From: a virus
UHGV virus genome: UHGV-0007119
Direction: 5' to 3' (one strand)
Length of the DNA: 41,353 nucleotides
Shown: piece by piece, positions 1 to 41,353 of the stretch
Layout: each line of letters begins with the position of its first letter
Position numbering within the stretch: position 1 is the first letter of the stretch
Notes under the pieces: model-generated
What the model was told of the DNA's origin: nothing
Database searches by the model: none
Seen by the model: only the letters and a program-made list of their open reading frames with translations
Made by a program: the position numbers and the translations under genes

Positions 1-149
1 GATAGCCTCATCAATAATAAGGCTTTATGCTAGATGCATTCCGCTTTGCGACTCAACCTTTTTCACCTAAAGGATGACAAAACCACATAAATAATTTAAA
101 AATCATAGCATTAGATTACTTAATGATTAAATAATAGACTGCAAAACGC

Positions 150-220
150 GACAAAACACAACATATCCAGTCACTATGAATCAACTACTTAGATAGTATT
201 AGTGACCTGAGACAGAGCAT
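150..220. other. att-site P arm with lambda-type Int arm-binding motifs
   Basis: Reverse complement closely matches the remembered lambda attP P-arm (…AGGTCACTAATAC…CATAGTGACTG…); arm-type motifs CAGTCACTAT at 168-177 and AGGTCACTAAT (rc) at 198-208. Confidence 0.6.
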
Positions 221-420
221 TAGCGCAAGGTGATTTTTTGTCTTCTTGCGCTAATTTTTTGTCATCAAAACCTGTCGCACTCCAGAGACGCACAAAGCCT
301 TGCAATCCAGTGCAAAGATTTGTGTGTTTAAATTTTGTCTAAGCATTCTAGTGAAAACATAGTAAAATCAGTAACGGCTGGAAATCATTCAATACTCGCA
401 CTATCGAAAGTTAACCAGCC

Positions 421-470
421 AGCCGCAGTATCCTATCATGACAAGTTACTGCGGCTTTTTATATTTAACG
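421..470 (+). terminator. Intrinsic terminator, candidate sib/tI-like element
   Basis: Perfect 10-bp stem AGCCGCAGTA / TACTGCGGCT (421-430, 447-456), 16-nt loop, then TTTTTATATTT on the plus strand; same strand as int, on the P-arm side of the att core. Confidence 0.45.
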
Positions 471-579
471 GCTCAACAGCCAGATCAGCGGGCACACCAC
501 CAACGGCATAGAAAAATCCATCAGGCTTGCCATATCCCACGCACGTGCTGACATCCTCCATACCATGCAGAACGGGGTT

Positions 580-2730
580 TTACGGCGCACTGGATAAAAT
601 AGACTTCGTCTTCGTAACAATAACATCTACAAAATCACCTGCAGATATAGCTGATGGTACTGTATCTGCAAGAGTAATCTTTCCTGAAGAGATGTTTTGC
701 ACATCTAATAATTTATTTTCAACCCCATCCGTATATACCAATTTGACATCACTGAATGGAGGGTAATAAGTGGCTGTTCCTTGGTATACATATATTTCAC
801 TGCCTGAAATTGATTTCACTACATACCTGCCCCTTACAAGATTAATTTTGATTTCAGATAAATCGGTTTTATAACAGGTAATTCCTGAACCAATGTTAGC
901 CATACTAATATCAGTATCACTATAATAAGTAATTGCTTTTCCTTGTTTTAAGGTGAAGTTATCTTTTCTTTTCCTTGGCAAGGATGTGCTATTTTTGTAA
1001 TATCTACCAGTTAAGCATAGCCATGAAAATGCAGTATTCGCTACATTACCACCAGAATACACAGCTAAACGAATTGCACTAACTGGAACCCCTTCATTAT
1101 TAATCCTGATCTTAATGGAAGAAATGTTAGCAACAGTAGCATATCTATGGTTAGATGAATCCCATTGCATAGAAGAAGTTATTGCTTCTGTTTGTGAAGT
1201 TATGACATTCCCATCTCCATCTAATGCATACAGGTAAATGCGAAACGATGCCGTATCTGCTGAGAATGTAAACATATCACCATTTCTTACTGGTACATCT
1301 CCAGATTCCCATAACAACCCAAAATTCCGCATAAAAGCAAACTTAGAAGAAACCAGGTGACGGATATTATATAAACCATCTACATCTGTTTGATATGCTA
1401 ATACACCAACTTCTCCATTGTTGGCACTGGATATAAATGGGGTGTTAGCATTTAAAGAAAACAATGTTACTTCATCGGATATATTTTCCTGAACATGAAA
1501 TACTGCATTCCCCTTGCCATTATCAGTTACCTCTACATAAGTGTAAGGTGATGGATTGTATGGTTCATTTGTATAGTAAGGAGAACTTAACCATGAAGCC
1601 TCAATTGAGTTATTCCACGTATATTCACCAAAGTTAATTATCAACTGTTGGTTAGTTATGGATGATGGATATCGTTCAAAACGAAACCCGTAGAAGTAAT
1701 TGTTATCACCTCTTTGAATATCAATTTTACCTGCCCCCTCCATAGTTCCACCATAAAACTTATTGTGGTTATGATGATATGGATTATCAGCGAAAATGAT
1801 ATTATTCGTACGATTCAGATAAAAATAGTTTTCATTTATCCATCCTTTCTCAACTCCAAGAAAATGAATTGTATCGACCTTTTTCAGGTTAAAGGTTGAG
1901 TATGCTATTGAATAATCCGTCGATGCCACCGAAGCATTATAATTTGCATATAACTGTAAGTAGTCGCAACGCTCAATGTTAATATGCTGCCCTTTTGCCC
2001 CGATAATACGAATATCCGGTGTCGTTTCAGATGAAATACCAGAATTTCTGATAATCGTTCCGAAGTTTTGTCTTGGGTTGTTAGGGTTTGATGCATTCCC
2101 GCCAAGCAATACCCCTATTCCTGAGTGGGATATGGTAAAAACAGCATTGGTCATTTCGAGGCTGACATTACGAAGATTTAATGTCTCCGTAATAATAAAA
2201 TTACCTTCCGCTCGTAATGTTCTGGATGATTCTCGTGCATATTCTGCAGCCAAGATCAATGCAGATGTGTCATCTGTTATACCATCGCCTTTTGCCCCCC
2301 ACCCTCTTACATCACAATCGTCCCTCCACCGAGATATCTGCAATTCAGGATATTTTTTAGCTCCATCCGGGTCTTCTAATTGCTGCCGTAGTTGATCAGG
2401 GTCATACTTCAGCACATTAGGAAAATAAAACTGCTGAGTGCCATATGCATCATATACAGCCATAGAATGGCCTTGCACAGTTACGAATTTGGCAATCTGC
2501 CCGTTATATACCGGATATCCAGCAGCGTTAATGATGATTGGTTGCGAAACGGGAACATGAGAGCCGTCTTCGTTCTCCACATAAACCTGAATCTGGTTTT
2601 CAGGATTTACCGGGTCAGTGTCAATTTTTCCGATATAAATTTTGCCATTGGCAACCGCTTTAAAAGAACGCGCCATAGTGAAGAGTTGCGAAGGCATCGA
2701 TACGATCACATTGGCTGTAATGTCTGTCAT
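580..2730 (-). CDS. Tailspike protein: P22-type N-terminal head-binding domain, divergent beta-helix receptor-binding domain
   Basis: 716 aa; first ~110 aa ([11 protein letters not shown]…NVLKYDPDQ) match the remembered P22 gp9 head-binding domain; the rest is unrelated with a [13 protein letters not shown] pectate-lyase-like motif and lower GC. Confidence 0.9.
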
Positions 2731-2830
2731 TTAATTTGCTCCAGATACAATGAATCGCCGCAGCGTGGCCACGGTGAATTTTGGGCATAAAAAAACCCAG
2801 CCGAAGCTGGGTCGTTGCGTTGGTTATCTG

Positions 2831-3766
2831 TCAGTAGTTATGTACTGAAGGAGGTAATTCTTTATTCTTAAGTCTCATCCATGCGGAAAGATTCTTTGGT
2901 CCGTCTGGCTCATTGATATCAACATCTCGTGTGTGATTGATTAAAACGTCTCTCGCCATTCCGATAACATACGAGAACTCATGACCGTAGTCGTAGCATC
3001 TGCCGGAATAGTTCGATTGAATTTGTTTTAATGCCGGATACAGTTCGCGGAATAATGCCTGTGAGCGGTTGGCATAATCCCATAACCATACAAGGCTGTT
3101 TGCTTCTTTTGCAGAAAGCTCGTTGGTTTTCTTCTCTTGTTTGCCAATGAACTCACCTTCAAGCGGAACGCGAGCAGCAAGTGACAGTGCTTCGGTAAAC
3201 TGCTCCTCACTGATTTCTTTGTACGAACATCCAAAATGGGATTTCAGTGACGACCACATGGTGATCATCGCCTTAGCCTGTTTTTCCTTTGGCAGAGACT
3301 GACCGCGACTCATGACGAGTTGTTTAATGGCTTCCTGCTGTTCAGTGGTGATTTTACCCGGCAACGTCTTTTTAGCTTTGCGTGGGTTAACTACATGGCC
3401 TTTAGTCCAGTAGTCATACAGCACGCTAAAGCATTCCTCCTGGTACTGAATCAGTTTATCACGGATGTCAGCACGAACTTTCTCAGGGTTGATGCTGAAC
3501 AGCCATCCATTTAACTTCTTCAAAGGAAGGCAGAGTAGCTTACGAAGCTTCCCATCAGCGGCAACCATGTTCATATGAACACAGTTGAATTTGCTAATCT
3601 GCTTCATGAGTTTTGTTTGCTGCGTTGACCAGCTCATTCCAAGGTTTTCAACGATTGGCTTCATCGCAACGTATGCAACTCCGGCAGCCATGGCGGTGAT
3701 AATTTGCTGACCGTTGAATGGTACGTAAGAGGTGTTCACTGCTTCTAAAATTGCTATACTATTCAT
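2831..3766 (-). CDS. ant: Antirepressor Ant (P22 immI type)
   Basis: Start at internal Met ([21 protein letters not shown]…) preceded by GGAGAAAAACCAAC; sits directly downstream of arc as in P22 immI. Confidence 0.85.
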
Positions 3767-3834
3767 GTTGGTTTTTCTCCACGGATTTACTGACAACCGA
3801 AGCCCTGACTGTTCCCGCAGTTGGGGCTTCAACT

Positions 3835-3996
3835 TTACGCGCCAATGCGCCCTTCCTTCTTAAAGCTTTCCATTACTCTCTGATAAATCTCAGAGTTAAC
3901 AGACCGACCATTCTCTTCCGCCACCTTGCGTACCAAATCCAATACTTCTTTAGGCCACCGCAAATTGAACTGCGGCATCTTGCTCATTCCTTTCAT
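3835..3996 (-). CDS. arc: Arc repressor
   Basis: 53 aa from internal Met: [53 protein letters not shown], essentially the remembered P22 Arc. Confidence 0.9.
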
Positions 3997-4086
3997 ATTC
4001 ACCTCACAATATAGGTCCACCGTGGACCTATTGAGAATATAGTAGAGTGCTTCTATCATGTCAATACACTAACTTGGAGTGATGGC
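3997..4086. promoter_or_regulatory. immI control region (divergent Pant/Pmnt) with Mnt and Arc operators
   Basis: 17-bp palindrome AGGTCCACCGTGGACCT at 4013-4029 (Mnt operator type); ATAGTAGAGTGCTTCTATCAT at 4039-4059 is the reverse complement of the remembered Arc operator. Confidence 0.75.
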
Positions 4087-4338
4087 ATGGCTAGAGATGA
4101 TCCGCACTTTAACTTCCGTATGCCTATGGAAGTAAGGGAGAAATTAAAATTCAGGGCGGAGGCGAATGGGAGATCAATGAACTCCGAGTTGTTACAAATC
4201 GTCCAAGATGCTCTATCAAAACCATCGCCTGTGACTGGATATCGCGACGATGCAGAACGACTCGCTGATGAGCAGTCAGAGCTTGTTAAGAAGATGGTGT
4301 TTGATACGCTGAAGGATTTGTACAAAAAACCCACCTGA
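4087..4338 (+). CDS. mnt: Mnt repressor
   Basis: 83 aa, MARDDPHFNFRMPMEVREKLKFRAEANGRSMNSELLQIVQDAL…, near-identical to remembered P22 Mnt. Confidence 0.9.
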   Translation: MARDDPHFNFRMPMEVREKLKFRAEANGRSMNSELLQIVQDALSKPSPVTGYRDDAERLADEQSELVKKMVFDTLKDLYKKPT

Positions 4339-4348
4339 AGGTGGGTCC
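4324..4348. terminator. Bidirectional intrinsic terminator between convergent mnt and the lipoprotein gene
   Basis: Stem CCCACC/GGTGGG with loop TGAA, flanked by AAAAAA on the plus strand (T-run on the minus strand) and a weaker T-rich tract downstream on the plus strand. Confidence 0.55.
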
Positions 4349-4354
4349 TATTTA

Positions 4355-4774
4355 TTAGTCTTGCTTTGTTGATGGTATAAGAGATGCGTTTGCCTCTTTT
4401 GGCTTCAAGGTATACATTCCACCATTAAATGGATCTACAGCAAGCCAACCAATTAACCCACCAAACACAAGGTTCCCACCAATATACCAACCATTAGCAT
4501 TGGCTTTGATTGGCAGGGTAACTGGTTCATACCCATCCTTCTCCATAGTGATCTGGTAGCTCTTTTTGCCAAAATAGCTACCATCTGACTTGGCGAGCGT
4601 TACACCTTGTGGGGTCTTACCTTGCGCAACAATCACACCTGACTCATCTTTTACCTTAAAGCTCGCGCCAGAAGGATTGCTGTTCACTTGCACAAGTTGC
4701 GTTTCATCACCAACAATAGTTGCGCACCCAGATAACATGATAACGCCAGCAACGACGCTAATAATCCTCTTCAT
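4355..4774 (-). CDS. Lipoprotein of unknown function (moron at the P22 sieA position)
   Basis: Start at internal Met MKRIISVVAGVIMLSGC: signal peptide plus lipobox LSGC; glycine-rich C-terminal segment; AT-rich relative to neighbours. Confidence 0.7.
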   Translation of the reverse strand: MKRIISVVAGVIMLSGCATIVGDETQLVQVNSNPSGASFKVKDESGVIVAQGKTPQGVTLAKSDGSYFGKKSYQITMEKDGYEPVTLPIKANANGWYIGGNLVFGGLIGWLAVDPFNGGMYTLKPKEANASLIPSTKQD

Positions 4775-4892
4775 ATCAATTTCCATATTTAAAAAAAACG
4801 GAAACATCCTAATGACAAATCATTCAAATGTGAAGTAGGCAAAAGATGTTTACTTTTTTCATGGTATCCTGCTCAAAACTAAGGAGGTTGGT

Positions 4893-5216
4893 GTGTATAC
4901 AACAGTTATCGTGATAGCTATCGCACTCATTGTGGTTCAGTACCAACTGGCATCTTTAAAACAAAAGATATCTGACCTCAAGACTGAGAACGAAGCACTT
5001 AAAAACTCAATAAAAGATGAGAAGAACAAACTATCATTCACTATATCTGATATTGAGCAATCCATTGAAATTATTGAGAATAATATTAACAGACTAAAAA
5101 AAGAAGATATTCATGAAATCAATGACAATATCAAGGGTTTGAAATCTTGGCTTAGGAATGTAGGGCAAATCGCCACATCAACACGAGATAAGCTCAATCC
5201 ATCCATGGATGATTAA
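4893..5216 (+). CDS. Small membrane-anchored coiled-coil protein, unknown function
   Basis: GTG start 5 nt after AGGAGG (4882-4887); N-terminal hydrophobic helix (YTTVIVIAIALIVV) then heptad-like charged region; divergent from the lipoprotein gene; AT-rich. Confidence 0.55.
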   Translation: MYTTVIVIAIALIVVQYQLASLKQKISDLKTENEALKNSIKDEKNKLSFTISDIEQSIEIIENNINRLKKEDIHEINDNIKGLKSWLRNVGQIATSTRDKLNPSMDD

Positions 5217-7376
5217 TTACTCCTGTGCTATTCCGCTTAGCGACGCTACAATGCCAGCCCTCGCTAAGCGATTGAACTCTTCGTTTCCAACTGCATCACG
5301 TATTGCTTTTACGGCGGCTTTATTTGCCATAAATCTGCGTTCCGCCGCCGCTAATGCTTCTTTACTTCCGCCAGCTCTTACTGCTTTCGTGGCTTCCTGA
5401 ACTGCTTTCTCTATCGCATATCGACCGCTACGCGTGGTGGCAATTTTAGATACAGCGCCTTTTAACCCGGCGCCAACTAAAGCACCTGCGGCAGCGCCTG
5501 CAATGCCCCCTCCTGCTCCACCAACAATGGCACCTGATGTTGAGTTGGCAATTGCATTTAACACTGTTGATGTGACGTTGGATAAACCGGCATCCAGATC
5601 GCGTAGTACATTGGCAGTTCTCCCTGTTCTTTCAATATACTGCTGAGGTTTCACTGCTGCTCTTGCAAGAGTGCCATATGCATCAGCAATTCTTCCAAGT
5701 TCTGAGGAATATCGGCTAATGGCTTTTACATTTTGTGGAGTGAGTATCTCTGCGATATGGTTAATTCCTGCTGCATCAGCTTTGCCACCACGTACACCAT
5801 GCGAGATAGCATCTTGCAACATTGATGATATAGCAGGAACACGCTCTGATTCTGGCAGCGCGCGGATCATAGAATGGAACCCAGCAGGACCATTAAGACC
5901 TTTAGCTGACGATGATTGAAGGGATTTTACTCCATTCGTAATCAGTGCATCTGTTGCCAAATCACGTCCGAAAACAGACTCTGCACTCTCTTGTGCTGAT
6001 AACCTCGCTTTAGACAGATCATTAGCTTTTTGCCAGTCATCAAGAAATCCGCCGTTTTCCGCCATTGTGCGCATATCATCAGTAATTGCCCGGCGTATTT
6101 CCCCTGCTCTCCTTGCCGCATTTGCCTCTCCGCTACGCTTATATTTTTGCTCCGCATCAGCAAATTTCGCTCTCCATGCTTTCATGCCATCAAATGTTAC
6201 TCCACCTTGATTGTTTGCCTGAACAAACTGTTTCATTTCAGGAGTAAGCGGTATGCCGGCAGATCGCTCTGCCTGAATAACGGCATTACCATTTAGCATT
6301 CTTGCTTTTTGATTTGGCATTGTTGACCGCACGTCATCCCATGCCGCGCGCTCGGCATCCTTCATCTGATCAAGATTTTGAAGAATCCTTTGTTTTATAG
6401 CCGCACTTTTTTCTGATGCCGTTCCAGATGCGGCCCCAAATTCATCAAGGTTTCGACTTAACTTTGATGATATTTCGTTAAATGCTGCCTGATGGGCGTC
6501 CTGAACAATTCCTGGTGTTGATGCCAATGCGCCTTCGGCTTGTGCAATTCCACGACTTCCAGATCGCATTCCTGGTGTTAATGCGTTTATATCAATTCCA
6601 GCAGACTCAGCCGCTTTTGCTACATCTTCGGACACATTAGCGGCCTGACTGGCAATTGACTGACGCCCAGCACCTGACTTTGCCATCCTGGAAACATCAT
6701 TAGCAGAATTCAGTGCTGCACCACCAAGAGCCTGTGAAACCCTTGGAGCAATAACGCGCCCGACACCTGAAAGAACGCCTTGAGCACCAATATTGATACC
6801 ACCGTTAATGGCAGCATTTTGTGCAAAGTCGCCCTCCTGATTTGCAGCATCAGCAAGAGAACCTGCAATCATGTTTCCTGCGGAACCGATATCTCCAGCG
6901 AGCTTTGCTGGCGCTCCAGCAGCTTTTGCCGCTGTGCCAATTGGCAGGAGATACCCACCAATTGTTTCACCGGCTTGCGCGTAAGGGTCTGTAGGTCGAT
7001 CGACAGGGCGATAAACATCATCCAAAACCTTGGGGCCACCAAGCCCCTGGCTGATTGCATTAATCAGACTTGCGCCACCCTGCAATACGTCAAATGGTAT
7101 GTTTACCAGACCACGACCAGCCTGCTCTGCAATTTGCCCTGCACTTTGACCACCTGTGAGCCAATCGCCAGCTTGTTGCATCAATGATGGTTCTTCTTTC
7201 TGCTGCTGAGGCGGAGGGTATGCTGCATAAAACTGGTCTCTTGCTTCAGCCCATTTGTCACCAGCCTTAGGGGCAACAACCTCATCAAAATATTGCGCTT
7301 GAGCCTGTGCTTTCTGTTCTTCAGTTAACGCCTGATACTGTGGAGAGGCGATAACATCTTTCCATGCTTTAGCCAT
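5217..7376 (-). CDS. Ejection (E) protein, P22 gp16-like
   Basis: 719 aa, Ala/Gly/Gln-rich, last gene of the conserved P22-order block 4-10-26-14-7-20-16. Confidence 0.8.
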
Positions 7377-8740
7377 TAATCACCCCATAGTGAAGAAAAA
7401 TTACTGCTGGCTGCTGGCTGTGATACCTGTGTAGGTTGAGATTGCTGCCGCTGAGATTTACCAACATTAACGTTATATTGCTGGTTGTAATTGTCGGTAT
7501 ATTGCTGAATGTCGCGCATTGATTGTTGCAGTGCTTCAGGGCTTGAGAAATCAACCTGTGGCATACCTTGAAAATACATCTTTGCTTCTGCAACGGTGTT
7601 GATACCGGATGCCCCCATGTCTCTGGCTGCTGCAATGCCCTGATTCTGCATCTTTCCTTGGATTCGCTGTGCAGCGTTGTATAGTTTCCTCTGATCACCA
7701 CCAGATGCACGGCTACGAATATCTGCACCAAGAGCAGGAGAACCTGAAGAGCCTGTAATGCCAGTCATGAAGCCAAGATCGTCAATTGATGCACCAGAAA
7801 TTGCATCAAGATCTTTCTTCATTGCGTAATTCTGCGCGCTTGCTGCCGATGTAGCCGGAGCGGCAATAGAGCCAGCAGGGACGCGAACCATATTCCCCTC
7901 GTTGTCGATACCTTCGTAGAACGCATTAGCCCCAGCGCCGTGAAGCTTCCCGCCTACCGTTACAGTTCTGCCATCTGCTAACTGAACTGTACGCTCATTA
8001 TTCCCAACCGACCCTTTCATTGATGCTCTCTGCATCGATAAATCCTGACCGCGCATCGTGATATTCTGACCACGCGCTGTTAGCGCCTCGCCAGCCTGAT
8101 TGCTGCGGATTGTCTCTGCCAGTCTGCCTCGGTCAATCTCACGACCAGCCATCTTGTCCTGAACAGCAAACGCCTTTTCTGGTCCAAGCGCACCGAGAGA
8201 CATAGTAGTCAGCATGTGTGATAGCTGCTCTGGATTCTGGATACCTGTCTGAATCATCCAGTCAGCATTAGCACCAACGCGATTTAACCTGTCCTTGTTG
8301 TCAGTAATGAATTTACTGTAGGCTTCCGGCCCCTGAGAAAGAGCGACGTTAGCCCTCATGGCTAAATCGCCCATATCGTTGCGTTGCTGCTCATTAAGAC
8401 CTGAAAACGCCTGTTGTGCCTGTGCAACAAACGCTGGATTTTCCTGGGCAAACTTAAATAGTCCCGATGGATCACCAGAAGCCCATGCATCAGCATGAAC
8501 CTTATTGAACGCACTAATAGCTTTCTGTTGCTGTTCCTGCTTATAAATATCAGCAACTCCAGCCAGACCACGTAACGCGGTCAGACCAACGTTATTTGCA
8601 CCTGAGCGAGCCAGTTCATTGTTTTCGCGGATCAGACCAAGCGTTGCGTTAATGTCGCTTGCCTTTGGCGCATTCTCATTTTGCGCACCGATGCCAGCAA
8701 GAAACCCACCAGAATTAATACCCTGTTGCCACGTAGCCAT
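7376..8740 (-). CDS. Ejection (E) protein, P22 gp20-like
   Basis: 454 aa; synteny; start overlaps the downstream gene. Confidence 0.8.
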
Positions 8741-8750
8741 TGATTACCCC

Positions 8751-9443
8751 TTAAAACAACGAGCCAAGCAGACCAAGACCAGCACCGATACCAGCACCCC
8801 ACGGAGTTGATAGCTCGAGAGCACTGGCTATGCCACCACCCAAAAGTGCACCGGATGCAGCACCACTAACCCCCTGCTGCAATGCTGACGGTCGGTTGGC
8901 GTTTGCCGCAGCCAGCGCCGCGCTTTGCTGTGAAATCTGACTCATGTTGTTGGCATATGTTTGCCCGGCGTTTGCCTGTCCCTGAAGAGCGCCAAGACCG
9001 ATATTTGCCAGGTTGTTGTAATTGTTCATTTGTCCAGATAGCCATTGCTGACCAAGCGTTGGTGCGATTGTTGCTAACTGATTACTGGTTGCGGTGGAAC
9101 CCAATCCACCTGTTGCTTCCGCTGCAGCCAGACTCTGATAGCGAGCCTGACCTGCAAGGTCTTTATACTGCTGAGAGTTGTAATACTGGTTAAGCGCCTG
9201 ACCTTGCCCTTCCAGAGACGATAAGTTCTCGAGGCTGCCGACATACTTATCAGCCAGAGGAGTAAACGGCTTCAGGTTGTTCATGATGGTGTTGAACTGC
9301 TGATTCTGCAGGTCTGCGGCATACTTCTGAGCTTCTGCTGCATACTTAGCGCTTTTATCAGAACTGCCACCTTTCCCACCTTTTTCAGGGCAATAAGGTT
9401 CCTCGCCGCGCAGTTTTCTGCCCAGCTTAAATGCATATAACAT
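8751..9443 (-). CDS. Ejection (E) protein, P22 gp7-like
   Basis: 230 aa (P22 gp7 is about 229 aa); synteny. Confidence 0.75.
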   Translation of the reverse strand: MLYAFKLGRKLRGEEPYCPEKGGKGGSSDKSAKYAAEAQKYAADLQNQQFNTIMNNLKPFTPLADKYVGSLENLSSLEGQGQALNQYYNSQQYKDLAGQARYQSLAAAEATGGLGSTATSNQLATIAPTLGQQWLSGQMNNYNNLANIGLGALQGQANAGQTYANNMSQISQQSAALAAANANRPSALQQGVSGAASGALLGGGIASALELSTPWGAGIGAGLGLLGSLF

Positions 9444-9445
9444 GG

Positions 9446-9901
9446 CTATCTCCCGTGATTCAGGAAGTCGATTAGTTCTTCGCGTGTGGCGCTGTAAAAA
9501 GTCACGTCATCCACGCCTTTGAAGTATTTCTTGATGGTTCCTACACGCTTAAGGCCAATAATTGCGCAGTACATCTGCCCGTGGCGGAATTTGCGTGCAG
9601 CGAACGATGTGACGCACTGAACGGTGGTGTTAGTCAGAATGTATCGCCAGAACGCCAGCCCGATTTCCTTGCTGAATCCGCGAACCTCTGGCAGGTACAT
9701 GGCGTGGCAATCGAATGTAAGCGGCTGAATCTCCTGGTAGTAAACAATGCCGCCAAACTGACCGTGCACGTTAACCTCAAAGTAACGGCATTCAGGCTTG
9801 TAGTCGTATCCATCACCGTTGTTGCTTCCAGCAATAATGTCAGGGTGATTTCCTACTGCTTCTATCAGGTCGATGTTTCGCGTTGGTTTGAATGTAATCA
9901 T
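9446..9901 (-). CDS. P22 gp14-like virion assembly/ejection-associated protein
   Basis: 151 aa, between tail needle and gp7-like gene; ATGA overlap with the tail-needle stop. Confidence 0.7.
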   Translation of the reverse strand: MITFKPTRNIDLIEAVGNHPDIIAGSNNGDGYDYKPECRYFEVNVHGQFGGIVYYQEIQPLTFDCHAMYLPEVRGFSKEIGLAFWRYILTNTTVQCVTSFAARKFRHGQMYCAIIGLKRVGTIKKYFKGVDDVTFYSATREELIDFLNHGR

Positions 9902-10602
9902 CAGTCAATCAGCCCATGTAATCTAAGTGCTGTTTCAAGCGCCAGAATACGCTGCCGCGCCTGCTGCAAACCTGTAGCGAGAGCTGCGACTTCGGATTGT
10001 GTGTACGTAGTGCCGACAGTGTATGACTGGTTAGCGTTGAATGAGCCAAGAAGTGGCGTACCTGTGGCTGCAGTCCATCCGGTATTTCTTGCTCCAACAA
10101 CCTGAATTCCATCAACTGAATATGATGTTTTTACATCCAGCGGTGACGCAAGAGACTGCAATTTGGTTACGGTTTTCGATACGTAATCACTCTTAATGTC
10201 AGATACATCGCTTTCTACGCCATCCAGTCTTTTGTCAACAGTGACCAGATGCGCCTGAATATCGATAACCTCATCCAGCAAGTAATCAACATCGCTACGC
10301 AGTACGACTATCTTCCCTTCGGCGGTTGTTAACCTGACCTCAAGGAGATTTATCGCTTTTGTGTTTGCGGTGATTCTTGAATCGTGATCTGCCAGTTCGA
10401 CGTCCTGTTCATCGTTTTTCACCTGAGCATCGTAAGCGCCCTGACCAGCCTGATTTGCCTTCCCGGCAATTGCGCCGACATCAGCCCCCTGATTAATGAC
10501 ATACAGCAGGTAAGACTGGCTGAATATATTGCGTGGAAGGATTGATGTATCGAGCCGCGTCGCCTGCACAATAACAGGGGTGTTGAGATTCGAATCAGCC
10601 AT
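9901..10602 (-). CDS. Tail needle protein (P22 gp26-like)
   Basis: From internal Met [18 protein letters not shown]…; matches remembered gp26 N-terminus and C-terminal …QARQRI…HGLID; TAATG overlap with the gp10 stop. Confidence 0.85.
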
Positions 10603-21425: not shown

Positions 21426-21732
21426 CTTCTACTCCGGCTTTTTTAGCAGCGAAGCGTTTGATAAGCGAACCAATCGAGTCAGTACCGATGTAGCCGATAA
21501 ACACGCTCGTTATATAAGCGAGATTGCTACTTAGTCCGGCGAAGTCGAGAAGGTCACGAATGAACCAGGCGATAATGGCGCACATCGTTGCGTCGATTAC
21601 TGTTTTTGTAAACGCACCGCCATTATATCTGCCGCGAAGGTACGCCATTGCAAACGCAAGGATTGCCCCGATGCCTTGTTCCTTTGCCGCGAGAATGGCG
21701 GCTAACAGGTCATGTTTTTCTGGCATCTTCAT
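21409..21732 (-). CDS. S: Holin/antiholin (lambda S, dual-start MKM)
   Basis: 107 aa [41 protein letters not shown]…, near-identical to remembered lambda S107/S105. Confidence 0.95.
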
Positions 21733-22132
21733 GTCTTACCCCCAATAAGGGGATTTGCTCTATTTAATTAGGAATAAGGTCGATTACTGATAGAACAAAT
21801 CCAGGCTACTGTGTTTAGTAATCAGATTTGTTCGTGACCGATATGCACGGGCAAAACGGCAGGAGGTTGTTAGCGCGACCTCCTGCCACCCGCTTTCACG
21901 AAGGTCATGTGTAAAAGGCCGCAGCGTAACTATTACTAATGAATTCAGGACAGACAGTGGCTACGGCTCAGTTTGGGTTGTGCTGTTGCTGGGCGGCGAT
22001 GACGCCTGTACGCATTTGGTGATCCGGTTCTGCTTCCGGTATTCGCTTAATTCAGCACAACGGAAAGAGCACTGGCTAACCAGGCTCGCCGACTCTTCAC
22101 GATTATCGACTCAATGCTCTTACCTGTTGTGC

Positions 22133-22195
22133 AGATATAAAAAATCCCGAAACCGTTATGCAGGCTCTAACTATTACCTGCGAACTGTTTCGGGA
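22133..22195 (-). terminator. tR' terminator (end of the lambda 6S-type short late transcript)
   Basis: Minus strand reads CCCGAAACAGTTCGCAGGTAATAGTTAGAGCCTGCATAACGGTTTCGGGATTTTTTATATCTGC, matching remembered lambda tR'. Confidence 0.7.
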
Positions 22196-22327
22196 TTGCA
22201 TTTTGCAGACCTCTCAGCCTGCGATGGTTGGAGTTCCAGACGATACGTCGAAGTGACCAACTAGGCGGAATCGGTAGTAAGCGCCGCCTCTTTTCATCTC
22301 ACTACCACAACGAGCGAATTAACCCAT

Positions 22328-22819
22328 CTATCCCATACTGGAGAATTCACCATGATATTTTATCCTGGCATTTTCCATTGCCTTTCTCGCCTCCTCGATA
22401 TCGTCAAAACACCCTACATGAATCCTTTTACCATTGACCCTAATTCTTCCAACCCACTTGTTTGCAGCAGAATTAAAAGTCACCCCCTTCACACCAGATG
22501 AATTGTTTTTCCTCATCTTGCTGTTCCATGAGTTTTGAGTGTTAGTAACAACACGAAGATTGGCTATCCGGTTATCAGACCTATCACCATTAATATGGTC
22601 AATCACATCGGTTGGCCAATCATTGTAAACCATCAGCCATGCAATTCTATGGACATATAGCCGCATTCCATAAAGTTTTACCTGCAGATATCCATTTGTT
22701 TTATAGCCAACAACAGCGCCATAAATAAATCTAGAAGACCGAGGTGGATTCTTCCATGTAAGAATTCCAGTATCTGGATTGTAATTAAAAAGTCTCAATG
22801 CATCTTCACGTTTTAACAT
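22328..22819 (-). CDS. HNH homing-type endonuclease with AP2-like DNA-binding domain
   Basis: 163 aa; HNH motif HRIAW…DHINGDRSDNRIANLRVV…QNSWN, then GVKGVTF…NKWVGRIRVNGKRIHVGCFDDIEEARKA (AP2-like); AT-rich; sits inside the pR'-tR' leader. Confidence 0.85.
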   Translation of the reverse strand: MLKREDALRLFNYNPDTGILTWKNPPRSSRFIYGAVVGYKTNGYLQVKLYGMRLYVHRIAWLMVYNDWPTDVIDHINGDRSDNRIANLRVVTNTQNSWNSKMRKNNSSGVKGVTFNSAANKWVGRIRVNGKRIHVGCFDDIEEARKAMENARIKYHGEFSSMG

Positions 22820-23012
22820 AGGCGAACCACATAGATATTAGAGCCTGCTGACATAGAAATATCACCACGAGAGAAGTCGCCAAAAGCGATATTTCTCAGG
22901 CTCTATTCCTATGTGCTCTCGAGTTTATGATGCGCATGTCAGTGCGCTTAGAACTTAAAGATGAGGTGGGTAAAAACTGAAAGAATGTGAACGGATATAA
23001 ATCTGCCATTCT

Positions 23013-23048
23013 TGAGTCAAATTTACCCAATTTTATTCAATAAGTCAA
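23013..23048 (-). promoter_or_regulatory. Late promoter pR' (Q-dependent antitermination site)
   Basis: Minus strand TTGACT (23048-23043), 17-bp spacer, TAAATT (23025-23020), then TGACTCAAG; matches remembered lambda pR' up to about +3. Confidence 0.75.
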
Positions 23049-23090
23049 TATCATGCCGTTAATATGTTGCCATCCGTGGCAATCATGCTG

Positions 23091-23714
23091 CTAACGTGTG
23101 ACCGCATTCAAAATGTTGTCTGCGATTGACTCTTCTTTGTGGCATTGCACCACCAGAGCGTCATACAGCGGCTTAACAGTGCGTGACCAGGTGGGTTGGG
23201 TAAGGTTTGGGATTAGCATCGTCACAGCGCGATATGCTGCGCTTGCTGGCATCCTTGAATAGCCGACGCCTTTGCATCTTCCGCACTCTTTCTCGACAAC
23301 TCTCCCCCACAGCTCTGTTTTGGCAATATCAACCGCACGGCCTGTACCATGGCAATCTCTGCATCTTGCCCCCGGCGTCGCGGCACTACGGCAATAATCC
23401 GCATAAGCGAATGTTGCGAGCACTTGCAGTACCTTTGCCTTAGTATTTCCTTCAAGCTTTGCCACACCACGGTATTTCCCCGATACCTTGTGTGCAAATT
23501 GCATCAGATAGTTGATAGCCTTTTGTTTGTCGTTCTGGCTGAGTTCATGCTTACCGCAGAATGCAGCCATTCCGAATCCGGCTTGTGATTGCGCCATCCC
23601 CATAGCAGCCATCACATCAGTACCGGAAAGAGAGTCAGAAGCCGTAGCCCGTGGTGAGTCGCTCATCATTGGGCTTTTTGGCGAATGAAATTTAGCTACG
23701 CTTTCGAGTCTCAT
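23091..23714 (-). CDS. Q: Late-gene antiterminator Q (lambda type)
   Basis: 207 aa MRLESVAKFHSPKSPMMSDSPRATASDSLSGTDVMAAMGMAQSQAGFGMAAF…, matches remembered lambda Q. Confidence 0.95.
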   Translation of the reverse strand: MRLESVAKFHSPKSPMMSDSPRATASDSLSGTDVMAAMGMAQSQAGFGMAAFCGKHELSQNDKQKAINYLMQFAHKVSGKYRGVAKLEGNTKAKVLQVLATFAYADYCRSAATPGARCRDCHGTGRAVDIAKTELWGRVVEKECGRCKGVGYSRMPASAAYRAVTMLIPNLTQPTWSRTVKPLYDALVVQCHKEESIADNILNAVTR

Positions 23715-23899
23715 CGTCTTCCCCTCTTGCCCTGTTTGACCATCAGGACGCCGTTAACTATTACGTGACGTTCGCCTTTGCTGTCTCGGTTGTACTTGAG
23801 CACCGTTCCTCTTGCACAGGAAAGCATCCTCGCCACTTCGGTCTGATTTCCTCGTGTCTGGATAAGAAGCTCTGGTATCGTTTGAATTGTGGCGTTCAT
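23711..23899 (-). CDS. ninH: NinH-like protein
   Basis: 62 aa; …NQTEVARMLSCARGTVLKY…IVNGVLMV… resembles lambda NinH; ATGA overlap with Q. Confidence 0.75.
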   Translation of the reverse strand: MNATIQTIPELLIQTRGNQTEVARMLSCARGTVLKYNRDSKGERHVIVNGVLMVKQGKRGRR

Positions 23900-24258
23900 A
23901 CGTTCTCCAGTTCGGTGATTTTTATTCCAAGCCTTCCGCCTGGTACTTTCACACCACGAATTACGCGAATGTCATCGAATTGCTCGTCGTCTTCCGCAAA
24001 TCCGGCGTGGATAAGTGAGTCGAGTAAACCTTTCAGGATGTTATCGAGGTCGCGGCGGCGGGAGTCTGGAACGTCTGCGATGACTTTGATGCGGAGTCGT
24101 GATTTGGTGAAAATGTCTAACTTGAGTTGGCGGATGATTTGCTGAACGTCTTTTCGGTATTTCTGGCCTTTATCGCTGATGTAGTATTGGCTTCCCCGTC
24201 TTCGCCAGTAGGTGTTCAGCGACGGTGGGTACGGAAGTGTGAATCTGTATTCTGCCAT
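23896..24258 (-). CDS. rusA: Holliday-junction resolvase RusA
   Basis: 120 aa; …PPSLNTYWRRRGSQYYISDKGQKYRKDV… typical of RusA; nin-region position. Confidence 0.85.
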   Translation of the reverse strand: MAEYRFTLPYPPSLNTYWRRRGSQYYISDKGQKYRKDVQQIIRQLKLDIFTKSRLRIKVIADVPDSRRRDLDNILKGLLDSLIHAGFAEDDEQFDDIRVIRGVKVPGGRLGIKITELENV

Positions 24259-24783
24259 TTATCCTCTCCCATGATTATGGTGATAGCCCAATCGTGATTC
24301 CGCCAATTTTCTGGCATTAACGGCTAGAGATATGTCATCGTATAATCCAAGAAATATCTTTTTATTATCACTGTTTATATATGCACCCCACTTTTTATTC
24401 TTCTTATAGTAGGCAACACCAATTACTCCAGAGCGATTATTAATAGGCTTTTTTCTGTTCCTTGAGTTCTGTTTATCATCTACAACGCGCAAATTGCATA
24501 TTCTGTTATCGCTTTTAATTCCATTTATGTGGTCAATTTCCCCATCAGGTTCACTTCCATAAAAGGATATCCATGCGATTCTATGAGCTCGACAAACTTT
24601 TTTATTTACAGATATACGAACGTATCCTTTTTCATCTATAGAACCAGCAATCTTACCGACATATGTTGAATTCCAGCACTCTCTTACACTTTCTCTTCTC
24701 TTGTATATAAACAAACCTGTTTCGCTATTATATTCATACAATTCATTGATTTCTTTTTGTGTTGGATATCTTTTACCGTTCAT
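24259..24783 (-). CDS. HNH homing-type endonuclease with AP2-like domain (paralogue of 22328-22819)
   Basis: 174 aa; HRIAW…DHINGIKSDNRICNLRVV…QNSRN, then GVIGVAYYKKNKKWGAYI…; very AT-rich; abuts the rusA start and overlaps the upstream stop (ATGA). Confidence 0.85.
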   Translation of the reverse strand: MNGKRYPTQKEINELYEYNSETGLFIYKRRESVRECWNSTYVGKIAGSIDEKGYVRISVNKKVCRAHRIAWISFYGSEPDGEIDHINGIKSDNRICNLRVVDDKQNSRNRKKPINNRSGVIGVAYYKKNKKWGAYINSDNKKIFLGLYDDISLAVNARKLAESRLGYHHNHGRG

Positions 24784-25070
24784 GACTTAATCTTCCCCTC
24801 CTTCAGCAGTATCGCCTGCGTCCTGATCACGCCTTCGAGGTGGTAAAGTCTGGCGTCTTTGTTGTCGAGAATCCTTGTGCGTCGGTCGATCTCCGCGTGG
24901 CAGTCACTACAAGCCCATGCACCGATCAGGTCGTCAGGCTTCATTCCCGTTCCGCAAATTCCAGCCATCCTGTAATGTGCCAGAACTGTAGTTTCAGGGT
25001 TGCCATTGCATATGCCGTAAATACGTACCTGGCATGCTCTGCCTCGCGCTTCTTTGCGTAGGTTAGCCAT
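24780..25070 (-). CDS. Cys-rich nin-region protein (YbcO/DUF1364-like, recalled)
   Basis: 96 aa with conserved cysteines (…CQVRIYGICNGNPETTVLAH…CSDCH…); resembles remembered DLP12 YbcO. Confidence 0.6.
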   Translation of the reverse strand: MANLRKEARGRACQVRIYGICNGNPETTVLAHYRMAGICGTGMKPDDLIGAWACSDCHAEIDRRTRILDNKDARLYHLEGVIRTQAILLKEGKIKS

Positions 25071-25795
25071 TAAGCAGCCTCCCCTGTTACTTTCAGCATT
25101 CCGTTATCGAGCAGCTTTCTGGTCAGCCACTGTTGACCACGCCCGGTGATTTTTGTGGTGAACGATATCTGTATTCCGTGATTTGTGTTGACCGCTGTTT
25201 CTTTCACTGTGAAATAGCCGCGATCCATATATTCCTGCATTGGTACATTGCGCCGGGAACCTGAAGCAATAAGGATTTTGTGATCGCGCATCCACGCAAA
25301 CAGTTTGTTTGGACCAATACCAACAACCTTTGCAAAGTTTCCAATCAAAATTCCGCTGGCCTCGCCAACGCGATCGGCAAACTCAACTTTAGGTGCGGCA
25401 ATTGCGAGCTGGTTTTCCAGTTGCATTTTCTGCTCAGCAAGATCAGCAGCAAGGCGCAACGCTTCTGGTAGCGTTTTGGGGATATTAACCGCAGTTTCTT
25501 CAAGCTCTCGCCAACGGTCAACAAGACGAGCGGTGAATTCCGGCGACAATTGGGCGACGACAATAATGCTGTCTCGCTTTCCTTGTTCGCCCTCGAAGAC
25601 GTAGAAATCACGCTCCCCGGTAATAACACCTAAATCATTGATTATGTTAGTGTGCTGCAATGCAGGAGGCTTGATAACGCCACGTTTCACCAATCTATCT
25701 ATGGATACTTTTACATTGCTATGGCGGCTTTCTACCAACTCAGCGATTTCAATGCTTGTCATTTTGATGGCATTGCCATTTATTAACTCATTCAT
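25070..25795 (-). CDS. Rha-family regulatory protein / KilAC-type antirepressor-like protein
   Basis: 241 aa; N-terminal …MTSIEIAELVESRHSNVKVSIDRLV… (Rha-like), C-terminal …FAKVVGIGPNKLFAWMRDHKIL… (KilAC-like); start may be the internal Met at about 25762. Confidence 0.65.
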   Translation of the reverse strand: MNELINGNAIKMTSIEIAELVESRHSNVKVSIDRLVKRGVIKPPALQHTNIINDLGVITGERDFYVFEGEQGKRDSIIVVAQLSPEFTARLVDRWRELEETAVNIPKTLPEALRLAADLAEQKMQLENQLAIAAPKVEFADRVGEASGILIGNFAKVVGIGPNKLFAWMRDHKILIASGSRRNVPMQEYMDRGYFTVKETAVNTNHGIQISFTTKITGRGQQWLTRKLLDNGMLKVTGEAA

Positions 25796-25964
25796 CGTCT
25801 TCTTCCTCGTACATTGAGCTATTCGGATCGCTCATCAGTTCTGCGCAGCAATCGGAGCACACGTGAACTTCCAGCACATGCAGCTTCTGACCGCAGTTAG
25901 CGCACGTTAAAGCTCGCTCGACGCTTTCTTTCTGGTATTGAAGAGATTGGGATGGACTAAGCAT
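25788..25964 (-). CDS. ninF: NinF-like protein
   Basis: From internal Met [50 protein letters not shown]…, close to remembered lambda NinF. Confidence 0.75.
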   Translation of the reverse strand: MLSPSQSLQYQKESVERALTCANCGQKLHVLEVHVCSDCCAELMSDPNSSMYEEEDDE

Positions 25965-26364
25965 GGCTTTCACCATTAAAAAGTCGCTTGTAAGCATCAA
26001 TGTCTCGTTTTGCTTCACCGAGCTTTCGTCTTAATTCCATGTTTTCTGATTCAAGCTTTTCCATGTCTTGTTGGTATCGATCGCGGTGTTCTTTCCATGC
26101 TTTTTGATACGCCTTCATGTATGTCATGTTGGCCTTTCTCTTTGCCTGACGAACTGCGTGGTGGTTTTTCACAAACCAGTCAGGGTCGTTAAATGCTGCT
26201 CTGGCGCATGTATACCAATAATTTGTTGCCTCCCTGTTTAGCCAATAAATACTGATAAATGGCAACCGGATAGACACCATTTTTCGTTGTGACTCTTTCT
26301 CGCCAAACATGTGCCCTTTTTTGATGCTAAGGCCAAATCCAGGTTGAATTAAAAGCATTGTCAT
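25957..26364 (-). CDS. Hypothetical nin-region protein
   Basis: About 135 aa from internal Met [10 protein letters not shown]…; ATGA overlap with the NinE stop; basic C-terminus. Confidence 0.5.
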
Positions 26365-26537
26365 TTCCTCGCGCGATGTCTTAGCCACCGGATATCCCAC
26401 AGGTGAGCCGTGTAGTTGAAGGTTTTTACGTCAGATTCTTTTGGGATTGGCTTGGGTTTATTTCTGGAGCGTTTCGTTGGAAGGTATTTGCAGTTTTCGC
26501 AGATTATGTCGGTGATACTTCGTCGCTGTCGTCTCAT
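26361..26537 (-). CDS. ninE: NinE-like protein
   Basis: From internal Met [58 protein letters not shown], close to remembered lambda NinE. Confidence 0.75.
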
Positions 26538-27061
26538 GCCGCCCTCCTGGCGCCCTGCCCGATCGCCATCAATGCCGATTTGGATACGGTAGTAAACATC
26601 CGTCGAGGACTGATGAACGGTCGCCAAATCAGCAGCATTGAGCCTTTGCTGTTTCCCTTCTTCTCCAGCCCCGTCGATGGTTCGATAAAATTAATCCGTC
26701 CATCAGTGATAATGCGAACTTCGTCGACACTCTCCAGAGCCTTGCTGAACCATCCGACTGACATATCCTCTGGCACAAGCATAACTACAGTCTGTCGCTG
26801 TTGTATGCACTGCTCAGCGGCTTTTTCCACCCACGGCCTGATATTGCTGTACGGTGGGTTATTCCAGATTGCACCGTGGCTTACCCACTCAGAATTGAGC
26901 GCGTCGTCAGCCTCAGTTAGCCAGTGAGCGCACAGGGCGTTTTTGTCGCTCGCTGCCGAATCCAGCCAGAATCCAAACTCAATATCCAGTGCATCAAAAA
27001 GCCAGAGCGGCGTTTGCCAGCAGTCCTTGTCGTGTGCTGGCGTATTTGATTTGATAGTCAT
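26534..27061 (-). CDS. Orphan DNA N6-adenine methyltransferase (phage Dam-like)
   Basis: From internal Met [18 protein letters not shown]…; NPPY catalytic motif (…IWNNPPYSN…); ATGA overlap with the NinB stop; no adjacent restriction endonuclease. Confidence 0.85.
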
Positions 27062-27504
27062 GCAGCCTTCCCTTTTCGTTGTGACCATTCATACTCTCGC
27101 CGGGAGTCATCACTCCACCGCACGTTGCGCTCTGAGCCGAACCAGAACATGATTTCGATAAGCTCAGTCATGCTGGCCTTTCGCATTTTGCTGGTACGCA
27201 CTCCAAGCATAACAACGCCACCGTCGATACCAGGCGCACTTCGTTGCTCCAGTTTTTTGGTCTTAAGCCACAGGGCAGTGAACAGATCTTTCCAGTCCTC
27301 CGGCGCAAGTCTCTCTCCATACCAGAGCACCTGACGCGATACGTCCTGCAATAACGCCCACATAAGGCGGTTTTGAGGATTGCTCCGCTTTGGTTCTTTA
27401 ATGTGGACTTCGTGAGGTGACTTGTCGTCGATCGGAAGTGAGAGTATTGCGTCTATGGCGTTGTTTCTGATTGCTTCGTTGCGAAGCATGTATATTTGCT
27501 TCAT
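27058..27504 (-). CDS. ninB: NinB recombination protein
   Basis: Start MKQIYMLR… after GAGGTAA; …NPQNRLMWALLQDVSRQVLWYGERL… resembles lambda NinB. Confidence 0.85.
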   Translation of the reverse strand: MKQIYMLRNEAIRNNAIDAILSLPIDDKSPHEVHIKEPKRSNPQNRLMWALLQDVSRQVLWYGERLAPEDWKDLFTALWLKTKKLEQRSAPGIDGGVVMLGVRTSKMRKASMTELIEIMFWFGSERNVRWSDDSRREYEWSQRKGKAA

Positions 27505-27511
27505 CGTTACC

Positions 27512-27718
27512 TCAACTAACAAAACGCCACGCCATTTTTGCTACAGCGACAGGCATAACACCGATAATCACCCAGACAAATGCAGCGCCAAACAACGTAT
27601 ACCATGGGTCTTTACCGTCATTCACAAGACGAATGTAGCTATGCAGAACAATAAAAAACGTCAGAAGAATCCATCCAACGCCAACGCATTTGAGTGCGAC
27701 GAGCATAAACTCAGCCAC
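27512..27718 (-). CDS. Small two-helix membrane protein, unknown function
   Basis: 68 aa; GTG start 6 nt after GGGGGAGAG; two hydrophobic helices; first gene after the tR2-like terminator. Confidence 0.45.
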   Translation of the reverse strand: MAEFMLVALKCVGVGWILLTFFIVLHSYIRLVNDGKDPWYTLFGAAFVWVIIGVMPVAVAKMAWRFVS

Positions 27719-27732
27719 GATTTACTCTCCCC

Positions 27733-27765
27733 CAAATAAAAAGGCCTGCAGGTAATCGCAGGCCT
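27733..27765 (-). terminator. tR2-like intrinsic terminator between replication genes and nin region
   Basis: Stem AGGCCTGC/GCAGGCCT (8 bp) followed on the minus strand by TTTTTATTT. Confidence 0.65.
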
Positions 27766-27793
27766 GTTATTAGCTCAGTGATGTAGATGGTCA

Positions 27794-29230
27794 TCAGAAT
27801 CCTCCTTTCTTCTTGGACTGCGGTTCCTCACGTTCACGGCGGCGCATTTCAGCAGACTGTTGGTCTGTGTCATAAATAGCGCCATTTGCCTGAATGCAAT
27901 ACACCGTGCCGGTATTGCCATGACGATTGAGGCGAAGGATTAGTTCGGTTTCACCAGGAGGAACGCTGTCATCAAAAGCACCTTCACGATGGATCCCCAC
28001 CCAATAATCGCAATCCTGTTCAATCTGCCCTGTATCTCGTGAGTCACTTGGTAATGGGCGTTTATTGGTTCGGCTTTCCAGTGCGCGGTTAAGCTGTGTC
28101 AGAAGCACAACAACGCAATCAAGCTCTTTGGCAAGGTTCTTCAGTCCTTTGGTGATCATGCCGTAAGCAAGGTCGTTGCGATCGGCCTTCTCAGCGGTCA
28201 TTAGTGTCAGGTAATCGACCAGAATCATGCCAACACATCCTTTTTCTCGCTTGATTCGACGGCTTTCGCTGACGATTTGAGCCAGAGATAATCCCGGCGT
28301 GTCGTCGATGTAAAGCAGGTCGATTTCACTCAAGCGATTGGCTGTTTCGATCGCCCTGTTGAAGTCACCATCGTAATCACCCTGATAGCCGTCATCAGCG
28401 TCATTTGTCGCCGGAAGGTAAAAAATATTCGGGTTAACACCAGACTTCTGCCCTACCAGTTTTTCCAGTATCTGATCACCTGGCATTTCAAGGCTGAACA
28501 TCAAAGCGGGCTTTTTCTCATGCACTGCGCAATTGATTGCCATCTGGCTGTATAGCGTCGTTTTCCCCATCTTAGGGCGAGCGCCAATGACAAACAGAGA
28601 GCCTTTCACCAGACCTTTCGGTGACAGCATCCTGTCCAGCGATGGGATCCCTGTGCTCATTCCCCGTTGTTCGCCTGATGGGTCAAATCGCTTCTCAAGG
28701 TCGCTAACCCAGTCTTCCATGACCTCACCAAATGAGCGAAGGCCGCGACGCGATCCGGTTTTTGCATGGTCTGTCAGTTGCGTGAAAATCGCCTGAATAG
28801 CTTCGTACTTCTGCATTGCAGTCATTCCGTTGCGGGAATAGAGCAATTCCGTCGCTTCAGTCATGCGGTTGATGGCGTAGCGTTCCATTGCGGTTTCACG
28901 AACCTGCATTGCATAGGCAACGATGTTTGCTGCGCTTGGCGTGTTCTTTGCGATCTCAGCGATATAAGCAAAACCGCCAACAGACGCCGTTAACGATTTA
29001 CGCTCCAGTTCATCGAAAAGCGTCAGGCCATCTACTGGCTTTTGCTCACGGTGCATTCTGGTTATTTCTTCGAAAAGGATTTTGTGTGGTCGGCTGTAAA
29101 ATGAATCAGGCTTCAGCATCGCCAGAACTTTCTGGACGCGCTCACTGCTGTCATCATCCAGAAGCAATCCACCAATCACCGCCTGCTCTGCCTCGATGCT
29201 ATGGGGCGGCGCATAAAAATTATCGGTCAT
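27794..29230 (-). CDS. Replicative DNA helicase (DnaB-like, P22 gene 12 type)
   Basis: Start ATG (MTDNFYAPPHSIEAEQAVIGGLL…) after GAGGG; Walker A …GARPKMGKTTL…; typical DnaB N-terminal motif. Confidence 0.9.
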   Translation of the reverse strand: MTDNFYAPPHSIEAEQAVIGGLLLDDDSSERVQKVLAMLKPDSFYSRPHKILFEEITRMHREQKPVDGLTLFDELERKSLTASVGGFAYIAEIAKNTPSAANIVAYAMQVRETAMERYAINRMTEATELLYSRNGMTAMQKYEAIQAIFTQLTDHAKTGSRRGLRSFGEVMEDWVSDLEKRFDPSGEQRGMSTGIPSLDRMLSPKGLVKGSLFVIGARPKMGKTTLYSQMAINCAVHEKKPALMFSLEMPGDQILEKLVGQKSGVNPNIFYLPATNDADDGYQGDYDGDFNRAIETANRLSEIDLLYIDDTPGLSLAQIVSESRRIKREKGCVGMILVDYLTLMTAEKADRNDLAYGMITKGLKNLAKELDCVVVLLTQLNRALESRTNKRPLPSDSRDTGQIEQDCDYWVGIHREGAFDDSVPPGETELILRLNRHGNTGTVYCIQANGAIYDTDQQSAEMRRREREEPQSKKKGGF

Positions 29231-30110
29231 CGTGTTCACCCTCACGAACTTTCAGGTAGGTATTATCGTTAAGCAGGAAATCAAATCCCTTTTTGTGCCA
29301 GACGGTTCCGCGCTGATGGTTTGGGCGCTCTTCGAACATCCATCGGCAATTTTCGCCTACGTAGCTCAAATAATTTCTCCAGTCCTGCATCGTGAAACCA
29401 TGCCCGTCAAGCTGTCGGGTTATCACTCCGGCTTTGCGCCAGAACGTTCGGATCTGGTTTTTACGCTTGTCATTCAGTGCGCGGATTCTTGGCGCTTCAG
29501 GAAGGATTTCGTGGTAAGCATCGACAACATCCTGACAGCTGACGGAAGGTTTTTTCTTGTCAGACTTTTTGTCTGCTGTGGCACTCTCTAATACGTCAGT
29601 ATTAGAGATATTATTTATATTATTGTTTATGGACAACCGTTGGACAACCGTTGGACAATCTCCGCTGAGAGGCGCGCCATTACTGGTGTTTGCGTTGGAC
29701 AACCGTTGGACAACCGTTGGACAATTTTTTGCCTGAAAATCGTCATATTTAACGATTGTAAACAGGCTAAATTTCTTCCCCATCGAGCAAATATTAAGCA
29801 TCCCTTTCGACTCAAAAGTCCGTAATAAGCTCCGAACTTTGTTGTCGGGGATGAATGTTTCTCTGACCAGCGACGGGCGTCCAGTTATCATCTGACCGCG
29901 ATCAACAGTTATCGGCCCGATATCCGTATTGACGACAGTAGATTCGTGATTAGCCTTGAGGATTAAGTGAAGCCAAAGATGTACTGCCTGAGAGTCCTTA
30001 TAGAGCCTGCTGTCCATAAACTGGCGGTGTATAGAGACATACCCCATACTGGATGCCTCCTGATGTTGTACAGGGTTATGCCTGTAATCAGCTAATTTAA
30101 CGACGCCCAT
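29220..30110 (-). CDS. Replication initiation protein (O-like) containing the origin iterons
   Basis: 296 aa; AGGAG RBS; located between cII and the helicase; iteron array lies inside the coding sequence, as for lambda O. Confidence 0.8.
   Translation of the reverse strand: MGVVKLADYRHNPVQHQEASSMGYVSIHRQFMDSRLYKDSQAVHLWLHLILKANHESTVVNTDIGPITVDRGQMITGRPSLVRETFIPDNKVRSLLRTFESKGMLNICSMGKKFSLFTIVKYDDFQAKNCPTVVQRLSNANTSNGAPLSGDCPTVVQRLSINNNINNISNTDVLESATADKKSDKKKPSVSCQDVVDAYHEILPEAPRIRALNDKRKNQIRTFWRKAGVITRQLDGHGFTMQDWRNYLSYVGENCRWMFEERPNHQRGTVWHKKGFDFLLNDNTYLKVREGEHDDR
29631..29724. repeat. Origin of replication iterons (11-bp GGACAACCGTT repeats, two clusters) with adjacent AT-rich tract
   Basis: GGACAACCGTTGGACAACCGTTGGACAATC at 29631-29660 and GTTGGACAACCGTTGGACAACCGTTGGACAAT at 29693-29724, then TTTTTTGCCTGAAAATCGTCATATTTAACG. 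Confidence 0.75.
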
Positions 30111-30258
30111 GTTTTACTCCTGCTTTGGCTAGTCTGTAAACACCAACAAGGCGCTCTGCGAACGCCCTGTTATTTGCTGCGGCTACCACTAATCCCTCAG
30201 GTGAATCAGGGTGTCGAATCTCTTCTTTTTCCTGGTATTTCTTACGACGTTTTGTCAT
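30097..30258 (-). CDS. Small basic hypothetical protein between cII and the O-like gene
   Basis: 53 aa (MTKRRKKYQEKEEIRHPDSPEG…), below the ORF-track threshold; ATG 5 nt after AGGAG. Confidence 0.4.
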   Translation of the reverse strand: MTKRRKKYQEKEEIRHPDSPEGLVVAAANNRAFAERLVGVYRLAKAGVKHGRR

Positions 30259-30292
30259 AATTACTCCTGTGGATTGATCCAGTCTTTCTACA

Positions 30293-30571
30293 TCAGGCCT
30301 CGAAGAATTCGCCGTTCTTCGGGGCTTTTTCTTTTGTCAGCATTCTGGCTACTTTCTTAGCCAGTTCCGCCAACTCCTCGTCTTCAACACCCCATTCAAG
30401 AACAGCCAGAAGCATTCCCATTTTTGGGATGAAGCTGTCTTTCCATCGCGAAATTTGCGATTCATTAATCCCTAACGCGTCGGCAACCTTTCGCTGACCA
30501 CGTACAGCAATTCGATTCAGGATGTTGCTTGTAATTGCATTCGCTTTCTTGCGAGTACTTGTAAGTTGCAT
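30293..30571 (-). CDS. cII: CII-like transcriptional activator
   Basis: From internal Met MQLTSTRKKANAI…; core …SQISRWK…IPK…MLLAVLEWGV… matches the lambda CII family; RBS AAGGA. Confidence 0.85.
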   Translation of the reverse strand: MQLTSTRKKANAITSNILNRIAVRGQRKVADALGINESQISRWKDSFIPKMGMLLAVLEWGVEDEELAELAKKVARMLTKEKAPKNGEFFEA

Positions 30572-30650
30572 ATGTAAGTATTTCCTTAGATAACAATTGA
30601 TTGAATGTATGCAAATAAATGCATACACCATAGGTGTGGTTTAATTTGAT

Positions 30651-30682
30651 GCCCTTTTTCAGGGCTGGAATGTGTAAGAGCG
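30651..30682 (-). promoter_or_regulatory. nutR (boxA + boxB) N-utilisation site
   Basis: Minus strand CGCTCTTACACATTCCA (boxA) directly followed by GCCCTGAAAAAGGGC (boxB), as in remembered lambda nutR. Confidence 0.85.
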
Positions 30683-30690
30683 GGAATGTC

Positions 30691-30906
30691 TTAAGCGGCT
30701 TTGTGTTCCGGAGGGAACACGTCATCAAGACTGACTTTTGCGCCTAACTTGTTTAGGCATGCAACAAGAGCGCGGCATGTTTTAAGGTCTGGGAAGCGAC
30801 GACCAGATTCCCAATGCCCAATAGCTCCCTGTGTGCATCCAACCGCCTTAGCAAGTGTTGTTTGAGAGATATTCAGTGACTCTCGATATTTTCGTAGGTT
30901 GCTCAT
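30691..30906 (-). CDS. cro: Cro-like repressor (HTH)
   Basis: 71 aa from internal Met MSNLRKYRESLNISQTTLAKAVGCTQGAIGHWESGRR…; GGAGGG RBS; divergent from the repressor gene. Confidence 0.8.
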   Translation of the reverse strand: MSNLRKYRESLNISQTTLAKAVGCTQGAIGHWESGRRFPDLKTCRALVACLNKLGAKVSLDDVFPPEHKAA

Positions 30907-31017
30907 ATGCCCTCCATAGTAACCATGAAACAATAATACGATATGTACTTTTAGAATGCAAACAAAAAATACATCTTGTGCATGGATGGTTTTAGTACAG
31001 AGCGTAATAATAAGGGT
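30907..31017. promoter_or_regulatory. OR region: pR (minus strand), pRM and candidate operators
   Basis: pR on minus strand: TTGCAT (30961-30956), 17-bp spacer, TATTAT (30938-30933). Candidate operators AATACGATATGTACT (30936-30950) and AATACATCTTGTGCA (30968-30982). Confidence 0.7.
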
Positions 31018-31677
31018 ATGAAAATGAAATGGTATGAACTGGCTAGATCCAGAATGAAAGAGCTCGGCATAACTCAAGAGAAGTTAGCTGAAGAGCTTGG
31101 TATGACGCAGGGTGGAATTGGTCACTGGTTGCGCGGATCTCGTCATCCATCTCTTGACGAGATTGGTGTGGTGTTTAAATACCTTGGTATTGATAACGTC
31201 TCATTCAACCACGACGGTACATTTTCACCTGTTGGCGAATACTCATCTGCCCCCGTTAAAAAACAATATGAGTACCCTGTTTTTTCTCATGTTCAGGCCG
31301 GGATGTTCTCGCCTGAGCTTAGAACCTTTACCAAAGGTGATGCGGAGAGATGGGTCAGCACAACCAAAAAAGCCAGTGATTGTGCGTTTTGGCTTGAAGT
31401 TGAAGGTAATTCCATGACCGCTCCAACAGGATCCAAGCCAAGCTTTCCTGACGGGATGTTAATTCTCGTTGACCCTGAGCAGGCTGTTGAGCCAGGTGAT
31501 TTCTGCATAGCCAGACTTGGTGGTGACGAGTTTACCTTCAAGAAACTGATCAGGGATAGCGGTCAGGTGTTCCTACAGCCACTAAACCCGCAATATCCAA
31601 TGATTCCATGCAATGATAGCTGTTCCGTAGTAGGGAAAGTTATCGCCAGCCAGTGGCCTGAAGAGACATTTAGTTAA
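31018..31677 (+). CDS. cI: CI-type prophage repressor (HTH plus S24 autopeptidase domain)
   Basis: C-terminal ~135 aa (…[37 protein letters not shown]…) near-identical to remembered lambda CI; N-terminal HTH domain differs. Start 31018 or 31024. Confidence 0.9.
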
Positions 31678-31707
31678 CAGCCTCGCCACTCTAAAACACA
31701 CAACAAT

Positions 31708-31738
31708 AACCCGACCTTAGCGTCGGGTTTCTTTTTCC
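31708..31738 (+). terminator. Intrinsic terminator downstream of the repressor gene
   Basis: Stem CCCGAC/GTCGGG followed by TTTCTTTTTCC. Confidence 0.55.
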
Positions 31739-31755
31739 AAAATATAAACCCATTA

Positions 31756-31830
31756 AATACAAAGCGTTATAAAAAACTAATTATATTTAGAACATTTTGT
31801 ATTGACTCGATAAAGTACAAATCGTACTAT
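31756..31830 (+). promoter_or_regulatory. pL promoter with candidate OL operators
   Basis: TTGACT (31802-31807), 17-bp spacer, TACTAT (31825-31830); palindromic AGTACAAATCGTACT (31814-31828) overlaps spacer/-10; second site AATACAAAGCGTTAT (31756-31770). Confidence 0.65.
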
Positions 31831-31869
31831 TTAGCCATCAGCAGGACGCACTGACCACCATGAAGGTGA

Positions 31870-31900
31870 TGCTCTTAAAAATTAAGCCCTGAAGAAGGGC
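31870..31900 (+). promoter_or_regulatory. nutL (boxA + boxB)
   Basis: TGCTCTTAAAAATTAA followed by GCCCTGAAGAAGGGC, matching remembered lambda nutL. Confidence 0.85.
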
Positions 31901-32072
31901 AGCATTCAAAGCAGAAGGCTTTGGGGTGTGGTGAAGGGTTCATGGATGGGAATATGTCGCACGTAAAGCGGCGAGGCCTGCGGAACTATTGCCGAATTGA
32001 AGTCGGCCGAAGCAGGTCGAAATGGGTCTCCCACCTACCACACCACCAAAGCTAACTGACAGGAGAATCCAG

Positions 32073-32399
32073 ATGGATGCACAAACACGCCGCCGCGAAC
32101 GTCGCGCAGAGAAACAGGCTCAATGGAAAGCAGCAAATCCCCTGTTGGTTGGGGTAAGCGCAAAACCAGTTAACCGCCCTATTCTCTCGCTGAATCGCAA
32201 ACCGAAATCACGAGTAGAAAGCGCACTGAATCCGATAGACCTTACGGCGCTGGCTGAATACCACGAACAGATTGAAAGCAACCTGCAACGTATTGAGCGC
32301 AAGAATCAGCGCACATGGTACAGCAAGCCACGCAGTGAAATGGGCGTGACTTGTGTTGGTCGCCAGAAAATGAAATTAGGCAGCAAACCACTTATTTGA
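32073..32399 (+). CDS. N: Antitermination protein N (lambda type)
   Basis: Start MDAQTRRRERRAEKQAQWKAANPLLVGVSAKPVNRPILSLNRKPKSR… after AGGAG; near-identical to remembered lambda N. Confidence 0.9.
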   Translation: MDAQTRRRERRAEKQAQWKAANPLLVGVSAKPVNRPILSLNRKPKSRVESALNPIDLTALAEYHEQIESNLQRIERKNQRTWYSKPRSEMGVTCVGRQKMKLGSKPLI

Positions 32400-32407
32400 G
32401 GTGAGAT

Positions 32408-32878
32408 ATGACAAAATCATGGAGCGTACCTTTTCCTGAATCAGAAACTGAACATGATGGAATGCCTGTTTTCTGGAGATTCCAGGCGACAGTTGAAGAA
32501 GATGGAATCAAAATATTCGCACTTCAATATATAGCTTTTCATCAGACAGAGCATTATGCATGGTTGGTTCCTGCGCATTGGATTGTTGATTTTAAACCAG
32601 CACCAAATCAGTGGTTACAGGAATGGAAACAAAAGAGAAATAGATATGCAATTAAGAAAGTAGCAAAAAATGCAGAAAGATCTTTTGCATTCCCAACGAA
32701 GAAACTTGCCATTGAAAGTTTATTGCGCCGGAAGAAATACCATTTAATGAGAATCAAACAAGATTTGGCTGTTGTATCAACTCTTGTTGATGGGATGAAG
32801 AATATTGATACATCAACACCAGATATTGAATATAACTTTGGACACAACCAAGAAACAGAAAATTGGGTATTTTATTAG
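32408..32878 (+). CDS. Hypothetical 156-aa protein (AT-rich moron immediately downstream of N)
   Basis: ATG after GAGGTGAG; no recognisable motif or transmembrane segment; much lower GC than flanks; followed by a hairpin and an intrinsic terminator. Confidence 0.65.
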   Translation: MTKSWSVPFPESETEHDGMPVFWRFQATVEEDGIKIFALQYIAFHQTEHYAWLVPAHWIVDFKPAPNQWLQEWKQKRNRYAIKKVAKNAERSFAFPTKKLAIESLLRRKKYHLMRIKQDLAVVSTLVDGMKNIDTSTPDIEYNFGHNQETENWVFY

Positions 32879-32982
32879 TACAAATAAGCACTGTGTATTC
32901 ATTCCAACGAGTGAATACACGGAGCAATGTCGCTCGTAACTAAACAGGAGCCGACTTGTTCTGATTATTGGAAATCTTCTTT

Positions 32983-33009
32983 GCCCTCCAGTGTGAGGGC
33001 CTTTTTATA
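32983..33009 (+). terminator. Intrinsic terminator after the N-proximal moron
   Basis: Stem GCCCTC/GAGGGC with 6-nt loop followed by CTTTTTAT. Confidence 0.6.
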
Positions 33010-33072
33010 TGCATACCAATAACGCTTCACTAGAGGCGTTTTCGTTATGCAATCAAACAGAAGGAGCATCCT

Positions 33073-33243
33073 ATGCAACAGTTCGCTATTGCAGGGGCGG
33101 CATCGGTTCGCCCTTTCAACCCGATTTTATCGGTACAGCATTCACGAAAAAACATTTTAACCGGAGCAGACTTTAAACAACCAAGAATGAAAAGCTTGCT
33201 CGAAAAGCTTTGGGATATTTTGAAACAACAAGGCCGTCCATGA
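33073..33243 (+). CDS. cIII: CIII-like protein (candidate FtsH-inhibitor peptide)
   Basis: 56 aa MQQFAIAGAASVRPF…KSLLEKLWDILKQQGRP; below the ORF-track threshold; AGGAG RBS; resembles lambda CIII core (…SLLERI…RLIDILNQPG…). Confidence 0.6.
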   Translation: MQQFAIAGAASVRPFNPILSVQHSRKNILTGADFKQPRMKSLLEKLWDILKQQGRP

Positions 33244-33324
33244 GTTTTACAGACAACTGGTCAGACGAAGAATTCATTCGTCAGATGAACAAAATGCTCA
33301 ATCAGCACAAAGAACAGGAGAAAG

Positions 33325-33636
33325 ATGATGATTCTGACTCTGAATGATAAGCGTGAAATATCGCAAATAATCGCAAGTTTTACTGATGAAGATTACGAGC
33401 GAATCAACAGTGAAGTTGATCGCCTCTGCAAACGTTGCGACCCAATAAGCGAAATGCTTCGCTCATATAAACCAGATGAACACACTAAGGACGCTATCGA
33501 CTGGCTGGAAGATGATGACTGTAACTATCAGGAAAAAGCCGCTGAATGGTTCTGGGATGCAATAACCGAAAGAGTTAAGGCTGAATATGCCTTCGCAATA
33601 TTCAAACGCAGACACATTTTTGGAGAAGCAGCATGA
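33325..33636 (+). CDS. Hypothetical acidic protein upstream of recT
   Basis: 103 aa; ATG after AGGAG; ATGA overlap with recT start; a 36-aa alternative ORF (33240-33350) overlaps its 5' end. Confidence 0.5.
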   Translation: MMILTLNDKREISQIIASFTDEDYERINSEVDRLCKRCDPISEMLRSYKPDEHTKDAIDWLEDDDCNYQEKAAEWFWDAITERVKAEYAFAIFKRRHIFGEAA

Positions 33637-34544
33637 GCAATATCGTTGAATTCGTTAAACAGCAGGAGCAGTTATTCTGCGGAGCATTGACTGAACAGAC
33701 GGTGACATGGGCTAAGGAAAGCCAGTTTGCAATTCAGTATTTCCAGAAAAACGATTACCTGGCTAAAACAGCACTGGCAAACCCAACCAGCGCACAGAAC
33801 GCCATCATCAATGTTGCGGCGATCGGTATCACCTTAAACCCGGCTAGCAAACTGGCTTATCTGGTTCCGCGCGACGGCATGGTGTGCCTTGATATCAGTT
33901 ATATGGGATTGCTCCATATTGCAATGGAGTCTGGTGTTATCTCATGGGGTCAGGCAAAACTTGTTCATGCTAACGATACCTATGAGTCAAACGGGCTTGA
34001 TAAAGCACCAACCCATAAATACAACGCCTTCGGTGATCGTGGTGATATCGTTGGCGTTTACTGCACAGTTAAGACGCCAGCAGGTGATTATCTAACGGAA
34101 GAGATGAGTCTGGCTGAAATTGAGGCTGTAAGGAAAACAAGCAAGGCGGCATTCAGCGATAAAGGACCATGGGTAAATCACTGGAATGAGATGGCGCGAA
34201 AGACGGTCGTAAAGCGTGCAAGCAAGTATTGGCCTAAGGCATCACGTCTTGATAGTGCTATTCACGTACTAAACGAAGAAGAAGGTGTGTGGACTGAACC
34301 AGTTATGCCGCACAAATCAGAGGAAGATATCCGCGAAGATGAACGGAAACGCCAGCAGGAAATAATGGAAAAAGCACAACTTCTTTGTGATGAAATGGCT
34401 CAGGCTGAAAAAATGGATGATTTGAAGAGATATTTTGCAGAAGCATATCGCCTGACATCTGGAATGAAATTGCAGCAGAACATACAAGCCATTTACATAG
34501 AATGCAAAGCGAAACTGGAGGTTGCCAGTGAGCAAACTGTATGA
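33633..34544 (+). CDS. recT: RecT-family single-strand annealing protein
   Basis: 303 aa; …DKGPWVNHWNEMARKTVVKRASKYWP… parallels E. coli RecT …NNGPWVTHWEEMAKKTAIRRLFKYLP…. Confidence 0.85.
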   Translation: MSNIVEFVKQQEQLFCGALTEQTVTWAKESQFAIQYFQKNDYLAKTALANPTSAQNAIINVAAIGITLNPASKLAYLVPRDGMVCLDISYMGLLHIAMESGVISWGQAKLVHANDTYESNGLDKAPTHKYNAFGDRGDIVGVYCTVKTPAGDYLTEEMSLAEIEAVRKTSKAAFSDKGPWVNHWNEMARKTVVKRASKYWPKASRLDSAIHVLNEEEGVWTEPVMPHKSEEDIREDERKRQQEIMEKAQLLCDEMAQAEKMDDLKRYFAEAYRLTSGMKLQQNIQAIYIECKAKLEVASEQTV

Positions 34545-35010
34545 AATAGCCAATGAATACGCAAAATTGATGGATTCAGATTTAGAACCAGAGATGATTG
34601 CTGACACAATAGAAGGCATGGAAGGAGAATTTACCGATAAAATAGAGCAACTTCTTTCCGTCATTAAAAATGAATCTGGTTATGCTGAACGCCTCAAGGA
34701 AGAGGCAAAGTCACTTAATGAGCGAGCCGCAGTAATCCAAAATAAGATTGACAGCATCAAATCATATATAGCGTCATCGCTTGAAATGGTTGGCAAGAAA
34801 AATATTCGAGCAGGTATTCACCAGGTAACAATCCGCAAACCGTCAGAAATTGTAGAAATAATCGACTCAAGCGCCCTTCCTCCTGAATACGTTGAGTTTG
34901 AAACGACAATTAAAGCCGACAAACTGGCAATCAAACACCAACTAAAAGCAGGAATAAATATCCCCGGCGCTCAACTCAAAGTTGGGAAACCTTCACTTCT
35001 TATCAAATAA
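34528..35010 (+). CDS. Siphovirus Gp157-like protein (recombination-module partner, recalled)
   Basis: GTG start 6 nt after GGAGG; about 160 aa, coiled-coil-rich; family assignment from memory. Confidence 0.5.
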   Translation: MSKLYEIANEYAKLMDSDLEPEMIADTIEGMEGEFTDKIEQLLSVIKNESGYAERLKEEAKSLNERAAVIQNKIDSIKSYIASSLEMVGKKNIRAGIHQVTIRKPSEIVEIIDSSALPPEYVEFETTIKADKLAIKHQLKAGINIPGAQLKVGKPSLLIK

Positions 35011-35021
35011 CGGTATCGCCT

Positions 35022-35336
35022 ATGAAAAAGACTCCATGGGAGAAATGGGAAGTCGATTTCTTGCGCGAGGTAGCGGCGACAATGCCAGTTGAAGTTATCG
35101 CAGAAAAACTGGAAAGGACTGAAAAAGCAGTAATGGCGAAAGCAACAAGGATTGGCGCTGACATTGTTAGCCGACTTCGTGGAAGACGCTGGACAAGAGC
35201 CGAAGTATCACTTTTCGGTAAGTTCTCCGCAGAAGAAATAGCAATTGCAACCTGCCGCTCAATTTATTCAGTAAGAGCTATGCGATACAAGCTAAAAAAA
35301 CTCGATGAAGAAAGAGCAGGCATACGAATAAATTAA
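35022..35336 (+). CDS. Hypothetical protein with two HTH-like repeats
   Basis: 104 aa; two similar segments (…VEVIAEKLERTEKAVMAKATRIG… and …SAEEIAIATCRSIYSVRAMRYKL…). Confidence 0.5.
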   Translation: MKKTPWEKWEVDFLREVAATMPVEVIAEKLERTEKAVMAKATRIGADIVSRLRGRRWTRAEVSLFGKFSAEEIAIATCRSIYSVRAMRYKLKKLDEERAGIRIN

Positions 35337-35352
35337 CATGGAATAATTAACA

Positions 35353-35634
35353 ATGAAGCTAAACATCGACCTCGGAAAATACGTTATTACCGGAACCAAA
35401 CACGACCTGATTCTTAGCGAAAGAGGAATTATCAAAGAAGGCGAGAATGCAGGGAAAGAAACACTAAGTCGTATCGGTTATTACAGCAAGTTTGAGCATC
35501 TGGTTAAAGAGTTATGCAACCGTGAAATCCTGTTATCTCAGGCGCAGACGCTACAGGATATTCAGCAGCATATCGAGACTTTAGGTGTATCACTTAGCAT
35601 GGCTGTTGACCAGTTCATGGAGAGTAAATCATGA
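35353..35634 (+). CDS. Hypothetical protein
   Basis: 93 aa ORF in the early-left operon. Confidence 0.5.
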
Positions 35635-35773
35635 GAGGACTTGCATACAATCCCGGCATTCTTCCGGCAGAAATGATTATTCGCCAACGCGTAAAGCCAA
35701 TGCCATCGAGAGAGGAATTGCTTAAAAGAAATTCTTTTCCATCAGTAAATCAAAACAAATATCTGAATGCGAT

Positions 35774-36619
35774 GTGGCGGAGTGGGAAAAGATGAAACAA
35801 ATGTCACTAATTGAGATGGATGGTTTTCTGAAAGGTAAATGCATCCCAAATGATTTAAAGGTTAACGAAACAAACGCTGAATATCTTGTCCGTAAGTTCG
35901 GTGAACTTGAATCAAAACTGGAAACGGCGTTGCGGGAGTGTCGTTCTGCTGGAATCACGATTGATAACCTTGAGGCTAAATGCGCGAAGATGGCTGCTGA
36001 AAATACATCGCTTAAGCAATCTGAGAAGGAATGCGGATACTTTATTGACTGGCCTGGCGTCTGTCATAGGCGGGAGAGCATCAGAACCTACGCAGTGAAT
36101 TGCAATGACGCATGGCTAAACACCGAAGGTGATGACATCTCCGGCTCATACGTTAAGTACAAAGACCATCAGGAAGTGGTTGCCGCTCTTGAGGCCAAGT
36201 GCGCGGCGATGGCAGCGGAGAATGAGCTGGCTCGTAAAGCTGTTCAGGCATTCTGTGAGGTTGTTGGCGACAACACCGAGGTTATCGCTGAGGTGGTTGG
36301 GCGATATGGCGTTCTGGTTATTTTGAAGGCCATGAAGGCAACAGTAAATATGCCAGCCACCGATGCTTTCCTGGCTGAAATTCGTGCGGAAGCACGCAAC
36401 GAGGGGATTAACTATACCGCAAGCCGTCTTGCTGCTGCTTTCAATCACGGATTTATCAATAAGTCTTTACGTGAAGTTTTCGACGTTACACGCATGATTC
36501 TGTCAGCGAAAGAAGAGTTGGCTAATGAACCGCACCCGATTGATGGTCTTTCCGGTGAATATGCGGAGAAATCCCTAGAAGAATGGGCGGAACAGATTCG
36601 CAAAGGAGGCTGCCAGTGA
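35774..36619 (+). CDS. Hypothetical protein with internal repeat
   Basis: 281 aa, GTG start; two related segments (…[17 protein letters not shown]… and …[17 protein letters not shown]…); GTGA overlap with the next gene. Confidence 0.55.
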
Positions 36620-37314
36620 GCAAGATTGACTATCAGGCACTGCGCGAGGCGGCAGTGAAAGCAACGTGGGGAGACTGGGACTCATATAAACCACACCGTG
36701 GCGCACGTGGTTATGAGGTCCGACTAAGTAGTCAGGCCATTGCGCAACACGTTCTGAAAAACAACGCTGAATTTATTGCTGCCTTTAATCCCAAGGTTGC
36801 TTTGGCACTACTGGATGAGATCAACGCATTAGAGGAAACGCGTATCAACGATGTTTGCCGTATTGTGGAACTAACAAAACAACTGGAGTCGGCAAAATCA
36901 AAACTCAACGAGCAGCGCGAGCATTACGAGGGAGTAATCGCGGATGGAGGTAAGCGCATAGCAGAACTGGAAAAACAATGCGCTGAATCGGAGCGAAAAG
37001 CATTAAGCAACTTTGAAGAGTGTGCTGCGATGGCTGAACGTATCGAAGAGTTGGAGCAGGCCAACACAAGACAGGACGCCAATATAAACCACCAGCAGGA
37101 GGGCGTGACTCAATCAGTCACCCGATACATATATCACTACAACGCAGTGAATGGTTCTGACTCTATGTCTGGAATTGCGCGGTTAACTTTCATGATCAAA
37201 TCACAATCTGACCTTGACGCACTTAAAAGCGCACTTAGCAAGGTTGGTGGTTTCCGTGCAAAAGCAATTACATCTCTTTCATATCTTGGGTGTGAGGAAG
37301 ATAGCAAACGATGA
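36616..37314 (+). CDS. Ead/Ea22-like protein
   Basis: GTG start after AGGAGG; N-terminus [26 protein letters not shown]… typical of the Ead/Ea22 family, then a coiled-coil region. Confidence 0.7.
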   Translation: MSKIDYQALREAAVKATWGDWDSYKPHRGARGYEVRLSSQAIAQHVLKNNAEFIAAFNPKVALALLDEINALEETRINDVCRIVELTKQLESAKSKLNEQREHYEGVIADGGKRIAELEKQCAESERKALSNFEECAAMAERIEELEQANTRQDANINHQQEGVTQSVTRYIYHYNAVNGSDSMSGIARLTFMIKSQSDLDALKSALSKVGGFRAKAITSLSYLGCEEDSKR

Positions 37315-37844
37315 AAGAAGGATTTAAAGATAATTCAGGTGCAGCGCAAAACACTGGAGAAATCATTGAGGCATTTAATGGGGAGGAAATGCCCACTTTA
37401 TTCAGAAAAGAATATCCGCGAAAAAGTAGAGCGACAGAATTTTTGTTTCTCATTCTGTTTATCGTGTTGCTGATACCAATAGCCTCAATATTAGTGACTG
37501 TTCTAATGGGGAAAGTATTTGAACCGTTAGTTGAACTGTATATCGATATAGTGTGGACCCCATTCAGGAAGCTACACAATAAAATTAACCCACATAAGGA
37601 AACAAATATGGCAACTTTGAAAAAAGAAGATCGTTTTACCAAAAAACAAATCGCCGAGGCAAAAATCCTCGATAACAACGGAACCTACTTCATCAACGGT
37701 TCCATTCTTCCAGTTTATATCAATGAGGATGGAGACACTTACCTTATTGAAGAGTACGAAAAAGGCGAGCCGAGCGAACACCTCATTAAAGATTTGTTCG
37801 CGGATGGCGTTATTGTTGCTGTTAATCCGATTGGCTACAACTAA
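37311..37844 (+). CDS. Membrane-anchored hypothetical protein (AT-rich)
   Basis: 177 aa; ATGA overlap with upstream stop; one hydrophobic helix (FLFLILFIVLLIPIASILVTVLMG); possible internal start at MATLKKEDRF after AAGGAAAC. Confidence 0.5.
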   Translation: MKEGFKDNSGAAQNTGEIIEAFNGEEMPTLFRKEYPRKSRATEFLFLILFIVLLIPIASILVTVLMGKVFEPLVELYIDIVWTPFRKLHNKINPHKETNMATLKKEDRFTKKQIAEAKILDNNGTYFINGSILPVYINEDGDTYLIEEYEKGEPSEHLIKDLFADGVIVAVNPIGYN

Positions 37845-37854
37845 AGCATAAATT

Positions 37855-38367
37855 ATGACCAGTATTACCAGAGAACAGGCCAAGAAAATTATTGAAGCTG
37901 CCGATGAGGTTATTAGTGCGCTTGCCGGAACTAACGAGGATGTTCACCCTGGTAGCGATAACATGCTACGTCTGTGGGATGACCTGAATGACCGTTACGC
38001 GCCGCCGGAAGTTGTGCGTGAGCTGGCGCGTATCGTGCTGGCATCGCTGGAAGCGGAGCCTGTAGCGTGGCGATATCGCTACGTGAAAAAAGGCGTTACG
38101 GACTCTCAGGGGGAGCCGTGGGTTGGTGACTGGAAATATGTACCGACAAAAGAGGATTGCAACGACAGGCCGAGCTATGAGATTCAGGCCTTATTCACTG
38201 CCCCGCCAGTCCCGGTGACATCAGAAGGACTGGTTAAAGCCGTGCGTTTCTATGAACAGGTAAAGCGTGAGAATCCGCCAGTCGAAACCGGAGCATGGAA
38301 AGACGCTGTTGACTGGGTGCTCAAAGAGGCTTGCCAGGCTGTAAACATTGGTACCAAAGGAGATTGA
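37855..38367 (+). CDS. Hypothetical protein (paralogous family, member 1)
   Basis: 170 aa, MTSITREQAKKIIEAADEV…; shares N-terminal pattern and …ASLEAEPV… motif with the next gene. Confidence 0.5.
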   Translation: MTSITREQAKKIIEAADEVISALAGTNEDVHPGSDNMLRLWDDLNDRYAPPEVVRELARIVLASLEAEPVAWRYRYVKKGVTDSQGEPWVGDWKYVPTKEDCNDRPSYEIQALFTAPPVPVTSEGLVKAVRFYEQVKRENPPVETGAWKDAVDWVLKEACQAVNIGTKGD

Positions 38368-38368
38368 T

Positions 38369-38749
38369 ATGACCACTTTTACCGACAAAGAACTGATTAA
38401 AGAAATCAAAGAGCGCATAGGCAGCTTGGACGTTCGAGACAATATTGAGCGCCGTGCTTATGAAATTGCGCTGGCATCGCTGGAAGCAGATCCAGTTAAA
38501 CGAGTTAACTCAGATCAGATGCGCCGAGTCTGCTTAGAAGCTAATCGCCATTTAGATAAATATGACGCGATGGCGAAAGAGGTAAATAAGTTGCTTGGAC
38601 GCATCGCCCCGCCAGCGCCGGTAGTGCCGGAAGAAATCAGTACGACCCACACAATGCTGCCCGCCATGAGTGATCAGTTGATGGCGTTCGGTTATGTGAA
38701 GGGGTGGAATGCCTGCCGTGCCGCTATGCTTCAGGGAAAAGGAGTGTGA
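38369..38749 (+). CDS. Hypothetical protein (paralogous family, member 2)
   Basis: Start MTTFTDKELIKEIKER… after AAGGAG; …YEIALASLEADPV… motif. Confidence 0.5.
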   Translation: MTTFTDKELIKEIKERIGSLDVRDNIERRAYEIALASLEADPVKRVNSDQMRRVCLEANRHLDKYDAMAKEVNKLLGRIAPPAPVVPEEISTTHTMLPAMSDQLMAFGYVKGWNACRAAMLQGKGV

Positions 38750-38750
38750 T

Positions 38751-39257
38751 ATGACCACTATAACCGATAAGAAACAGTATCCAGGCGAGCAATATCTTAA
38801 TGAGCTGATCACCAACATAGAGTTTGCTGCAAGGGCACCAGTTGAAGTCGTGAGAGCGATGGCAGCAGAGCTACAGAAGCGGCGCGAAGCTGATAGTGCA
38901 GAACCTGTAAGCCAAACTTACAAGTTAACTTTTGAGCAATGGCTGGAACAGCAGCACGGCAAAATTGATGTTGATTGCGGCTGTGTGAGCACTGAAACGC
39001 TTCTGCACTGGATGCGTGTGGCGTATGAGGCTGGCAACTCTCCGGTAATTCCGGATGGTTGGATAAACTGTAGTGAGCGAATGCCGGAAGACACCAAAAT
39101 GTTACTGGCATTTAGTCAAGGTCAAATCGTGGCAGCATATTGGAACTGGGTAATGAGTCCAATTGATTACAAAAAATATAGAGCTTTCACGTATTTATCA
39201 GGAAATATCTTGGATGACGTAACTCACTGGATGCCGCTACCAGAGCCTCCACTTTGA
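38751..39257 (+). CDS. DUF551-like protein (paralogous family, member 3)
   Basis: Start MTTITDKKQYPGEQ… after AGGAG; C-terminus …VTHWMPLPEPPL typical of DUF551 as recalled. Confidence 0.55.
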   Translation: MTTITDKKQYPGEQYLNELITNIEFAARAPVEVVRAMAAELQKRREADSAEPVSQTYKLTFEQWLEQQHGKIDVDCGCVSTETLLHWMRVAYEAGNSPVIPDGWINCSERMPEDTKMLLAFSQGQIVAAYWNWVMSPIDYKKYRAFTYLSGNILDDVTHWMPLPEPPL

Positions 39258-39353
39258 AAGCGAAGCTTATACATATCTTTTACATCAGCAATCTATTGTT
39301 AATCTCCAATCAATGTTACGTTGTCATCTCACTCATGCTTTGGAGGTAGTGAT

Positions 39354-39533
39354 ATGTCTTGTCCAAAATGCGGTTCTGAAAATATTGCAAAAGAAAAAAC
39401 AATGCGTGGATGGTCTGATGATTATGTGTGCTGCGATTGCGGATACAACGACTCTAAAGACGCATTTGGAGAGCGTGGTAAAAACGAGTTTGTCAAAATT
39501 AATAAAGAACGCGAAGGCAACGGAAAAAGCTAA
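39354..39533 (+). CDS. Small zinc-ribbon protein
   Basis: 59 aa, MSCPKCGSEN…CCDCGYND (two CxxC pairs); ATG 7 nt after GGAGG. Confidence 0.5.
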   Translation: MSCPKCGSENIAKEKTMRGWSDDYVCCDCGYNDSKDAFGERGKNEFVKINKEREGNGKS

Positions 39534-39597
39534 TTTATTTATTCATATATGAAAACAATGTAACCAATATTCGATTTGAAGAACTGAAAGAACACCA

Positions 39598-39620
39598 AGC
39601 CGCCTGATGGCGGTTTTTTA
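39598..39620 (+). terminator. Intrinsic terminator
   Basis: Stem CCGCC/GGCGG with TGAT loop followed by TTTTTTA. Confidence 0.5.
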
Positions 39621-39633
39621 TTGGAGACAAGAA

Positions 39634-39978
39634 ATGTCAGATTTGACTATGAAGGTTTTGAAATGGCAATCGACTGGCGATGTCGGCATCAGTAGCGCAA
39701 CTCTTGCCTCAATCGCATGTGGACTGAAAAAGAATATCTATGGTCATCACTTCGGCGCTCCACATGACGCAGCCGATTTCCGACGATGCGTTGCACTGGT
39801 TGAGCAGATCCCAGAAATCAGAGATTCATTCGACAAGGTTGCAAAGCGCGTTCCGGCATTCAAAGGCATCCTCACCGAATGGGATTCCCTCGTTGCTCTG
39901 TTGAAGTCTGAAATGAAGATACACGGAAACAAAGCACCAGAGACTTACAGAAGAATTAGCGAGTTACGCAAGGACTAA
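39634..39978 (+). CDS. Hypothetical protein upstream of xis
   Basis: Start MSDLTMKVLKW… 7 nt after GGAG; about 114 aa. Confidence 0.5.
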   Translation: MSDLTMKVLKWQSTGDVGISSATLASIACGLKKNIYGHHFGAPHDAADFRRCVALVEQIPEIRDSFDKVAKRVPAFKGILTEWDSLVALLKSEMKIHGNKAPETYRRISELRKD

Positions 39979-40026
39979 CCACAGCCTCACACTCGATGAG
40001 GCCCGTTCATTTCTCAAGATATCCAG

Positions 40027-40049
40027 ACCTACCATTGCCGCATCAATGC
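40027..40049 (+). terminator. Intrinsic terminator upstream of xis
   Basis: Stem GCCGCA/TGCGGC with TCAA loop followed by TTTTCTT. Confidence 0.5.
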
Positions 40050-40083
40050 GGCTTTTCTTGCGTGTAATTGCGGAGACTTTGCG

Positions 40084-40302
40084 ATGTACTTGACACTTCA
40101 GGAGTGGAACGCACGCCAGCGACGCCCAAGAAGCCTTGAAACAGTTCGTCGATGGGTGCGCGAATGCAGGATATTCCCTCCTCCGGTTAAGGATGGAAGA
40201 GAATATTTGTTCCACGAATCAGCGGTAAAGGTTGACTTAAATCGACCAGTAACAGGTAGCCTTTTGAAGAGGATCAGAAATGGGAAGAAGGCGAAGTCAT
40301 GA
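40084..40302 (+). CDS. xis: Excisionase Xis (lambda type)
   Basis: 72 aa MYLTLQEWNARQRRPRSLETVRRWVRECRIFPPPVKDGREYLFHESAVKVDLNRP…, matches remembered lambda Xis; 3' end overlaps int. Confidence 0.9.
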   Translation: MYLTLQEWNARQRRPRSLETVRRWVRECRIFPPPVKDGREYLFHESAVKVDLNRPVTGSLLKRIRNGKKAKS

Positions 40303-41353
40303 GCGCCGGGATTTACCCCCTAACCTTTATATAAGAAACAATGGATATTACTGCTACAGGGACCCAAGGACGGGTAAAGAGTTTGGATTAGGCCGAGACA
40401 GGAGGATAGCAATCACTGAAGCAATACAGGCCAATATTGAGTTACTCTCAGACAGCGGACGCAAATCACTGATAGACAGAATTAAAGGCGCTGACTCAAT
40501 CACTCTTCATGTGTGGCTTGACCGATATGAAACAATTCTCAGCGAGAGGGGCATCAGACCGAAAACTCTACTCGACTACGCCAGCAAAATCAGGGCAATC
40601 CGAAGAAAATTGCCGGACAAACCGCTCGCTGACATATCAACGAAAGAGGTGGCAGCAATGCTAAACACCTACGTAGCAGAAGGTAAAGCGGCTTCCGCAA
40701 AATTAATCAGGTCAACCCTTGTTGACGTTTTTCGTGAGGCAATAGCCGAGGGGCATGTAGCAACGAATCCGGTAACAGCAACCCGTACAGCAAAGTCAGA
40801 AGTAAGGCGCTCAAGGCTGACAGCTAATGAGTATGTCGAGATTTACCATGCAGCCGAACCTCTCCCTATCTGGCTAAGGCTGGCGATGGATTTGGCCGTC
40901 GTTACAGGACAGAGAGTCGGCGATTTGTGCAGAATGAAATGGTCAGACATAAACGACAACCATCTTCACATTGAACAGAGTAAAACAGGGGCTAAACTCG
41001 CCATTCCGCTAACGCTAACGATTGACGCGCTCAATATCTCATTGACTGATACACTACAGAAATGCAGGGAGGCCAGCAGCAGTGAAACTATAATCGCATC
41101 AAAGCATCACGATCCGCTTTCCCCGAAAACAGTATCAAAGTATTTTACAAAGGCGAGAAATGCATCTGGACTCTCATTTGATGGAAACCCACCAACATTC
41201 CATGAACTGCGTAGCCTGTCAGCGAGGCTATACCGGAACCAGATTGGCGATAAGTTTGCTCAACGTCTTCTCGGGCATAAATCAGATTCAATGGCGGCGC
41301 GGTATAGGGACAGCCGTGGACGGGAATGGGACAAAATTGAAATCGACAAATGA
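40280..41353 (+). CDS. int: Tyrosine integrase (lambda Int family)
   Basis: 357 aa; first 55 residues identical to remembered lambda Int arm-binding domain; remainder related but diverged; catalytic …HELRSLSARLY… region conserved. Confidence 0.95.
   Translation: MGRRRSHERRDLPPNLYIRNNGYYCYRDPRTGKEFGLGRDRRIAITEAIQANIELLSDSGRKSLIDRIKGADSITLHVWLDRYETILSERGIRPKTLLDYASKIRAIRRKLPDKPLADISTKEVAAMLNTYVAEGKAASAKLIRSTLVDVFREAIAEGHVATNPVTATRTAKSEVRRSRLTANEYVEIYHAAEPLPIWLRLAMDLAVVTGQRVGDLCRMKWSDINDNHLHIEQSKTGAKLAIPLTLTIDALNISLTDTLQKCREASSSETIIASKHHDPLSPKTVSKYFTKARNASGLSFDGNPPTFHELRSLSARLYRNQIGDKFAQRLLGHKSDSMAARYRDSRGREWDKIEIDK

Follow-up and report, generated by a model that had tools for sequence, protein, structure and literature searches.

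The DNA stretch analysed here as a whole (41,353 nt, hereafter the window) is almost certainly a complete or near-complete P22-like (HK620/Sf6-like) prophage that carries the int-xis-attP module of bacteriophage HK022 and occupies the HK022 attB, between torT and torS. It starts at the base that follows the torT start codon of E. coli and ends with the int stop codon. The HK022 module, the torS/torT attB and P22-like prophages at this locus have all been published already, and the observation is a real and ordinary one. A preliminary description of the window had proposed that its integrase combines lambda arm recognition with a different core specificity, as in the relationship between lambda and HK022. 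This proposal was borne out by an Int with 97.2% identity to that of HK022 and by an HK022 core, and the sole correction to be made is one of degree, as the module is that of HK022 itself and no new specificity is involved. Given that the similarities in the att and core regions amount to 80-100% identity across hundreds of bases, chance is not an issue in these comparisons. The features of the window are listed in Table 1.

TABLE 1. Coordinates of the features of the window, and core sequences of the attachment sites.
Feature	Position	Strand	Basis or remarks
Host E. coli DNA, torT-proximal part of the torT-torS intergenic region, including the B' arm of attB(HK022)	1..61	.	Match to K-12
Core-type region of attR (C-O-B'), CTTTAGGTGAAAAAGGTTG	54..72	-	Single exact match in the window
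7-bp overlap (crossover), TTCACCT / AGGTGAA	62..68	.	Sole block common to attP, attB, attL and attR
P arm of HK022-type attP	69..214	-	Alignment to HK022 and lambda attP
Xis/Fis-site region, within P arm	~130-165		Alignment to lambda/HK022 attP
Arm-type Int site P2, CAGTCACTAT	168-177	+	Identical in window, HK022 and lambda
Conserved block between P1 and P2, corresponding to lambda H1	within P arm		Identical or nearly so in the three phages
Arm-type Int site P1, AGGTCACTAAT	198-208	-	Identical in window, HK022 and lambda
sib / tI hairpin and T-run, int retroregulation and terminator element	219..260	+	Near-identical to lambda and HK022
Tailspike-type ORF	580-2730	-	716 aa; counterpart in strain 100117 is the RefSeq "phage head-binding domain-containing protein"
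xis, excisionase	40084..40302	+	72 aa; overlaps int start
int, HK022-type tyrosine integrase	40280..41353	+	357 aa; window ends with its stop codon (last three bases)
attB, K-12			...caaccttt TTCACCT aaagtgcac...
attR, window			...caaccttt TTCACCT aaaggatgac...
attP, HK022 and Gally			...caacttaTTCACCTaaaggatgac...
attL, strain 100117			...caacttaTTCACCTtaagtacac...

Attachment junctions between torT and torS

Sequence comparison identifies the left end of the window as the attR junction, which reads P-O-B' on the minus strand. The first 61 bases were 100% identical to the K-12 MG1655 DNA located directly upstream of torT, with base 1 adjoining the torT ATG, and no homology of this segment to HK022 or Gally attP was found in the alignment. 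The match to the window in strain 100117 begins right after the last base of the torT CDS, and torT likewise adjoins base 1 in the four complete E. coli genomes that contain positions 1-699 at >99% identity. On the phage side, the C site plus overlap, ATCCTTTAGGTGAA, is identical to those of HK022 and Gally attP. The homology to both attP sequences breaks at the left edge of TTCACCT, at position 62, and this edge is reached by the homology to K-12 attB. From this switch of homology at 62-68, together with the identity to K-12, it follows that positions 1-61 are host DNA, as had been suspected for the first ~60 bp. The torT-torS intergenic region is 82 bp long, and the HK022 attB lies between these two genes according to Yagil et al. 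(1989), as cited in PMC6814406.

The attR core joins a C side equal to that of HK022/Gally attP to a B' side equal to that of K-12 attB, the empty site in K-12 being GCACTTTAGGTGAAAAAGGTTGAG. By sequence comparison alone the crossover falls somewhere in 62-72, and it is resolved only to this interval because K-12 attB and attP have TTCACCTAAAG in common. The B, O and P' segments were assigned after Yagil et al. (1989), again as cited in PMC6814406. The lambda core GCTTTTTTATACTAAGTTG, whose overlap is TTTATAC, had no match with up to three mismatches anywhere in the window, and the aligned core columns differ from lambda, so the core region is indeed unlike the lambda core, as first noticed.

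A circularly permuted free-phage genome, with an unbroken attP directly downstream of int and its P' arm at positions 1-61, would also account for a window that ends at the int stop codon, given that a lambda-type attP directly follows int, and that has ~61 bp from its start to the core, close to the 73 bp of the P' arm. This explanation is practically untenable in view of the complete identity of positions 1-61 to the DNA upstream of K-12 torT and of the position of torT directly beside base 1 in the four genomes; furthermore, the segment is unlike the P' arms of HK022, Gally and lambda, which bear P' arm-type sites such as TTTTATTTTGACTAATAATGACC.

With the left end taken as attR, attL (B-O-P') would be expected past position 41353, and it would consist of ~73 bp of P' arm (TTTTATTTTGACTAATAATGACC...ATATACAACTTA), TTCACCT, ~14 bp and the torS GTG. 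It must be noted that the window ends at the int stop codon, and that attL and the P' arm were read from near-identical prophages and not from the source genome. In the four genomes mentioned above, whose attR and tailspike regions are >99% identical to the window, the prophage sits between torT and torS. The attL of strain 100117 comprises the int stop codon, 73 bp of P' arm, TTCACCT, 14 bp and the annotated torS GTG, and the int-torS arrangement of AST240 is annotated in the same way. Near-identical prophages thus contain, where it should lie, the repeat of the core that had been anticipated downstream of int, a place that is beyond the end of this window. [quoted passage not shown]

The core site of the B arm varies with the host, being TAAGTACACTGACC in strain 100117 (attL locus 702-715) vs. 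AAAGTGCACCGACC in K-12. The B-side base that adjoins the overlap is T in strain 100117 and A in K-12, which is a host polymorphism, and this difference in the B arm reduces the identity between attP and attB from 11 to 7 bp in strain 100117.

Integrase, excisionase and core specificity

Int showed 97.2% identity to HK022 Int over 357 aa, with 10 substitutions (tblastn of the phage collection and alignment), and 75.4% to lambda Int. Judged by its sequence, and given its identity to HK022 Int, it is an HK022-type integrase, a variant of HK022 Int itself and not merely a protein in a lambda/HK022-like relation. No difference from lambda Int occurs in residues 1-55 (100% identity) before F56L, and the core-binding (65-169) and catalytic (170-end) domains have 70.5 and 72.9% identity to those of lambda, respectively; both the identical N-terminus and the related, substituted remainder had been recognized in the preliminary description. 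The catalytic residues R212, K235, H308, R311, H333, and Y342 (lambda numbering) are all present (6/6). The substitutions with respect to HK022 Int are found at positions 58, 59, 60, 62, 73, 78, 137, 187, 256, and 261. The first four of these form a cluster in the stretch (58-62) that links the arm-binding domain to the core-binding domain. The excisionase has the sequence of HK022 Xis, and a single residue sets it apart from lambda Xis. The xis-int stretch was present at at least 95% nucleotide identity in ~450 of the RefSeq records searched.

Dorgai, Yagil and Weisberg reportedly showed in 1995 that lambda Int acquires HK022 core specificity through the changes N99D, S282P, G283K, R287K, and E319R. 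PMC10863862 cites N99D and H329R for the change from lambda to HK022 core specificity. The Int of the window has the HK022 residue at each of these positions, with D99, P282, K283, K287, and R319 read from the alignment and R329 from the printed sequence FAQRLLGHK.

In this regard, an integrase with a core specificity unlike those of both lambda and HK022, with the prophage inserted at a new attB, could be proposed from the 10 substitutions with respect to HK022 Int and from the B-side core of some host strains, which differs from that of K-12. We consider it very improbable, as none of the 10 differences is located at 99, 282, 283, 287, 319, or 329, the phage-side core and overlap are those of HK022 attP, the host side is that of the HK022 attB in K-12, and the locus is the published HK022 site. 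The identity of core, overlap and attB to those of HK022 and the unchanged specificity positions therefore indicate that Int has no new core specificity. The expectation of a non-lambda attB was correct, this site being the published HK022 attB at torT-torS, whereas the lambda attB lies between gal and bio.

According to what is known of the biology of lambda and HK022, the N-terminal domain of Int, whose residues 1-55 are those of lambda, would bind the arm sites, while recognition of the HK022 core sites and strand exchange at the overlap edges would fall to the diverged core-binding and catalytic domains. The direction of the reaction would be set by the P-arm sites for Xis, IHF and Fis, and any effect of sib on int transcripts would require an intact attP. 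Once integrated, sib and int have the whole phage genome between them. The location of sib and the P arm at the end opposite to int is what had initially been described as an att arm at the opposite end.

P arm, sib/tI and related integration modules

Positions 62-265 of the window are 97% identical to Gally, 90% to HK022 and 80% to lambda, and the stretch that matches the P arm is annotated as attP in the HK022 records. The likeness of the left end to the lambda attP P arm had been pointed out previously, and the two arm-type motifs reported at that time correspond to lambda P2 and P1. A search of the whole window with the arm-site consensus MAGTCACTAT, allowing one mismatch, gave 8 matches vs. 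4.4 expected and is uninformative by itself; the P1 and P2 calls are based on position and on the alignment to lambda and HK022. In the P-arm spacer (69-165) the identity to HK022 drops to ~85-90%, with two changes where the lambda X2 site aligns.

The sib element is annotated in the HK022 and HK97 records, and an RNA hairpin of -29.7 kcal/mol was predicted for positions 205-272 of the window. A simple terminator scan gave nothing at the sib/tI site because the hairpin loop exceeds the limit of the scan. Past sib, positions 262-340 are similar (~87%) to the lambda b-region flank of attP, which is also found in HK106, HK97, and phi80. The P22-like tailspike gene starts only after this flank, which shows the size of the transplanted att-int cassette.

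Compared with HK022 (NC_002166; Yagil et al., 1989), the window has an identical C core site and AGGTGAA overlap, identical P1 and P2 sites, a near-identical sib, the same torT-torS attB and, in its near-identical prophages, the same 73 bp from the int stop codon to the junction. However, HK022 has its own genome backbone (Hendrixvirinae in the taxonomy line of its record) vs. the P22-like podovirus backbone found here, and differences are also found in the ten residues of Int and in the diverged P-arm spacer 69-165, the overall identity being 90%. With lambda, the window shares Int residues 1-55, P1, P2, the block between them and sib/tI, all identical or nearly so, and the att architecture, but identity drops to 70-73% in the core-binding and catalytic domains, the core and overlap bear no resemblance to those of lambda, and attB is at torT-torS.

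The closest comparison is provided by Gally (OV696608), a prophage of AIEC LF82 that is a P22/HK620-like podovirus with an HK022-type int-xis-attP and that supplies the uninterrupted attP of the lineage of the window. It is a P22-like prophage integrated between torS and torT (PMC9928086). Its P arm is 97% identical to positions 62-265 of the window and its int stop codon is likewise 73 bp from the overlap, whereas its Int differs at 21/357 residues, its tailspike region is unlike that of the window, and beyond its P arm it has an 84-bp CPS-53/argW-type int relic (1830-1913) that the window does not have. Phage vB_EcoP-611R6 was tried as a reference for the uninterrupted attP and rejected, having a CPS-53/argW-type integrase and only a relic P arm. 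Its record (ON470589; 819-1976, 2554-2762) contains the intact CPS-53/argW-type integrase beside tRNA-Arg and a relic of an HK022-type P arm that starts exactly at the overlap TTCACCT. The Gally relic, in turn, is the 3' end of a CPS-53-type int located just past the P arm. Both relics are traces of the swapping of integration modules among HK620-like podoviruses.

Because of the 10 differences in Int and the diverged P-arm spacer, a regulation identical to that of HK022 is an assumption. It is conceivable that a Gally-type P arm and the Int substitutions clustered at 58-62 have co-adapted and mark a subtype of the HK022 module circulating in P22-like prophages. This idea, which we regard as a long shot, arises from the identity of the P arm (97% to Gally vs. 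90% to HK022), from the two changes aligned with X2 and from the substitutions at Int 58-62. If it were true, the subtype could differ in the control of excision or in its effect on torS/torT expression.

Prophage type and consequences for the host locus

With respect to the phage backbone, HK620 matched positions 300-25000 of the window at 95% nucleotide identity with 64% of the stretch covered, and the matches include the portal, terminase, coat and DNA-transfer protein genes. The virion and DNA-injection gene set of the P22/HK620 type is present together with a tailspike, which assigns the prophage to the P22-like group (Lederbergvirus). The length of the window, ~41.3 kb, is that of a full P22-like genome, and long intact ORFs extend across the stretch of virion genes that matches HK620.

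Positions 1-699, which include the 3' end of the tailspike gene, were found in just 4/5,426 complete E. coli genomes at a coverage of at least 80%, and the tailspike-type ORF at 580-2730 is therefore rare. The similarity to phages of the HK620 type starts only at ~2,000 in the window, a sign that the receptor-binding domain of the product of this ORF may be a distinct one.

It could be argued that the prophage is a defective and immobile remnant whose att and int are functionless relics, considering that attL was read in relatives and not in the source genome, that the near-identical prophage of AST240 carries IS100 near xis, and that relic half-att sites exist in related phages such as vB_EcoP-611R6. 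Nevertheless, both int and xis are uninterrupted ORFs of full length, Int retains every catalytic residue, the length and the intact ORFs of the virion stretch matching HK620 are those of a full P22-like phage, and the related prophage Gally was active in experiments (PMC9928086). A remnant is, in consequence, unlikely. In AST240 (NZ_AP043633, locus 351-2152), a DUF551 gene has been truncated by the IS100 element (istA/istB), which lies ~1 kb upstream of xis.

A complete or near-complete P22-like prophage with the HK022 module is in keeping with what has been reported for this site. Approximately 5% of E. coli genomes have prophages with HK022 Int at torS-torT, with attL in the same position, and the content of the prophages found there varies considerably (PMC6814406). 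A prophage at this site replaces the torS promoter with a phage-borne one, altering the regulation of TMAO reductase (PMC6814406). HK022 itself raises the expression of torS and turns torCAD off under aerobic conditions. In the prophage studied here, the phage promoter driving torS would be part of attL or close to it, which places it at the right edge of the window or past it.

As a discovery, the finding carries little weight, given that the HK022 Int/att system, its attB and such prophages are all in the literature. [quoted passage not shown] In addition, the lysogen may show an altered regulation of torS and TMAO reductase, as occurs in HK022 lysogens (PMC6814406).

Follow-up and report, generated by a model that had tools for sequence, protein, structure and literature searches.

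A P22-type prophage tailspike as a probable depolymerase of K4 and K4-like Escherichia coli capsules

Analysis of a 41,353-nt viral genome, UHGV-0007119 (the window), revealed a tailspike gene at positions 580-2730 on the minus strand (a single ORF with an ATG start, 716 aa, from the ORF listing) whose product is probably a depolymerase for K4 or K4-like chondroitin-backbone capsules. A P22-type attachment domain and a C-terminal module of the phrog_18162/Dep-ORF8 family are joined at a 38-nt motif, an arrangement analogous to that of K1-specific CUS-3. The domain architecture, crossover position, family membership, fold class and association with K4-like loci were established in our analysis. 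We infer the enzymatic activity and its substrate from the genotype of the lysogens and by analogy with a 30%-identical relative; hydrolysis and beta-elimination were judged roughly even as the cleavage chemistry. Phage enzymes for K1 and K5 are known and in use. The target predicted here is apparently undescribed, and no K4-specific phage or depolymerase was found in the literature searched. K4 is, with K1 and K5, one of three host-mimicking E. coli capsules linked to invasive disease (PMC10272209), and among bloodstream isolates K4-like loci have been recognised as a cluster (PMC13171598).

The host phage is a temperate HK620/CUS-3-like (P22-type) podovirus, integrated beside torT as an E. 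coli prophage. The window is 95% identical at the nucleotide level to the structural (morphogenesis) genes of HK620/CUS-3, and the tailspike gene occupies its canonical place after mnt-arc-ant. Residues 1-113 of the tailspike (positions 2392-2730, minus strand) matched the whole profile of the Head_binding family PF09008 (positions 1-113 of 113; E 5.9e-67), scoring 223 bits where the cutoff is 24, in agreement with the original prediction of a P22-type head-binding domain at residues 1 to about 110. Searches against solved structures gave N-terminal matches only, to Sf6 gp14 (residues 1-118, E 6e-65), to P22 gp9 chains (1-117, E ~1e-50) and to 1lkt. The N-terminus had been described as a close match to P22 gp9; homology does extend to residue 117, but CUS-3, HK620 and Sf6 are nearer (91-94% identity, compared with roughly 70% for P22, estimated by eye from the alignment). 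The remaining 600 or so residues are unrelated to P22 gp9, as had been proposed. Both full-length P22 chains, 2xc1_A and 8tvr_A, aligned within query residues 1-117, and these alignments contained no sequence homology to the C-terminal 550 residues of the gp9 endorhamnosidase. An alignment to gp9 along its full length, named beforehand as the result that would contradict the prediction, was looked for and is absent, since the 666-aa chain 2xc1_A matched residues 2-117 only. By analogy with the solved P22 and Sf6 tail complexes (70-94% identity in the N-domain), the protein (modelled here as a monomer only) would form a homotrimer, six per virion, in which residues 1-113 would attach the spike to the tail hub just as they do in P22, Sf6 and CUS-3.

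Comparison with two parental sequences located the crossover. The siaK1 gene of CUS-3, a K1-specific P22-like prophage of E. coli RS218, aligned with nt 1-470 of the tailspike gene (88.5% identity, blastn), while nt 433-2137 aligned at 99.2% (blastn) with a second copy in strain AST20, which encodes a 771-aa tailspike within an unrelated prophage that carries a T7 gp14-family core protein and lies near yfgI. The two alignments overlap by 38 nt (positions 2261-2298, minus strand) encoding [13 protein letters not shown], a motif at residues 145-157 (window 2260-2298) where the beta-helix module starts; we take this overlap, on the sequence comparison, as the recombination joint between the two parents. 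In the proposed scheme a conserved linker (residues 114-144) would precede an AT-rich module gained by horizontal transfer (residues ~145-712), the two having been joined through homologous recombination within these 38 nt. Over residues 1-158, which hold the attachment domain and the linker, the protein is 93% identical to the CUS-3 tailspike; the two genomes are of one P22-like type (96% nt identity in the morphogenesis genes), and both have the tailspike after ant. In each case a temperate P22-like phage would have exchanged its O-antigen target for a host-mimicking capsule of group 2. In contrast, there is no similarity past residue 158, where CUS-3 has an endosialidase for polysialic acid and our protein a Dep-ORF8-type beta-helix, and the K1 target of CUS-3 differs from the K4-type target predicted here.

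The same C-terminal module was found behind at least four N-terminal adaptors (PF09008, PF18668, PF12571, and short or none), which confirms the predicted modular exchange; the PF18668-type proteins, of 757 aa, align from residue 114 (blastp). The neck/linker (residues 114-144; positions 2299-2391, minus strand; defined by blastp extents) belongs to a junction cassette, residues 114-158, that is 69-93% identical in tailspikes with different downstream parts. These include the CUS-3 endosialidase and proteins named K5 lyase or GH28-related, and for the named proteins the alignment covers only residues 114-155/158 (69-78% identity). A pectate-lyase-like motif had been assigned to the receptor-binding part. 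The motif is present at residues 145-157, but its GAKGDG core marks the shared cassette and not the catalytic domain. Tailspikes named K5 lyase in their source records, such as that of phage UE-S5a, are likewise phage enzymes against a glycosaminoglycan-like capsule (heparosan) and share cassette residues 114-155 at 74-78% identity; the similarity is limited to these 42 residues, and the catalytic part is unrelated. The K5 lyases of coliphages are of the KflA/ElmA type. A 38-nt motif of this kind would allow unrelated prophages to swap capsule specificity within one host. Base composition changes along the gene, with a GC content of 43% in the head-binding part, 47% in the linker and 36% in residues 159-716 (46% for the whole window) and third-position GC falling from ~40% to 22-28%, so that the AT-rich codon usage noted beyond the head-binding part was borne out.

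To place the module in a family, residues 135-712 were matched to profile positions 216-800 of phrog_18162 (E=0). Thirty module homologs of 34-98% identity were collected, including a 48%-identical module in Vectrevirus PDP21P3/P6. More distantly, residues 133-711 (~580 aa) are 30% identical (E ~1e-67) to tail fibres of the Pasteurella multocida phages PHB02, Pmp1, Pa7, ZA29 and F108. Searches of Pfam and NCBIfam returned no family for the module and no curated CAZy-type model, and a solved-structure search with the module, as a single sequence or as a 25-sequence profile, matched the linker and the first rungs at most. PF12708 gave no match to this protein at E<=1 in the Pfam search. A 98%-identical paralog reached it below threshold (E 4e-4; 20.6 bits, the cutoff being 27) over profile positions 2-25 only; by this alignment the motif at residues 145-157 corresponds to the start of the profile (its first 24 positions). 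Precomputed PF12708 matches exist for a few distant homologs, for example cluster P0036. A peptide-pattern scan of species-representative genomes with one pattern yielded three loci, in [Haemophilus] felis, Actinobacillus ureae and Pigmentiphaga kullae, and gave little information on capsule type.

In a full-length AlphaFold model residues 1-136 had pLDDT < 50, and because this unmodelled N-terminus lowered the fold scores the module was predicted again alone (residues 134-716; pLDDT 88.6, pTM 0.75). Both the GxxGDGxTDDT cap motif (at residues 145-157) and a right-handed parallel beta-helix (in a confident model) were found. The best Foldseek matches were the depolymerase tailspikes DpK2, K2-2 TSP, Depo32, Det7 and CBA120 TSP4 (probability 1.0, TM 0.26-0.35, 10-12% identity), and the plant polygalacturonase ADPG2 also matched at probability 1.0 (TM 0.2-0.35 across beta-helix matches). 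With TM values of at most 0.35 and 10-12% identity these matches support the fold class alone and transfer no catalytic mechanism; at that level, the beta-helix anticipated for the C-terminal part is upheld by the model of the module and by Foldseek. Structures of K5 lyase and hyaluronate lyase were absent among the sequence and fold matches listed. P22 gp9, Sf6 gp14 and HK620 gp9 share with our protein the head-binding domain (E 1e-50 to 6e-65), the plan of an adaptor followed by a right-handed beta-helix, and the genomic position. They differ in that similarity ends after residue ~118 and in that they are O-antigen endoglycosidases; with the module-only model Foldseek recovered Sf6 at E ~1e-3 only, and P22 was absent from the best 50.

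The predicted right-handed parallel beta-helix, with a putative catalytic groove, spans residues ~145-430 (positions 1441-2298, minus strand; AlphaFold, Foldseek and alignments), the boundary near residue 430 being approximate. Alignments of 25 and 32 sequences identified invariant residues that include K246, E300 (WINEN), R307, H320 (YxHNHNKF), E331, R350 and E352 (RFER), and these acidic, basic and histidine residues recur at about one-rung spacing along the predicted helix. They may line a catalytic groove, judging from the model. The rest of the protein, residues ~431-716 (positions 583-1440, minus strand), forms one or more beta-rich domains in the secondary structure of the model and might serve in trimer assembly or extra glycan binding; this is the most divergent part in the 63%-identical allele P0010.

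The relative that bears most directly on function is the PHB02 tail fibre Dep-ORF8, which is homologous over residues 133-711 and belongs to the same PHROG. The P. multocida type A capsule is hyaluronan, which has chondroitin's alternating GlcA-beta1,3-HexNAc-beta1,4 pattern and differs from chondroitin only at the hexosamine C4. The recorded host of Pmp1 is of capsular serotype A, and for PHB01, a type D-specific phage, the reported differences in gp17 are C-terminal only. Dep-ORF8 differs from our protein in its T7-type N-terminal adaptor, its length of 968 aa and its origin in a lytic Autographiviridae phage of another host family, and at 30% identity the substrate may differ as well. Dep-ORF8 is gp17 of PHB02 (109.6 kDa); as a recombinant protein it produced translucent spots on 31 of 31 type A strains, had no effect on capsule-deficient mutants, stripped the capsule and rendered cells serum-sensitive, on the evidence of spot tests and serum assays rather than chemistry, with the cleaved bond unnamed (PMC6090149). 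That a purified homolog strips capsule and sensitises cells to serum argues against our protein being a non-catalytic receptor-binding fibre that binds the capsule and leaves it intact. The residues named above are candidates only and no curated CAZy-type Pfam or NCBIfam model was matched, both of which would fit a binding protein; the one-rung spacing of invariant acidic, basic and histidine residues in the model is typical of catalytic grooves, however, and the structural neighbours are enzymes. We consider a purely binding role quite improbable.

A capsule as the target is suggested by the genomes that carry the module. It was found in 17 of 5,426 complete E. coli genomes, and 16 of the 17 have a kps region 2 of the KfoC family (K4 or K4-like), the exception being W46; kfoC-family genes occur in 70 of the 5,426 (a background of 1.3%). 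The 16 observed compare with 0.22 expected by chance (Fisher p = 1.6e-30), a statistic that ignores phylogeny and includes some near-clonal carriers; after collapse to seven independent units p was 2.6e-11. The near-clonal carriers were 100117/100248 and the O166 strains. Nine loci are of the AST20 type, four of a second K4-like type and two of canonical K4 architecture, and S87 has a 57%-identical KfoC homolog. Region 2 of AST20 encodes a 689-aa protein with 73% identity to the KfoC of 23CRST013, whose locus is of the canonical K4 type; among solved structures it matched the K4 chondroitin synthase KfoC at 1129 bits (2z86). The region also encodes KfoA-like (GalE) and KfoB-like proteins, Ugd and one more glycosyltransferase. 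The S87 locus has no locus-encoded epimerase, and the feature common to the carrier loci is a KfoC polymerase with Ugd. From this gene content the capsules of the AST20 and second types are predicted to have a chondroitin structure. A K5/heparosan target was considered and dropped because region 2 of AST20 has a KfoC-type polymerase and an epimerase and not the kfi gene set.

P22-like carriers have the module at three integration sites (torT, argW and dacD), and a second prophage family carries it too. Allele P0010 occurs in N1131 and 20AR0300 only, both with K4-like loci. Most studied P22-type tailspikes target O antigens, as do the solved relatives, so that an O-antigen depolymerase as in P22, Sf6 and HK620 would be the conventional reading, with the K4-like link a by-product of clonal structure; O166 is common to three carriers and the association statistic, as noted, takes no account of phylogeny. 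Against this, O166 accounts for only 3 of the 17 carriers and the module is present in none of 12 O166 genomes that lack a K4-like locus, which led us to reject O166 as the receptor. AST20 (O166) and PS_131_S11 (O17/O44/O73/O77/O106 family) have different O antigens but the same capsule locus, and each contains the module in both of its prophage versions. Three types of K4-like locus, two prophage families with at least three integration sites between them, and two alleles all show the association, and the sole characterised relative acts on capsule. An O-antigen target is therefore very improbable. As expected of a capsule-specific tailspike from a temperate P22-like coliphage (CUS-3 type), 16 of the 17 lysogens have the presumed matching capsule locus, which makes the receptor inferable by comparative genomics. 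The original prediction treated the receptor as something the sequence could not reveal; this stands for the sequence alone, but the carrier genomes predict a K4 or K4-like capsule and not an O antigen.

The exception, W46, has a 96.7%-identical module and a non-kfoC region 2 of the CDP-glycerol glycerophosphotransferase type (a teichoic-acid-like K locus). Vertical inheritance followed by a capsule switch does not readily explain W46, as the otherwise identical tailspike region of MS14385 is at a different integration site. W46 would fit a different surface glycan or a broader range (several acidic group 2 capsules, colanic acid or a non-kps structure), with K4-like strains merely the niche of these prophages. 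Near-identical modules in genomes whose K4-like loci are of three kinds, each with different predicted side-chain genes, would fit it too, and 30% identity to Dep-ORF8 does not fix specificity. KfoC-family loci in 16 of 17 carriers against the 1.3% background speak against it, however, as does the KfoC polymerase and Ugd that the carrier loci have in common. Nearly all E. coli carry loci for colanic acid and ECA, so neither explains the restricted distribution of the module. Overall we regard another glycan or a broader range as unlikely.

Under the preferred reading, a right-handed beta-helix polysaccharide depolymerase of the phrog_18162/PHB02 Dep-ORF8 family would most likely use as substrate and primary receptor the group 2 capsule that KfoC-type chondroitin polymerases produce in E. 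coli with K4 and K4-like loci, whose backbone is -4)-beta-GlcA-(1-3)-beta-GalNAc-(1-. The capsule would be bound and cleaved along the groove of invariant residues, letting the virion tunnel to the outer membrane. If so, the tailspike and its lytic Vectrevirus relatives could provide a reagent for K4 typing and decapsulation and a candidate tool for cutting microbial chondroitin. A wider proposal, which we advance tentatively and hold to be somewhat doubtful, is that the module founds a family of beta-helix glycosaminoglycan-degrading enzymes acting on chondroitin in E. coli phages and hyaluronan in Pasteurella phages, with no detectable kinship to phage hyaluronate or K5 lyases or to curated glycosidase and lyase models, and possibly able to act on mammalian polymers of identical structure. 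On that view the AST20-type locus, in which the K4 side-branch genes are missing, would specify a plain chondroitin capsule tracked by these prophages.

The tailspike matches at 97% identity a 716-aa cluster (P0001) with 143 member sequences; P0001, P0004 and P0010 together account for over 500 sequences that hold the module. The RefSeq name of the AST20 copy is 'phage head-binding domain-containing protein'. Upstream, the gene order mnt-arc-ant-tailspike was recovered, with Arc- and Mnt-like ORFs at 3835-4059 and 4087-4338 and the antirepressor gene ant directly before the tailspike as in P22 (2831-3832, minus strand; Pfam P22_AR_N, E 9e-45, and P22_AR_C, E 6e-30). Between ant and the tailspike start a consensus scan alone identified a terminator-like hairpin with a T-run (2794-2813, minus strand), which falls within the interval annotated in CUS-3 as the boundary sequence 'bsq1'. 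Downstream, a small membrane-protein gene that is intact (94-95 aa) after the tailspike in other carriers appears as a degenerate remnant (465-626, minus strand; tblastn), the 95-aa ORF of W46 matching window positions 545-471 at 52% identity over 25 aa (E 4e-6, tblastn).

The tailspike gene is a single long ORF with an ATG start (580-2730, minus strand, 716 aa), and its N-terminus is of the P22 type, as originally predicted. Residues 1-113 matched the entire profile of Pfam PF09008 (Head_binding; E 5.9e-67). A search against all PDB sequences aligned Sf6 gp14 with residues 1-118 and P22 gp9 chains with residues 1-117, and no PDB sequence matched beyond the N-terminus. Even the full-length P22 chain 2xc1_A (666 aa) stopped aligning at residue 117; gp9 thus did not align end to end, and the view that the remainder is not gp9 was upheld. 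The AT-rich composition was also borne out: residues 159-716 had a GC content of 36%, below that of the head-binding part (43%), the linker (47%) and the window (46%), and codon third-position GC dropped to 22-28%.

A tailspike built by modular exchange is a textbook kind of feature, and DNA comparisons located the exchange in this gene. CUS-3 siaK1 matched gene nucleotides 1-470 (88.5%), and a 771-aa tailspike gene from an unrelated prophage of E. coli AST20 matched nucleotides 433-2137 (99.2%). The two homologies overlapped by only 38 nt, coding for G145-L157. These residues are the motif initially described as pectate-lyase-like (residues 145-157, window 2260-2298), which was indeed present and matched the first 24 positions of PF12708; that match was below threshold and seen in a paralog only, and a Pfam search gave no PF12708 match in the tailspike itself. 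Since it is the sole overlap of the two homologies, the motif is best read as microhomology common to both parents at the point of exchange, beyond which lies the C-terminal module. Homologs sorted into classes with sharp alignment boundaries. PF09008-bearing proteins with other C-termini aligned over residues 1-158 (up to 1-214), 757-aa PF18668-adaptor proteins over residues 114 to 711 (93% identity), 771-aa proteins with a third type of N-terminus over residues 134 to 712 (97-98%), and short Vectrevirus-like proteins (598-600 aa) from residue 125-134 onwards, while an Aeromonas salmonicida protein carried a tail-collar domain (PF12571) followed by the module. Proteins named in their sources as K5 lyase or GH28-related shared residues 114-155/158 only (69-78% identity). 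By these alignments a further module boundary lies at about residue 114. The intervening neck cassette (residues 114-144, window 2299-2391, minus strand) is common to PF09008- and PF18668-adaptor tailspikes (~70-78% identity) and appears to serve different phage families as a general-purpose linker for exchange. It also precedes unrelated enzymatic parts, namely those of the K5 lyase-named and GH28-related proteins, the CUS-3 endosialidase and PDB 9vvr.

The original prediction held that the receptor could not be read from the sequence. Comparison of genomes instead points to a K4 or K4-like, chondroitin-type capsule, an explanation of the data as a whole that we regard as likely. Of the 5,426 complete E. 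coli genomes, only 17 contained module DNA (carriers), and 16 of these 17 held a kfoC-family locus (0.22 expected), with kfoC-family genes present in 70/5,426 genomes. This association gave a Fisher P = 1.6e-30, or 2.6e-11 with carriers merged into seven independent units, in a test that ignores phylogeny when part of the carriers are near-clonal. Nine carriers had the AST20-type capsule locus (18 genomes), four a second K4-like type with an extra pyruvyl-transferase-family gene (about 28 genomes), two the canonical K4 architecture with an IS3-family element (20 genomes) and one, S87, a unique locus. The sole exception was W46, which like 5,356 genomes in total has no kfoC-family gene. KL4 and a group of closely related K4-like loci have been described independently (Gladstone et al. 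2026, PMC13171598).

AST20 carries a group 2 kps locus on the pheV island. Its region 2 (locus L005, 28033-36145) contains five genes only: a kfoG-like gene for a GT2 protein, a kfoF-like gene for a UDP-sugar dehydrogenase, a kfoC-like gene for a second GT2 protein of 689 aa, a kfoB-like gene for a 589-aa protein and a kfoA-like gene for a GalE epimerase. The 689-aa protein scored 1129 bits against the solved E. coli K4 chondroitin synthase (2z86) and was 73% identical to KfoC of the canonical K4-type locus of 23CRST013. Relative to the canonical locus, region 2 lacks the kfoD, HAD, kfoE and small-GT2 genes and the IS element, and is therefore predicted to make unbranched chondroitin; for all non-canonical K4-like loci, capsule chemistry is a prediction from gene content. 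This region was present at ≥99.9% identity in its 18 genomes, which span at least two O types. In S87, region 2 (locus L007, NZ_CM151376.1, 11001-17545) encodes a KfoC-family polymerase of 690 aa, which shares just 57% identity with K4 KfoC, alongside a GT2 protein, Ugd and an unknown protein of 499 aa; no GalE/KfoA epimerase gene lies in this interval. The locus occurred in 1/5,426 genomes and may specify a different glycosaminoglycan-like capsule. Despite its unique locus, S87 holds the module.

O antigen was considered as the alternative receptor. AST20 is O166, yet O166 accounted for only 3/17 carriers, and the module was present in 0/12 O166 genomes without a K4-like locus. PS_131_S11 shares the K locus and both prophage copies of AST20, yet has an O17/O44/O73/O77/O106-family O antigen. 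In the AST20 O166 cluster the terminal galE (locus L012, 41650-42662) is annotated as frameshifted; the capsule-locus GalE/KfoA-like epimerase is intact. The module seems to have been acquired independently more than once: P22-like carriers were found at torT (window, AST20) and argW (W46) and, in MS14385, beside dacD, and the module is likewise held by a second prophage family. AST20 and PS_131_S11 each have two copies: one belongs to a P22-type protein, the other to the 771-aa protein encoded by a second, distinct podovirus-like prophage near yfgI. A divergent allele (cluster P0010, 63% identical) occurred in two complete genomes only, N1131 and 20AR0300, and each of these holds a K4-like locus. 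In 20AR0300 (NZ_CP195498.1) this allele matched four places, one annotated as a head-binding-domain protein and the others as hypothetical, which suggests several prophages with the same receptor module.

Domain-wise homology searches assigned residues 135-712 to phrog_18162 (PHROGs, E=0), an enzyme family with one partly characterised member so far (Dep-ORF8). In annotated phages, relatives occur in Vectrevirus PDP21P3/P6, at 48% identity, and in five phages of Pasteurella multocida, at 30% across residues 133-711; the PHB02 match is gp17, the 109.6-kDa Dep-ORF8. Recombinant Dep-ORF8 produced translucent spots on 31/31 capsular type A strains, was inactive on capsule-deficient mutants and made cells serum-sensitive (PMC6090149). 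The host of Pmp1 is on record as serotype A. The type A capsule is hyaluronan, whose pattern is that of chondroitin with the C4 epimer, so homology to an enzyme for this capsule agrees with a substrate of the glycosaminoglycan type. Chromosomal copies of the module in two more species of Pasteurellaceae, [Haemophilus] felis CCUG 31170 (L016) and Actinobacillus ureae ATCC 25976 (L017), were 34-35% identical over nearly their full length and presumably lie in prophages.

With an alignment of 32 homologs, AlphaFold gave a confident model for residues 134-716 (pLDDT 88.6, pTM 0.75). The model's top PDB neighbours were the right-handed beta-helix capsule/O-antigen depolymerase tailspikes DpK2, K2-2 TSP, Depo32, Det7 and CBA120 TSP4, with probability 1.0 but TM 0.26-0.35 and 10-12% identity, so the model supports a right-handed beta-helix as fold class alone. 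Residues K246, Q248, S274, Y277, W297-E300, R307, Y318, H320, N321, N323, E331, R350 and E352 were invariant in 25-32 homologs, and their spacing at about one-rung intervals suggests a putative catalytic groove. Cleavage by a hydrolase or a lyase would be equally compatible with these data.

We infer the activity, substrate and chemistry of the module from such comparisons. The head-binding domain would dock the tailspike trimer onto the tail, and the beta-helix module would bind, and probably cleave, a chondroitin-type backbone. Near-identical modules (≥96%) accompany three K4-like loci with differing side-branch genes, which fits recognition of the common backbone. By analogy with CUS-3, which K1 strains carry as a P22-like prophage, which shares tailspike residues 1-158 at 93% and whose own tailspike enzyme is an endosialidase, the phage would thereby gain a host-mimicking capsule as its new target. 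New in this analysis are the predicted K4/chondroitin specificity, the mapping of a putative crossover motif of 38 nt and the finding that two co-resident prophage families share a single module; neither a phage nor a depolymerase specific for K4 was found in the searched literature, whose coverage excluded older or subscription-only work.

The window is a complete P22-like prophage, with an integrase ORF ending at 41353 and structural genes of ~95% nucleotide identity with HK620, CUS-3 and vB_EcoP-611R6. The same element adjoins torT in AST20, and window 1-699 matched that junction at 99%. The tailspike gene is immediately preceded by ORFs for Arc-like and Mnt-like proteins and for an Ant antirepressor with P22_AR_N and P22_AR_C domains, and a terminator-like hairpin lies between it and ant. 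Two accessory ORFs, possibly superinfection-exclusion or moron genes, are located between the immI region and the DNA-transfer genes and encode a 150-aa predicted lipoprotein without a Pfam match (4355-4807, minus strand) and a 107-aa coiled-coil protein (4893-5216, plus strand). In related prophages the interval of the former is annotated by RefSeq as 'peptidase associated/transthyretin-like domain-containing protein'. A conserved hydrophobic ORF of 94-95 aa, with no family in Pfam or NCBIfam, lies immediately downstream of the tailspike in other carriers of both prophage families (loci L003, 11686-11970; L008, 5677-5964; L015, 1788-2072) and thus seems to travel with the module. Its degenerate remnant in the window (465-626, minus strand) overlaps the 3' end of the tailspike gene.

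Follow-up and report, generated by a model that had tools for sequence, protein, structure and literature searches.

P22-type immI and HK022-type roi in a P22-like prophage of Escherichia coli

Does a single P22-like prophage carry two antirepressors under separate regulation? The question is raised by UHGV virus genome UHGV-0007119, a stretch of 41,353 nucleotides that was analysed as a whole and is called the window here. The initial annotation had placed in it a P22-type immI cassette and, in the nin region, a second antirepressor-like gene. Comparison with known phages leads us to regard the pair as, very probably, a canonical immI cassette and the known gene roi. The original observation is correct, was partly over-interpreted, and concerns things already known.

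A mosaic prophage at the tor locus

The open reading frame listing, family searches and BLAST all indicate a P22-like prophage of E. coli, and by its sequence the prophage is a mosaic Lederbergvirus. An exact-protein look-up matched the window to the entire contig CAOAMB010000001.1 (41,353 bp, GCA_948238115.1) and found the same prophage adjoining torT-torR-torC-torA in two gut-metagenome contigs of ~230 kb; the insertion site is next to torT, in the tor locus. Coverage of each half of the window stays below 80% in every complete E. coli genome and every phage record, and the whole prophage reads as a new mosaic in which every module is already known. The principal features are collected in the table below.

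Searches with phmmer of all 520 open reading frames of at least 40 amino acids recovered the four known genes but no further paralogue of Ant, Roi, Rha or Arc, and no P22-type Rha in the late-region slot. The LexA box CTGT-N8-ACAG has no exact match within the window, and the 15 matches with one mismatch, none of them upstream of ant or roi, are close to the 14.4 expected by chance. No LexA box lies near either gene, and ant and roi are placed outside the class of LexA-controlled antirepressors (Gifsy GfoA, N15 AntC and 186 Tum type).

Features of the prophage, in window coordinates
Feature	Coordinates	Strand	Description
Late genes	580-2730 (tailspike)	-	Tailspike, then ejection proteins, portal, coat and terminase genes
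Intrinsic terminator after ant	2794-2813	-	Found by terminator search; same feature annotated in epsilon34
ant	2831-3766	-	P22-type antirepressor, 311 aa; Pfam P22_AR_N (9e-45) and P22_AR_C (6e-30)
Psar promoter	3732-3760	+	Predicted; inside the ant 5′ end; transferred from the epsilon34 annotation via a 98.9% identical alignment
sar antisense RNA	3767-3834	+	Rfam RF00262, 95.6 bits (gathering score 43), E 2e-19, full length 1-68
arc	3835-3996	-	53 aa; 52/53 identical to P22 Arc; Pfam Arc (3e-30)
Omnt operator	4013-4029		AGGTCCACGGTGGACCT; perfect 17-bp palindrome; identical to P22
Pmnt promoter	4031-4059	+	TTGAGA-17-TATCAT; 10/12 consensus match; annotated in P22 record X01916
Pant promoter	4036-4064	-	TTGACA-17-TATATT; 11/12 consensus match; coincides with the arc-ant promoter annotated in X01916
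Oarc operator	4039-4059		ATGATAGAAGCACTCTACTAT, sequence read; identical to P22
mnt	4087-4338	+	83 aa; 81/83 identical to P22 Mnt; Pfam Arc (4e-30) and Repressor_Mnt (7e-19)
Bidirectional hairpin terminator	4329-4346		Between mnt and the converging lipoprotein gene; terminator-like site on the plus strand; annotated in epsilon34
Lysis genes	20515-21732		
Q	23091-23714		
nin region	about 23896-27522		
roi	25070-25795	-	241 aa; 239/241 identical to HK022 Roi; pRha-like N-terminus, ANT/KilAC C-terminus
IHF consensus in roi	25631-25643	-	AATCAATGATTTA; one of only 4 matches to WATCAANNNNTTR in the window
tR2-like terminator	27742-27765	-	Between the replication genes and the nin region (P / ninB); 9-bp stem with 6 GC pairs, then a T run
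O/P replication genes	27794-30110		
cII	30293-30631		
Prophage repressor	31024-31677	+	Likely Ant target; Pfam HTH_3 and Peptidase_S24
N	32022-32399		
int	starts 40280		

The immI cassette and its control region

Positions 2831 to 4338 run exactly from the stop codon of ant to the stop codon of mnt and, on sequence comparison, enclose a complete P22-type immI cassette, or “ant moron”, made up of mnt, arc, sar and ant. It is a canonical cassette and apparently a functional one. The mnt gene is divergent from arc and ant, which share the opposite strand. The sole change in Arc relative to P22, R16K, is also found in epsilon34 and N7, and the N-terminal beta-strand sequences of Arc and Mnt (ARDDPHFNFRMP in Mnt) are identical to those of P22. 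These strands hold the DNA-recognition residues of the two proteins, which are conserved.

Pant and Pmnt are the two best promoter matches of the region and overlap face to face. Read on the minus strand, the order of elements is TTGACA-ATGATAGAAGCACTCTACTAT-ATTCTCAAT-AGGTCCACGGTGGACCT-...ATG, the last being the start codon of arc. When the control region is aligned with the P22 immI record X01916, the first 78 nucleotides of the alignment are identical, and these include both promoters and both operators. The sar RNA is complementary to the arc-ant spacer and to the ribosome-binding site of ant, and the predicted Psar has a TATACT -10 element (3755-3760) placed 7 nucleotides before the sar start. 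At the other end of the cassette, the bidirectional terminator presents a hairpin followed by a T run when read on the minus strand.

The claim that the cassette is intact and retains both operators is thus borne out by full-length open reading frames and by Oarc and Omnt sequences the same as those of P22, agreements that go far beyond chance and confirm the observation. An intact cassette that keeps both operators should subject Ant to Mnt, Arc and sar in precisely the P22 manner. Control by Mnt and Arc, as originally proposed, is supported as an expectation founded on identity with P22, and sar can be added to it.

By homology with P22, Mnt bound to Omnt in the lysogen would block Pant, so that Ant would not be made. 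After infection or derepression, Pant would fire and Arc would accumulate, bind Oarc and shut both Pant and Pmnt, while sar RNA made from Psar would pair with the ant ribosome-binding site and limit translation. This regulatory logic has been described (PMC2629481 and PMC11016777), and deletion of immI lowers the frequency of lysogeny (PMC11016777).

The cassette shares with P22 immI its gene order and orientation, the overlapping Pant and Pmnt, the identical operators, the sar RNA, and a position flanked by the gene for the last ejection protein on one side and the tailspike gene on the other. The differences from P22 are that sieA is absent here, with a lipoprotein gene and an hkcB-like gene in its place, and that the host is E. 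coli rather than Salmonella. Another close match is the ant moron of epsilon34 (genes 14-18), with 98.9% nucleotide identity over 89% of positions 2700-4900. This epsilon34-like stretch covers genes 14 and 15, mnt, arc, sar and both ends of ant, whereas the central 234 bp of ant differ from epsilon34 and belong to the type found in N7, CUS-3 and UPF_BP1.

Ant and its likely targets

Both Pfam domains of Ant score far above their gathering scores, and the protein matches PHROG 245, “anti-repressor Ant”, at 2e-100. A longer open reading frame of 333 amino acids, beginning at a TTG at 3832, was rejected since it would start within the sar/arc-ant spacer; the true start codon is the ATG at 3766, the one used in P22.

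The identity of Ant to its counterparts is 71.7% for P22, 83% for epsilon34 and 92.3% for N7. These values reflect a mosaic gene, in which the N- and C-terminal parts are of epsilon34 type while a central segment of ~234 bp (3164-3399) is of N7/CUS-3 type, matching ant of coliphages N7, HZ41 and CUS-3, Salmonella phage UPF_BP1 and several Stx phages at 93-98% identity. The different central segment accounts for Ant being 11 amino acids longer than P22 Ant as well as for its lower identity. In the protein, the differences cluster at about residues 124-200, a stretch that separates the two Pfam domains. This is ordinary mosaicism of the kind known for the “ant morons” of P22-like phages, which are mosaic, highly variable and often degraded (PMC2629481). 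The central third is unlike that of P22 and epsilon34, and given this divergence the range of targets of Ant may differ from theirs.

A likely target is the repressor of the prophage itself, which combines its own helix-turn-helix domain with a C-terminal domain of the lambda cI type. Its last ~135 amino acids are nearly identical to those of lambda cI, including the VQAGMF cleavage region, and the whole protein is 100% identical to cI of phage vB_EcoP-683R2. The start codon was taken from the identical gene in phage 683R2; the open reading frame itself spans 30976-31677 on the plus strand. The repressor is of the self-cleaving S24 type and is expected to be cleavable through RecA, so that SOS induction should proceed without Ant. 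In P22, likewise, Ant is dispensable for induction, lytic growth and lysogenic growth (PMC3121763).

P22 Ant binds C2 non-covalently (PMC3121763), and its action extends to the L, lambda and 21 repressors, a result of Susskind & Botstein (1975) quoted in PMC3121763. By analogy, Ant once made would bind repressors of the cI/C2 type non-covalently and inactivate them, and its targets probably include the prophage's own repressor as well as those of other lambdoid prophages. Action on its own repressor, which is of the lambda cI type, is plausible because P22 Ant inactivates lambda cI. Cross-talk between Ant and heteroimmune repressors is not new, having been known since 1975, and Lemire et al. 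have already speculated that P22 Ant couples induction among co-resident prophages (PMC3121763).

The roi gene and the question of a second antirepressor

The interval 25070-25795 corresponds to exactly one open reading frame, which its near-identity to the HK022 protein identifies as an HK022-type roi. The initial annotation described the product as having a Rha-like N-terminus and a KilAC-like C-terminus, and domain searches favour the two halves unequally. The ANT/KilAC domain (PF03374) is strong, with 113.2 bits against a gathering score of 25.3 over residues 127-229 (1e-32). Phage_pRha (PF09669) aligns over its full profile (1-91 of 91) with residues 12-100 at an E value of about 5e-6, but it scores only 25.1 bits with the whole protein and 27.6 bits with the N-terminus alone, against a Pfam gathering score of 29.9. 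The same domain is present in the precomputed Pfam assignments of most close Roi homologues among the matches listed, and BLASTP found no similarity between the N-terminus of Roi and the P22-type Rha of phage Gally. For Roi and Ant alike, domain searches revealed no AntA domain, no NCBIfam model applies, and comparison with PDB sequences gave no match at E values up to 0.1. An AlphaFold2 model of Roi, built from an alignment of 14 close homologues, was unusable (mean pLDDT 44.8, pTM 0.32), and the helix-helix-hairpin pattern that seems to occur twice in its secondary structure is only suggestive.

The gene is widespread. Its DNA matches 219 phage records, including HK97, mEpX2, HK542, HK620, N7, 933W and VT2-Sakai, and a large protein database holds more than 7,700 relatives of the protein, the best 120 of which are all at least 83% identical. 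Among the matches listed, these are named “DNA-binding protein” or “phage antirepressor KilAC domain-containing protein”, and the PHROG 63 and PGAP names for Roi say “anti-repressor”. The biochemical role of Roi is poorly defined, and such database names are derived from domains rather than from experiments.

To call roi a gene of the nin operon under early-right control, as was done at the outset, is a fair description. Its start codon overlaps the stop codon of ninF (ATGAATGA), its stop codon overlaps the start of a ybcO-like gene (TAATG), and a tR2-like terminator lies upstream. No convincing promoter was found upstream of roi within the nin region. The gene probably needs N antitermination, and it would be expressed as a delayed-early gene of the PR operon in an N-dependent manner.

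HK022 Roi reportedly binds inside its own gene, beside an IHF site, and a Rha phenotype on IHF mutants was reportedly described by Henthorn & Friedman (1995). The IHF consensus within roi listed in the table is consistent with the one that Clerget & Boccard (1996) are reported to have described in HK022 roi. A search for inverted repeats in roi that might serve as a candidate Roi operator found none.

As in HK022, roi lies between ninF and a ybcO-like gene and upstream of rusA and Q, and it is carried by HK97, mEpX2, HK620 and 933W as well. Unlike in HK022, an HNH endonuclease open reading frame separates the ybcO-like gene from rusA here, and the virion is of the podovirus type rather than that of an HK97-like siphovirus. 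One parallel to the pairing of ant with roi is Escherichia phage N7 (MH717096.1, Lederbergvirus), which also has a 311-aa Ant, arc, and a Roi (88% amino acid identity) in its nin region. N7 differs in having another Arc-family protein, of 68 amino acids, in place of the P22-type Mnt, and a repressor of the P22 C2 type rather than one with a lambda-like C-terminal domain. Stx phages of the Phi24B/933W type also combine a P22_AR_C-type Ant, which promotes efficient induction, with Roi in one genome. In those phages, however, ant is the direct neighbour of roi in the nin region and is free of mnt/arc/sar control, whereas here ant resides in a late-region moron under immI control.

On the reading that we prefer, Roi would be a DNA-binding protein of the HK022 type, built from a Rha-like winged-helix domain followed by KilAC. 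According to Clerget & Boccard (1996), whose work is cited in PMC3430580 and PMC4587872, HK022 Roi binds DNA and prevents lytic growth in IHF mutants, and DNA binding by the present protein would follow by homology. The initial annotation had instead taken the second protein for an antirepressor. A genuine second antirepressor, made from PR and inactivating the repressors of heteroimmune co-resident prophages, would give the prophage two independently regulated proteins of this kind, and several observations could be read in that direction: the strong ANT/KilAC domain, named after P1 Ant1/KilA; the “anti-repressor” names of PHROG 63 and PGAP; the Stx phages, where roi adjoins an ant that promotes induction; and the precedent of Fels-1 FsoA, an early-operon antirepressor that acts on a foreign repressor (PMC3121763). 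The claim is nevertheless not supported, since the 99% identical HK022 protein is reported to be a DNA-binding protein, with IHF-dependent growth inhibition as its phenotype. Moreover, our literature search turned up no account of repressor binding by Roi, what exactly KilAC does is said to be unclear (PMC9043618), and the database names derive from domains. We consider a second antirepressor improbable, and cross-talk of Roi with foreign repressors is pure speculation. A different role is suggested by AriS of Listeria phage phi10403S (AntA/AntB plus ANT/KilAC), in which the KilAC domain inhibits the SOS response while regulation of the phage falls to a variable N-terminal domain, either AntA, Bro-N or pRha (PMC9043618). 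By analogy, the Rha-like domain of Roi would bind phage DNA while KilAC damped host SOS/RecA activity, which would tune SOS-inducible co-resident prophages with no binding of repressors. Roi has the two-domain layout described for AriS-like proteins, with KilAC at the C-terminus and pRha among the alternative N-terminal domains of the family; KilAC alone inhibited the SOS response in Listeria (PMC9043618); and the repressor of the present prophage should be cleavable through RecA. Yet the relationship to Roi is remote, the activity has been shown solely in these very distant Listeria proteins, and inhibition was seen on overexpression, whereas native AriS levels did not lower SOS transcription (PMC9043618). 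This reading, too, seems to us quite unlikely. Both roles concern biochemistry alone and leave the identification of the gene as roi unchanged.

The remaining alternative concerns the other locus: immI might be a decaying remnant without function, like the degraded ant of HK620 and Scho1. Ant morons are indeed often degraded in P22-like phages (PMC2629481), and phage Gally keeps mnt only. Against this stand the full length of ant, arc and mnt, the identity of promoters and operators with P22, the full-length sar with its high score, and the occurrence of exactly this Ant protein on 8 independent contigs, all of which make decay very improbable. A canonical, apparently functional cassette remains our reading.

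For the prophage itself the finding matters little beyond correct annotation, immI being a textbook system and roi a known gene. A broader idea is that enterobacterial Roi acts in trans as a modulator of the lysis-lysogeny decision through KilAC, either by binding cI-type repressors or by damping RecA/SOS as AriS does. We think this unlikely; if it were true, Ant under immI control and Roi under PR control would constitute two separate channels to co-resident prophages. Since nearly all Stx phages carry roi, action of Roi on repressors or on SOS, if shown, would bear on their induction and on the release of toxin. The question of Roi function extends to the entire Roi family, and nothing particular to this window raises it.

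Nor is the pairing of ant with roi new, since N7 and Stx phages carry both. The genome paper of epsilon34 mentions roi 0 times and describes its nin region as homologues of ninA, B, D, E, F and Z plus two short genes. HK620 has roi together with its degraded ant, Gally has Roi and a late Rha beside its solitary mnt, and immI occurs without Roi in phage 611R6 and in E. coli strain 09-00049. Because relatives carry one without the other, immI and roi are independently assorting modules.

The mosaic ant gene and its neighbours

The antirepressor gene ant carries a recombination patch at 3164-3399, where the central 234 bp of the gene are of the N7/CUS-3-type allele; outside the patch the gene is epsilon34-type. 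This central patch accounts for the encoded Ant being 11 amino acids longer than that of P22. For the neighbouring arc product, residues 2-53 match chain G of PDB 9pio, a 79-amino-acid protein described as an ‘Arc family DNA-binding protein’ (7e-30).

The stretch that separates mnt from the last ejection-protein gene holds sieA in P22, but here it is occupied by genes for a predicted lipoprotein and a 107-amino-acid protein (see table). The former has a weak PEGA-domain match, and the latter yielded only weak Pfam matches, all to coiled-coil families. Both products are candidates for a role in superinfection exclusion.

Features of the prophage outside ant and arc
Feature	Coordinates	Strand	Remarks
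Tailspike	580-2730	-	P22 head-binding domain, residues 1-113 (6e-67)
Predicted lipoprotein gene (150 aa)	4355-4807	-	Counterpart of epsilon34 gp15; PHROG 6823
107-aa protein gene	4893-5216	+	Counterpart of epsilon34 gp14 / HK620 hkcB
ORF with Tad2-like domain	19813-20415	-	Between lysis cassette and small terminase gene
HNH_3 endonuclease ORF with AP2 domain	22328-22819	-	Between Q and holin gene
HNH_3 endonuclease ORF	24259-24783	-	Inserted between ybcO-like gene and rusA
DNA methyltransferase gene	26534-27088	-	nin region; PHROG 111 (5e-88)
Prophage repressor ORF	30976-31677	+	Hybrid: own HTH, lambda cI-like C-terminal domain

Accessory genes from the lysis cassette to the nin region

The slot next to the small terminase gene holds Rha in P22 and Gally, whereas in this prophage it is filled by an ORF whose product matches PHROG 872 (unknown function). 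Residues 118-200 of that product match the Tad2-like (Thoeris anti-defence 2-like, PF11195) domain (1.2e-21), and the ORF may be an anti-Thoeris gene.

The two HNH_3 ORFs, which are 39% identical to each other, probably encode homing endonucleases. The second of them (24259-24783) separates the ybcO-like gene from rusA, a site at which no gene is present in HK022 or mEpX2. The DNA methyltransferase gene is bordered by ninB on one side and by ninE/ninF-side genes on the other, and N7 carries a DNA methyltransferase gene at the same position of its nin region.

Tailspike, repressor and prophage ends

Few phage matches extend into the tailspike gene, those of vB_EcoP-611R6 and Gally being the examples, and the receptor-binding part of the protein had no match in Pfam or NCBIfam. 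The C-terminal domain of the prophage repressor is almost identical to that of lambda cI (324.9 bits against PDB 3bdn), and the repressor shares 100% identity with the cI of phage vB_EcoP-683R2.

The window (1-41353) is the whole of contig CAOAMB010000001.1 (GCA_948238115.1). The best phage matches to its early half, including HK022 and Gally, reach the last base, and the annotated integrase genes of these and other best phages fall within the matches. In two gut-metagenome contigs of ~230 kb, an identical prophage end is adjoined by torT/torR/torC/torA.

Follow-up and report, generated by a model that had tools for sequence, protein, structure and literature searches.

We report that the interval between the arc and ant genes of the phage genome UHGV-0007119 (plus strand, 3767 to 3834 or 3836) is almost certainly the ortholog of the sar RNA of phage P22, i.e. 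a cis-antisense RNA of approximately 68 nt that belongs to the immI region and would act through the same mechanism; the P22 mechanism is the best explanation because every sequence element is conserved here. Judged from its sequence, the feature is the already known, ordinary sar RNA and not merely a sar-like one. All coordinates refer to the window, i.e. the whole stretch of 41,353 nucleotides that was analysed.

The P22 sar RNA was discovered experimentally and is said to go back to work by Liao et al. in 1987, Wu et al. in 1987, and Schaefer and McClure in 1997. [quoted passage not shown] Within immI it works jointly with Mnt and Arc (PMC11016777; PMC2629481). Reads of sar have been recovered by small-RNA sequencing of P22-infected Salmonella (PMC13397905), and sar was detected by RT-qPCR in UAB_Phi20 (PMC12111858). 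The epsilon34 genome paper lists sar and calls the immI region of that phage apparently functional (PMC2629481).

Identity of the RNA and layout of the immI region

When the whole window was scanned, RF00262 (sar RNA) was the sole Rfam match at the gathering threshold. The match covers 3767-3834 on the plus strand with 95.6 bits (E = 2e-19), which is more than twice the gathering score of 43, and it spans model positions 1-68 of 68 with no truncation. With this E-value, a chance occurrence of a sar-like feature is ruled out.

Promoter and RNA together (121 nt, 3725-3845) show 100% identity to epsilon34 and UPF_BP1 and 97.5% to P22, and megablast of 3600-4100 against phage records gave 99.2% identity to UPF_BP1, 98.8% to epsilon34 and 93.5% to P22 and many P22 relatives. 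Three positions differ from P22, each being C here and A in P22: 3782 in the apical loop of sar hairpin 1, 3814 in the loop of hairpin 2, and 3737, which is the last base of the Psar -35 hexamer and is synonymous in Val10 of ant (GTT-to-GTG). The P22 record BK000583 annotates the sar promoter, the sar antisense RNA, the sar terminator, the arc/ant promoter, the mnt promoter and two operators, while the epsilon34 record (EU570103) annotates sar and "Psar by similarity" at the corresponding bases; in a three-way alignment of the window, P22 and epsilon34 the annotated features fall base for base on the window.

The window RNA thus shares with P22 sar its locus in the arc-ant spacer, the strand relation, a start adjoining the ant ATG, the length, the two-hairpin fold and the -10 hexamer TATACT, with 68 of 70 RNA bases identical; it differs by the two loop substitutions and by the A-to-C difference at the end of the -35 hexamer. 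Moreover, Ant has 311 amino acids in the window and 300 in P22, and the window phage is an E. coli P22-like mosaic, not P22. Compared with epsilon34, where sar is annotated, and UPF_BP1, where it is unannotated, there is no difference within sar, and the flanks (arc, 5' end of ant, mnt) are 98.8-99.2% identical to the window.

A possible sar-like antisense RNA at the arc-ant junction had been suggested in the first-pass annotation. This suggestion was borne out by the full-length RF00262 match, the 100% epsilon34 identity and the P22-equivalent position, and the alignment with the P22 sar region that it proposed was run with a positive result (the 97.5% over promoter and RNA given above). Its judgement that the signals are weak did not hold, given the Rfam E-value and the stability of the fold (z = -5.41, see below); that judgement arose because the promoter and the terminator look poor to generic criteria, and it is not evidence against sar.

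The interval sits in a P22-type immI region that lies in reverse orientation. The features in and around it are:

580-2730, minus strand: tailspike gene
2831-3766, minus strand: ant, the antirepressor gene that sar would regulate, 311 aa (Pfam P22_AR_N, E = 7.7e-45; P22_AR_C, E = 5.5e-30)
3732-3760, plus strand: Psar, aligning with the annotated Psar of P22 BK000583 (one mismatch) and with that of epsilon34
3764-3790, minus strand: predicted target of sar, the ant translation-initiation region on the arc-ant mRNA, read from the minus strand
3767-3834: arc-ant spacer, 68 nt, bounded on the minus strand by the arc stop codon (3835-3837) and the ant ATG (3764-3766)
3767-3836 following the P22 annotation, 3768-3835 following epsilon34 or 3767-3834 following Rfam, plus strand: sar antisense RNA, from Rfam and alignment
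3767-3794, plus strand: sar hairpin 1, a 6-bp stem (3767-3772 with 3789-3794) with two G.U pairs and a 16-nt apical region
3799-3830, plus strand: sar hairpin 2, the terminator stem-loop, in which 3799-3812 pair with 3817-3830 (14 bp, three of them G.U) around a UCCC loop
3835-3996, minus strand: arc, the Arc repressor gene, 53 aa (Pfam Arc, E = 9.8e-31), aligning with P22 arc
4013-4035: Mnt operator, mapped from BK000583
4031-4059, plus strand: Pmnt, overlapping Pant
4039-4059: Arc operator, mapped from BK000583
4064 to 4036, minus strand: Pant, TTGACA/TATATT
4087-4338, plus strand: mnt, the Mnt repressor gene, 83 aa (Pfam Arc and Repressor_Mnt), aligning with P22 mnt

The P22-type immI set is complete, i.e. 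mnt, arc, ant, the overlapping divergent promoters Pmnt and Pant, and the Mnt and Arc operators. Pant and Pmnt scored 11/12 and 10/12, respectively, in the promoter scan, and the operator region matches P22 at every position from 4014 on (4011 and 4013 differ). Psar and Pant converge, Pant on the opposite strand being directed towards Psar; in P22, transcription from Pant reportedly interferes with Psar. The arc-ant spacer has the 68 nt first ascribed to it (exactly 3767-3834) and sar fills it exactly, beginning at the base that adjoins the ant start codon and reaching the arc stop codon, which overlaps the 3' end of sar. By construction, sar is fully complementary to the ant translation-initiation region and covers the ant Shine-Dalgarno sequence (GGAG at 3780-3777, followed by a 10-nt spacer and the AUG at 3766-3764, all on the minus strand).

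The phage hence carries a complete, apparently functional immI module (mnt, arc, ant and sar), and therefore the antirepressor is expected to be under three-level control, as in P22. Automatic annotation had left sar unmarked, and flagging it is useful for annotation and adds no new biology. Mildly new, and descriptive, are the codon-embedded -10 element, the strand asymmetry due to G.U pairs, the constant hairpin 2 combined with a variable hairpin 1, and the wide spread among Enterobacterales.

With respect to the phage as such, the virion genes are ≈95% identical to those of the E. coli phages vB_EcoP-611R6 and HK620, and to CUS-3 and Sf6, and the early region resembles vB_EcoP-683R2, HK022, mEp506 and HK542. 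The window is thus neither P22 nor epsilon34; it is an E. coli P22-like mosaic phage or prophage with an immI cassette of the epsilon34/UPF_BP1 type. The ant gene shows 97.8% DNA identity throughout to that of Salmonella phage UPF_BP1, and the epsilon34 ant gene (300 aa) aligns in two pieces, with only 78% of window 2731-3800 covered, which means that a central ant segment has been exchanged.

Some neighbouring features were also noted. A clean intrinsic terminator (2788-2811, minus strand) is located in the gap that separates the ant stop codon (2831-2833) from the start of the tailspike gene (2730); its sequence is CCCAGC-TTCG-GCTGGG with eight T's after it, and epsilon34 has an annotated terminator in the matching stretch. 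The tailspike (716 aa) has a conserved P22-type N-terminal head-binding domain. Its receptor-binding part is matched by some E. coli phages only: the matches begin at about base 55 in the case of vB_EcoP-611R6 and Gally, but not until about base 2260-2400 for HK620, CUS-3 and Sf6; this pattern is that of typical mosaicism and would imply an O-antigen specificity other than those of P22 and epsilon34. At 4329-4346, mnt is followed by a terminator-like hairpin. Two "ant moron" genes are located between mnt and the DNA-transfer genes: 4355-4807 (minus strand), positioned like epsilon34 gene 15, encodes a protein of 150 aa whose N-terminus resembles that of a lipoprotein (...MLSGC...) and for which Pfam gave no match, and 4893-5216 (plus strand) encodes a protein of 107 aa that is hydrophobic in a segment near its N-terminus and whose Pfam matches, to coiled-coil families, are all sub-threshold.

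Promoter, fold and terminator of sar

Psar is composed of the -35 hexamer GTGTTC (3732-3737), a 17-bp spacer, TG at 3752-3753 and the -10 hexamer TATACT (3755-3760). It overlaps ant codons 3-12 on the opposite strand, and the extended -10 element TGcTATACT (3752-3760) lies opposite Ser3 (AGT), Ile4 (ATA) and Ala5 (GCA); ATA is a rare codon in enteric bacteria. Promoter-like hexamers GTTCAC and TATACT had initially been pointed out around 3734-3761 and both are present (3734-3739 and 3755-3760), but GTTCAC, at a distance of only 15 bp from the -10, differs from the -35 hexamer annotated in P22; the latter maps to 3732-3737 and reads GTGTTC here and GTGTTA in P22. The TG at 3752-3753, which makes the -10 an extended one, had been overlooked.

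The -35 hexamer is poor: GTGTTC agrees with TTGACA at 2/6 positions, and P22 GTGTTA at 3/6. A generic sigma-70 scan, which demanded at least 4/6 in the -35, reported Pant and Pmnt and did not report Psar, because of this poor -35. Psar would belong to the class of extended -10 promoters with a weak -35, and promoters with an extended -10 depend little on the -35 element. The 8-base motif TGNTATACT occurs once in the window as against 0.74 occurrences expected by chance and is alone not significant; its significance comes from its position and its conservation in relatives. Thus, TGCTATACT is found in 8 of the 10 relatives detected by BLAST, while the other two carry TGCTACAAT (SPN3UB) and TGCTATAGT (GF-2), and the TG upstream of the -10 is retained in all ten. 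In SPN3UB and GF-2 the encoded amino acids are altered, yet the TG and a good -10 (TACAAT and TATAGT, respectively) are kept, which suggests that the DNA signal is under selection in addition to the protein. Across phages of Salmonella, E. coli, Cronobacter, Edwardsiella and Erwinia, conservation in this region is highest in the block TTGCTATACTnnTCATG, in which the TG-extended -10 (TGcTATACT) is followed by the start codon of ant and this in turn by the first sar base.

A composite DNA pattern made of the extended -10, the ant ATG and the base of hairpin 2, with hairpin 1 and the interior of hairpin 2 left free, was found in at least 120 IMG/VR contigs. Among the IMG/VR matches listed (at least 120 copies), the hexamers at 17-bp spacing were GTGTTC (37), GTGAAA (36), TTGATA (25), GTGTTA (16) and rarer forms (6), T2 and G3 being the only constant -35 positions. 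These numbers bear on the reading that the locus descends from sar but is silent, Psar having been inactivated by the A-to-C change at 3737 or by the E. coli host, and that the interval is kept as ant leader and arc 3' end. The low agreement of GTGTTC with the -35 consensus and its absence from the generic scan output speak for such a loss. However, GTGTTC is the commonest -35 form among the IMG/VR matches listed, exceeding the P22 form GTGTTA 37 to 16, the extended -10 with its low dependence on the -35 is intact, and G.U pairs of use only to a plus-strand RNA are retained in stems that covary across relatives (see below). We therefore regard a silent sar as very improbable, and an active sar RNA as the preferred reading.

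The 70-nt sar RNA is predicted to fold into two hairpins with -29.4 kcal/mol, as compared with -14.6 ± 2.7 kcal/mol for shuffled sequences (z = -5.41; 0 of 200 shuffles were as stable), and the minimum free energy structure is the same as the centroid structure. The apical region of hairpin 1 contains the anti-Shine-Dalgarno motif CUCC (3777-3780), i.e. the complement of the ant GGAG. The hairpin GAAGCCC...GGGCTTC originally placed at 3800-3830 exists, with a 14-bp stem, and begins one base earlier, at 3799. P22 has its sar terminator annotated at hairpin 2, and the mapped terminator hairpin lies within 3799-3836.

As a terminator, hairpin 2 has a strong stem (14 bp, -21.9 kcal/mol), but its U tract amounts to three U's: the sequence 3' of the stem is AACUUUA, with U's at 3834-3836 only, and this U run overlaps the arc stop codon. 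A generic terminator scan of the window, for which at least five T's were required, did not report it. The tails after the hairpin are similar in relatives, e.g. CAACUUUU and CACUGUUU. Since the generic scans reported neither element, the efficiencies of initiation at Psar and of sar termination rest on homology, and termination after hairpin 2 is accepted as probable by homology with P22. The reads attributed to sar in the P22 small-RNA data form a cluster of 104 nt that extends ≈30 nt beyond the hairpin (PMC13397905), suggesting that sar termination may be leaky or that the ends are imprecise.

Strand preference, selection on structure and proposed mechanism

Folding favours the sar strand. 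The full sar has -29.4 kcal/mol on the plus strand vs -20.1 kcal/mol for the reverse complement; for hairpin 2 alone the values are -21.9 and -16.0 kcal/mol, and for hairpin 1 alone -4.3 and -0.8 kcal/mol. Among the matches listed, the sar strand is the more stable one in all 59 unique variants, by 9.6 kcal/mol on average. This advantage over the complement is due to conserved G.U pairs. The sense RNA (101 nt) is no better folded than its shuffles (z = -0.66).

Covariation was assessed with a covariance model built from six window-type sequences, with which 48 matches were aligned and 47 distinct relatives counted. This alignment replaced one made with MAFFT and RNAalifold, in which stem 1 was out of register and stem 2 alone was recovered, because the sequence of stem 1 differs wholly between ant classes. 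In the 47 distinct relatives, 96.5% of the cells form a standard pair vs 85.2% in shuffles, and compensatory changes on both sides were seen in 13 of 20 pairs vs 7.7 in shuffles (6/6 pairs in hairpin 1 and 7/14 in hairpin 2); the alignment was fitted to the model structure, so the counts are biased towards that structure, and independent single-sequence folds agree with it. None of 500 shuffles reached any of the pairing measures, and sliding the partners by 1-3 columns left 33-44% paired. The retention of G.U pairs that are useful to the plus-strand RNA only, together with the covarying stems, argues for continuing selection on the RNA.

The same asymmetry decides against the hairpin at 3799-3830 acting mainly on the sense (minus) strand, as attenuator, terminator or mRNA stabiliser, with no functional antisense RNA. 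We give this reading hardly any credence: the minus strand does form a hairpin (-16.0 kcal/mol) and the title of Schaefer and McClure (1997) refers to ant mRNA target structures in P22, but that hairpin loses three pairs to A.C mismatches and is followed by GGUUGU instead of a U tract, hairpin 1 barely forms on that strand, the sense RNA does not differ from shuffles while the plus strand is the more stable in every listed variant, and the conserved extended -10 located 7 nt upstream of the RNA start would be left unexplained. A sense-strand terminator as the main function was consequently rejected on strand asymmetry; a secondary sense-strand role beside sar is possible.

For an active sar RNA, the preferred reading, the following course of events is proposed. 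RNA polymerase would start at Psar with the G at 3767, adjoining the ant ATG, as the first base of sar, and transcription would head away from ant through the arc-ant spacer and, by homology, stop past the 14-bp hairpin and the short U run. Hairpin 2 would act as terminator and probably as a stabiliser of the RNA as well. As in P22, sar would then pair with the ant translation-initiation region of the arc-ant mRNA and block ribosome binding, which would lower antirepressor synthesis post-transcriptionally, on top of the repression of Pant by Arc and Mnt; at low Ant levels the prophage repressor would be protected and lysogeny favoured. For the UHGV-0007119 phage we infer the transcript, its ends and the repression of Ant from the experiments on P22.

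Comparable arrangements are lambda OOP/cII, P22 sas, IS10 RNA-OUT/RNA-IN and R1 CopA/CopT, which likewise involve short, highly structured, constitutive RNAs with full complementarity to a 5' mRNA region (PMC5415839, PMC12197685). OOP, sas, RNA-OUT and CopA act post-transcriptionally like sar, whereas their sequences are unrelated and their targets and outcomes differ. OOP leads to RNase III cleavage of the cII 3' end, and CopA acts on a leader peptide; unlike these two, sar covers the Shine-Dalgarno sequence and directly abuts the ant start codon.

Relatives and spread of the cassette

BLAST with the 121-nt segment identified Cronobacter phage ES2, the E. coli phages Kapi1, CUS-3 and EC.P3, the Salmonella phages SPN3UB and SEN22, Edwardsiella phage GF-2 and Erwinia phage Midgardsormr38. 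At ten loci, i.e. those of P22, epsilon34 and these eight phages, a sar match (E ≤ 0.01) was obtained in nine cases, seven of them above the Rfam threshold; SEN22 (32.4 bits) and GF-2 (32.1 bits) fall below the RF00262 gathering score, and the Midgardsormr38 locus gave no RF00262 match at E ≤ 0.01. The distant copies (CUS-3, Kapi1, EC.P3, SPN3UB, ES2, GF-2, Midgardsormr38 and those in Xenorhabdus, Hafnia, Pluralibacter and Citrobacter prophages) share the design, with an extended -10 in the first ant-type codons, an RNA start adjoining the ATG, an anti-Shine-Dalgarno motif in hairpin 1 and a long terminator hairpin. They differ in hairpin 1, the sequence of which is entirely unlike that of the window and is paired with a different ant N-terminus.

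The IMG/VR matches listed comprise 59 to 70 unique RNAs, depending on the length of the 3' tail, and the exact RNA of the window is the commonest of those listed, with 11 copies. For the 70 unique RNAs among the matches listed the printed folds are two-hairpin folds, two variants having minor extra pairing. Hairpin 1 falls into at least 16 helix types among the IMG/VR matches listed, and an anti-Shine-Dalgarno-like motif is present in its apical region in 59/59 unique variants listed. Hairpin 2 is nearly constant across the cassette copies while hairpin 1 is variable, with for example a GUUGGU type in the window, a GUCAAUA type in Kapi1 and a GUCGUUA type in CUS-3. Species-representative genomes of several Xenorhabdus species and of Hafnia, Pluralibacter, Citrobacter and Entomohabitans likewise contain the composite pattern, and all of these copies fold into two hairpins. 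In complete E. coli genomes a 501-bp immI segment was matched in 473 of 5,426, with at least 80% query coverage in 114 and in up to three places per genome; RefSeq E. coli records under the immI matches list protein genes alone, with no sar RNA feature.

Could the sar cassette (an extended -10 in ant codons 3-5 plus a two-hairpin RNA) be a portable module wider than the curated family, with the hairpin 1 types as RNA-level specificity classes? P22 sar reportedly acts in trans, as attributed to Wu et al. in 1987, and for this reason hairpin 1 types could serve in this way; if so, the sar of a resident prophage would silence the ant of an incoming phage only when the hairpin 1 types match. We put this forward as a speculative and rather unlikely proposal; what the data show is the diversity of hairpin 1 and its distribution.

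The codon-embedded promoter elements, the G.U-based strand asymmetry and the spread to Xenorhabdus, Hafnia, Erwinia and Edwardsiella are modest extensions of the 1987 discovery. From one ant class to another, hairpin 1 and the ant 5' end are wholly different, while hairpin 2 and the arc side are nearly identical; in the CUS-3 record (L005 426-887), a mosaic "boundary sequence" named bsq2 is annotated, with its start 8 nt inside sar. On the basis of this boundary and the class differences, a recombination joint appears to fall in the middle of the sar gene.

Two sequences contain a second copy or a second sar-like match. In IMGVR_UViG_2840037452_000004 the main copy is at 2217-2287 and a second sar-like match (29.7 bits) at 450-513 on the plus strand; the latter starts after a CAT, i.e. 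the start of a gene on the opposite strand, and has two hairpins and a U tract, and a second gene in this phage may accordingly be under sar-like antisense control. Xenorhabdus beddingii NZ_MUBK01000057.1 has two copies of promoter and sar, at 2280-2358 and 2906-2989, with a distance of 626 bp between them. The gene headed by the first copy is a full ant-like one (273 aa) accompanied by arc-like and mnt-like genes, and the second copy, which looks like a remnant cassette, heads only a 49-aa open reading frame that resembles the ant N-terminus (MTSIAINQAQNTN...) and overlaps the mnt-like gene.

Follow-up and report, generated by a model that had tools for sequence, protein, structure and literature searches.

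The 41,353-nucleotide viral genome UHGV-0007119 (hereafter the window, meaning the whole stretch of DNA that was analysed) carries at positions 4355-5216 two unrelated, independently assorting single-gene morons, a lipoprotein gene and an hkcB-family gene, in the "ant moron", a hypervariable region of this E. coli phage or prophage of the P22-like group (HK620/CUS-3 type). hkcB alone takes the exact place and orientation of P22 sieA, and our analysis makes it a good candidate for a new phage-exclusion protein. Our best explanation of the pair as a whole, in which hkcB would be an analogue of SieA and the lipoprotein would confer an outer-membrane conversion trait, is put forward tentatively, with somewhat under an even chance of being right. 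The relevant features are as follows.

2831-3832, minus strand: ant, immI region
3767-3834, plus strand: sar RNA, immI region (Rfam RF00262 match, 95.6 bits)
3835-4059, minus strand: arc, immI region
4087-4338, plus strand: mnt repressor gene, immI region
4329-4346, both strands: bidirectional intrinsic terminator hairpin, common to mnt (plus) and the lipoprotein gene (minus)
4355-4774, minus strand: lipoprotein gene (epsilon34 gene 15 homologue), 139 aa including the signal peptide, stop included (phrog_6823, E 1.9e-86)
4415-4495, minus strand: conserved Gly-rich hydrophobic loop, aa 94-120, inserted between beta-sandwich strands and near-invariant in the homologue alignment
4724-4774, minus strand: signal peptide and lipobox LSGC, aa 1-17, Cys17 followed by Ala (regular expression and hydropathy)
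4806-4834, minus strand: sigma-70-like promoter candidate, TTCACA-17-TAGGAT, 9 of 12 consensus matches
4849-4895, plus strand: PsieA-type expression cassette, with putative extended -10 TGGTATCCT at 4862-4870, SD AGGAGG at 4882-4887 and GTG at 4893-4895
4893-5216, plus strand: hkcB-family gene (epsilon34 gene 14 homologue), 107 aa (phrog_5962, E 3.9e-58)
5217-7376, minus strand: gene 16-type ejection protein gene, 719 aa, whose stop codon abuts that of hkcB with a 0-nt gap
20518-21732: S/R/Rz lysis cassette, separate from the gene pair, with Rz at 20518-20952

The segment is 99.7% identical to genes 15 and 14 of Salmonella phage epsilon34, the lipoprotein gene corresponding to gene 15 and the 107-aa hkcB homologue to gene 14. 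Both were labelled "unknown function" in the 2008 publication, as part of the "ant moron"; having been catalogued there, the genes themselves are not new. A search of the literature on hkcB, prophage PEGA lipoproteins and sieA alternatives found no functional data. As judged from sequence, both are real genes and not chance ORFs. The terminator reads ACCCACCTTCAGGTGGGTTTTTTG on the minus strand (stem ACCCACC and GGTGGGT around TTCA, followed by TTTTTTG), and the epsilon34 annotation places a rho-independent terminator at the equivalent position. The neighbouring gene 16-type proteins in related loci are matched by PF26808.

The initial annotation had treated the two genes as one module, a view that their distribution largely refutes: among 5,426 complete E. 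coli genomes, the lipoprotein gene is present in 129 and hkcB in 155, and the two are adjacent in 10. The lipoprotein gene adjoins at least six different sieA-slot cargos, and hkcB is also found without it, while the divergent adjacent arrangement recurs in epsilon34 and in Salmonella prophages. Both genes occur in E. coli F374 (NZ_OY754371), hkcB in UTI89, NU14 and the CUS-3 lysogen, and the lipoprotein gene in O111:H- 11128. When related phages that are syntenic elsewhere are compared, either gene may be there or missing, as expected of morons under the Juhala/Hendrix definition. Each phage copy of the lipoprotein gene is followed by its own terminator, hkcB has no terminator before gene 16, and the promoters of both genes are predicted from sequence. 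The claim that both genes are AT-rich is borne out for hkcB, with 34.0% GC in a window of 46.3%, but not for the lipoprotein gene, at 44.3%, so that deviant composition marks hkcB alone; the intergenic region has 31.4%. In E. coli genomes, recombination breakpoints of one class fall at about 4835, beside the lipoprotein promoter candidate, and the TAGGAT region of that candidate is kept in a Pseudescherichia lambda-like prophage copy.

The initial annotation had named the slot correctly: in P22, sieA has gene 16 on one side and mnt on the other. The arrangement that defines sieA, between the gene 16 and gene 9 homologues, convergent with gene 16 and behind PsieA, is found here for hkcB only. 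Of the 47 nt in front of hkcB, 45 are the same as those preceding P22 sieA, the SD and GTG included, and from this likeness we infer a promoter, which a generic promoter scan did not flag. In an IMG/VR scan this cassette recurred at no fewer than 131 loci, where it precedes at least 12 families of small ORFs unrelated to one another, that of SieA included; among the matches listed, 11 of the 12 families have a TM segment or signal peptide. The further cargos include a 129-aa secreted protein, 2-TM proteins of 62 and 75 aa, a 116-aa 3-TM protein and a second TM/coiled-coil family. As sieA itself is present in just 22 of 66 P22-like phages, other cargos in its slot are the rule. Ectopic sieA with 85 bp of upstream DNA is enough for exclusion (Leavitt et al. 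2024, PMC10883804). Having both the position of sieA and its promoter/SD/GTG cassette, hkcB is most likely expressed in the lysogen, and a role in superinfection exclusion or lysogenic conversion is plausible from the position and the expression signals.

The divergent 107-aa protein had been described as having an N-terminal transmembrane helix, a heptad-like region and a strong AGGAGG-GTG start, all of which we recovered. The GTG at 4893 follows AGGAGG (4882-4887) at a 5-nt spacer. The N-terminus is hydrophobic (aa 1-22) with a predicted TM helix at aa 2-22, in which the polar residues Gln16 and Gln18 are invariant; heptad a/d positions over aa 19-50 are 70% hydrophobic against a background of 29%; AlphaFold predicts one unbroken helix over aa 2-101; and the C-terminal tail is conserved as NVGxIAxSTRDKxNPS. 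No positive charge lies N-terminal to the TM helix and four Lys directly follow it, and because these flanking charges are ambiguous, the long helix could be cytoplasmic. hkcB has 21 homologue clusters and a dN/dS of about 0.14-0.6; its length is invariably 107 aa, and it is confined to P22-like prophages, where it converges on gene 16. In 25 of 25 hkcB loci the stop-to-stop gap to gene 16 is 0 nt, and the neighbouring gp16 is always of one C-terminal class, whereas SieA stands beside a different class (8/8 loci). That class also accompanies three other cargos. hkcB identity follows gp16 C-terminal identity (Spearman 0.74), with one Salmonella locus, L018, where the gp16 C-terminus is 94% identical to that of the window and hkcB just 60%.

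For the minus-strand gene, the lipobox LSGC, the Gly-rich segment and the separate terminator held up, and one detail was corrected: the ORF had been listed as 4355-4807, and homologue alignments place the true start at ATG 4774 (MKRIIS...). LSGC at aa 14-17 fits the bacterial lipobox [LVI][ASTVI][GAS]C, so that lipidation is predicted; its Cys is invariant, and Cys17, Ala18, Ile20 and Gly22 do not vary across 42 homologues. With the lipobox here and the TM segment in hkcB, both products are predicted envelope proteins, as had been proposed. The lipoprotein fold is, in the structural model, a transthyretin/PEGA-like beta-sandwich (pLDDT >90) with a Gly-rich hydrophobic loop, NGWYIGGNLVFGGLIGWLAVDPFNGGM (aa 94-120, 8 Gly in 27 residues, KD11 hydropathy about 2), of which aa 96-111 fall below 50 between flanks above 90.

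The lipoprotein gene has a much wider range. It has 715 homologue clusters and a dN/dS of 0.01-0.06, and at E<=1e-3 the family comprises 5,241 50%-identity clusters, overwhelmingly bacterial, with non-prophage chromosomal members in Enterobacter and Xenorhabdus. Because the family counts thousands of bacterial clusters and includes such chromosomal members, its ancestral role is cellular and not anti-phage. The initial annotation would have been undermined by clear homology to a housekeeping lipoprotein of unrelated function; the chromosomal homologues exist but are equally uncharacterised. Homologues with 69-77% identity to the window protein occupy the slot of the HK97 gp15 exclusion moron, flanked by the genes for the gpT tail chaperone and the tape measure; others lie between gpI and gpJ, or after Q in Actinobacillus. 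We also checked 10 longer family members for domain fusion and saw one fusion to an OmpA barrel, which may be a gene-call artefact.

Remote homology and structure prediction had been suggested as a check, and this gave predicted folds for both proteins and no relation to a characterised exclusion or defence protein: neither resembles SieA, Cor or any PADLOC defence model by sequence or profile. hkcB gave an hhalign probability of 0.7% against SieA, lacks the motif FxRYPxEAxxFNK, and has one hydrophobic segment (aa 1-22) where SieA proteins (types A-C) have three to four TM helices. PADLOC models did not match the lipoprotein and gave for hkcB only coiled-coil noise against SMC-like defence proteins, just as Pfam and NCBIfam gave it dozens of uninformative sub-threshold coiled-coil matches. 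In sequence-profile searches of the PDB, hkcB matched designed coiled coils and vimentin only, and the lipoprotein had no significant match (best E 0.024, a Cna-B-type adhesin). Several specific identities were considered and rejected. Homology of the lipoprotein to Cor reduces to an alignment of the signal peptide (phrog_1119, aa 1-20; NCBIfam Cor, E 0.074, aa 1-30), and its mature domain has no homology to the Cor/Llp group. The PEGA domain PF08308 scored 17.6 bits, under the Pfam gathering threshold of 20.8, the fold class being compatible. SlyB/Pcp glycine-zipper identity fails at an hhalign probability of 2.3% confined to the signal peptides, with a loose architectural analogy kept, and no Pfam glycine-zipper family matched at E<=1. 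Mimicry of E. coli FtsB by hkcB was suggested by similar length and a Q16-Y17 pair in the TM of both, but hhalign gave 1.2%; the Pfam family DivIC reached 19.7 bits against a cut-off of 28.9.

How might these two proteins act? We propose for hkcB a bitopic topology in the inner membrane, with an N-terminal TM segment followed by a coiled-coil-prone helix of about 80 residues and the conserved tail. Most likely it is an analogue of SieA: its oligomers in the inner membrane would disturb the gp20/gp16 conduit through which a superinfecting P22-like phage delivers its DNA, above all when that phage has gp16 of the CUS-3/HK620 type, with which hkcB is strictly linked. P22 SieA, however, efficiently excludes CUS-3, so a dedicated excluder for phages with that gp16 is not obviously needed. 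By the +2 rule (Ala), the Lol system would deliver the lipoprotein to the outer membrane, on its inner leaflet, where its periplasmic beta-sandwich may let the Gly-zipper-like hydrophobic loop protrude, probably into the membrane. Its gene would be a promiscuous unit of promoter, ORF and terminator, taken up from a bacterial family of very large size, and would most likely give a lysogenic-conversion trait at the level of the outer membrane that does not depend on phage type; phage or colicin exclusion and envelope or serum resistance are candidates. A more ambitious version, which we regard as unlikely, is that the conserved cassette beside gene 16 serves as a "socket" in which P22-like phages swap at least 12 unrelated small envelope proteins, every one a separate blocker of DNA delivery, hkcB being the one matched to CUS-3/HK620-type gp16, and that the lipoprotein is a broad-spectrum outer-membrane defence factor which siphophages and podophages repeatedly borrowed from its large bacterial family.

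The strongest competing possibility, though a doubtful one, is that one or both proteins alter the envelope to the benefit of the lysogen and leave superinfecting phages unaffected. Such an effect could be serum or complement resistance of the kind given by lambda Bor or F TraT, outer-membrane stabilisation, stress tolerance or adhesion. The lipoprotein family, huge and overwhelmingly bacterial, agrees with this; its chromosomal non-prophage copies and very strong purifying selection are what one would sooner expect of a conserved cellular activity than of a protein in an arms race. A receptor-specific block is made less likely by its occurrence in both siphophages and podophages, whose receptors differ, and the relative joined to an OmpA-type barrel, by fusion or by the gene call, points the same way. 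On the other hand, the lipoprotein gene is found in the neighbourhood of sieA and in the slot of HK97 gp15, both of them known sites of exclusion genes. For hkcB, which evolves faster (dN/dS up to about 0.5), is confined to P22-like prophages and lies beside gene 16, a phage-directed role fits better.

The closeness of hkcB to gene 16 could alternatively mean that it serves the phage's own cycle, modulating gp16 in assembly, ejection or lysis, or exerting convergent antisense control over the 3' end of the late operon. The invariant stop-to-stop junction, the exclusive association with one gp16 C-terminal class and the correlated identities would all be expected of such a coupling. We nevertheless consider it improbable: physical linkage alone would yield the correlation, to which locus L018 is an exception; the same gp16 class occurs with three other cargos; hkcB is on the opposite strand to the late operon, behind the cassette used by the prophage-expressed SieA; and many P22-like phages do without it. 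Very improbable indeed is a two-component, spanin-like module in which the lipoprotein and the TM/coiled-coil protein cooperate across the envelope. The architecture does superficially recall an i-spanin with an o-spanin, there are weak matches to Rz-like PHROGs (E about 2e-3), and in epsilon34 and Salmonella prophages, as here, the two genes are divergently transcribed neighbours. The distribution described above has already largely refuted it, adjacency being rare beside the numbers of genomes that have either gene, with the lipoprotein gene beside at least six cargos and hkcB occurring alone; moreover, the lipoprotein gene is found in siphophage tail operons and in chromosomes without hkcB. 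Gene orientation and the separate Rz in the S/R/Rz cassette of the window also tell against a spanin pair, as do an hkcB without Cys and a lipoprotein that is not Pro-rich.

Reading hkcB as a candidate excluder and the lipoprotein as a conversion factor has consequences beyond this phage. sieA is carried by about one third of sequenced P22-like phages and the remainder have other genes at the slot; hkcB and its slot-mates behind the common cassette thus form a small, well-defined set of candidate blockers of DNA entry. Such candidates suit the genetic system that was built for SieA, in which escape mutants could map the gp7/gp20/gp16 conduit across the envelope. The lipoprotein would offer the first functional handle on a very large uncharacterised family of bacterial lipoproteins. 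If neither gene affects infection, the hotspot is not purely an exclusion locus.

Among known systems, the Rz/Rz1 spanins likewise consist of a bitopic coiled-coil membrane protein and an outer-membrane lipoprotein, but their genes are co-directional, adjacent or embedded in the lysis cassette, and co-inherited, whereas the genes described here are divergent, outside the lysis cassette and independently distributed, and lack the spanin traits just mentioned. Cor (phi80/N15/HK022) and T5 Llp are, like the lipoprotein of the window, small outer-membrane lipoproteins encoded by accessory genes of phages or prophages; the mature domains are unrelated, and no FhuA link is known. SlyB/Pcp reportedly combines a lipid anchor, a small beta domain and a Gly-rich hydrophobic segment. 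This architecture is similar to that of the window lipoprotein, whose Gly-rich segment could also enter the membrane, but profile similarity does not extend beyond the signal peptide. Compared with the PEGA, transthyretin-like and CnaB beta-sandwiches, the lipoprotein family has two features of its own, the Gly-rich loop insertion and an N-terminus with invariant C-A-T-I-V-G.

HK97 gp15 is a YebO-derived inner-membrane exclusion protein, according to the summary in PMC3594210 of Cumby et al. 2012. Its likeness to the lipoprotein is one of slot, homologues of the latter occupying the equivalent site between tail chaperone and tape measure in siphophage prophages of E. coli and Proteus. Each gene was captured from bacteria and comes with a terminator of its own, but gp15 is a small inner-membrane protein and the window lipoprotein a predicted outer-membrane beta-sandwich. 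P22 SieA differs from hkcB in its 3-4 TM helices, against one TM helix and a long helical extension, and in the absence of any sequence similarity. The two are nevertheless alike in being small membrane proteins of P22-like prophages, in their position and orientation convergent with gene 16, and in a near-identical promoter/SD/GTG cassette.

The genome in the window is P22-like (Lederbergvirus), with virion genes ~95% identical to those of the E. coli phages HK620, CUS-3, and vB_EcoP-611R6. Its ant-moron region is arranged as listed here.

Features of the ant-moron region (window positions)
2831-3832, minus strand: ant
3767-3834, plus strand: sar RNA, full-length antisense RNA (Rfam RF00262, 95.6 bits, E 1.7e-20)
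3835-4059, minus strand: arc
4087-4338, plus strand: mnt
4329-4346: hairpin terminator
4355-4774, minus strand: lipoprotein gene
118 nt: intergenic region, lipoprotein gene to hkcB
4893-5216, plus strand: hkcB, 107-aa gene
5217-7376, minus strand: gene 16-type ejection protein, directly abutting hkcB
7376-8740, minus strand: gene 20 homologue

With a full-length sar and intact mnt, arc, and ant, the immI region looks functional. Positions 4340-5216 are 99.7% identical to Salmonella phage epsilon34, in whose annotation the lipoprotein gene is gene 15 (“conserved hypothetical”) and hkcB is gene 14 (“similar to hkcB of HK620”). “Ant moron” is the name that the epsilon34 genome paper gave to the stretch flanked by genes 16 and 9; across sixteen genomes it distinguished ten types, and it entered genes 14 and 15 as of unknown function (PMC2629481); both ORFs were thus already catalogued. 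The virion genes around this segment (window 1-25000) are of the E. coli HK620/CUS-3 type, at ~95%, and the difference in identity indicates a recent exchange between Salmonella and E. coli phages.

The initial annotation placed the two genes at the P22 sieA position, and it is hkcB that occupies this slot. The P22 sieA gene has an annotated promoter of its own and converges on gene 16, with 22 nt between the two. The 47 nt up to and including the hkcB start codon (window 4849-4895; TTTACTTTTTTCATGGTATCCTGCTCAAAACTAAGGAGGTTGGTGTG) agree at 45 positions with the DNA that precedes P22 sieA, SD and GTG included. It has been reported that inserting sieA into galK together with the 85 bp in front of it is enough for exclusion, that escape mutations fall in the C-terminal parts of gp16 and gp20, and that sieA is present in only 22 of 66 sequenced P22-like phages (Leavitt et al., PMC10883804).

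The sieA-type cassette, TGGTATCCTGC.CAAAACTAAGGAGGTTGGYGTG (window 4862-4895; L028, L029, L032, L036-L115), proved to be a conserved junction ahead of at least 12 unrelated families of small ORFs, each convergent with gene 16. A scan of IMG/VR for the exact core CAAAACTAAGGAGGTTGGYGTG gave at least 120 stretches and at least 80 loci among the matches listed. Together with loci from other searches, this redundant sample contains at least 131 loci in which a complete ORF follows the GTG, encoding at least 59 distinct proteins.

ORFs behind the sieA-type cassette (loci among the matches listed)
hkcB type: 32 loci
129-aa secreted protein: 27 loci
second TM/coiled-coil family: 17 loci
62-aa 2-TM protein: 12 loci
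SieA itself: 8 loci, a minority (8/131)
75-aa 2-TM protein: 8 loci
116-aa 3-TM protein: 6 loci
five rarer families: 2-5 loci each

Among the matches listed, a TM segment or signal peptide is predicted in 11 of the 12 families, and the ORF is convergent with the gp16 C-terminus, 3-28 nt away, in 108 of the 124 loci with enough flank. The leftmost element kept across cassette variants in these matches, TGGTATCCTG, is a candidate extended -10, which a generic promoter scan did not flag. The second TM and coiled-coil family (109-110 aa, MLEIIVFVLGIACC...; 17 loci among the matches listed) is unrelated to hkcB despite the same cassette, and one member lies in tandem directly upstream of hkcB (L021 5645-6324). 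Unrelated lipoproteins also occur in this neighborhood in other P22-like prophages, namely a 134-aa protein with lipobox TGGC in Leclercia (L017 5514-5918, minus strand) and 162-172-aa proteins with lipobox LAGC in Gally (L003 4540-5055, plus strand) and E. coli GMF054 (L033 4555-5040, plus strand). The ant-moron hotspot gathers envelope proteins generally.

The gap between hkcB and gene 16 is 0 nt in all 25 loci compared, and the gp16 C-terminus next to hkcB is always of one class, the CUS-3/HK620 type, whereas the P22-type class adjoins SieA (8/8) and most other cassette ORFs. This association could be plain linkage or functional matching; exceptions in the pairwise hkcB/gp16 identities show that recombination does happen at the junction. 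In a global alignment, the gp16 proteins of CUS-3 (L002 4341-6500) and HK620 (L030 3123-5291) are ~78% identical (96% over the N-terminal 200 aa, 67% over the C-terminal 200 aa), whereas a value of only 26% has been published (Leavitt et al. 2024, PMC10883804); different sequences or methods may be the cause.

The anatomy described for both genes was borne out on checking. The hkcB GTG (4893) lies five nt after AGGAGG; the protein has one strong hydrophobic segment (aa 1-22), and of the heptad a/d positions in aa 19-50, 70% are hydrophobic (background 29%). AlphaFold models one unbroken helix (aa 2-101, mean pLDDT 80). The family is narrow (21 clusters, every one 107 aa and from P22-like prophages) and under purifying selection (dN/dS ~0.14-0.6), with conservation focused on the TM segment (invariant I8, A9, I10, Q16, and Q18) and the C-terminal tail NVGxIAxSTRDKxNPS, a pattern suggestive of specific contacts within the membrane and of an interaction motif in the tail. 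Similarity of hkcB to SieA or FtsB was not detected, only generic coiled coils matched among solved structures, and the flanking charges do not decide membrane topology.

The lipoprotein starts at ATG 4774 (MKRIIS...) according to alignments of homologues, and not at 4807, where the ORF has its first ATG. The lipobox LSGC ends at Cys17, followed by Ala, and eight Gly lie within residues 94-120 (NGWYIGGNLVFGGLIGWLAVDPFNGGM). The terminator, a bidirectional hairpin also used by mnt, reads ACCCACC-TTCA-GGTGGGT then TTTTTTG on the minus strand. The AT-richness ascribed to the pair holds for hkcB (34.0% GC) and the intergenic region (31.4%), but not for the lipoprotein gene (44.3%, against a window mean of 46.3%). 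The AlphaFold model is a beta-sandwich predicted with confidence (aa 25-93 and a hairpin at 121-131, pLDDT >90), in which the Gly-rich hydrophobic stretch 96-111 is a low-confidence excursion between two strands; a Pfam PEGA match was sub-threshold. Selection is strongly purifying (dN/dS 0.01-0.06 at dS 0.15-0.28), and the conserved core comprises C-A-T-I-V-G directly behind the signal peptide, the beta domain, and NGWYIGGNxxFGGLIGWLxVDPFNGGMYTLxP. Under the +2 rule, Ala at +2 leads to Lol sorting to the outer membrane, which is therefore the predicted location.

The reading of the two genes as one module is largely refuted by their distribution. Of 5,426 complete E. coli genomes, 129 have the lipoprotein gene and 155 have hkcB-like DNA, and the two are adjacent in only 10. 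CUS-3, SEN22, and HK620 carry hkcB without the lipoprotein, while in phages Gally and vB_EcoP-720R6 and E. coli O111:H- 11128 the lipoprotein is partnered by a 172-aa lipoprotein or a 129-aa secreted protein. In one Salmonella prophage, the lipoprotein is 98% identical to that of the window, and the adjoining hkcB just 60%. Six different sieA-slot ORFs have the lipoprotein gene divergently upstream in the cassette sample (30 of 123 loci among the matches listed). A spanin role for the pair was ruled out, because the window has its own normal S/R/Rz lysis cassette (20518-21732).

The lipoprotein is instead a promiscuous moron, a widely borrowed member of a huge bacterial family. By word-indexed search it has 715 clusters (54-97% identity) in Enterobacterales and Pasteurellaceae, and by exhaustive profile search 5,241 50%-identity clusters at E<=1e-3 (1,955 at E<=1e-10). 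Siphophage prophages of E. coli and Proteus have homologues (69 and 71% identity to the window protein) between the genes for the tail chaperone gpT and the tape measure, the same slot as that of the HK97 gp15 exclusion moron; in the E. coli prophages with this arrangement (L009, L011, L012, and L013, ~10261-11424), a second insert, between the tail genes gpM and gpL, is a gene for a porin (Porin_1, 357-387 aa). A Pseudescherichia homologue (77%) sits between gpI and gpJ, an Actinobacillus one after the Q antiterminator gene, and Enterobacter and Xenorhabdus copies in normal chromosomal neighborhoods. An intrinsic terminator of its own follows every phage-borne copy, and a predicted -10 (TAGGAT) precedes both the window and Pseudescherichia genes, which together point to a classic promoter-ORF-terminator moron anatomy, the promoter being predicted. 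A distant homologue in Caulobacter phage DMCA (PQ480021.1 37258-37626; 30% identity over 95% of the length, E 3e-4) extends phage carriage of the family beyond enterobacterial temperate phages. The metagenomic protein P0165 (365 aa) joins a family member to a C-terminal OmpA-like 8-stranded barrel (PF01389, E 2.3e-15), either a real fusion pointing to an outer-membrane function or a merged gene call.

Position and the common expression cassette make hkcB most likely an inner-membrane protein expressed from the prophage. The favored mechanism, though somewhat less likely than not, is that it would act as SieA does and, when other P22-like phages superinfect, interfere with their gp20/gp16 conduit. 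For the lipoprotein, the most likely function is lysogenic conversion at the outer membrane, independent of phage type, and its role could be anti-phage, anti-colicin, or a Bor/TraT-like host-fitness trait; the breadth and extreme conservation of the family make this last reading a serious rival.

The locus is of a known kind, belonging with the morons and exclusion genes of the P22 ant-moron region. To this are added points that we did not find in the open-access literature searched: the sieA expression cassette common to hkcB, which fronts a dozen interchangeable envelope ORFs; the strict linkage of hkcB to one gp16 class; and the wide borrowing of the lipoprotein from its family, also into the HK97 gp15 slot.

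Follow-up and report, generated by a model that had tools for sequence, protein, structure and literature searches.

The locus lies in the late region of a lambda-type prophage, UHGV virus genome UHGV-0007119, the 41,353-nt stretch of DNA referred to here as the window, and its features are all read from the minus strand (Table 1). Few regulatory regions in biology have been studied as thoroughly as the leader that runs from pR' to tR' in lambda, which is generally viewed as a short non-coding RNA. The sequence hallmarks of the lambda Q/pR'/tR' module are present in the window, in that the Q gene, the -35 hexamer, the Q-binding region, the -10 hexamer and tR' are all lambda-like. Here, however, what lies between that Q and promoter and the terminator is a protein-coding cassette, which makes the locus a natural test of how much change in the initial transcribed region is tolerated by Q loading.

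Table 1. Features of the late-leader locus, with positions in the window and the helices of the RNA leader listed individually.
Feature	Position	Strand	Description
Antiterminator Q gene	23091..23714	-	207 aa; Pfam PF03589; protein 100% identical to lambda Q
pR' late promoter	23020..23048	-	TTGACT, 17 bp, TAAATT; Q-binding region between the hexamers
Transcript start and pause element	23005..23013	-	+1 = 23013 by alignment to lambda; AAGAAT, then GGC
Q-proximal initial transcribed region	22948..23013	-	~65 nt; predicted 5' hairpin at +1..+33
Unit without counterpart in lambda	22328..23011	-	absent from all other phage records; ATGG at both junctions
Conserved structured RNA leader	22828..22947	-	covariance-model match 22961..22814, 158.9 bits
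P1	22947-22943 with 22936-22932	-	leader helix
PKa, loop-bulge pseudoknot	22942-22937 with 22853-22848	-	leader helix; CUGACA with UGUCAG
P2 pseudoknot	~22921-22916 with 22873-22868	-	leader helix; CGAGAG with CUCUCG
P6, basal helix	22915-22909 with 22834-22828	-	leader helix; CACAUAG with CUAUGUG
P3	22905-22897 with 22847-22839	-	leader helix
P4	22896-22886 with 22865-22855	-	leader helix
P5	22882-22874	-	leader helix; GGCG loop region
Predicted HNH_3 + AP2 endonuclease ORF	22328..22819	-	163 aa
Lambda 6S RNA body (lambda +5 onward)	22138..22327	-	ends in intact tR'
tR' terminator	stem 22194..22146, U-run to 22138	-	intact hairpin and U-run
Holin S	21409..21732	-	first late gene downstream of tR'

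The DNA matches lambda at every base from the Q stop codon up to and including +2. Identity at the left junction extends to TGACTCAA, after which the window has G AATGGCAG in place of the CG ATGGGTT of lambda, and at the right junction G 22328, the last base of the TAG stop codon of the ORF, is followed by ATGGGTTAATT, with which the lambda 6S sequence resumes. The unit missing in lambda amounts to 683-684 bp (23011..22328), the exact length varying with the assignment of the junction bases, so the alignment bears out the first-pass annotation, in which about 690 bp without counterpart in lambda separate pR' from an intact tR' and ATGG occurs at each junction. The same annotation was right that lambda-like sequence resumes after the HNH ORF, although this happens at the last base of the stop codon rather than 3 nt beyond it. 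The flanks of the unit are 99.9% identical to lambda and have a GC content of 0.49-0.51, as against 0.40 in the unit itself. So clean a presence/absence difference from lambda, with nearly identical flanks, ATGG at each end and a low GC content between, is favorable to a recent insertion, whereby a free-standing HNH homing gene and unrelated AT-rich DNA would have arrived at +2/+3 of the 6S leader, to be made constitutively from pR' in the lysogen. Two bases at the left junction (AAGAAT versus AACGAT) differ from lambda in every copy, however, and therefore the other allele cannot be derived by a simple deletion or by a simple, recent insertion.

The ORF in the cassette is predicted from its sequence and modelled fold to be an I-HmuI-like HNH_3 + AP2 endonuclease gene, with nuclease activity as a further prediction. 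A Pfam profile search supports the HNH-AP2 identity that had first been proposed: residues 55-97 of the 163-aa protein match HNH_3 (PF13392) at 61.5 bits against a cut-off of 24.8, and AP2 (PF00847) is matched marginally, at 33.6 bits against 33.3. The catalytic and metal-binding His and Asn residues of the HNH motif, H75, N87, N96 and N99 within DHINGD..N..N, are unchanged in aligned relatives of 36-86% identity, in keeping with a beta-beta-alpha-metal fold. The AlphaFold (AF2) model (pLDDT 81.5) has I-HmuI (1u3e) as its best PDB match, at E 8.3e-4, with AP2 domains next. The whole-chain TM-score to I-HmuI is low (0.39) because the domains are differently arranged; the match to the AP2 domains of AtERF1 and TEM1 reaches a TM-score on the target of 0.71, and the ORF also has a weak sequence match to WRI1. 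With a dN/dS of 0.077 relative to an 86%-identical relative, the ORF is under purifying selection. No protein encoded in 50,697 phage records exceeds 47% identity to it, and at the DNA level the matches of the insert in these records are all short, reach no more than 81% identity and fall in other HNH genes. A separate 44-aa ORF with a TTG start (23030..22896) was taken as spurious; it has no Pfam match and its start lies within the promoter.

Upstream of the HNH start codon is a leader of about 120 nt, displaying an intricate secondary structure of seven helices that include two pseudoknots (Table 1), of which a covariance-model search finds one copy in the window (158.9 bits). The 9-bp inverted repeat that had been noticed at first, TAGAGCCTG / CAGGCTCTA, is indeed present at 22905..22897 and 22847..22839 and corresponds to helix P3. 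Across 25 sequences, 93.2% of the cells pair, compared with 33-47% when the partners are slid, and compensatory double changes occur in 20 of the 49 pairs, as against 3-6 with slid partners and 12.9 +/- 1.6 with shuffled ones, a count that none of 500 shuffles reaches; the covariation largely separates a few clades, such that independent events are fewer than the cell counts suggest, and P1, P3 and P4 partly guided the alignment. Covariation is also present in the four helices that lie outside the search model, namely both pseudoknots, P5 and P6, and the loop-bulge pseudoknot is 100% paired with six complementary sequence variants. Minimum-free-energy folding independently recovers P1, P6, P3 and P4, with a z-score of -5.0. 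The fold is strongly supported by covariation, and between lineages that have reached saturation at synonymous sites the leader is 88% identical. In the E. coli copies that carry HNH, P5 is degenerate (UUUUGGCGAC).

The basal helix of this structure, P6, overlaps a GUGG, AGGA or AAGG located 9-14 nt before the start codon. In the window, the ribosome-binding site (RBS) is the weak GUGG, and its sequestration in this copy therefore rests on a weak signal. A buried RBS and an upstream segment that is a constrained, structured element, found also before other genes, both sit poorly with a freshly inserted homing gene. A comparison with Rfam 15 (4227 families, including C4 antisense RNA, IsrK, ribozymes and riboswitches) gave no match at E <= 1 for the window region or for loci L002, L137 and L140, with the exception of tRNAs and one below-threshold match to AbsR28 (E 0.77), and scans of small regions returned chance-level hairpin matches only. 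Searches of the literature by keyword and by sequence string found neither the leader element nor an HNH gene in a late leader described.

The same leader recurs in many other lambdoid phages, where it precedes unrelated late-operon cargo comprising Rha, KilA-N, antirepressor-like and GIY-YIG genes and a second HNH lineage. The “unrelated AT-rich DNA” of the first-pass annotation thus gives way, over about 120 nt, to a conserved pseudoknotted leader that is common to non-nuclease genes of late operons. Leader-bearing phages include HK620 and the Stx2a and Stx1a converting phages, and 1090 of the 5426 complete E. coli genomes (~20%) contain one variant of the leader; copies of the leader were also obtained from 187 phage records. 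The leader is always co-oriented with the downstream start codon and at a fixed distance from it; copies in lysis cassettes have a terminator immediately upstream, and no sigma-70-like promoter was found inside the leader in three contexts. When 80 loci carrying distant HNH genes were searched with the covariance model, no leader was found, and it is therefore no general companion of HNH genes. Nor is the leader a device specific to nucleases, as its non-nuclease cargo shows.

Such a segment might instead act at the level of DNA, defining a cargo slot as a hot spot for recombination, a target for homing or a site of protein binding, with its apparent pairing deriving from palindromic sites. 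Very high sequence conservation would agree with this, as would the varied cargo, including nucleases of two families (HNH and GIY-YIG), directly to its right, which a homing target or homology arm predicts. The compensatory changes, however, join segments 60-100 nt apart and include crossing pairings that palindromes leave unexplained, and the pairing is strand-specific, with 50 G.U pairs against 19 A.C mismatches, which favors the sense strand. The constant orientation and spacing relative to the start codon and the strongly negative thermodynamic z-score also argue against a DNA-level element, an explanation that we consider very unlikely. DNA-level and RNA roles of the leader are not mutually exclusive.

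By DNA search, the insert is found in none of the 50,697 phage records, and it is present in 16 of the 5426 complete E. coli genomes and in 17 IMG/VR contigs. The same junctions occur at every locus aligned across both of them (seven of the 16 E. coli genomes in full, together with the IMG/VR contigs that span the unit). Given these shared junctions and the nearly lambda-identical flanks, the presence/absence polymorphism is real and not a chance match. The rare distribution could be taken to favor recent arrival, and the empty leader of the lambda type is far commoner than the HNH-bearing form. Four of the 17 IMG/VR contigs carry a decayed HNH gene, with a 327-bp internal deletion in two and a frameshift in the other two; sporadic presence at one homologous site, accompanied by decayed copies, is the pattern of a homing endonuclease gene. 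In the HNH-less remnants, only the 5' half of the leader is retained. Two of them, L002 and L003, were considered as proof that the first 115 bp form an independent “alternative leader allele”, and this was rejected. Because the 5' strands of P2, P6 and P3 alone remain, they are deletion remnants of the HNH-bearing form, and they break at TAGAGCCTG, a 9-mer that is found again in the loop of tR'.

A selfish nuclease life cycle is consistent with the decayed and deleted copies. Conceivably, the enzyme has instead been domesticated, either to exclude superinfecting lambdoid phages by way of the constitutive pR' transcript or to serve the DNA metabolism of the phage itself, in keeping with its strong purifying selection, its long retention at one site beside Q and its position in a transcript made in lysogens (PMC7547250). 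Domestication is nevertheless quite unlikely, as deletions or frameshifts affect about one-quarter of the IMG/VR copies, HNH-less remnants exist, and the small number of genomes that carry the gene is far exceeded by that with an empty lambda-type leader. A packaging role of the HK97 gp74 type is also unlikely, because the ORF is not a neighbor of terminase and belongs to a phage with a P22-like virion module (headful packaging).

The age of the arrangement can be judged from the neighboring Q genes. Relatives of the HNH protein at 56-86% identity are all encoded 248-272 nt downstream of a Q gene, and these Qs are 32-39% identical to that of the window, save one at 92%; the distant ones, too, belong to PF03589, the same Pfam family as lambda Q. 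Between the window and locus L033, synonymous divergence (pS) is equal for the two genes, at 0.49 for Q and 0.53 for HNH. Q and HNH have thus co-diverged, which argues that the arrangement is old rather than the product of a recent hit. The one-off insertion originally proposed is not supported by these comparisons, and the outcome that had been named as incompatible with it, an ancestral leader in place of an insertion, is nearly reached through the old association of Q with HNH. An arrangement common to synonymously saturated lineages and to distant Q genes is difficult to square with recent insertion, which we regard as improbable. Equal divergence of Q and HNH is neutral with respect to homing, since it fits vertical inheritance as well as mobility, and homing cannot easily explain placement beside Q genes that lack DNA homology. 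The initial transcribed region, at ~75-80% identity, is common only to the L033 lineage, whose Q is related, and differs in sequence in phages with distant Q genes. A profile search of genome contigs with the protein alignment retrieved just relatives of at most 40% identity, from unrelated bacteria and without the leader, and one 48%-identical relative (P0012) resides in another genomic context, also without the leader. P0008 and P0009 could not be located.

The pR' promoter is always active and its transcript is terminated in lysogeny (PMC7547250). No sigma-70-like promoter or terminator-like site was found between pR' and the ORF (the lack of a terminator-like site also agrees with recent insertion), and a pR'-tR' transcript of 876 nt containing the ORF is therefore expected, as compared with 194 nt in lambda. 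The transcript of about 0.9 kb anticipated by the first-pass annotation accordingly stands as a prediction, whereas the production of nuclease in the lysogen that it envisaged is doubtful, because the RBS is covered by the basal helix. If left untranslated, the 490-nt ORF could also attract Rho. A candidate early terminator, consisting of the +1..+33 hairpin followed by UCAGUUUUU, was rejected; its U-run is set apart from the stem, and the stem is A/U-rich.

The sigma-dependent pause requires a -10-like repeat and a G/C-rich elemental-pause segment, and the RNA 3'-terminal base also affects pause strength (PMC5001585). In the window, +1 to +6 read AAGAAT rather than the AACGAT of lambda, a change that had been noted at the outset and that raises the match to the -10 consensus from 3/6 to 4/6, and the G/C-rich triplet after the pause element is kept (GGC versus GGG in lambda). 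The bases at +16/+17 are A,T instead of C,G, and the RNA 3'-terminal base at the pause differs from that of lambda. Thus, the pause context that had been described as replaced is so only in part.

Overall, we believe that the locus is probably an old alternative form of the lambda-type late leader, rather than the site at which a bare nuclease gene was dropped. According to this interpretation, the pR'-tR' cassette would consist of three parts: an initial transcribed region of ~65 nt, which would keep what Q loading needs in the form of the -10-like AAGAAT and the GGC; the ~120-nt leader, which in many lambdoid phages would front interchangeable late-operon cargo genes; and the HNH_3-AP2 ORF. 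Judging from the promoter and terminator sequences and from the literature, pR' would fire constitutively, with the lysogen transcript (~876 nt) crossing the leader and the ORF and stopping at tR', and after induction Q-modified polymerase would continue into the lysis genes. As P6 buries the RBS, nuclease translation would be off by default, and some late-phase or other signal may then open it. The nuclease itself would most likely be a selfish enzyme, acting in homing or competition by cutting those lambdoid genomes that are without the cassette, a role suggested by its enzyme family, its sporadic distribution and its decayed copies. More tentatively, the leader could represent a new class of functional RNA, acting as a translational switch that senses a ligand or factor, or as a self-processing element, and gating a late slot for accessory genes, the HNH gene of the pR' leader among them; if true, such gating of cargo genes would constitute a new layer of phage late-gene control.

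The ORF shares with free-standing phage HNH homing endonucleases, in which an I-HmuI-like HNH_3 domain is joined to AP2/NUMOD DNA-binding modules, the domain architecture, the catalytic residues and the predicted fold, as well as a location between conserved genes, sporadic occurrence at a fixed site and decayed copies. Unlike those genes, the ORF of the window lies inside a Q-antiterminated late leader, in a position that is kept beside Qs diverged to 32-39% identity, and is preceded by a conserved RNA leader that is shared with non-nuclease genes. The RBSs of T4 I-TevI and of the seg/mob genes are hidden in hairpins of early transcripts, and the cassette resembles these in that a nuclease ORF whose product could be toxic follows an RNA helix overlying the RBS. 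Rather than a simple hairpin, however, the structure in the window is large, doubly pseudoknotted and conserved in sequence; leaders of its type also front Rha, KilA-N and antirepressor-like genes; and no internal late promoter that bypasses it was found. Morons, which are independent promoter-gene-terminator units inserted between phage genes, provide another point of comparison, as the window has an accessory gene in a slot between conserved late-operon genes with a GC content below that of its flanks. No sigma-70-like promoter belonging to the cassette was found, however, and the downstream terminator is the tR' of lambda. Lacking a promoter of its own, the gene must be expressed from pR' or by read-through, which sets it apart from a moron.

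With lambda 6S RNA and with StxS, which Stx phages make as a short transcript from pR' (PMC7547250), the locus has in common the logic of a constitutive promoter and a terminator, but its terminated leader would include both a structured element and an ORF that codes for protein. The leader also has the makings of a riboswitch-like element, in that its structured fold shows covariation and is joined to an expression platform overlapping the RBS; like translational riboswitches, it combines a compact pseudoknotted fold and invariant unpaired nucleotides with a basal helix over the RBS, although its cargo consists of regulators and nucleases and includes no metabolic genes. A large, covariation-supported RNA structure that is missing from Rfam fronts regulators and nucleases in the medically relevant Stx2a and Stx1a phages. 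The leader may also account for the repeated arrival of homing nucleases from two families in the same slot.

The HNH endonuclease gene that the first-pass annotation placed in the late leader between Q and the holin gene S is real, and its setting is richer than described. Alignment to lambda shows 683-684 bp (estimated at first as about 690) interposed between the late promoter pR' and the 6S body, with ATGG at both junctions, as had been noted. The upstream junction reads GAATGGCAG in the window for CGATGGGTTAATT in lambda. Downstream, lambda sequence does resume, at G followed by ATGGGTTAATT, this G being the final base of the HNH stop codon rather than a position 3 nt beyond it. The 6S body, tR' and S are near-unchanged from there on. 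The cassette has a GC content of 0.40 between flanks of 0.49-0.51 that are 99.9% identical to lambda. The same DNA was found in 16 of 5426 complete E. coli genomes and 17 IMG/VR contigs, with no match among 50,697 phage records, and its junctions are the same at every locus aligned across them (seven genome loci aligned in full). The prophage itself is mosaic, a late ORF order of P22-like appearance being joined to a lambda Q-pR'-S-R-Rz module.

Features of the window discussed in the text
Feature	Coordinates	Strand	Remarks
Q ORF, 207 aa	23714..23091	minus	protein 100% identical to lambda Q
pR'	23048..23020	minus	TTGACT, 17 bp, TAAATT, then TGACTCAA
RNA leader	22961..22814	minus	covariance model, 158.9 bits
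HNH ORF, 163 aa	22819..22328	minus	
tR' hairpin and U-run	22194..22138	minus	essentially as in lambda
Holin S	21732..21409	minus	downstream of 6S body and tR'
716-aa ORF	580-2730		large late-region ORF, unannotated; order looks P22-like
732-aa ORF	14895-17093		large late-region ORF, unannotated; order looks P22-like
470-aa ORF	17024-18436		large late-region ORF, unannotated; order looks P22-like
200-aa ORF	19813-20415	minus	just past Rz
120-aa ORF	24258..23896		
174-aa ORF	24259-24783	minus	free-standing HNH_3
96-aa ORF	25070..24780		

The reading of the 163-aa product as an HNH nuclease with an AP2-like domain is borne out by an HMM search, in which both Pfam profiles score above threshold: HNH_3 at 61.5 bits and AP2, marginally, at 33.6 bits against a threshold of 33.3. 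The best PDB match of its AlphaFold model (pLDDT 81.5) is I-HmuI, followed by plant AP2 domains. The His and Asn residues of the HNH motif are invariant among relatives, and a dN/dS of 0.077 indicates strong purifying selection on the ORF. As a gene it is unremarkable, one of a very large family, and PGAP already labels it 'HNH endonuclease' at the loci inspected in E. coli genomes. What is unusual is its location inside the lambda late leader and, above all, its position downstream of a widespread RNA leader with pseudoknots; this leader matches no family in Rfam 15, and literature searches by keyword and sequence string found no description of it.

The interposed DNA had been taken for unrelated AT-rich sequence, a view that fails for the ~120 nt upstream of the HNH start codon, which constitute a conserved structured RNA; the 9-bp inverted repeat recorded earlier is its helix P3. 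A covariance model derived from 16 distinct leader copies has a single match in the window. The proposed structure has seven helices: P1-P6 (P5 being degenerate in the E. coli HNH copies) and one that the P1 loop forms with a bulge. Two of the seven, P2 and this loop-bulge helix, are pseudoknots. In a 25-sequence alignment, itself fitted to three of the helices, 93.2% of cells pair; sliding the partners by 1-3 columns lowers this to 33-47%. Both sides have changed in 20 of 49 pairs, compared with 3-6 in slid controls and 12.9 +/- 1.6 in shuffled ones (0 of 500 shuffles reach 20), many of these compensatory changes dividing only a handful of clades. Covariation extends to four helices outside the search model. 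The loop-bulge segments are paired in every sequence, in six complementary versions (TGACA/TGTCA, TGACG/CGTCA, TAGCA/TGCTA, TCTCA/TGAGA, TTCAC/GTGAA and TCGCA/TGCGA). G.U pairs outnumber A.C mismatches by 50 to 19, which assigns the fold to the ORF-carrying strand, and when the window copy is folded by itself, the minimum-free-energy structure contains P1, P6, P3 and P4 (z = -5.0).

Similar leaders reside elsewhere, ahead of other cargo. In an exact-pattern scan, the most conserved 22-mer recurs in IMG/VR contigs at unchanged spacing from unrelated downstream ORFs (Rha-family, BRO/antirepressor-like and an HNH of different lineage); there the leader lies between the endolysin and Rz genes, directly after an intrinsic terminator. 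The covariance model locates diverged leaders past the lysis cassette, upstream of Rha, KilA-N-like and other genes, in E. coli prophages, HK620 (hkbK), HK639 (rha), Stx2a phages, Hafnia phage yong1 and a Providencia phage. Of 5426 complete E. coli genomes, 1090 carry one particular variant, which also turns up in 187 phage records, Stx2a-converting phages making up 74 of these; genes found behind it encode Rha, KilA-N and a GIY-YIG nuclease, the last representing a second homing-nuclease family in the same slot. In E. coli LS45 (L159, 2001-2673), the GIY-YIG gene sits directly behind a Rha-type leader past the lysis cassette. The terminator just upstream of lysis-cassette leaders (compared loci L002 4624-4645, L140 2748-2769 and relatives) reads GAGCCTCGC....GCGGGGCTT, then a T-run; its sequence is conserved between E. 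coli and Xenorhabdus-type copies, and so it may be part of the module. In the window, the slot that other phages use for the leader with Rha or KilA-N cargo holds, without a leader, a 200-aa ORF whose C-terminal part is a Tad2-like domain (Thoeris anti-defence 2; Pfam E 1.2e-21).

Because lysis-cassette leaders follow a terminator, their cargo would be transcribed only by terminator-resistant, Q-modified polymerase. No sigma-70-like promoter was found inside the leader in any of three contexts, and the element is thus a leader rather than a promoter. All variants place the 3' strand of basal helix P6 over a run rich in purines that precedes the start codon by 9-14 nt (GUGG in the window, AGGA in Xenorhabdus-type and AAGG in E. 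coli Rha-type copies). The most economical reading is that the leader probably acts in cis as a translational gate before potentially harmful genes.

PR' is always active, and in lysogeny its transcription is terminated just downstream (PMC7547250). No terminator-like site was found between pR' and the HNH ORF, so that an 876-nt pR'-tR' RNA spanning the ORF would be expected here. The sigma-70-dependent pause requires a -10-like repeat and a G/C-rich elemental-pause segment and is modulated by the 3'-terminal base (PMC5001585). The reported change from AACGAT to AAGAAT is present and gives a better -10 match, and the G/C triplet is GGC for lambda GGG. The +16/+17 pause context was said to be replaced, which is correct for these two bases (A,T for C,G in lambda) and not for the pause context as a whole, both main elements being kept. 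Judging from these elements, Q loading is expected to be preserved, with a pause that is perhaps shifted or weaker. For pR' transcription, gating at the level of translation and homing, the mechanism given here is inferred, and simple experiments with lambda could address it.

HNH relatives at 86, 74, 66, 62 and 56% identity all lie 248-272 nt downstream of a Q gene of the lambda Q family (Pfam PF03589). Except for one at 92%, these Q proteins are only 32-39% identical to lambda Q, and such retention of position is unusual. Among aligned Q-to-HNH spacers, the first ~60 nt past the promoter vary by lineage, and conservation in the ~120 nt that lead up to the start codon exceeds that of the coding sequence: the window shares 88% identity with locus L034 and 81% with L035 there, and for the same pairs synonymous sites of the HNH gene are saturated (pS 0.76-0.82). 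Relative to locus L033, Q is 92% and HNH 86% identical, synonymous divergence is equal (pS 0.49 and 0.53, respectively), and the downstream 6S body is homologous though diverged. This agreement argues that Q, pR', leader, HNH and 6S have long been inherited as a block, rather than for the insertion into a lambda leader first proposed, if that is understood as a recent hit in one prophage.

In its rarity and its decayed copies, the HNH element also resembles a dispensable or selfish gene. Decayed IMG/VR copies include two with a 327-bp internal deletion and two with a frameshift. HNH-less alleles of the L002 and L003 types have lost all but the 5' half of the RNA element and break at a 9-mer, TAGAGCCTG, that recurs in the tR' loop, which identifies them as deletion remnants. 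Positions +1 to +6 read AACGAT in every aligned HNH-less lambda-type leader and AAGAAT in every cassette-bearing one; thus, these alleles were not interconverted by simple deletion or simple insertion.

Some HNH-less remnants (L003 2950-3000 and seven IMG/VR contigs, L016-L018, L023, L029, L031 and L032) contain an additional segment of 47 bp that includes a terminator-like hairpin (CCCCGCCCTGTCGGGCGAGGG, then TTTACGGCGTTTTT), and they lack 7 bp of the tR' remnant; the segment may make up for the lost 5' half of tR'. A second HNH_3 ORF in the window (174 aa; AP2 weak), 36% identical to the leader HNH and with no leader copy upstream by covariance model, is wedged between 96-aa and 120-aa ORFs at the positions of DUF1364 and RusA genes in related annotated loci. 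E. coli CH4794 (L001, ~3900-4330) has a GC-rich, structured-looking, unannotated insert of ~430 bp downstream of tR', between ACAACAGGTAAGAG repeats, with no counterpart in the window or at the other loci. In E. coli AH21A060 (L008, ~2830-2880), the entire loop of the tR' hairpin has the opposite orientation to that in lambda (CCCGAAACCGTTGTGCAGGCTCTAACTATTACCTGCGAACTGTTTCGGG), which looks like a palindrome flip with the terminator stem kept.

Follow-up and report, generated by a model that had tools for sequence, protein, structure and literature searches.

How did a nuclease gene come to sit between ybcO and rusA, two genes of a lambdoid nin operon, and does it serve the phage that carries it or its own transmission? 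The gene, HNH-2, lies in the window, by which we mean the whole 41,353-nt stretch of virus genome UHGV-0007119 that was analysed. The window is a P22-like E. coli prophage, with a P22 coat protein, a portal, Terminase_3, a tailspike head-binding domain and a lambda-type integrase, and its minus strand bears the lambdoid nin–Q segment. HNH-2 (24259–24783, minus strand) is a 174-aa ORF, intact and starting with ATG, and is already labelled as an HNH endonuclease in RefSeq and public genomes.

An insert between ybcO and rusA

Read along the minus strand, the segment runs from a roi/antirepressor gene (Roi/ANT, 25070–25795) upstream of ybcO, through the two flanks of HNH-2, to ninH (23711–23899) and the Q antiterminator gene (23091–23714), all assigned by Pfam. 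The upstream flank is ybcO (24780–25070), a DUF1364 putative nuclease gene (Pfam YbcO, 3.3e-43), and the downstream flank is rusA (23896–24258), which encodes a Holliday-junction resolvase (Pfam RusA, 2.4e-16). HNH-2 starts in an ATGA overlap with the ybcO stop codon (24780–24783), and its TAA stop (24259–24261) directly abuts the rusA ATG (24256–24258). In empty alleles the same ATGA combines the ybcO stop and the rusA start, so that the two genes overlap directly. Comparison of occupied with empty alleles defines the insert as exactly 525 bp, coinciding with the ORF, with junctions that are precise to the base; the first 7 nt of HNH-2 (ATGAACG) are also the first 7 nt of rusA in the empty allele. 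The earlier note on this DNA had described the overlapping start and the abutting stop correctly, and had also remarked that the ORF is much more AT-rich than its neighbours, which the GC fractions bear out: 0.345 in HNH-2 versus 0.529 in ybcO and 0.493 in rusA, with 0.463 for the whole window.

The last codons of HNH-2 contain a Shine–Dalgarno-like element, GGGAGAGGA (24262–24270, minus strand), 4 nt upstream of the rusA ATG. Read from the sequence, it is a candidate ribosome-binding site for rusA that would replace the former translational coupling of rusA to ybcO. With the ATGA start context shared and GGGAGAGGA placed before rusA, HNH-2 would take over the coupling that rusA had and supply rusA with a new ribosome-binding site, leaving the nin operon intact. 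No terminator was found inside the insert and no promoter-like site on its coding strand; the sole promoter-like match in the insert is on the opposite strand and within chance expectation.

Domain architecture and known relatives

The HNH (His-Me finger) nuclease domain of HNH-2 spans residues 65–108 (24460–24591, minus strand), as placed by Pfam. Over these residues the match to HNH_3 (PF13392) scores 60.7 bits (E = 1e-16), above the cut-off of 24.8, and the protein matches PHROG 99, ‘HNH endonuclease’, at 1.4e-62. HNH-2 residues D84, H85 and N106 align with D74, H75 and N96 of I-HmuI, which are reportedly, from the 2004 structure paper, the catalytic Asp-His pair and a metal-binding Asn. 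Across 56 HNH-2 homologues, D84, H85 and N109 are invariant and N106 is nearly so.

The C-terminal part, at about residues 118–165 (24289–24432, minus strand), is predicted to be an AP2-type DNA-binding domain with a three-stranded sheet and a helix. Pfam AP2 (PF00847) applied to HNH-2 alone remains below threshold (14.7 bits versus 33.3, E = 0.039), and the paralogue HNH-1, described below, clears that threshold narrowly (33.6 versus 33.3 bits). A profile built from 57 family members and searched against the PDB matches the AP2 structure of WRI1 (5.6e-9), TEM1 (2.2e-5) and I-HmuI (1.3e-6). The AlphaFold2 model of HNH-2, predicted from a 56-sequence alignment with a mean pLDDT of 93.9, places strands at residues 123–126, 131–138 and 141–148 and a helix at 151–165, all with pLDDT of 94–97. 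Searched with Foldseek, the model has I-HmuI (1u3e) as its top PDB match (E = 2.5e-4, probability 1.0), and its C-terminal sheet and helix superpose on the AP2 domains of TEM1 and ERF1 with an r.m.s.d. of 1.2 Å over 46–50 columns. In the predicted structure, HNH-2 has a ββα-metal fold and an AP2 fold homologous to that of plant AP2/ERF proteins. The conserved active-site residues, together with the HNH and AP2 matches, indicate that HNH-2 is an HNH-AP2 enzyme with an apparently competent active site.

I-HmuI, from Bacillus phage SPO1, is, among solved structures, the best match to HNH-2 in both sequence and structure, with the Asp-His…Asn residues aligned, although identity is only about 23% and the global TM score is 0.42, the latter because the domain arrangement differs. 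I-HmuI is intron-encoded and has C-terminal DNA-binding modules different from AP2, whereas HNH-2 is free-standing and has an AP2 domain. I-HmuI nicks one strand, so by analogy HNH-2 may also be a nickase.

Two papers treat HNH-AP2 genes as a recognised class of phage homing endonuclease genes (PMC10448857, PMC2248197). Genes of this class, also called ‘HNN-AP2’ or ‘IPA-HNH’, are placed there in the Xanthomonas phages Xp10, OP1 and Xop411 and in T5, RB43 and ICP1 (Magnani et al. 2004 as cited in PMC10448857; PMC2248197). HNH-2 resembles them in its N-terminal HNH_3 and C-terminal AP2 domains, in its size (about 160–180 aa), AT-richness and free-standing position between phage genes, and in having multiple diverged paralogues per phage group that are present or absent between close relatives. 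It differs from the HNH-AP2 genes of lytic phages in that its host is a temperate lambdoid prophage, and from other HNH-AP2 cases in that a large set of natural alleles defines its empty site, its precise junction and a linked flank patch.

Two other groups of phage nucleases offer comparisons. The free-standing endonucleases of T4-type phages, Seg and MobE, cut a neighbouring conserved gene in an endonuclease-less phage (PMC2790892, PMC2988022). HNH-2 is likewise intergenic between conserved genes. In the T4 model the enzyme cuts a gene beside its own, flanking markers are co-converted and differences in the target protect the carrier, all three of which we infer for HNH-2; the enzymes themselves differ, Seg being of the GIY-YIG type and MobE an HNH protein without AP2. 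The gp74 type of HK97 (PF01844) is, like HNH-2, an HNH nuclease of lambdoid phages, but it belongs to a different Pfam family, lies next to the terminase and is essentially universal in HK97-like phages, whereas HNH-2 is an HNH_3-AP2 protein, sits in the nin operon and is rare. The two coexist as separate genes in loci L001 and L008. We rejected a role for HNH-2 as a terminase-helper HNH: it is about 6 kb away from the terminase, and in L008 a separate PF01844 gene lies beside Terminase_4. Also rejected was membership of a known defence system, as the sole PADLOC match of HNH-2 is a generic ‘homing endonuclease’ model (2e-5); NCBIfam has no model for it. A search of the literature found nothing specific on HNH-2 or on the ybcO/rusA site.

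Occupied and empty junctions

HNH-2 is present in 33 of 5,426 complete E. coli genomes, in one copy each; searches of 50,697 phage records and 72,556 plasmids found no copy. Its flanks are found in 1,339 E. coli genomes. When 40 evenly spaced rows of the 1,346 records were inspected, 27 covered the junction and lacked exactly 525 bp there, from which we estimate about 900 E. coli records with an empty ybcO–rusA junction; the junction is also empty in HK97, HK022, HK620, Gally, mEpX1 and others. Occupancy is thus low, about 3–4% of ybcO–rusA junctions, and HNH-2 always lies at this junction and at no other site. It is a precise insertion polymorphism at one site between conserved genes. A gene universal in related nin regions is rejected by the same comparison of related prophages, most of which have ybcO and rusA directly adjacent.

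The exact 174-aa protein is recorded in 53 blocks of an assembly collection. In all 10 non-redundant places with this protein the order is ybcO–HNH–rusA–ninH and the surrounding modules are variable. The backgrounds of HNH-2 include four replication-module types (O/DnaB, O/IstB and toprim primase among them), two Q families (PF03589 or PF06530) and four terminase types (Terminase_3/Sf6, Terminase_4 with TerL, GpA and Terminase_6). Among 5.8 billion protein clusters, a single 90%-identity cluster holds HNH-2, with 145 members, all from E. coli; beyond it, any match that covers most of the protein has at most 55% identity, and the closest phage relatives are 45–47% identical. Apart from the E. 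coli cluster, only one match exceeds 55%: a fragment of 96 aa from Symbiopectobacterium sp. (P0116), 75% identical over 34% of HNH-2, which hints at relatives in other, barely sampled Enterobacterales.

A base-by-base comparison of 19 occupied and 10 empty loci, with nucleotide diversity (π) in the occupied group calculated from non-identical loci, separates the history of the insert from that of its flanks. In occupied loci π is 0.040 in ybcO, 0.007 in HNH-2, 0.008 in rusA nt 1–45, 0.021 in rusA nt 46–363 and 0.024 in ninH, so that the diversity of HNH-2 is 3–6 times below that of its flanks. Empty loci give 0.041 for ybcO, 0.024 for rusA nt 46–363 and 0.030 for ninH, and divergence between the two groups (0.040, 0.022 and 0.026, respectively) equals the diversity within them. 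The 19 occupied loci fall into at least 14 ybcO haplotypes. In ybcO, occupied and empty alleles are separated by no fixed difference, and even a site 6 nt from the end of the gene segregates in both groups. Judged by these values, the insert is much younger than the surrounding polymorphism and has come to lie on many ybcO and rusA alleles that were already in existence.

All 36 full-length HNH-2 alleles are free of stops and frameshifts, and their variable sites comprise 9 synonymous and 7 non-synonymous changes (pN/pS about 0.19). By this measure the gene is under purifying selection, kept intact though rare and dispensable. A shortened copy was observed in E. coli 1008S19 (NZ_CP147050.1; L004, 2570–3760), where HNH-2 is cut to 279 bp beside IS1A and ybcO and the upstream nin genes are gone; this copy is an example of element decay.

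The insert is linked to a patch of altered sequence at the start of rusA (nt 1–33; 24226–24258, minus strand). Here the 19 occupied and 10 empty loci show 12 fixed differences, at rusA nt 4, 5, 6, 12–15, 18, 19, 21, 27 and 33, and there are no other fixed differences in ybcO, the rest of rusA or ninH. The encoded N terminus of RusA reads MAEYRFT in occupied and MNEYQFV in empty alleles. A pattern drawn from the patch (rusA nt 10–32) matches 24 contigs in IMG/VR: 19 carry HNH-2, every one of them with the exact occupied-type patch, and the other 5 have an MNEYRFT rusA fused directly to roi, without ybcO and without HNH. A patch search of GTDB species-representative genomes, where one E. coli genome probably stands for the species, returned no match. 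Loss of HNH-2 by deletion as the origin of the empty alleles is rejected, as the MAEYRFT patch occurs in no empty allele and HNH diversity is low.

By analogy with the T4-type free-standing endonucleases, the patch at rusA nt 1–33 is a candidate for an altered, cleavage-resistant form of the target. At empty rusA nt 29–35 there is a GCC-box-like motif, CCCGCCG, which reads CCCACCG in occupied alleles; that CCCGCCG is the AP2 target is a speculative suggestion from the sequence. The patch resembles the natural MNEYRFT variant that occurs without HNH, and therefore may be a chance donor sequence and not a selected immunity patch. This variant constitutes a third rusA 5′ haplotype, ATGAATGAGTACAGATTCACG, in which rusA directly follows a roi/KilAC gene without ybcO or HNH (L005, 2207–2610, in FDAARGOS_944; L032, L038, L039, L045 and L052 in IMG/VR). 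It shares more with the HNH-linked patch than with the common empty allele, and may point to the lineage that first received HNH-2.

Taken together, the at least 14 ybcO haplotypes, the low diversity of HNH-2 and the linked tract of rusA nt 1–33/45 fit homing and ordinary recombination alike. Empty alleles, too, show short blocks of shared polymorphism in ybcO.

Paralogues and the spread of the insert

HNH-2 has two paralogues in the same region of lambdoid phages. HNH-1 (22328–22819, minus strand), a 163-aa protein with HNH_3 and AP2 domains, is the pR′-leader endonuclease of which the earlier note took HNH-2 to be a paralogue; the pairwise alignment agrees, with 39% identity over 155 aa and an E value of 1e-30, far beyond chance. 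Its cassette of 677 bp (22329–23005, 40% GC) is inserted about 8 nt past the pR′ transcription start, between the Q-loading region and the remainder of the pR′ leader. The empty allele of this site runs from TAAATTTGACCCAACGATGG directly into GTTAATTCGCTCG, whereas the window runs from TGACTCAAGAATGG into CAGATTT and, at the other end of the insert, from GGGATAGATGG into GTTAATTCGCTCG. A 5-nt (A/G)ATGG repeat flanks both ends, and the −10-like pause element at the site changes from AACGAT to AAGAAT in the occupied allele. From its position, HNH-1 would be transcribed from the pR′ late promoter, which is constitutive in lambda. An 8-nt identity, ATGGCAGA, between the left junction of HNH-1 and the right junction of HNH-2 was dismissed as likely chance. 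In related prophages the pR′ leader holds genes for tRNA-Thr and tRNA-Asn, located between Q and the holin gene (L016, 1962–2117); the corresponding stretch of the window (21977–22136) has no homology to them, which makes the pR′ leader a variable hot spot for inserts.

HNH-3 (WP_001244575.1; 168 aa, 36% GC, 40% identical to HNH-2) sits inside ninF, which it splits into two annotated pieces, in L020 (4168–4674; E. coli MLI121, NZ_CP117016.1) and L029 (2571–3077; Ecol_276). HNH-1 is found in 16 and HNH-3 in 45 of the 5,426 E. coli genomes, and no phage record contains HNH-1. Presence and absence of HNH-1 and HNH-2 occur in all four combinations among prophages. No complete E. coli genome has both in one prophage; the draft assembly L010 has the pair, and its sequence in this region matches that of the window exactly. 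HNH-3 co-occurs with HNH-2 in Ecol_276, MNCRE44 and AMSCJX03.

A recent duplication within one phage is rejected, given paralogues that are only 39–40% identical, sit at separate fixed sites and assort independently. The same three features lead us to regard the copies as old paralogues of differing specificity, each acquired independently. They also bear on the suggestion, made in the earlier note from the two copies in one phage, that an actively spreading free-standing endonuclease gene is at work. The suggestion itself gains from the many phage backgrounds of HNH-2 and its low diversity; the presence of two copies adds nothing to it, as these are 39% identical, occupy fixed sites of their own and assort independently.

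We consider it probable, though well short of secure, that HNH-2 is a free-standing HNH-AP2 homing endonuclease gene targeting the empty ybcO/rusA junction of lambdoid, here P22-like, E. coli prophages. Support comes from the combination of an HNH-AP2 family, foreign composition, a single precise site and a young insert on many flank alleles; in addition, HNH-1 and HNH-3 are insertion polymorphisms at their own fixed sites in the same phage region. Under this mechanism, HNH-2 would be transcribed with the delayed-early pR/nin operon in lytic growth, and its AP2 domain would recognise the uninterrupted ybcO–rusA junction of a co-replicating lambdoid phage or a resident prophage. The HNH domain would nick or cut this empty junction, probably within the first 35–45 nt of rusA, and recombinational repair off occupied genome copies would bring in HNH-2 with the adjoining 33-nt rusA patch, whose 12 substitutions would make the occupied allele resistant to the HNH-2 enzyme.

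Several observations count against homing. Free recombination among lambdoid phages could move a passive insert to many backgrounds via its flanks, the absolute linkage of the patch could just reflect a distance of 33 nt, and the linked patch resembles the natural variant MNEYRFT. Occupancy is low and no sequenced phage isolate carries HNH-2, where a strong driver might be commoner. Much of this would suit a passive cassette that entered a single time through illegitimate or microhomology-mediated recombination, bringing a foreign rusA 5′ end, and was then shuffled among lambdoid phages by ordinary homologous recombination in the conserved ybcO and rusA flanks, its nuclease having no transmission bias and being kept for some other use, such as damaging the DNA of competitor phages or the host. 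The high mosaicism of nin regions, where even in empty alleles the flank polymorphisms form short blocks that assort separately, is in keeping with such an origin, as are the 33 occupied genomes in 5,426 with no phage isolate, and a patch like a pre-existing natural variant. We nevertheless hold a passive cassette to be rather unlikely: members of the HNH-AP2 class behave as site-specific mobile elements in the accounts given of them (PMC10448857, PMC2248197), HNH-2 keeps to a single site, each of the three paralogues is present in some prophages and absent from others at a precise site of its own, and purifying selection (pN/pS 0.19) on a gene that occupies about 3% of junctions is easier to account for if what is selected is the transmission of the gene itself.

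It is improbable, in our judgement, that HNH-2 is a domesticated nuclease that serves the phage with YbcO, RusA and NinB, for example by introducing the breaks from which recombination-dependent replication begins. The gene does lie within a cluster of nuclease and recombination genes, presumably co-transcribed and translationally coupled with them, but it is missing from about 96% of near-identical nin regions, including those of all the well-studied phages (HK97, HK022 and HK620), and so is dispensable; its base composition is foreign (34.5% GC), and it is not of the terminase-associated type, which is represented in L008 by the separate PF01844 HNH next to Terminase_4. The alternative offered in the earlier note, of nucleases co-opted by the phage, draws no support from the rarity or distribution of HNH-2. 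We give very little credence to an inactive remnant, a former homing endonuclease gene that reached its distribution and is now decaying. The truncated copy beside IS1 in 1008S19 and the partial proteins in the HNH-2 cluster, many of which may be contig ends, would be expected of one, but every one of the 36 full-length alleles is intact, with catalytic residues conserved and a pN/pS of 0.19.

Taken alone, HNH-2 leaves current understanding unchanged, its class being known and the gene already annotated as an HNH endonuclease. A wider proposal, which we put forward tentatively and regard as doubtful, is that HNH-2, HNH-1 and HNH-3 (at ybcO/rusA, at about +8 of pR′ and inside ninF, respectively) constitute a guild of site-specific drive elements of lambdoid phages, whose cuts on prophage induction would fall on rival phages and on any resident or cryptic prophage with empty sites. 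If so, they would exclude competitors and create recombination hot spots that make the mosaic joints of lambdoid phages at these gene boundaries. If the homing reading of HNH-2 holds, the locus would provide a tidy natural homing system in genetically easy temperate coliphages, with one defined site, many natural empty alleles including those of HK97, HK022 and HK620, a 33-nt patch that may confer immunity, and sister elements at two other sites. Such a system could be used to learn how free-standing HNH-AP2 endonucleases choose their targets, and what share they have in the mosaicism of prophages and the competition between them.

Follow-up and report, generated by a model that had tools for sequence, protein, structure and literature searches.

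A gene in the nin region of a lambdoid phage genome (UHGV-0007119) very probably encodes a small, single-domain orphan methyltransferase of the PF05869 family that is an allele of M.EcoVT2Dam and HK97 gp62, has GATC as its probable target, and belongs to a translationally coupled ninB-dam-ninE unit. The whole 41,353-nucleotide stretch of viral DNA that was analyzed is referred to here as the window. Going by its sequence, the gene product is a PF05869/TIGR01712 phage N6-adenine DNA methyltransferase of a kind that is already described and common. It is a routine gene that can be annotated correctly, and the NCBI pipeline already gives its product the name "phage N-6-adenine-methyltransferase". 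What the analysis adds is the probable target, and it removes the gene from the set of novelty candidates.

The window holds a lambdoid phage genome that is read in reverse: its late genes occupy the minus strand as far as about 22 kb, the nin region extends from about 23 to 27.5 kb, and the left operon and integrase are on the plus strand. As a whole it is pieced together from known E. coli phages such as vB_EcoP-683R2, mEp506, Gally, and HK022, and its best overall matches are vB_EcoP-683R2, mEp506, and HK022-like phages. The original prediction had placed a 175-aa, Dam-like orphan N6-adenine methyltransferase with an NPPY catalytic motif, coupled to ninB through an ATGA sequence, at positions 26534-27061. 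The open reading frame at these coordinates is real, and its strand, which had been left unstated, is the minus strand; the protein length, the NPPY motif, and the overlap of the start codon with the ninB stop all hold (Table 1). In the program-made list of open reading frames, the minus-strand frame spans 26534..27088 and gives 184 aa when taken from its first ATG; the 175-aa reading begins at ATG 27061. The start at 27061 is favored because it has the GGGAAGG sequence before it and the ATGA overlap with ninB, and because the homologues and the VT2-Sakai annotation both support 175 aa. Most of the full-length homologues have exactly this length and cover 100% of the query. The upstream start at ATG 27088 was rejected on the same comparison with the homologues and VT2-Sakai, together with its poor ribosome-binding context. 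A 174-aa open reading frame on the plus strand (26403-26927) was set aside as the shadow of the minus-strand gene, which is strongly supported. Downstream, the stop codon of the methyltransferase gene and the start codon of ninE share a second ATGA that was absent from the original prediction. Because of these two overlaps, we regard ninB, the methyltransferase gene, and ninE as one translationally coupled block. The start of ninB is the probable ATG at 27504, which gives 148 aa and has GAGG 5 nt before it. For ninE, the NinE profile, 58 positions long, aligns with residues 31-88 of a mechanically called 88-aa open reading frame, which corresponds to the protein that begins at the ATG within 26534-26537.

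Table 1. Features in and around the methyltransferase gene, in window coordinates
Feature	Position	Strand	Remarks
O-like gene	29220-30110		
DnaB-like helicase/replication gene (P position)	27794-29245		
Terminator-like hairpin, AGGCCTGCGATTACCTGCAGGCCT then TTTTATTT	27742..27765	minus	G+C-rich, 9 pairs (6 G-C), T run; between the DnaB-like gene and the nin genes
68-aa open reading frame	27512-27718	minus	between the hairpin and ninB; no Pfam match
ninB (Orf-family recombination mediator), upstream gene	27058..27504	minus	PF05772, E 3.6e-48; phrog_72
Shine-Dalgarno-like GGGAAGG	27066..27072	minus	4 nt upstream of ATG 27061, within the end of ninB (AAAAGGGAAGGCTGC ATG)
ATGA overlap, ninB stop (TGA) and methyltransferase start (ATG)	27058..27061	minus	tcat on the plus strand
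Methyltransferase coding sequence	26534..27061	minus	175 aa plus stop; PF05869/TIGR01712 member, near-identical copy of M.EcoVT2Dam
NPPY codons (AAC CCA CCG TAC)	26849..26860	minus	residues 68-71; catalytic motif IV of amino-methyltransferases
ATGA overlap, methyltransferase stop and ninE start	26534..26537	minus	tcat on the plus strand; AGGAGG upstream
ninE, downstream gene	26361..26537	minus	58 aa; PF05322, E 1.4e-43
147-aa protein between ninE and ninF	25957-26400	minus	phrog_1511, E 2.2e-86; function-unknown PHROGs only
YbcO "putative nuclease" open reading frame	24780-25070	minus	
HNH_3 endonuclease-family open reading frame	24259-24783	minus	174 aa; 4-bp overlap with the YbcO open reading frame

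The family of the protein is clear from profile searches. PF05869 ("Dam") is matched with an E-value of 5.9e-65 and 218.5 bits (cut-off 28.1) over profile positions 1-167 of 169, and the NCBIfam equivalog TIGR01712 ("phage N-6-adenine-methyltransferase") is matched with an E-value of 1.6e-79 and 265.2 bits (cut-off 97.05) over positions 1-165 of 165. Because both matches are this strong and run over the full length, the open reading frame is not a chance one. The protein also matches phrog_111 ("DNA methyltransferase") with an E-value of 2.1e-87, and the Pfam search returned no family besides PF05869. Residues N68, P69, P70, Y71, and S72 do not vary among 43 close homologues, nor among 7 diverse ones. 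In the 43-sequence alignment, the window protein retains all 45 invariant and 25 nearly invariant positions. It also has every residue that is invariant across the VT2, HP1, T1, and mEp460/SfV-type proteins (D13, T17, P18, L33, D34, N41, L55, W59, NPPYS, L95, S101, W104, R122, and F125), and the W-x-T-P, L-D-x-A-A, S-x-x-W-F, and G-R-x-x-F segments are all present. Alignment with homologues had been proposed as a way to reveal a frameshift or inactivating change, and none was found. At 175 aa the protein is small and has no separate or recognizable target-recognition domain; most family representatives measure 160-200 aa. Family profiles, motif, and NinB and NinE neighbors all agree with the predicted identity as an N6-adenine methyltransferase of the nin region. 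The term "Dam-like", in contrast, is apt for the activity only, as the family is PF05869/TIGR01712, to which the T1, HP1, and VT2 Dam proteins belong, and not the family of E. coli and T4 Dam.

A near-identical relative supplies the probable target. The window protein is identical in 173 of 175 residues to orf32 of phage VT2-Sakai (AP000363, 16434-16961), and the two differences, S162A and A171V, both fall in non-conserved columns of the 43-sequence alignment. Within VT2-Sakai, orf32 is the only open reading frame annotated as methylase-like and the only site in the genome that encodes [D/N]PP[Y/F/W], and therefore we identify it as M.EcoVT2Dam. According to Forde et al., M.EcoVT2Dam is "known to target 5'-GATC-3'", with Radlinska & Bujnicki 2001 (PMID 11720311) given as the source (PMC6602927). 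Decewicz et al. likewise cite PMID 11720311 and name P1 and VT-2 among the phages for which a dam-like activity on GATC "has been shown" (PMC7139368). Because the window enzyme is nearly identical to an enzyme that these papers report as GATC-specific, the adenine that it methylates, judged by this likeness, is most likely that of GATC. To regard the target motif as unreadable from sequence, as was done earlier, was thus too pessimistic.

Structure prediction gives a less detailed picture. With 43 homologues as input, AlphaFold gave a single alpha/beta domain with a pTM of 0.77 and a pLDDT of 74.5 that drops below 50 for residues 36-48, and residues 36-65 as a whole are poorly modeled. All Foldseek neighbors in the PDB are weak (best E 2e-3, TM 0.55), and the best of them are mostly N6-adenine methyltransferases, namely, PCIF1, TrmM, EcoR124I HsdM, METTL3/14, CamA, and EcoDam. 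Searching the PDB by phmmer and with the 43-sequence profile returned no Dam chain at E<=10 and no solved structure of the family. Because confidence in the model is moderate and the structural matches are weak, we infer the assignments for cofactor binding and DNA reading. By analogy with the superfamily, the NPPY loop would take up the flipped-out adenine, with SAM-dependent transfer of the methyl group to N6, and the W-x-T-P and L-D-x-A-A segments may form the cofactor site.

The surroundings of the gene bear on when the enzyme is made. The gene sits in the early-right operon, where O is followed by the DnaB-like P, a tR2-like terminator, ninB, dam, ninE, and ninF onward. We take the terminator-like hairpin ahead of the nin genes to be at the position of lambda tR2, which is the terminator removed by nin deletions. 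Because the hairpin sits where lambda has tR2, the methyltransferase gene is probably delayed-early and antitermination-dependent, and the enzyme would be made after N-type antitermination. Screening with an antiserum for proteins produced by cultures of lysogens recovered an identical gene of phage Phi24B, the expression of which shifts significantly upon prophage induction (PMC3342100). The delayed-early reading fits this induction-linked expression. The 147-aa protein that follows ninE belongs to no Pfam or NCBIfam family; conserved in phages, it shows weak coiled-coil-like matches in its C-terminal half. Further downstream lie NinF, a Roi/Ant-type antirepressor, YbcO, and the HNH_3 protein. 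As predicted, no restriction endonuclease is adjacent to the methyltransferase gene, whose neighbors are NinB, NinE, the phrog_1511 protein, NinF, and Ant/Roi. The arrangement of a Type II restriction-modification system, with an endonuclease next to the methyltransferase, is not what is seen here, and the neighbors vary among phages that carry the same methyltransferase.

What phage Dam enzymes do has been described as "still not well understood" (PMC7556043). For orphan enzymes of this kind, the original prediction had named protection from host restriction and an influence on replication or packaging, roles that the window enzyme may have. It may complete the GATC methylation of fast-replicating phage DNA where host Dam is missing or in short supply. 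The packaged DNA would then be resistant to GATC-cutting, methylation-sensitive restriction enzymes, and the phage DNA would escape treatment as unmethylated or hemimethylated DNA by MutH and SeqA. The window contains 92 GATC sites, compared with 171 +/- 12.5 in 200 dinucleotide-preserving shuffles (a depletion of about 2-fold) and 196 expected by a maximal-order Markov model. Among the 16 palindromic 4-mers, only CTAG and GGCC are more strongly depleted than GATC, and the longest GATC-free stretches are 22021-24825 and 34035-36819. Regions of prophage DNA that are poor in GATC were known before (PMC6602927, PMC4659465). That a phage 2-fold poor in GATC encodes a probable GATC methylase, in a host that is already Dam+, is puzzling and speaks against an obvious selective advantage.

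The gene is widespread. It was found at 95-99% nucleotide identity in 244 phage records, including Stx1 and Stx2 converting phages, HK544, and Sf101, and it is present in 1562 of 5426 complete E. coli genomes (about 29%), with at least 80% coverage in 1540 of these. The copies in E. coli genomes are annotated as "phage N-6-adenine-methyltransferase" and stand between "recombination protein NinB" and "NinE family protein". The wider family comprises 8781 clusters at 50% identity (E<=1e-3). The small PF05869 module also occurs fused to other domains, as in relatives about 46-50% identical to the window protein (P0138, P0140, P0147, P0157, and P0242) that carry PF05869 at the C-terminal end of proteins of 497-691 aa. 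Other database calls join PF05869 to NinE (P0002 and P0023, 233 and 235 aa) or NinB to PF05869 (P0015, 209 aa), and P0002 has 41 member sequences. At the ATGA junctions, a change of one base or an error in sequencing could be enough to produce such fusion calls. A fusion of a Dam-like domain with PAPS reductase was suggested by the annotations of two records (H79 and H88), and for H88 it was rejected as an artefact of the product name: H88 is mEp460 gp45, a stand-alone methyltransferase homologue. This 217-aa protein (L007; NC_019716, 35775-36428) bears the RefSeq name "phosphoadenosine phosphosulfate reductase", and the note in its record says that it is similar to phage N-6-adenine-methyltransferase. 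By tblastn it is 31% identical to the window protein over 123 aligned residues. The reductase name was probably mis-transferred and may recur in other records, such as H79.

A Stx-prophage "Dam" that turned out to be a 16S rRNA methyltransferase raises the question of whether the physiological substrate or specificity of the window enzyme is something other than duplex GATC, either because a partner protein such as NinB or NinE is needed or because RNA or single-stranded DNA is acted on. We consider this improbable. The lack of a recognizable target-recognition domain in 175 aa, the poorly modeled residues 36-65, and the ATGA coupling on both sides would all suit such an enzyme, and the GATC specificity of M.EcoVT2Dam comes from two secondary citations. 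There is also a precedent in M.EcoPA8orf6770P, whose preferred substrate together with PNB-2 is 16S rRNA, and off-target methylation can occur when Dam-like enzymes are overproduced (PMC10810198). That rRNA enzyme, however, is an MT-A70 protein with a DPPW motif, encoded as gp5 near the integrase end, whereas the window protein matches PF05869 only and has NPPY. Moreover, three PF05869 members from unrelated phages (VT2, HP1, and T1) are each cited as GATC Dam enzymes (PMC7556043, PMC7139368; T1 by way of the Scherzer et al. 1987 reference listed there). Homologues that are 66-69% identical occur in Providencia and Yersinia prophages with neither NinB nor NinE beside them, and because of this a conserved partnership with NinB or NinE is unlikely. 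We likewise leave just a small chance that the native job goes beyond simple duplex GATC, be it through reading of the target as an oligomer or with a partner, through work on replication or recombination intermediates alongside NinB, or through a second substrate like that of the MT-A70 prophage "Dam".

It is more doubtful still that the gene is an inactive relic, carried in a mosaic nin region and yielding no working enzyme. Next to host Dam, a second GATC methylase seems superfluous, and prophage Dam homologues have been found to be untranscribed or indistinguishable from host Dam in lysogen methylomes (PMC4659465, PMC6602927), but silence in lysogens is expected of a gene of the lytic cycle. 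The open reading frame is uninterrupted and has a good ribosome-binding site, the conserved family positions are all kept, and just 2 of 175 residues differ from M.EcoVT2Dam, a cloned and active enzyme. The full-length conservation at 95-99% identity across the 244 phages and about 1540 E. coli genomes fits purifying selection. Least probable of all is a restriction-modification or toxin-like pair in which the methyltransferase would supply the modification and YbcO or the HNH_3 protein would be its counterpart. These two nuclease-family open reading frames do lie 1.5-2.3 kb downstream in the same operon, but ninE, the 147-aa open reading frame, ninF, and the antirepressor gene stand between. 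The nin region of VT2-Sakai has the same methyltransferase with another downstream set (orf34, ant, roi, and ninG-like) and no annotated HNH gene, and the Providencia and Yersinia prophage loci show no nuclease domain beside the homologue. In phage genomes, HNH_3 proteins like this one typically stem from insertions of the homing-endonuclease type, and the HNH_3 gene of the window looks like such an insertion. The reading that we prefer is that of an orphan PF05869 enzyme with a probable GATC target, and it is this enzyme that is compared with known systems below.

The MT-A70 enzymes M.EcoGV and M.EcoPA8orf6770P are likewise prophage-borne, occur in Stx phages, and are annotated as GATC Dam. 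They differ from the NPPY-bearing window protein in their DPPW motif, their location near the integrase end, their winged-helix partner, and their preference for 16S rRNA (PMC10810198). No MT-A70 Pfam match was found in the window, and the gene upstream of the methyltransferase gene encodes NinB, not a winged-helix protein. Scanning the open reading frames of the window for [DNS]PP[YFWH] left the gene under study as the only credible one; the only other match is an NPPF in a 96-aa open reading frame (5920-6207, plus strand) that is antisense to a large minus-strand gene. The Stx-prophage rRNA methyltransferase, being the product of a different gene of the MT-A70/DPPW family, was accordingly rejected as a model and serves as a caution only (PMC10810198). 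Other candidates were set aside as well. The non-specific phage adenine methyltransferases Hia5, Hin1523, and Nma1821 have DPPY and FxGxG motifs and a distinct recognition region, and the report on them makes no mention of the T1/HP1/VT2 family (PMC3299994). PhiOS31_p25 and phiP27 L24 were considered as models of relaxed specificity, and phiP27 L24 proved to be a different protein of 352 aa that is encoded upstream of stx. M.EcoGIX, which targets "SAY", is plasmid-borne, single-strand-specific, and unrelated (PMC7736820).

The same product, G-m6A-TC, is reported for the alpha-class Dam proteins of E. coli and T4 (MethyltransfD12), which are also orphans and share the general Rossmann-type fold class. 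No sequence relationship between them and the window protein was detected in Pfam or in sequence and profile searches of the PDB, and the similarity in fold is weak (TM about 0.33, E 0.1-0.3), with a Foldseek TM of 0.33 and E-value of 0.12 for EcoDam. EcoDam exceeds the window protein in length by about 100 residues and recognizes DNA through a dedicated domain. The relation between the E. coli and T4 enzymes and PF05869 looks like convergence in specificity and not shared family membership.

Within the family, HP1 and T1 provide more distant points of comparison. The 173-aa product of HP1 orf13, which by its homology we take to be HP1 Dam, is 38% identical to the window protein, and T1 Dam (237 aa) is 33% identical. 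Citations of GATC activity exist for both, in PMC7556043 for HP1 Dam and, for T1 Dam, through the Scherzer et al. 1987 reference listed in PMC7139368. Both share with the window protein the family, the motif set, the small size, and the orphan state. T1 Dam is unlike it in having a 45-residue N-terminal extension and a 14-residue insertion. The sequences are distant, and the genomic contexts in HP1, a P2-like temperate Haemophilus phage, and T1, a virulent siphovirus, are unlike that of the window.

The closest counterparts are found in other lambdoid phages. HK97 gp62 is a 98.9% identical protein and represents the same gene as M.EcoVT2Dam and the Phi24B dam. The window phage is a different lambdoid mosaic from VT2-Sakai, with no stx and with other downstream nin genes, and the two conservative substitutions that separate its enzyme from M.EcoVT2Dam lie in a non-conserved C-terminal helix. 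Like the window gene, orf32 of VT2-Sakai is an orphan of 528 bp, set in the order ninB-dam-ninE with 4-bp overlaps on both sides.

Follow-up and report, generated by a model that had tools for sequence, protein, structure and literature searches.

An open reading frame of 177 codons occupies positions 37311–37844 (plus strand, ATG start, TAA stop) of the virus genome UHGV-0007119, the 41,353-nucleotide stretch of DNA that was analyzed and is called the window below. Its product combines a hydrophobic helix with a soluble C-terminal part, and the question is whether it is one membrane-anchored protein that evolved as such or the outcome of several genes sharing a frame. The first-pass annotation favored a single protein and named two genes as the alternative. 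We consider that the ORF is likely to be a derived state, an in-frame fusion of two small and independent accessory genes, headed by a relic leader.

The open reading frame and its setting

The 177-aa ORF stands in the mechanical ORF list as it had been described. Its start codon and the TGA stop of the upstream Ead/Ea22-like gene (36583–37314, plus strand, 243 aa; PF13935 Ead_Ea22, E 3.1e-21) overlap as ATGA. The translational coupling to the Ead-like gene that had been proposed is putative and is suggested only by this overlap. The local AT-richness was borne out: the GC contents of the three pieces of the ORF are 0.385, 0.361, and 0.405 (36–40%), whereas the window as a whole has 0.463 (46%) and the two flanking genes have 0.478 and 0.528.

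Profile searches gave a coding signal, with matches to DUF4014 (PF13198; 72.5 bits, E 3.9e-20, gathering cut-off 23.2) and to phrog_8930 (E 1.7e-74 with the 177-aa ORF). Judged by its sequence, 37311–37844 is a true coding sequence and not a chance ORF. Because the exact 177-aa sequence occurs on 11 public contigs, an assembly error of the window is excluded. Sequencing error was also rejected, since fused alleles that are identical or nearly so occur in finished genomes, in phage D6, and in hundreds of contigs. Two antisense ORFs, 37268–37678 and 37572–37883, were discarded; they have no Pfam match, and the codon-level substitutions fit the plus strand.

The ORF lies in the distal part of the pL region (“ea”, exo-to-int) of an E. 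coli phage of the P22-like/lambdoid kind. No Rfam family was found in or close to the 177-aa ORF. Within 36400–38600, there is no promoter-like site, and a single weak terminator-like site lies on the minus strand.

Three segments within one frame

Residues 27–98 (37389–37604, plus strand, 72 codons from M27 to T98) constitute a DUF4014 module, the sole Pfam match of the 177-aa ORF, as delimited by Pfam, phrog_1832, and the standalone 72-aa homologues. Residues 28–97 are aligned with positions 2–71 of the 72-position Pfam profile, and position 1 of phrog_1832 (E 3.2e-33) corresponds to residue 27, so that residues 27–98 match the whole model. The module shares with its family (933W L0067 and ArgO145 gp12 among its members) the invariant N-terminal motif TLFRKEYPR(K/R)SR, one hydrophobic helix, and the …LHNKINP(Y/H)KE tail; the N-tail in the window reads TLFRKEYPRKSR. 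Its location is also that of the family, in the int-proximal early-left region 3′ of an Ead/Ea22-like gene. In contrast to canonical members, which end in …KE(S/N)-stop, the copy in the window has no stop of its own past …KET and is not a free-standing protein of about 72 aa, as it carries 79 extra C-terminal residues and 26 spurious N-terminal codons. Elsewhere, the protein is exactly 72 aa long in 33 of the 50 related DUF4014 clusters listed, and at least 1000 contigs carry it in the 72-aa form, usually followed by an unrelated gene such as the 87-aa MATLTKKERAW gene or an HNH endonuclease. ArgO145 gp12 and 933W L0067 are themselves 72-aa proteins with a different gene downstream. The claim of one evolved membrane-anchored protein is not supported as a unit, because the hydrophobic helix belongs to a complete module that is usually a free-standing gene.

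The claim of a single strongly hydrophobic helix, on the other hand, was confirmed, and the topology prediction agrees with it. The best 19-residue Kyte-Doolittle window covers aa 44–62 (mean 3.24) within a hydrophobic run of roughly aa 44–66, and the predicted transmembrane helix is placed at aa 44–66 (37440–37508, plus strand) by Kyte-Doolittle analysis and AlphaFold2. The AlphaFold2 model has one long helix at aa 40–92, with pLDDT values of about 91–92 in the membrane part. The module is predicted to be a small single-pass membrane protein. Five K/R and two D/E residues lie N-terminal of the helix; C-terminal of it (aa 67–99) there are five K/R and four D/E, and the membrane-proximal C-flank is net acidic (K68 versus E71, E75, and D79). 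The basic N-flank suggests a putative N-in/C-out orientation.

A candidate Shine-Dalgarno sequence and the ATG (37389) of the canonical DUF4014 start at M27 (GGGGAGGAA; 37380–37391, plus strand) were located by the anti-Shine-Dalgarno duplex and the profile start. The calculated duplex energy is −11.5 kcal/mol, but the Shine-Dalgarno sequence is separated from the ATG by a short spacing of 2 nt, and both it and the AUG are enclosed in a local hairpin. We found no publication on DUF4014, PF13198, or 933W L0067, and no source paper for the database names “released from the phage upon host infection” and “sugar acetyltransferase inhibitor”. The gene is also absent from a modelling review of the exo-xis region.

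The 26 codons that precede M27 (aa 1–26; 37311–37388, plus strand) form a leader outside the DUF4014 module. Its DNA resembles the 3′ ends of upstream genes in TUM2820, D6 (orf101), and MIN14, with 1-nt indels, and none of 500 shuffles matched the score. The leader is, to judge from this resemblance, what is left of a third gene, decayed and frame-shifted: it derives from the 3′ end of a 63-aa gene like D6 orf101 (…REGIKDKRSAAQNRWKN…), a relationship that the first-pass annotation did not see. Similarity to the Stx phages and D6 begins only at 37386–37390, and PGAP places the start of the DUF4014 coding sequence at the M27 equivalent. The pLDDT values are below 50 at aa 1–13 and aa 21–34. The leader is dispensable and probably contributes nothing functional to the protein, and the overlap of its ATG with the Ead stop codon is due to chance.

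The internal start named in the first-pass annotation, MATLKKEDRF, is the ATG at 37608 (M100). From there, a 78-aa module (aa 100–177; 37608–37844, plus strand) was identified from gene 37 of APC_JM3.2, megablast, and AlphaFold2 as an acidic, beta-rich soluble protein of the phrog_8930/WP_000212569.1 family. The proposed soluble C-terminal domain is a separate gene elsewhere: the standalone gene 37 of APC_JM3.2, directly 3′ of an Ead gene, is 100% identical to aa 100–177 at the amino acid level. Megablast gave 97% identity over 37606–37861, and the 78 aa alone match phrog_8930 with E 9.7e-52. Twenty relatives were found at E 5.5e-32 to 5.7e-14, mostly 64–82 aa long and in pL operons without DUF4014. 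The family is free-standing in other lambdoid and P22-like phages, and it occurs alone and at other positions in Salmonella, Erwinia, and E. coli prophages. The window copy shares with the family (including Salmonella phage STP03_027) the start codon, the Shine-Dalgarno sequence, and the core QIAEAKILDxNGTYFINGSILPVY…EEYE…NPIGYN. The AAGGAA at 37596–37601 (duplex −6.2 kcal/mol) ends 7 nt 5′ of the ATG in unstructured RNA, so the 78-aa gene appears to keep a start and a Shine-Dalgarno sequence of its own at functional spacing, as a start candidate. Unlike in the standalone genes, no in-frame stop precedes the copy in the window. The open frame extends from 37311 to 37844, the gene is not a separate cistron, and it therefore also forms the C-terminal part of the longer ORF.

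An exhaustive HMMER search with the 78-aa protein returned only 22 small relatives, none tied to a characterized family. AlphaFold2 predicted a mostly beta fold (pLDDT 74), for which Foldseek found no match at E ≤ 0.001 in the PDB or BFVD (best values, E 0.4 with TM up to 0.43 in the PDB and E 0.05 in BFVD). Sequence and profile searches of the PDB gave just chance-level matches to GITR ligand (E 0.08–0.4). The phrog_8930 entry itself is 116 aa long, and its GTG start falls within the transmembrane helix (V62), which reflects how gene callers handle the fused ORF.

The junction and the missing base

DNA alignments locate the fusion junction at 37596–37610 (plus strand), AAGGAAA^CAAATATG, which contains the AAGGAA Shine-Dalgarno sequence of the 78-aa gene. 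Compared with the unfused relatives (AAGGAAAGCTGA-T-ATG), one G is missing between 37602 and 37603. In the unfused arrangement, the two genes lie head to tail with a stop, one base, and a start (…AAG GAA AGC TGA T ATG…). With the G of AAAGC deleted, the DUF4014 frame meets no stop before the ATG of the 78-aa gene, and ribosomes starting on DUF4014 must continue into that gene. In addition, the former TGA is mutated to AAT in the window. The same pair of genes is adjacent but separate in E. coli TUM2820, in plasmid pZ0117EC0062-2, and at one IMG/VR locus (L111), and ArgO145 also retains the AAAGC-TGA stop that is lacking in the window. The two-gene alternative of the first-pass annotation is thus correct as to origin, as these unfused pairs attest, but it does not describe the present state of the locus, where the 1-nt deletion has removed the stop.

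The G is lacking in the window, in phage D6, and in several plasmids of about 90 kb. D6 is a P1-like phage-plasmid, and its orf103 (YP_009914780.1, 151 aa, “DUF4014 family protein”) carries the same fusion with the same missing G (AAGGAAA-CTGATATG), at 87% amino acid and 90% nucleotide identity to the window. Where the window has AAT, D6 still shows the old TGA triplet, now out of frame. The D6 copy lacks the 26-codon leader and begins with a GTG, one base past the stop codon of the gene before it. The spans of similarity along the window differ among relatives: about 37386–37628 for the Stx phages, 37606–37861 for APC_JM3.2 and JEP4, and 37390–37867 for D6. In P0005 and P0007, other one-base changes join DUF4014 to a different downstream gene, which indicates that the junction fuses easily. 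Programmed frameshifting as a source of separate products was rejected, because no frameshift is needed and the sequence has no slippery motif at the junction.

Products, competing readings, and annotation of the fused gene

For the fused gene, the main initiation would be at M27 (37389), possibly also at 37311 through coupling to the Ead gene; the position of the M27 Shine-Dalgarno sequence, 2 nt from its ATG and in a hairpin, is one reason why such coupled initiation may occur. The product would be a 151-aa (or 177-aa) bitopic inner-membrane protein with a cytoplasmic N-tail, one transmembrane helix, and the 78-aa domain on a disordered linker. In the full-length AlphaFold2 model (pTM 0.34), the leader and the linker at aa 96–109 are disordered and the modules are not packed together; this model had no match in BFVD. 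The AAGGAA-N6-ATG at 37608 would still give a free cytoplasmic 78-aa protein. We infer that the most likely products are a membrane-anchored fusion from M27 and a free 78-aa protein from M100. Both modules would be non-essential, early-expressed accessory proteins, and their position and size suggest that DUF4014, in the inner membrane, and the acidic 78-aa protein, in the cytoplasm, most probably bind host proteins.

The fused allele is widespread. The 177-aa form is called on more than 300 contigs (133 in P0001, 168 in P0034, and 11 in P0033), and 12 distinct alleles were found in P22-like prophages and D6-like phage-plasmids of about 90 kb. Where DUF4014 and the 78-aa gene are adjacent in IMG/VR, 10 loci are fused and one is unfused, and the fused form persists over about 10% DNA divergence. 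The dN/dS values are 0.16–0.53 for the DUF4014 part and 0.06–0.13 for the 78-aa part, and both halves are under purifying selection. The dS values are unequal between the halves (0.77 versus 0.21 for the window versus pZ0117), indicating that the halves have separate histories.

PGAP treats the DUF4014 part as a pseudogene (“incomplete; missing C-terminus”) in CUVM3, MINF_7C, MIN14, and 10034292-3, and annotates the 78-aa coding sequence separately as WP_000212569.1. This would mean that the DUF4014 part is dead, its read-through product unstable or non-functional, and the 78-aa protein from the ATG at 37608 the only relevant one. The far stronger constraint on the 78-aa part is consistent with such a view, as is the loss of the DUF4014 start in one fused allele (L013), and with an N-in/C-out orientation the fusion would move a normally cytoplasmic domain to the periplasm. 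However, 15 of 16 fused alleles, representing 12 distinct DNA sequences, keep the complete set of 72 DUF4014 codons, and the DUF4014 part is intact in 92 of 119 unfused alleles; fused alleles are not more decayed than unfused ones. The changes are limited to the stop and the last residue or two, and the Pfam domain is therefore wholly kept. Between fused alleles, the dN/dS of DUF4014 is below 1 (P = 0.05, 0.17, and 0.0005), a result that is significant for D6 versus L014 (P = 0.0005) but marginal overall, and some of the differences may predate the fusion. We therefore regard a dead DUF4014 part as unlikely.

A selected dual-product gene, with nested starts giving a tethered isoform (the DUF4014 anchor plus the 78-aa domain) and a free 78-aa isoform, appears rather more doubtful. 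The excess of fused forms and their persistence over about 10% divergence could mean that the fusion was selected and not merely tolerated. Its spread with diversification among P22-like prophages and D6-like phage-plasmids, the selection on both halves, and the retention of the internal Shine-Dalgarno sequence and ATG in every fused allele seen would all fit. Both halves and the Shine-Dalgarno sequence and ATG are, however, equally expected to persist under mere tolerance, and the conservation of the ATG in the IMG/VR set is partly circular because the search pattern for fused alleles required it. The spread could also be hitch-hiking with a mobile mosaic segment, and the low pTM reflects modules without predicted contact. 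Lambda S107/S105 is a nested, in-frame dual-start gene, an evolved regulatory device whose products differ by few residues. The likeness would be only formal, in two in-frame starts with Shine-Dalgarno sequences and candidate long and short products; in contrast to lambda, the arrangement here traces to an accidental deletion between two genes. If the gene were a selected dual-product one, the membrane anchor would sequester the soluble protein's activity or shift it to another place, and this would explain why fused forms outnumber split ones among neighbors and why they spread between P22-like prophages and D6-like phage-plasmids.

The original proposal, a single genuine 177-aa membrane-anchored protein started at 37311 by coupling to Ead and bearing a C-terminal effector in exclusion or host modulation, is very improbable. 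It is consistent with the ATGA overlap, with the many contigs on which the 177-aa form is called, and with the predominance of the fused form where the modules adjoin, and with the hairpin at M27, translation of DUF4014 could require ribosomes that come from upstream. Against it, the frame-shifted leader is broken by an 11-nt deletion in a close relative (MINF_7C plasmid 4) that leaves DUF4014 intact, and D6-type fused alleles lack it altogether, their start being the M27 equivalent directly past the stop of another gene; the leader is also predicted to be disordered. Both modules occur alone, and also adjacent but unfused. The suggestion of an exclusion or host-modulation factor found no backing: neither the 177-aa nor the 78-aa sequence resembled any exclusion or defence protein in PADLOC at E up to 0.1, and in NCBIfam the former gave only a chance match to FadJ (E 0.038, 12.3 bits against a cut-off of 968) and the latter none. 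P22 SieA and SieB and HK97 gp15 are membrane superinfection-exclusion proteins of temperate phages. The product would resemble them as a small inner-membrane protein from the accessory region of a temperate enterobacterial phage, but it has no sequence or profile similarity to them, and its gene lies in the pL delayed-early operon. As a pL operon gene with no promoter-like site nearby, it gives no indication of the expression from a repressed prophage that exclusion needs.

An ancestral two-domain protein whose gene later split into the 72-aa and 78-aa genes would also account for fused copies outnumbering unfused ones, but it is extremely improbable in view of the abundance of 72-aa DUF4014 before unrelated genes, the solitary 78-aa genes of Salmonella, Erwinia, and E. 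coli, the very different dS of the two halves, and the occurrence of the stop-T-start motif in unrelated gene pairs as well.

A derived fusion of two genes bears on how this DNA is annotated. The same DNA is currently labelled as a 177-aa hypothetical protein, a 151-aa “DUF4014 family protein”, the 116-aa phrog_8930, or a pseudogene with or without a separate 78-aa coding sequence. The correct annotation would be two known but uncharacterized gene families, brought into one frame when a single base was lost at a stop-1nt-start junction. The locus is a clean example of tightly coupled phage genes that fuse through a single indel, with linker sequences shared at module boundaries, and such fused ORFs are commonplace in the mosaic accessory regions of phages. 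A large proportion of E. coli prophages, Stx phages included, carry DUF4014, and if the natural pair of fused and split forms differed in phenotype, it would offer a ready handle on the function of DUF4014.

The ORF and its early-left setting

The window belongs to a P22-like/lambdoid temperate E. coli phage, and its closest phage matches are vB_EcoP-683R2, mEp506, and HK022. The sole Rfam match in the window, at 3767–3834 (+), is a full-length sar RNA (RF00262, 95.6 bits). As the antisense RNA belonging to the P22-type immI/ant region, it marks the phage as P22-like. RecT (33633), Gp157, two Ead/Ea22-like genes, the 177-aa ORF, DUF551-type genes, a small zinc ribbon, and a lambda-type integrase (40280) all lie on the + strand. 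Together with the sar RNA and the phage matches, this gene content supports the P22-like/lambdoid assignment and bears out the placement of the ORF in the early-left accessory region by the first-pass annotation. In lambda and Stx phages, passages of two publications describe the exo–xis stretch as transcribed early and mostly uncharacterised (PMC10834534, PMC8614690).

The ORF in the mechanical ORF list starts with ATG and spans 37311..37844 (+), its ATG overlapping, as ATGA, the TGA of the preceding 243-aa Ead/Ea22-like ORF (36583..37314, +; PF13935, E 3.1e-21). The features first noted for it, a 177-aa ORF with a strongly hydrophobic segment in an AT-rich stretch, are all present: a hydrophobic run covers about aa 44–66 (top 19-residue Kyte-Doolittle window aa 44–62, mean 3.24), and the GC content is 0.36–0.40 along the ORF versus 0.463 in the window and 0.478 and 0.528 in the flanking genes. 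Pfam and PHROG matches identify it as real coding DNA, not a chance ORF, and the exact protein is present on 11 public contigs.

Two Ead/Ea22-type coiled-coil genes follow each other upstream, at 35774–36619 and 36583–37314 (+), with a 37-nt overlap. PHROG matches of the first are phrog_614 and phrog_368, and its match to Pfam Ead_Ea22 is weak (E 0.067). In the second, the C-terminal 60 residues fall into a PHROG of their own, phrog_29890, which indicates that these genes are themselves mosaic. A 70-aa CxxC…CxxC zinc-ribbon ORF lies just upstream of int (39321–39533, +). It matches HVO_2753_ZBP (E 1.6e-5) and the restriction-alleviation protein Lar (PF14354; E 8.7e-5, 23.1 bits with a cut-off of 28.6) below threshold, and could encode a Lar-like anti-restriction protein.

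Module composition and origin of the fusion

The ORF consists of three parts, a 26-codon leader and two modules, DUF4014 and a 78-aa one. The reading of the ORF as a single protein is not supported, because both of its modules are separate genes in relatives. Residues 28–97 align to positions 2–71 of the 72 in Pfam DUF4014 (E 3.9e-20), the match to phrog_1832 (72 positions) starts at residue 27, and the last 78 residues alone match phrog_8930 (E 9.7e-52). The phrog_8930 alignment (116 aa) extends from V62 (GTG, 37494, inside the transmembrane helix) to the ORF end; this family appears to be partly an annotation artefact, built from gene calls starting within the fused ORF. DNA similarity breaks at the module borders: Stx phages match only about 37386–37628, APC_JM3.2 and JEP4 only 37606–37861 (97%), and the P1-like phage-plasmid D6 37390–37867 (90%). 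In ArgO145, an HNH endonuclease comes after gp12, a DUF4014 gene of 72 aa, and gene 37 of APC_JM3.2, directly 3′ of an Ead gene, is a 78-aa gene 100% identical to residues 100–177. D6 orf103 is a fusion like that of the window, but it has 151 aa and starts at the equivalent of M27.

The 72-aa DUF4014 protein occurs in 33 of the 50 related clusters listed, one exact sequence being on at least 1000 contigs, and it is mostly followed by genes other than the 78-aa one; in IMG/VR, DUF4014, a stop, and an 87-aa MATLTKKERAW gene follow one another on 111 contigs. The 78-aa family is found on its own at other sites, within pL operons of Erwinia and Enterobacteriaceae prophages. An exhaustive search for its relatives gave only 22 representative clusters; pooled with other relatives, most have 64–82 aa. 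These two distributions mark the fusion as derived rather than ancestral.

The DUF4014 and 78-aa genes are adjacent yet separate in E. coli TUM2820 (L006, 1575..1793 and 1795..2031, respectively), plasmid pZ0117EC0062-2 (pZ0117), and IMG/VR locus L111. In DNA alignments, the unfused junction (TUM2820, pZ0117, ArgO145) reads …AAGGAAAGCTGA-T-ATGGCA, and the fused ones read …AAGGAAA-CTGATATGGCA in D6, …AAGGAAA-CAGATATGGCA in CUVM3 and several plasmids, and …AAGGAAA-CAAATATGGCA in the window. The fused junctions lack one G. Loss of that base brings DUF4014 in frame with the ATG of the following gene and abolishes its stop codon; the old TGA triplet has drifted subsequently. The alternative proposal of two genes, the second starting at MATLKKEDRF, thus holds for the origin of the ORF but is incomplete for its present state, in which the stop between them is lost. 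In proteins P0005 and P0007, DUF4014 is fused to the 87-aa gene through other single-base changes, indicating that a stop-1nt-start junction fuses easily.

A linker of ~25 nt, (A)AGGA(A/G)A..TGA-T-(A/G)TG GCA ACT TTG ACA AAA…, is repeated at junctions of unrelated gene pairs (window 37590–37635; L001 2490–2502; L002 2495–2505; L003 2215–2226; IMG/VR L069, L075, L133). The pairs are Ead/78-aa gene, D6 orf102/DUF4014, DUF4014/78-aa gene, DUF4014/87-aa gene, DUF4014/HNH, and orf101-like gene/87-aa gene. The genes 3′ of the linker differ, yet share their first 4–8 codons, MATL(T/K)K... It has the look of a boundary element through which modules recombine.

Start sites and state of the fused allele

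Similarity to D6 and Stx phages starts only at M27 (ATG 37389), where PGAP also places the DUF4014 start. The DNA of the 26-codon leader aligns to the 3′ end of the small gene preceding DUF4014 in TUM2820 and MIN14 and to D6 orf101 (…REGIKDKRSAAQNRWKN…); the score was reached by 0 of 500 shuffles, and 1-nt indels change the frame. An 11-nt deletion in MINF_7C plasmid 4 puts the leader out of frame and leaves DUF4014 intact. Close relatives differ in the leader by three non-synonymous changes and one synonymous change, and AlphaFold2 predicts it to be disordered. We conclude that the leader is a relic, open by chance, whose ATG overlaps the Ead stop. Initiation at the leader ATG (37311), coupled to the Ead gene, may nevertheless occur: the M27 Shine-Dalgarno (GGGGAGGAA) is strong, yet just 2 nt from the ATG and inside a hairpin. 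This predicted hairpin, GGCAUUU…AAAUGCC (37372–37395, +), encloses both the Shine-Dalgarno and the AUG, and predicted folding in a 60-nt context gives −10.9 kcal/mol at M27 versus −2.4 around M100. It might make the start dependent on ribosomes from upstream, or be due to chance.

The internal ATG (37608) retains an AAGGAA Shine-Dalgarno ending 7 nt upstream in RNA predicted to be unstructured, and would be as good a start site as most in the operon. Two products are expected: a bitopic fusion protein of 151 aa, possibly 177 aa, and a free 78-aa protein. The full-length AlphaFold2 model (pTM 0.34) has a long helix (aa 40–92), a disordered linker (aa 96–109), and, apart from these, a beta-rich domain; the modules do not pack against each other. 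The N-flank carries 5 K/R versus 2 D/E, and in the C-flank acidic residues prevail next to the membrane. This charge distribution suggests an N-in/C-out orientation, by which the fused domain may be on the periplasmic side; the free protein lacks a signal peptide and would be cytoplasmic.

The fused allele does not appear to be decaying. All 72 DUF4014 codons are kept in 15 of 16 fused copies (12 distinct DNA alleles) versus 92 of 119 unfused ones. Fused copies are also frequent: 177-aa forms occur on more than 300 contigs, and fused outnumber unfused 10 to 1 in IMG/VR. dN/dS is 0.06–0.13 in the 78-aa part and 0.16–0.53 in the DUF4014 part between fused alleles, the latter with mixed significance (P = 0.05, 0.17, 0.0005). 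That selection maintains the allele for making one tethered and one free product seems improbable to us. PGAP annotates the DUF4014 part as a pseudogene and the 78-aa CDS inconsistently. Between the window and pZ0117, dS contrasts sharply between the halves (0.77 against 0.21), so the junction is also a recombination joint.

About 22 of the 119 unfused DUF4014 copies (IMG/VR, e.g. L030, L032, L034, L088, L091) have one and the same start-proximal A-run frameshift (…NGHII*KKYPRKSR…), owing either to genuine loss of the gene or to homopolymer errors of older draft assemblies.

The Ead and DUF4014::78-aa segment is 95–99% identical among the P22-like window phage, chromosomal prophages (hits H21, H30), and many ~90-kb E. 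coli plasmids (H22–H29, H31–H34) that look like D6/P1-type phage-plasmids. This identity points to ea-region modules having been exchanged recently between temperate phages of very different types. In the CUVM3 chromosome (L004 1–6651), replication gene P and the small terminase subunit flank the segment, unlike in the window, where it sits between the recombination genes and int; the ea-type module set is in another part of that prophage.

Possible roles of the two modules

Searches of PADLOC (no match for either module), NCBIfam (one chance-level match only), PDB and BFVD structures (no significant fold match), PDB sequences and profiles (no match above chance level), and the papers covered (no mention of DUF4014, PF13198, L0067, or the family's two odd database names) returned no characterised relative of either module. 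The suggested exclusion function lacks specific support. No promoter-like site was found near the ORF, in the distal pL operon.

The 78-aa protein is acidic (14 D/E versus 8 K/R), and the DUF4014 tail TLFRKEYPRKSR is invariant. From position, size, and composition, our low-confidence guess is that both modules are dispensable early accessory proteins binding host components, DUF4014 acting at the inner membrane by way of this tail, on the cytoplasmic side, and the 78-aa protein in the cytoplasm. Public databases already contain the sequence under the names DUF4014 family or hypothetical, and the phenomenon is an ordinary one, in which an indel joins tightly coupled neighbours within the mosaic accessory region of a phage.
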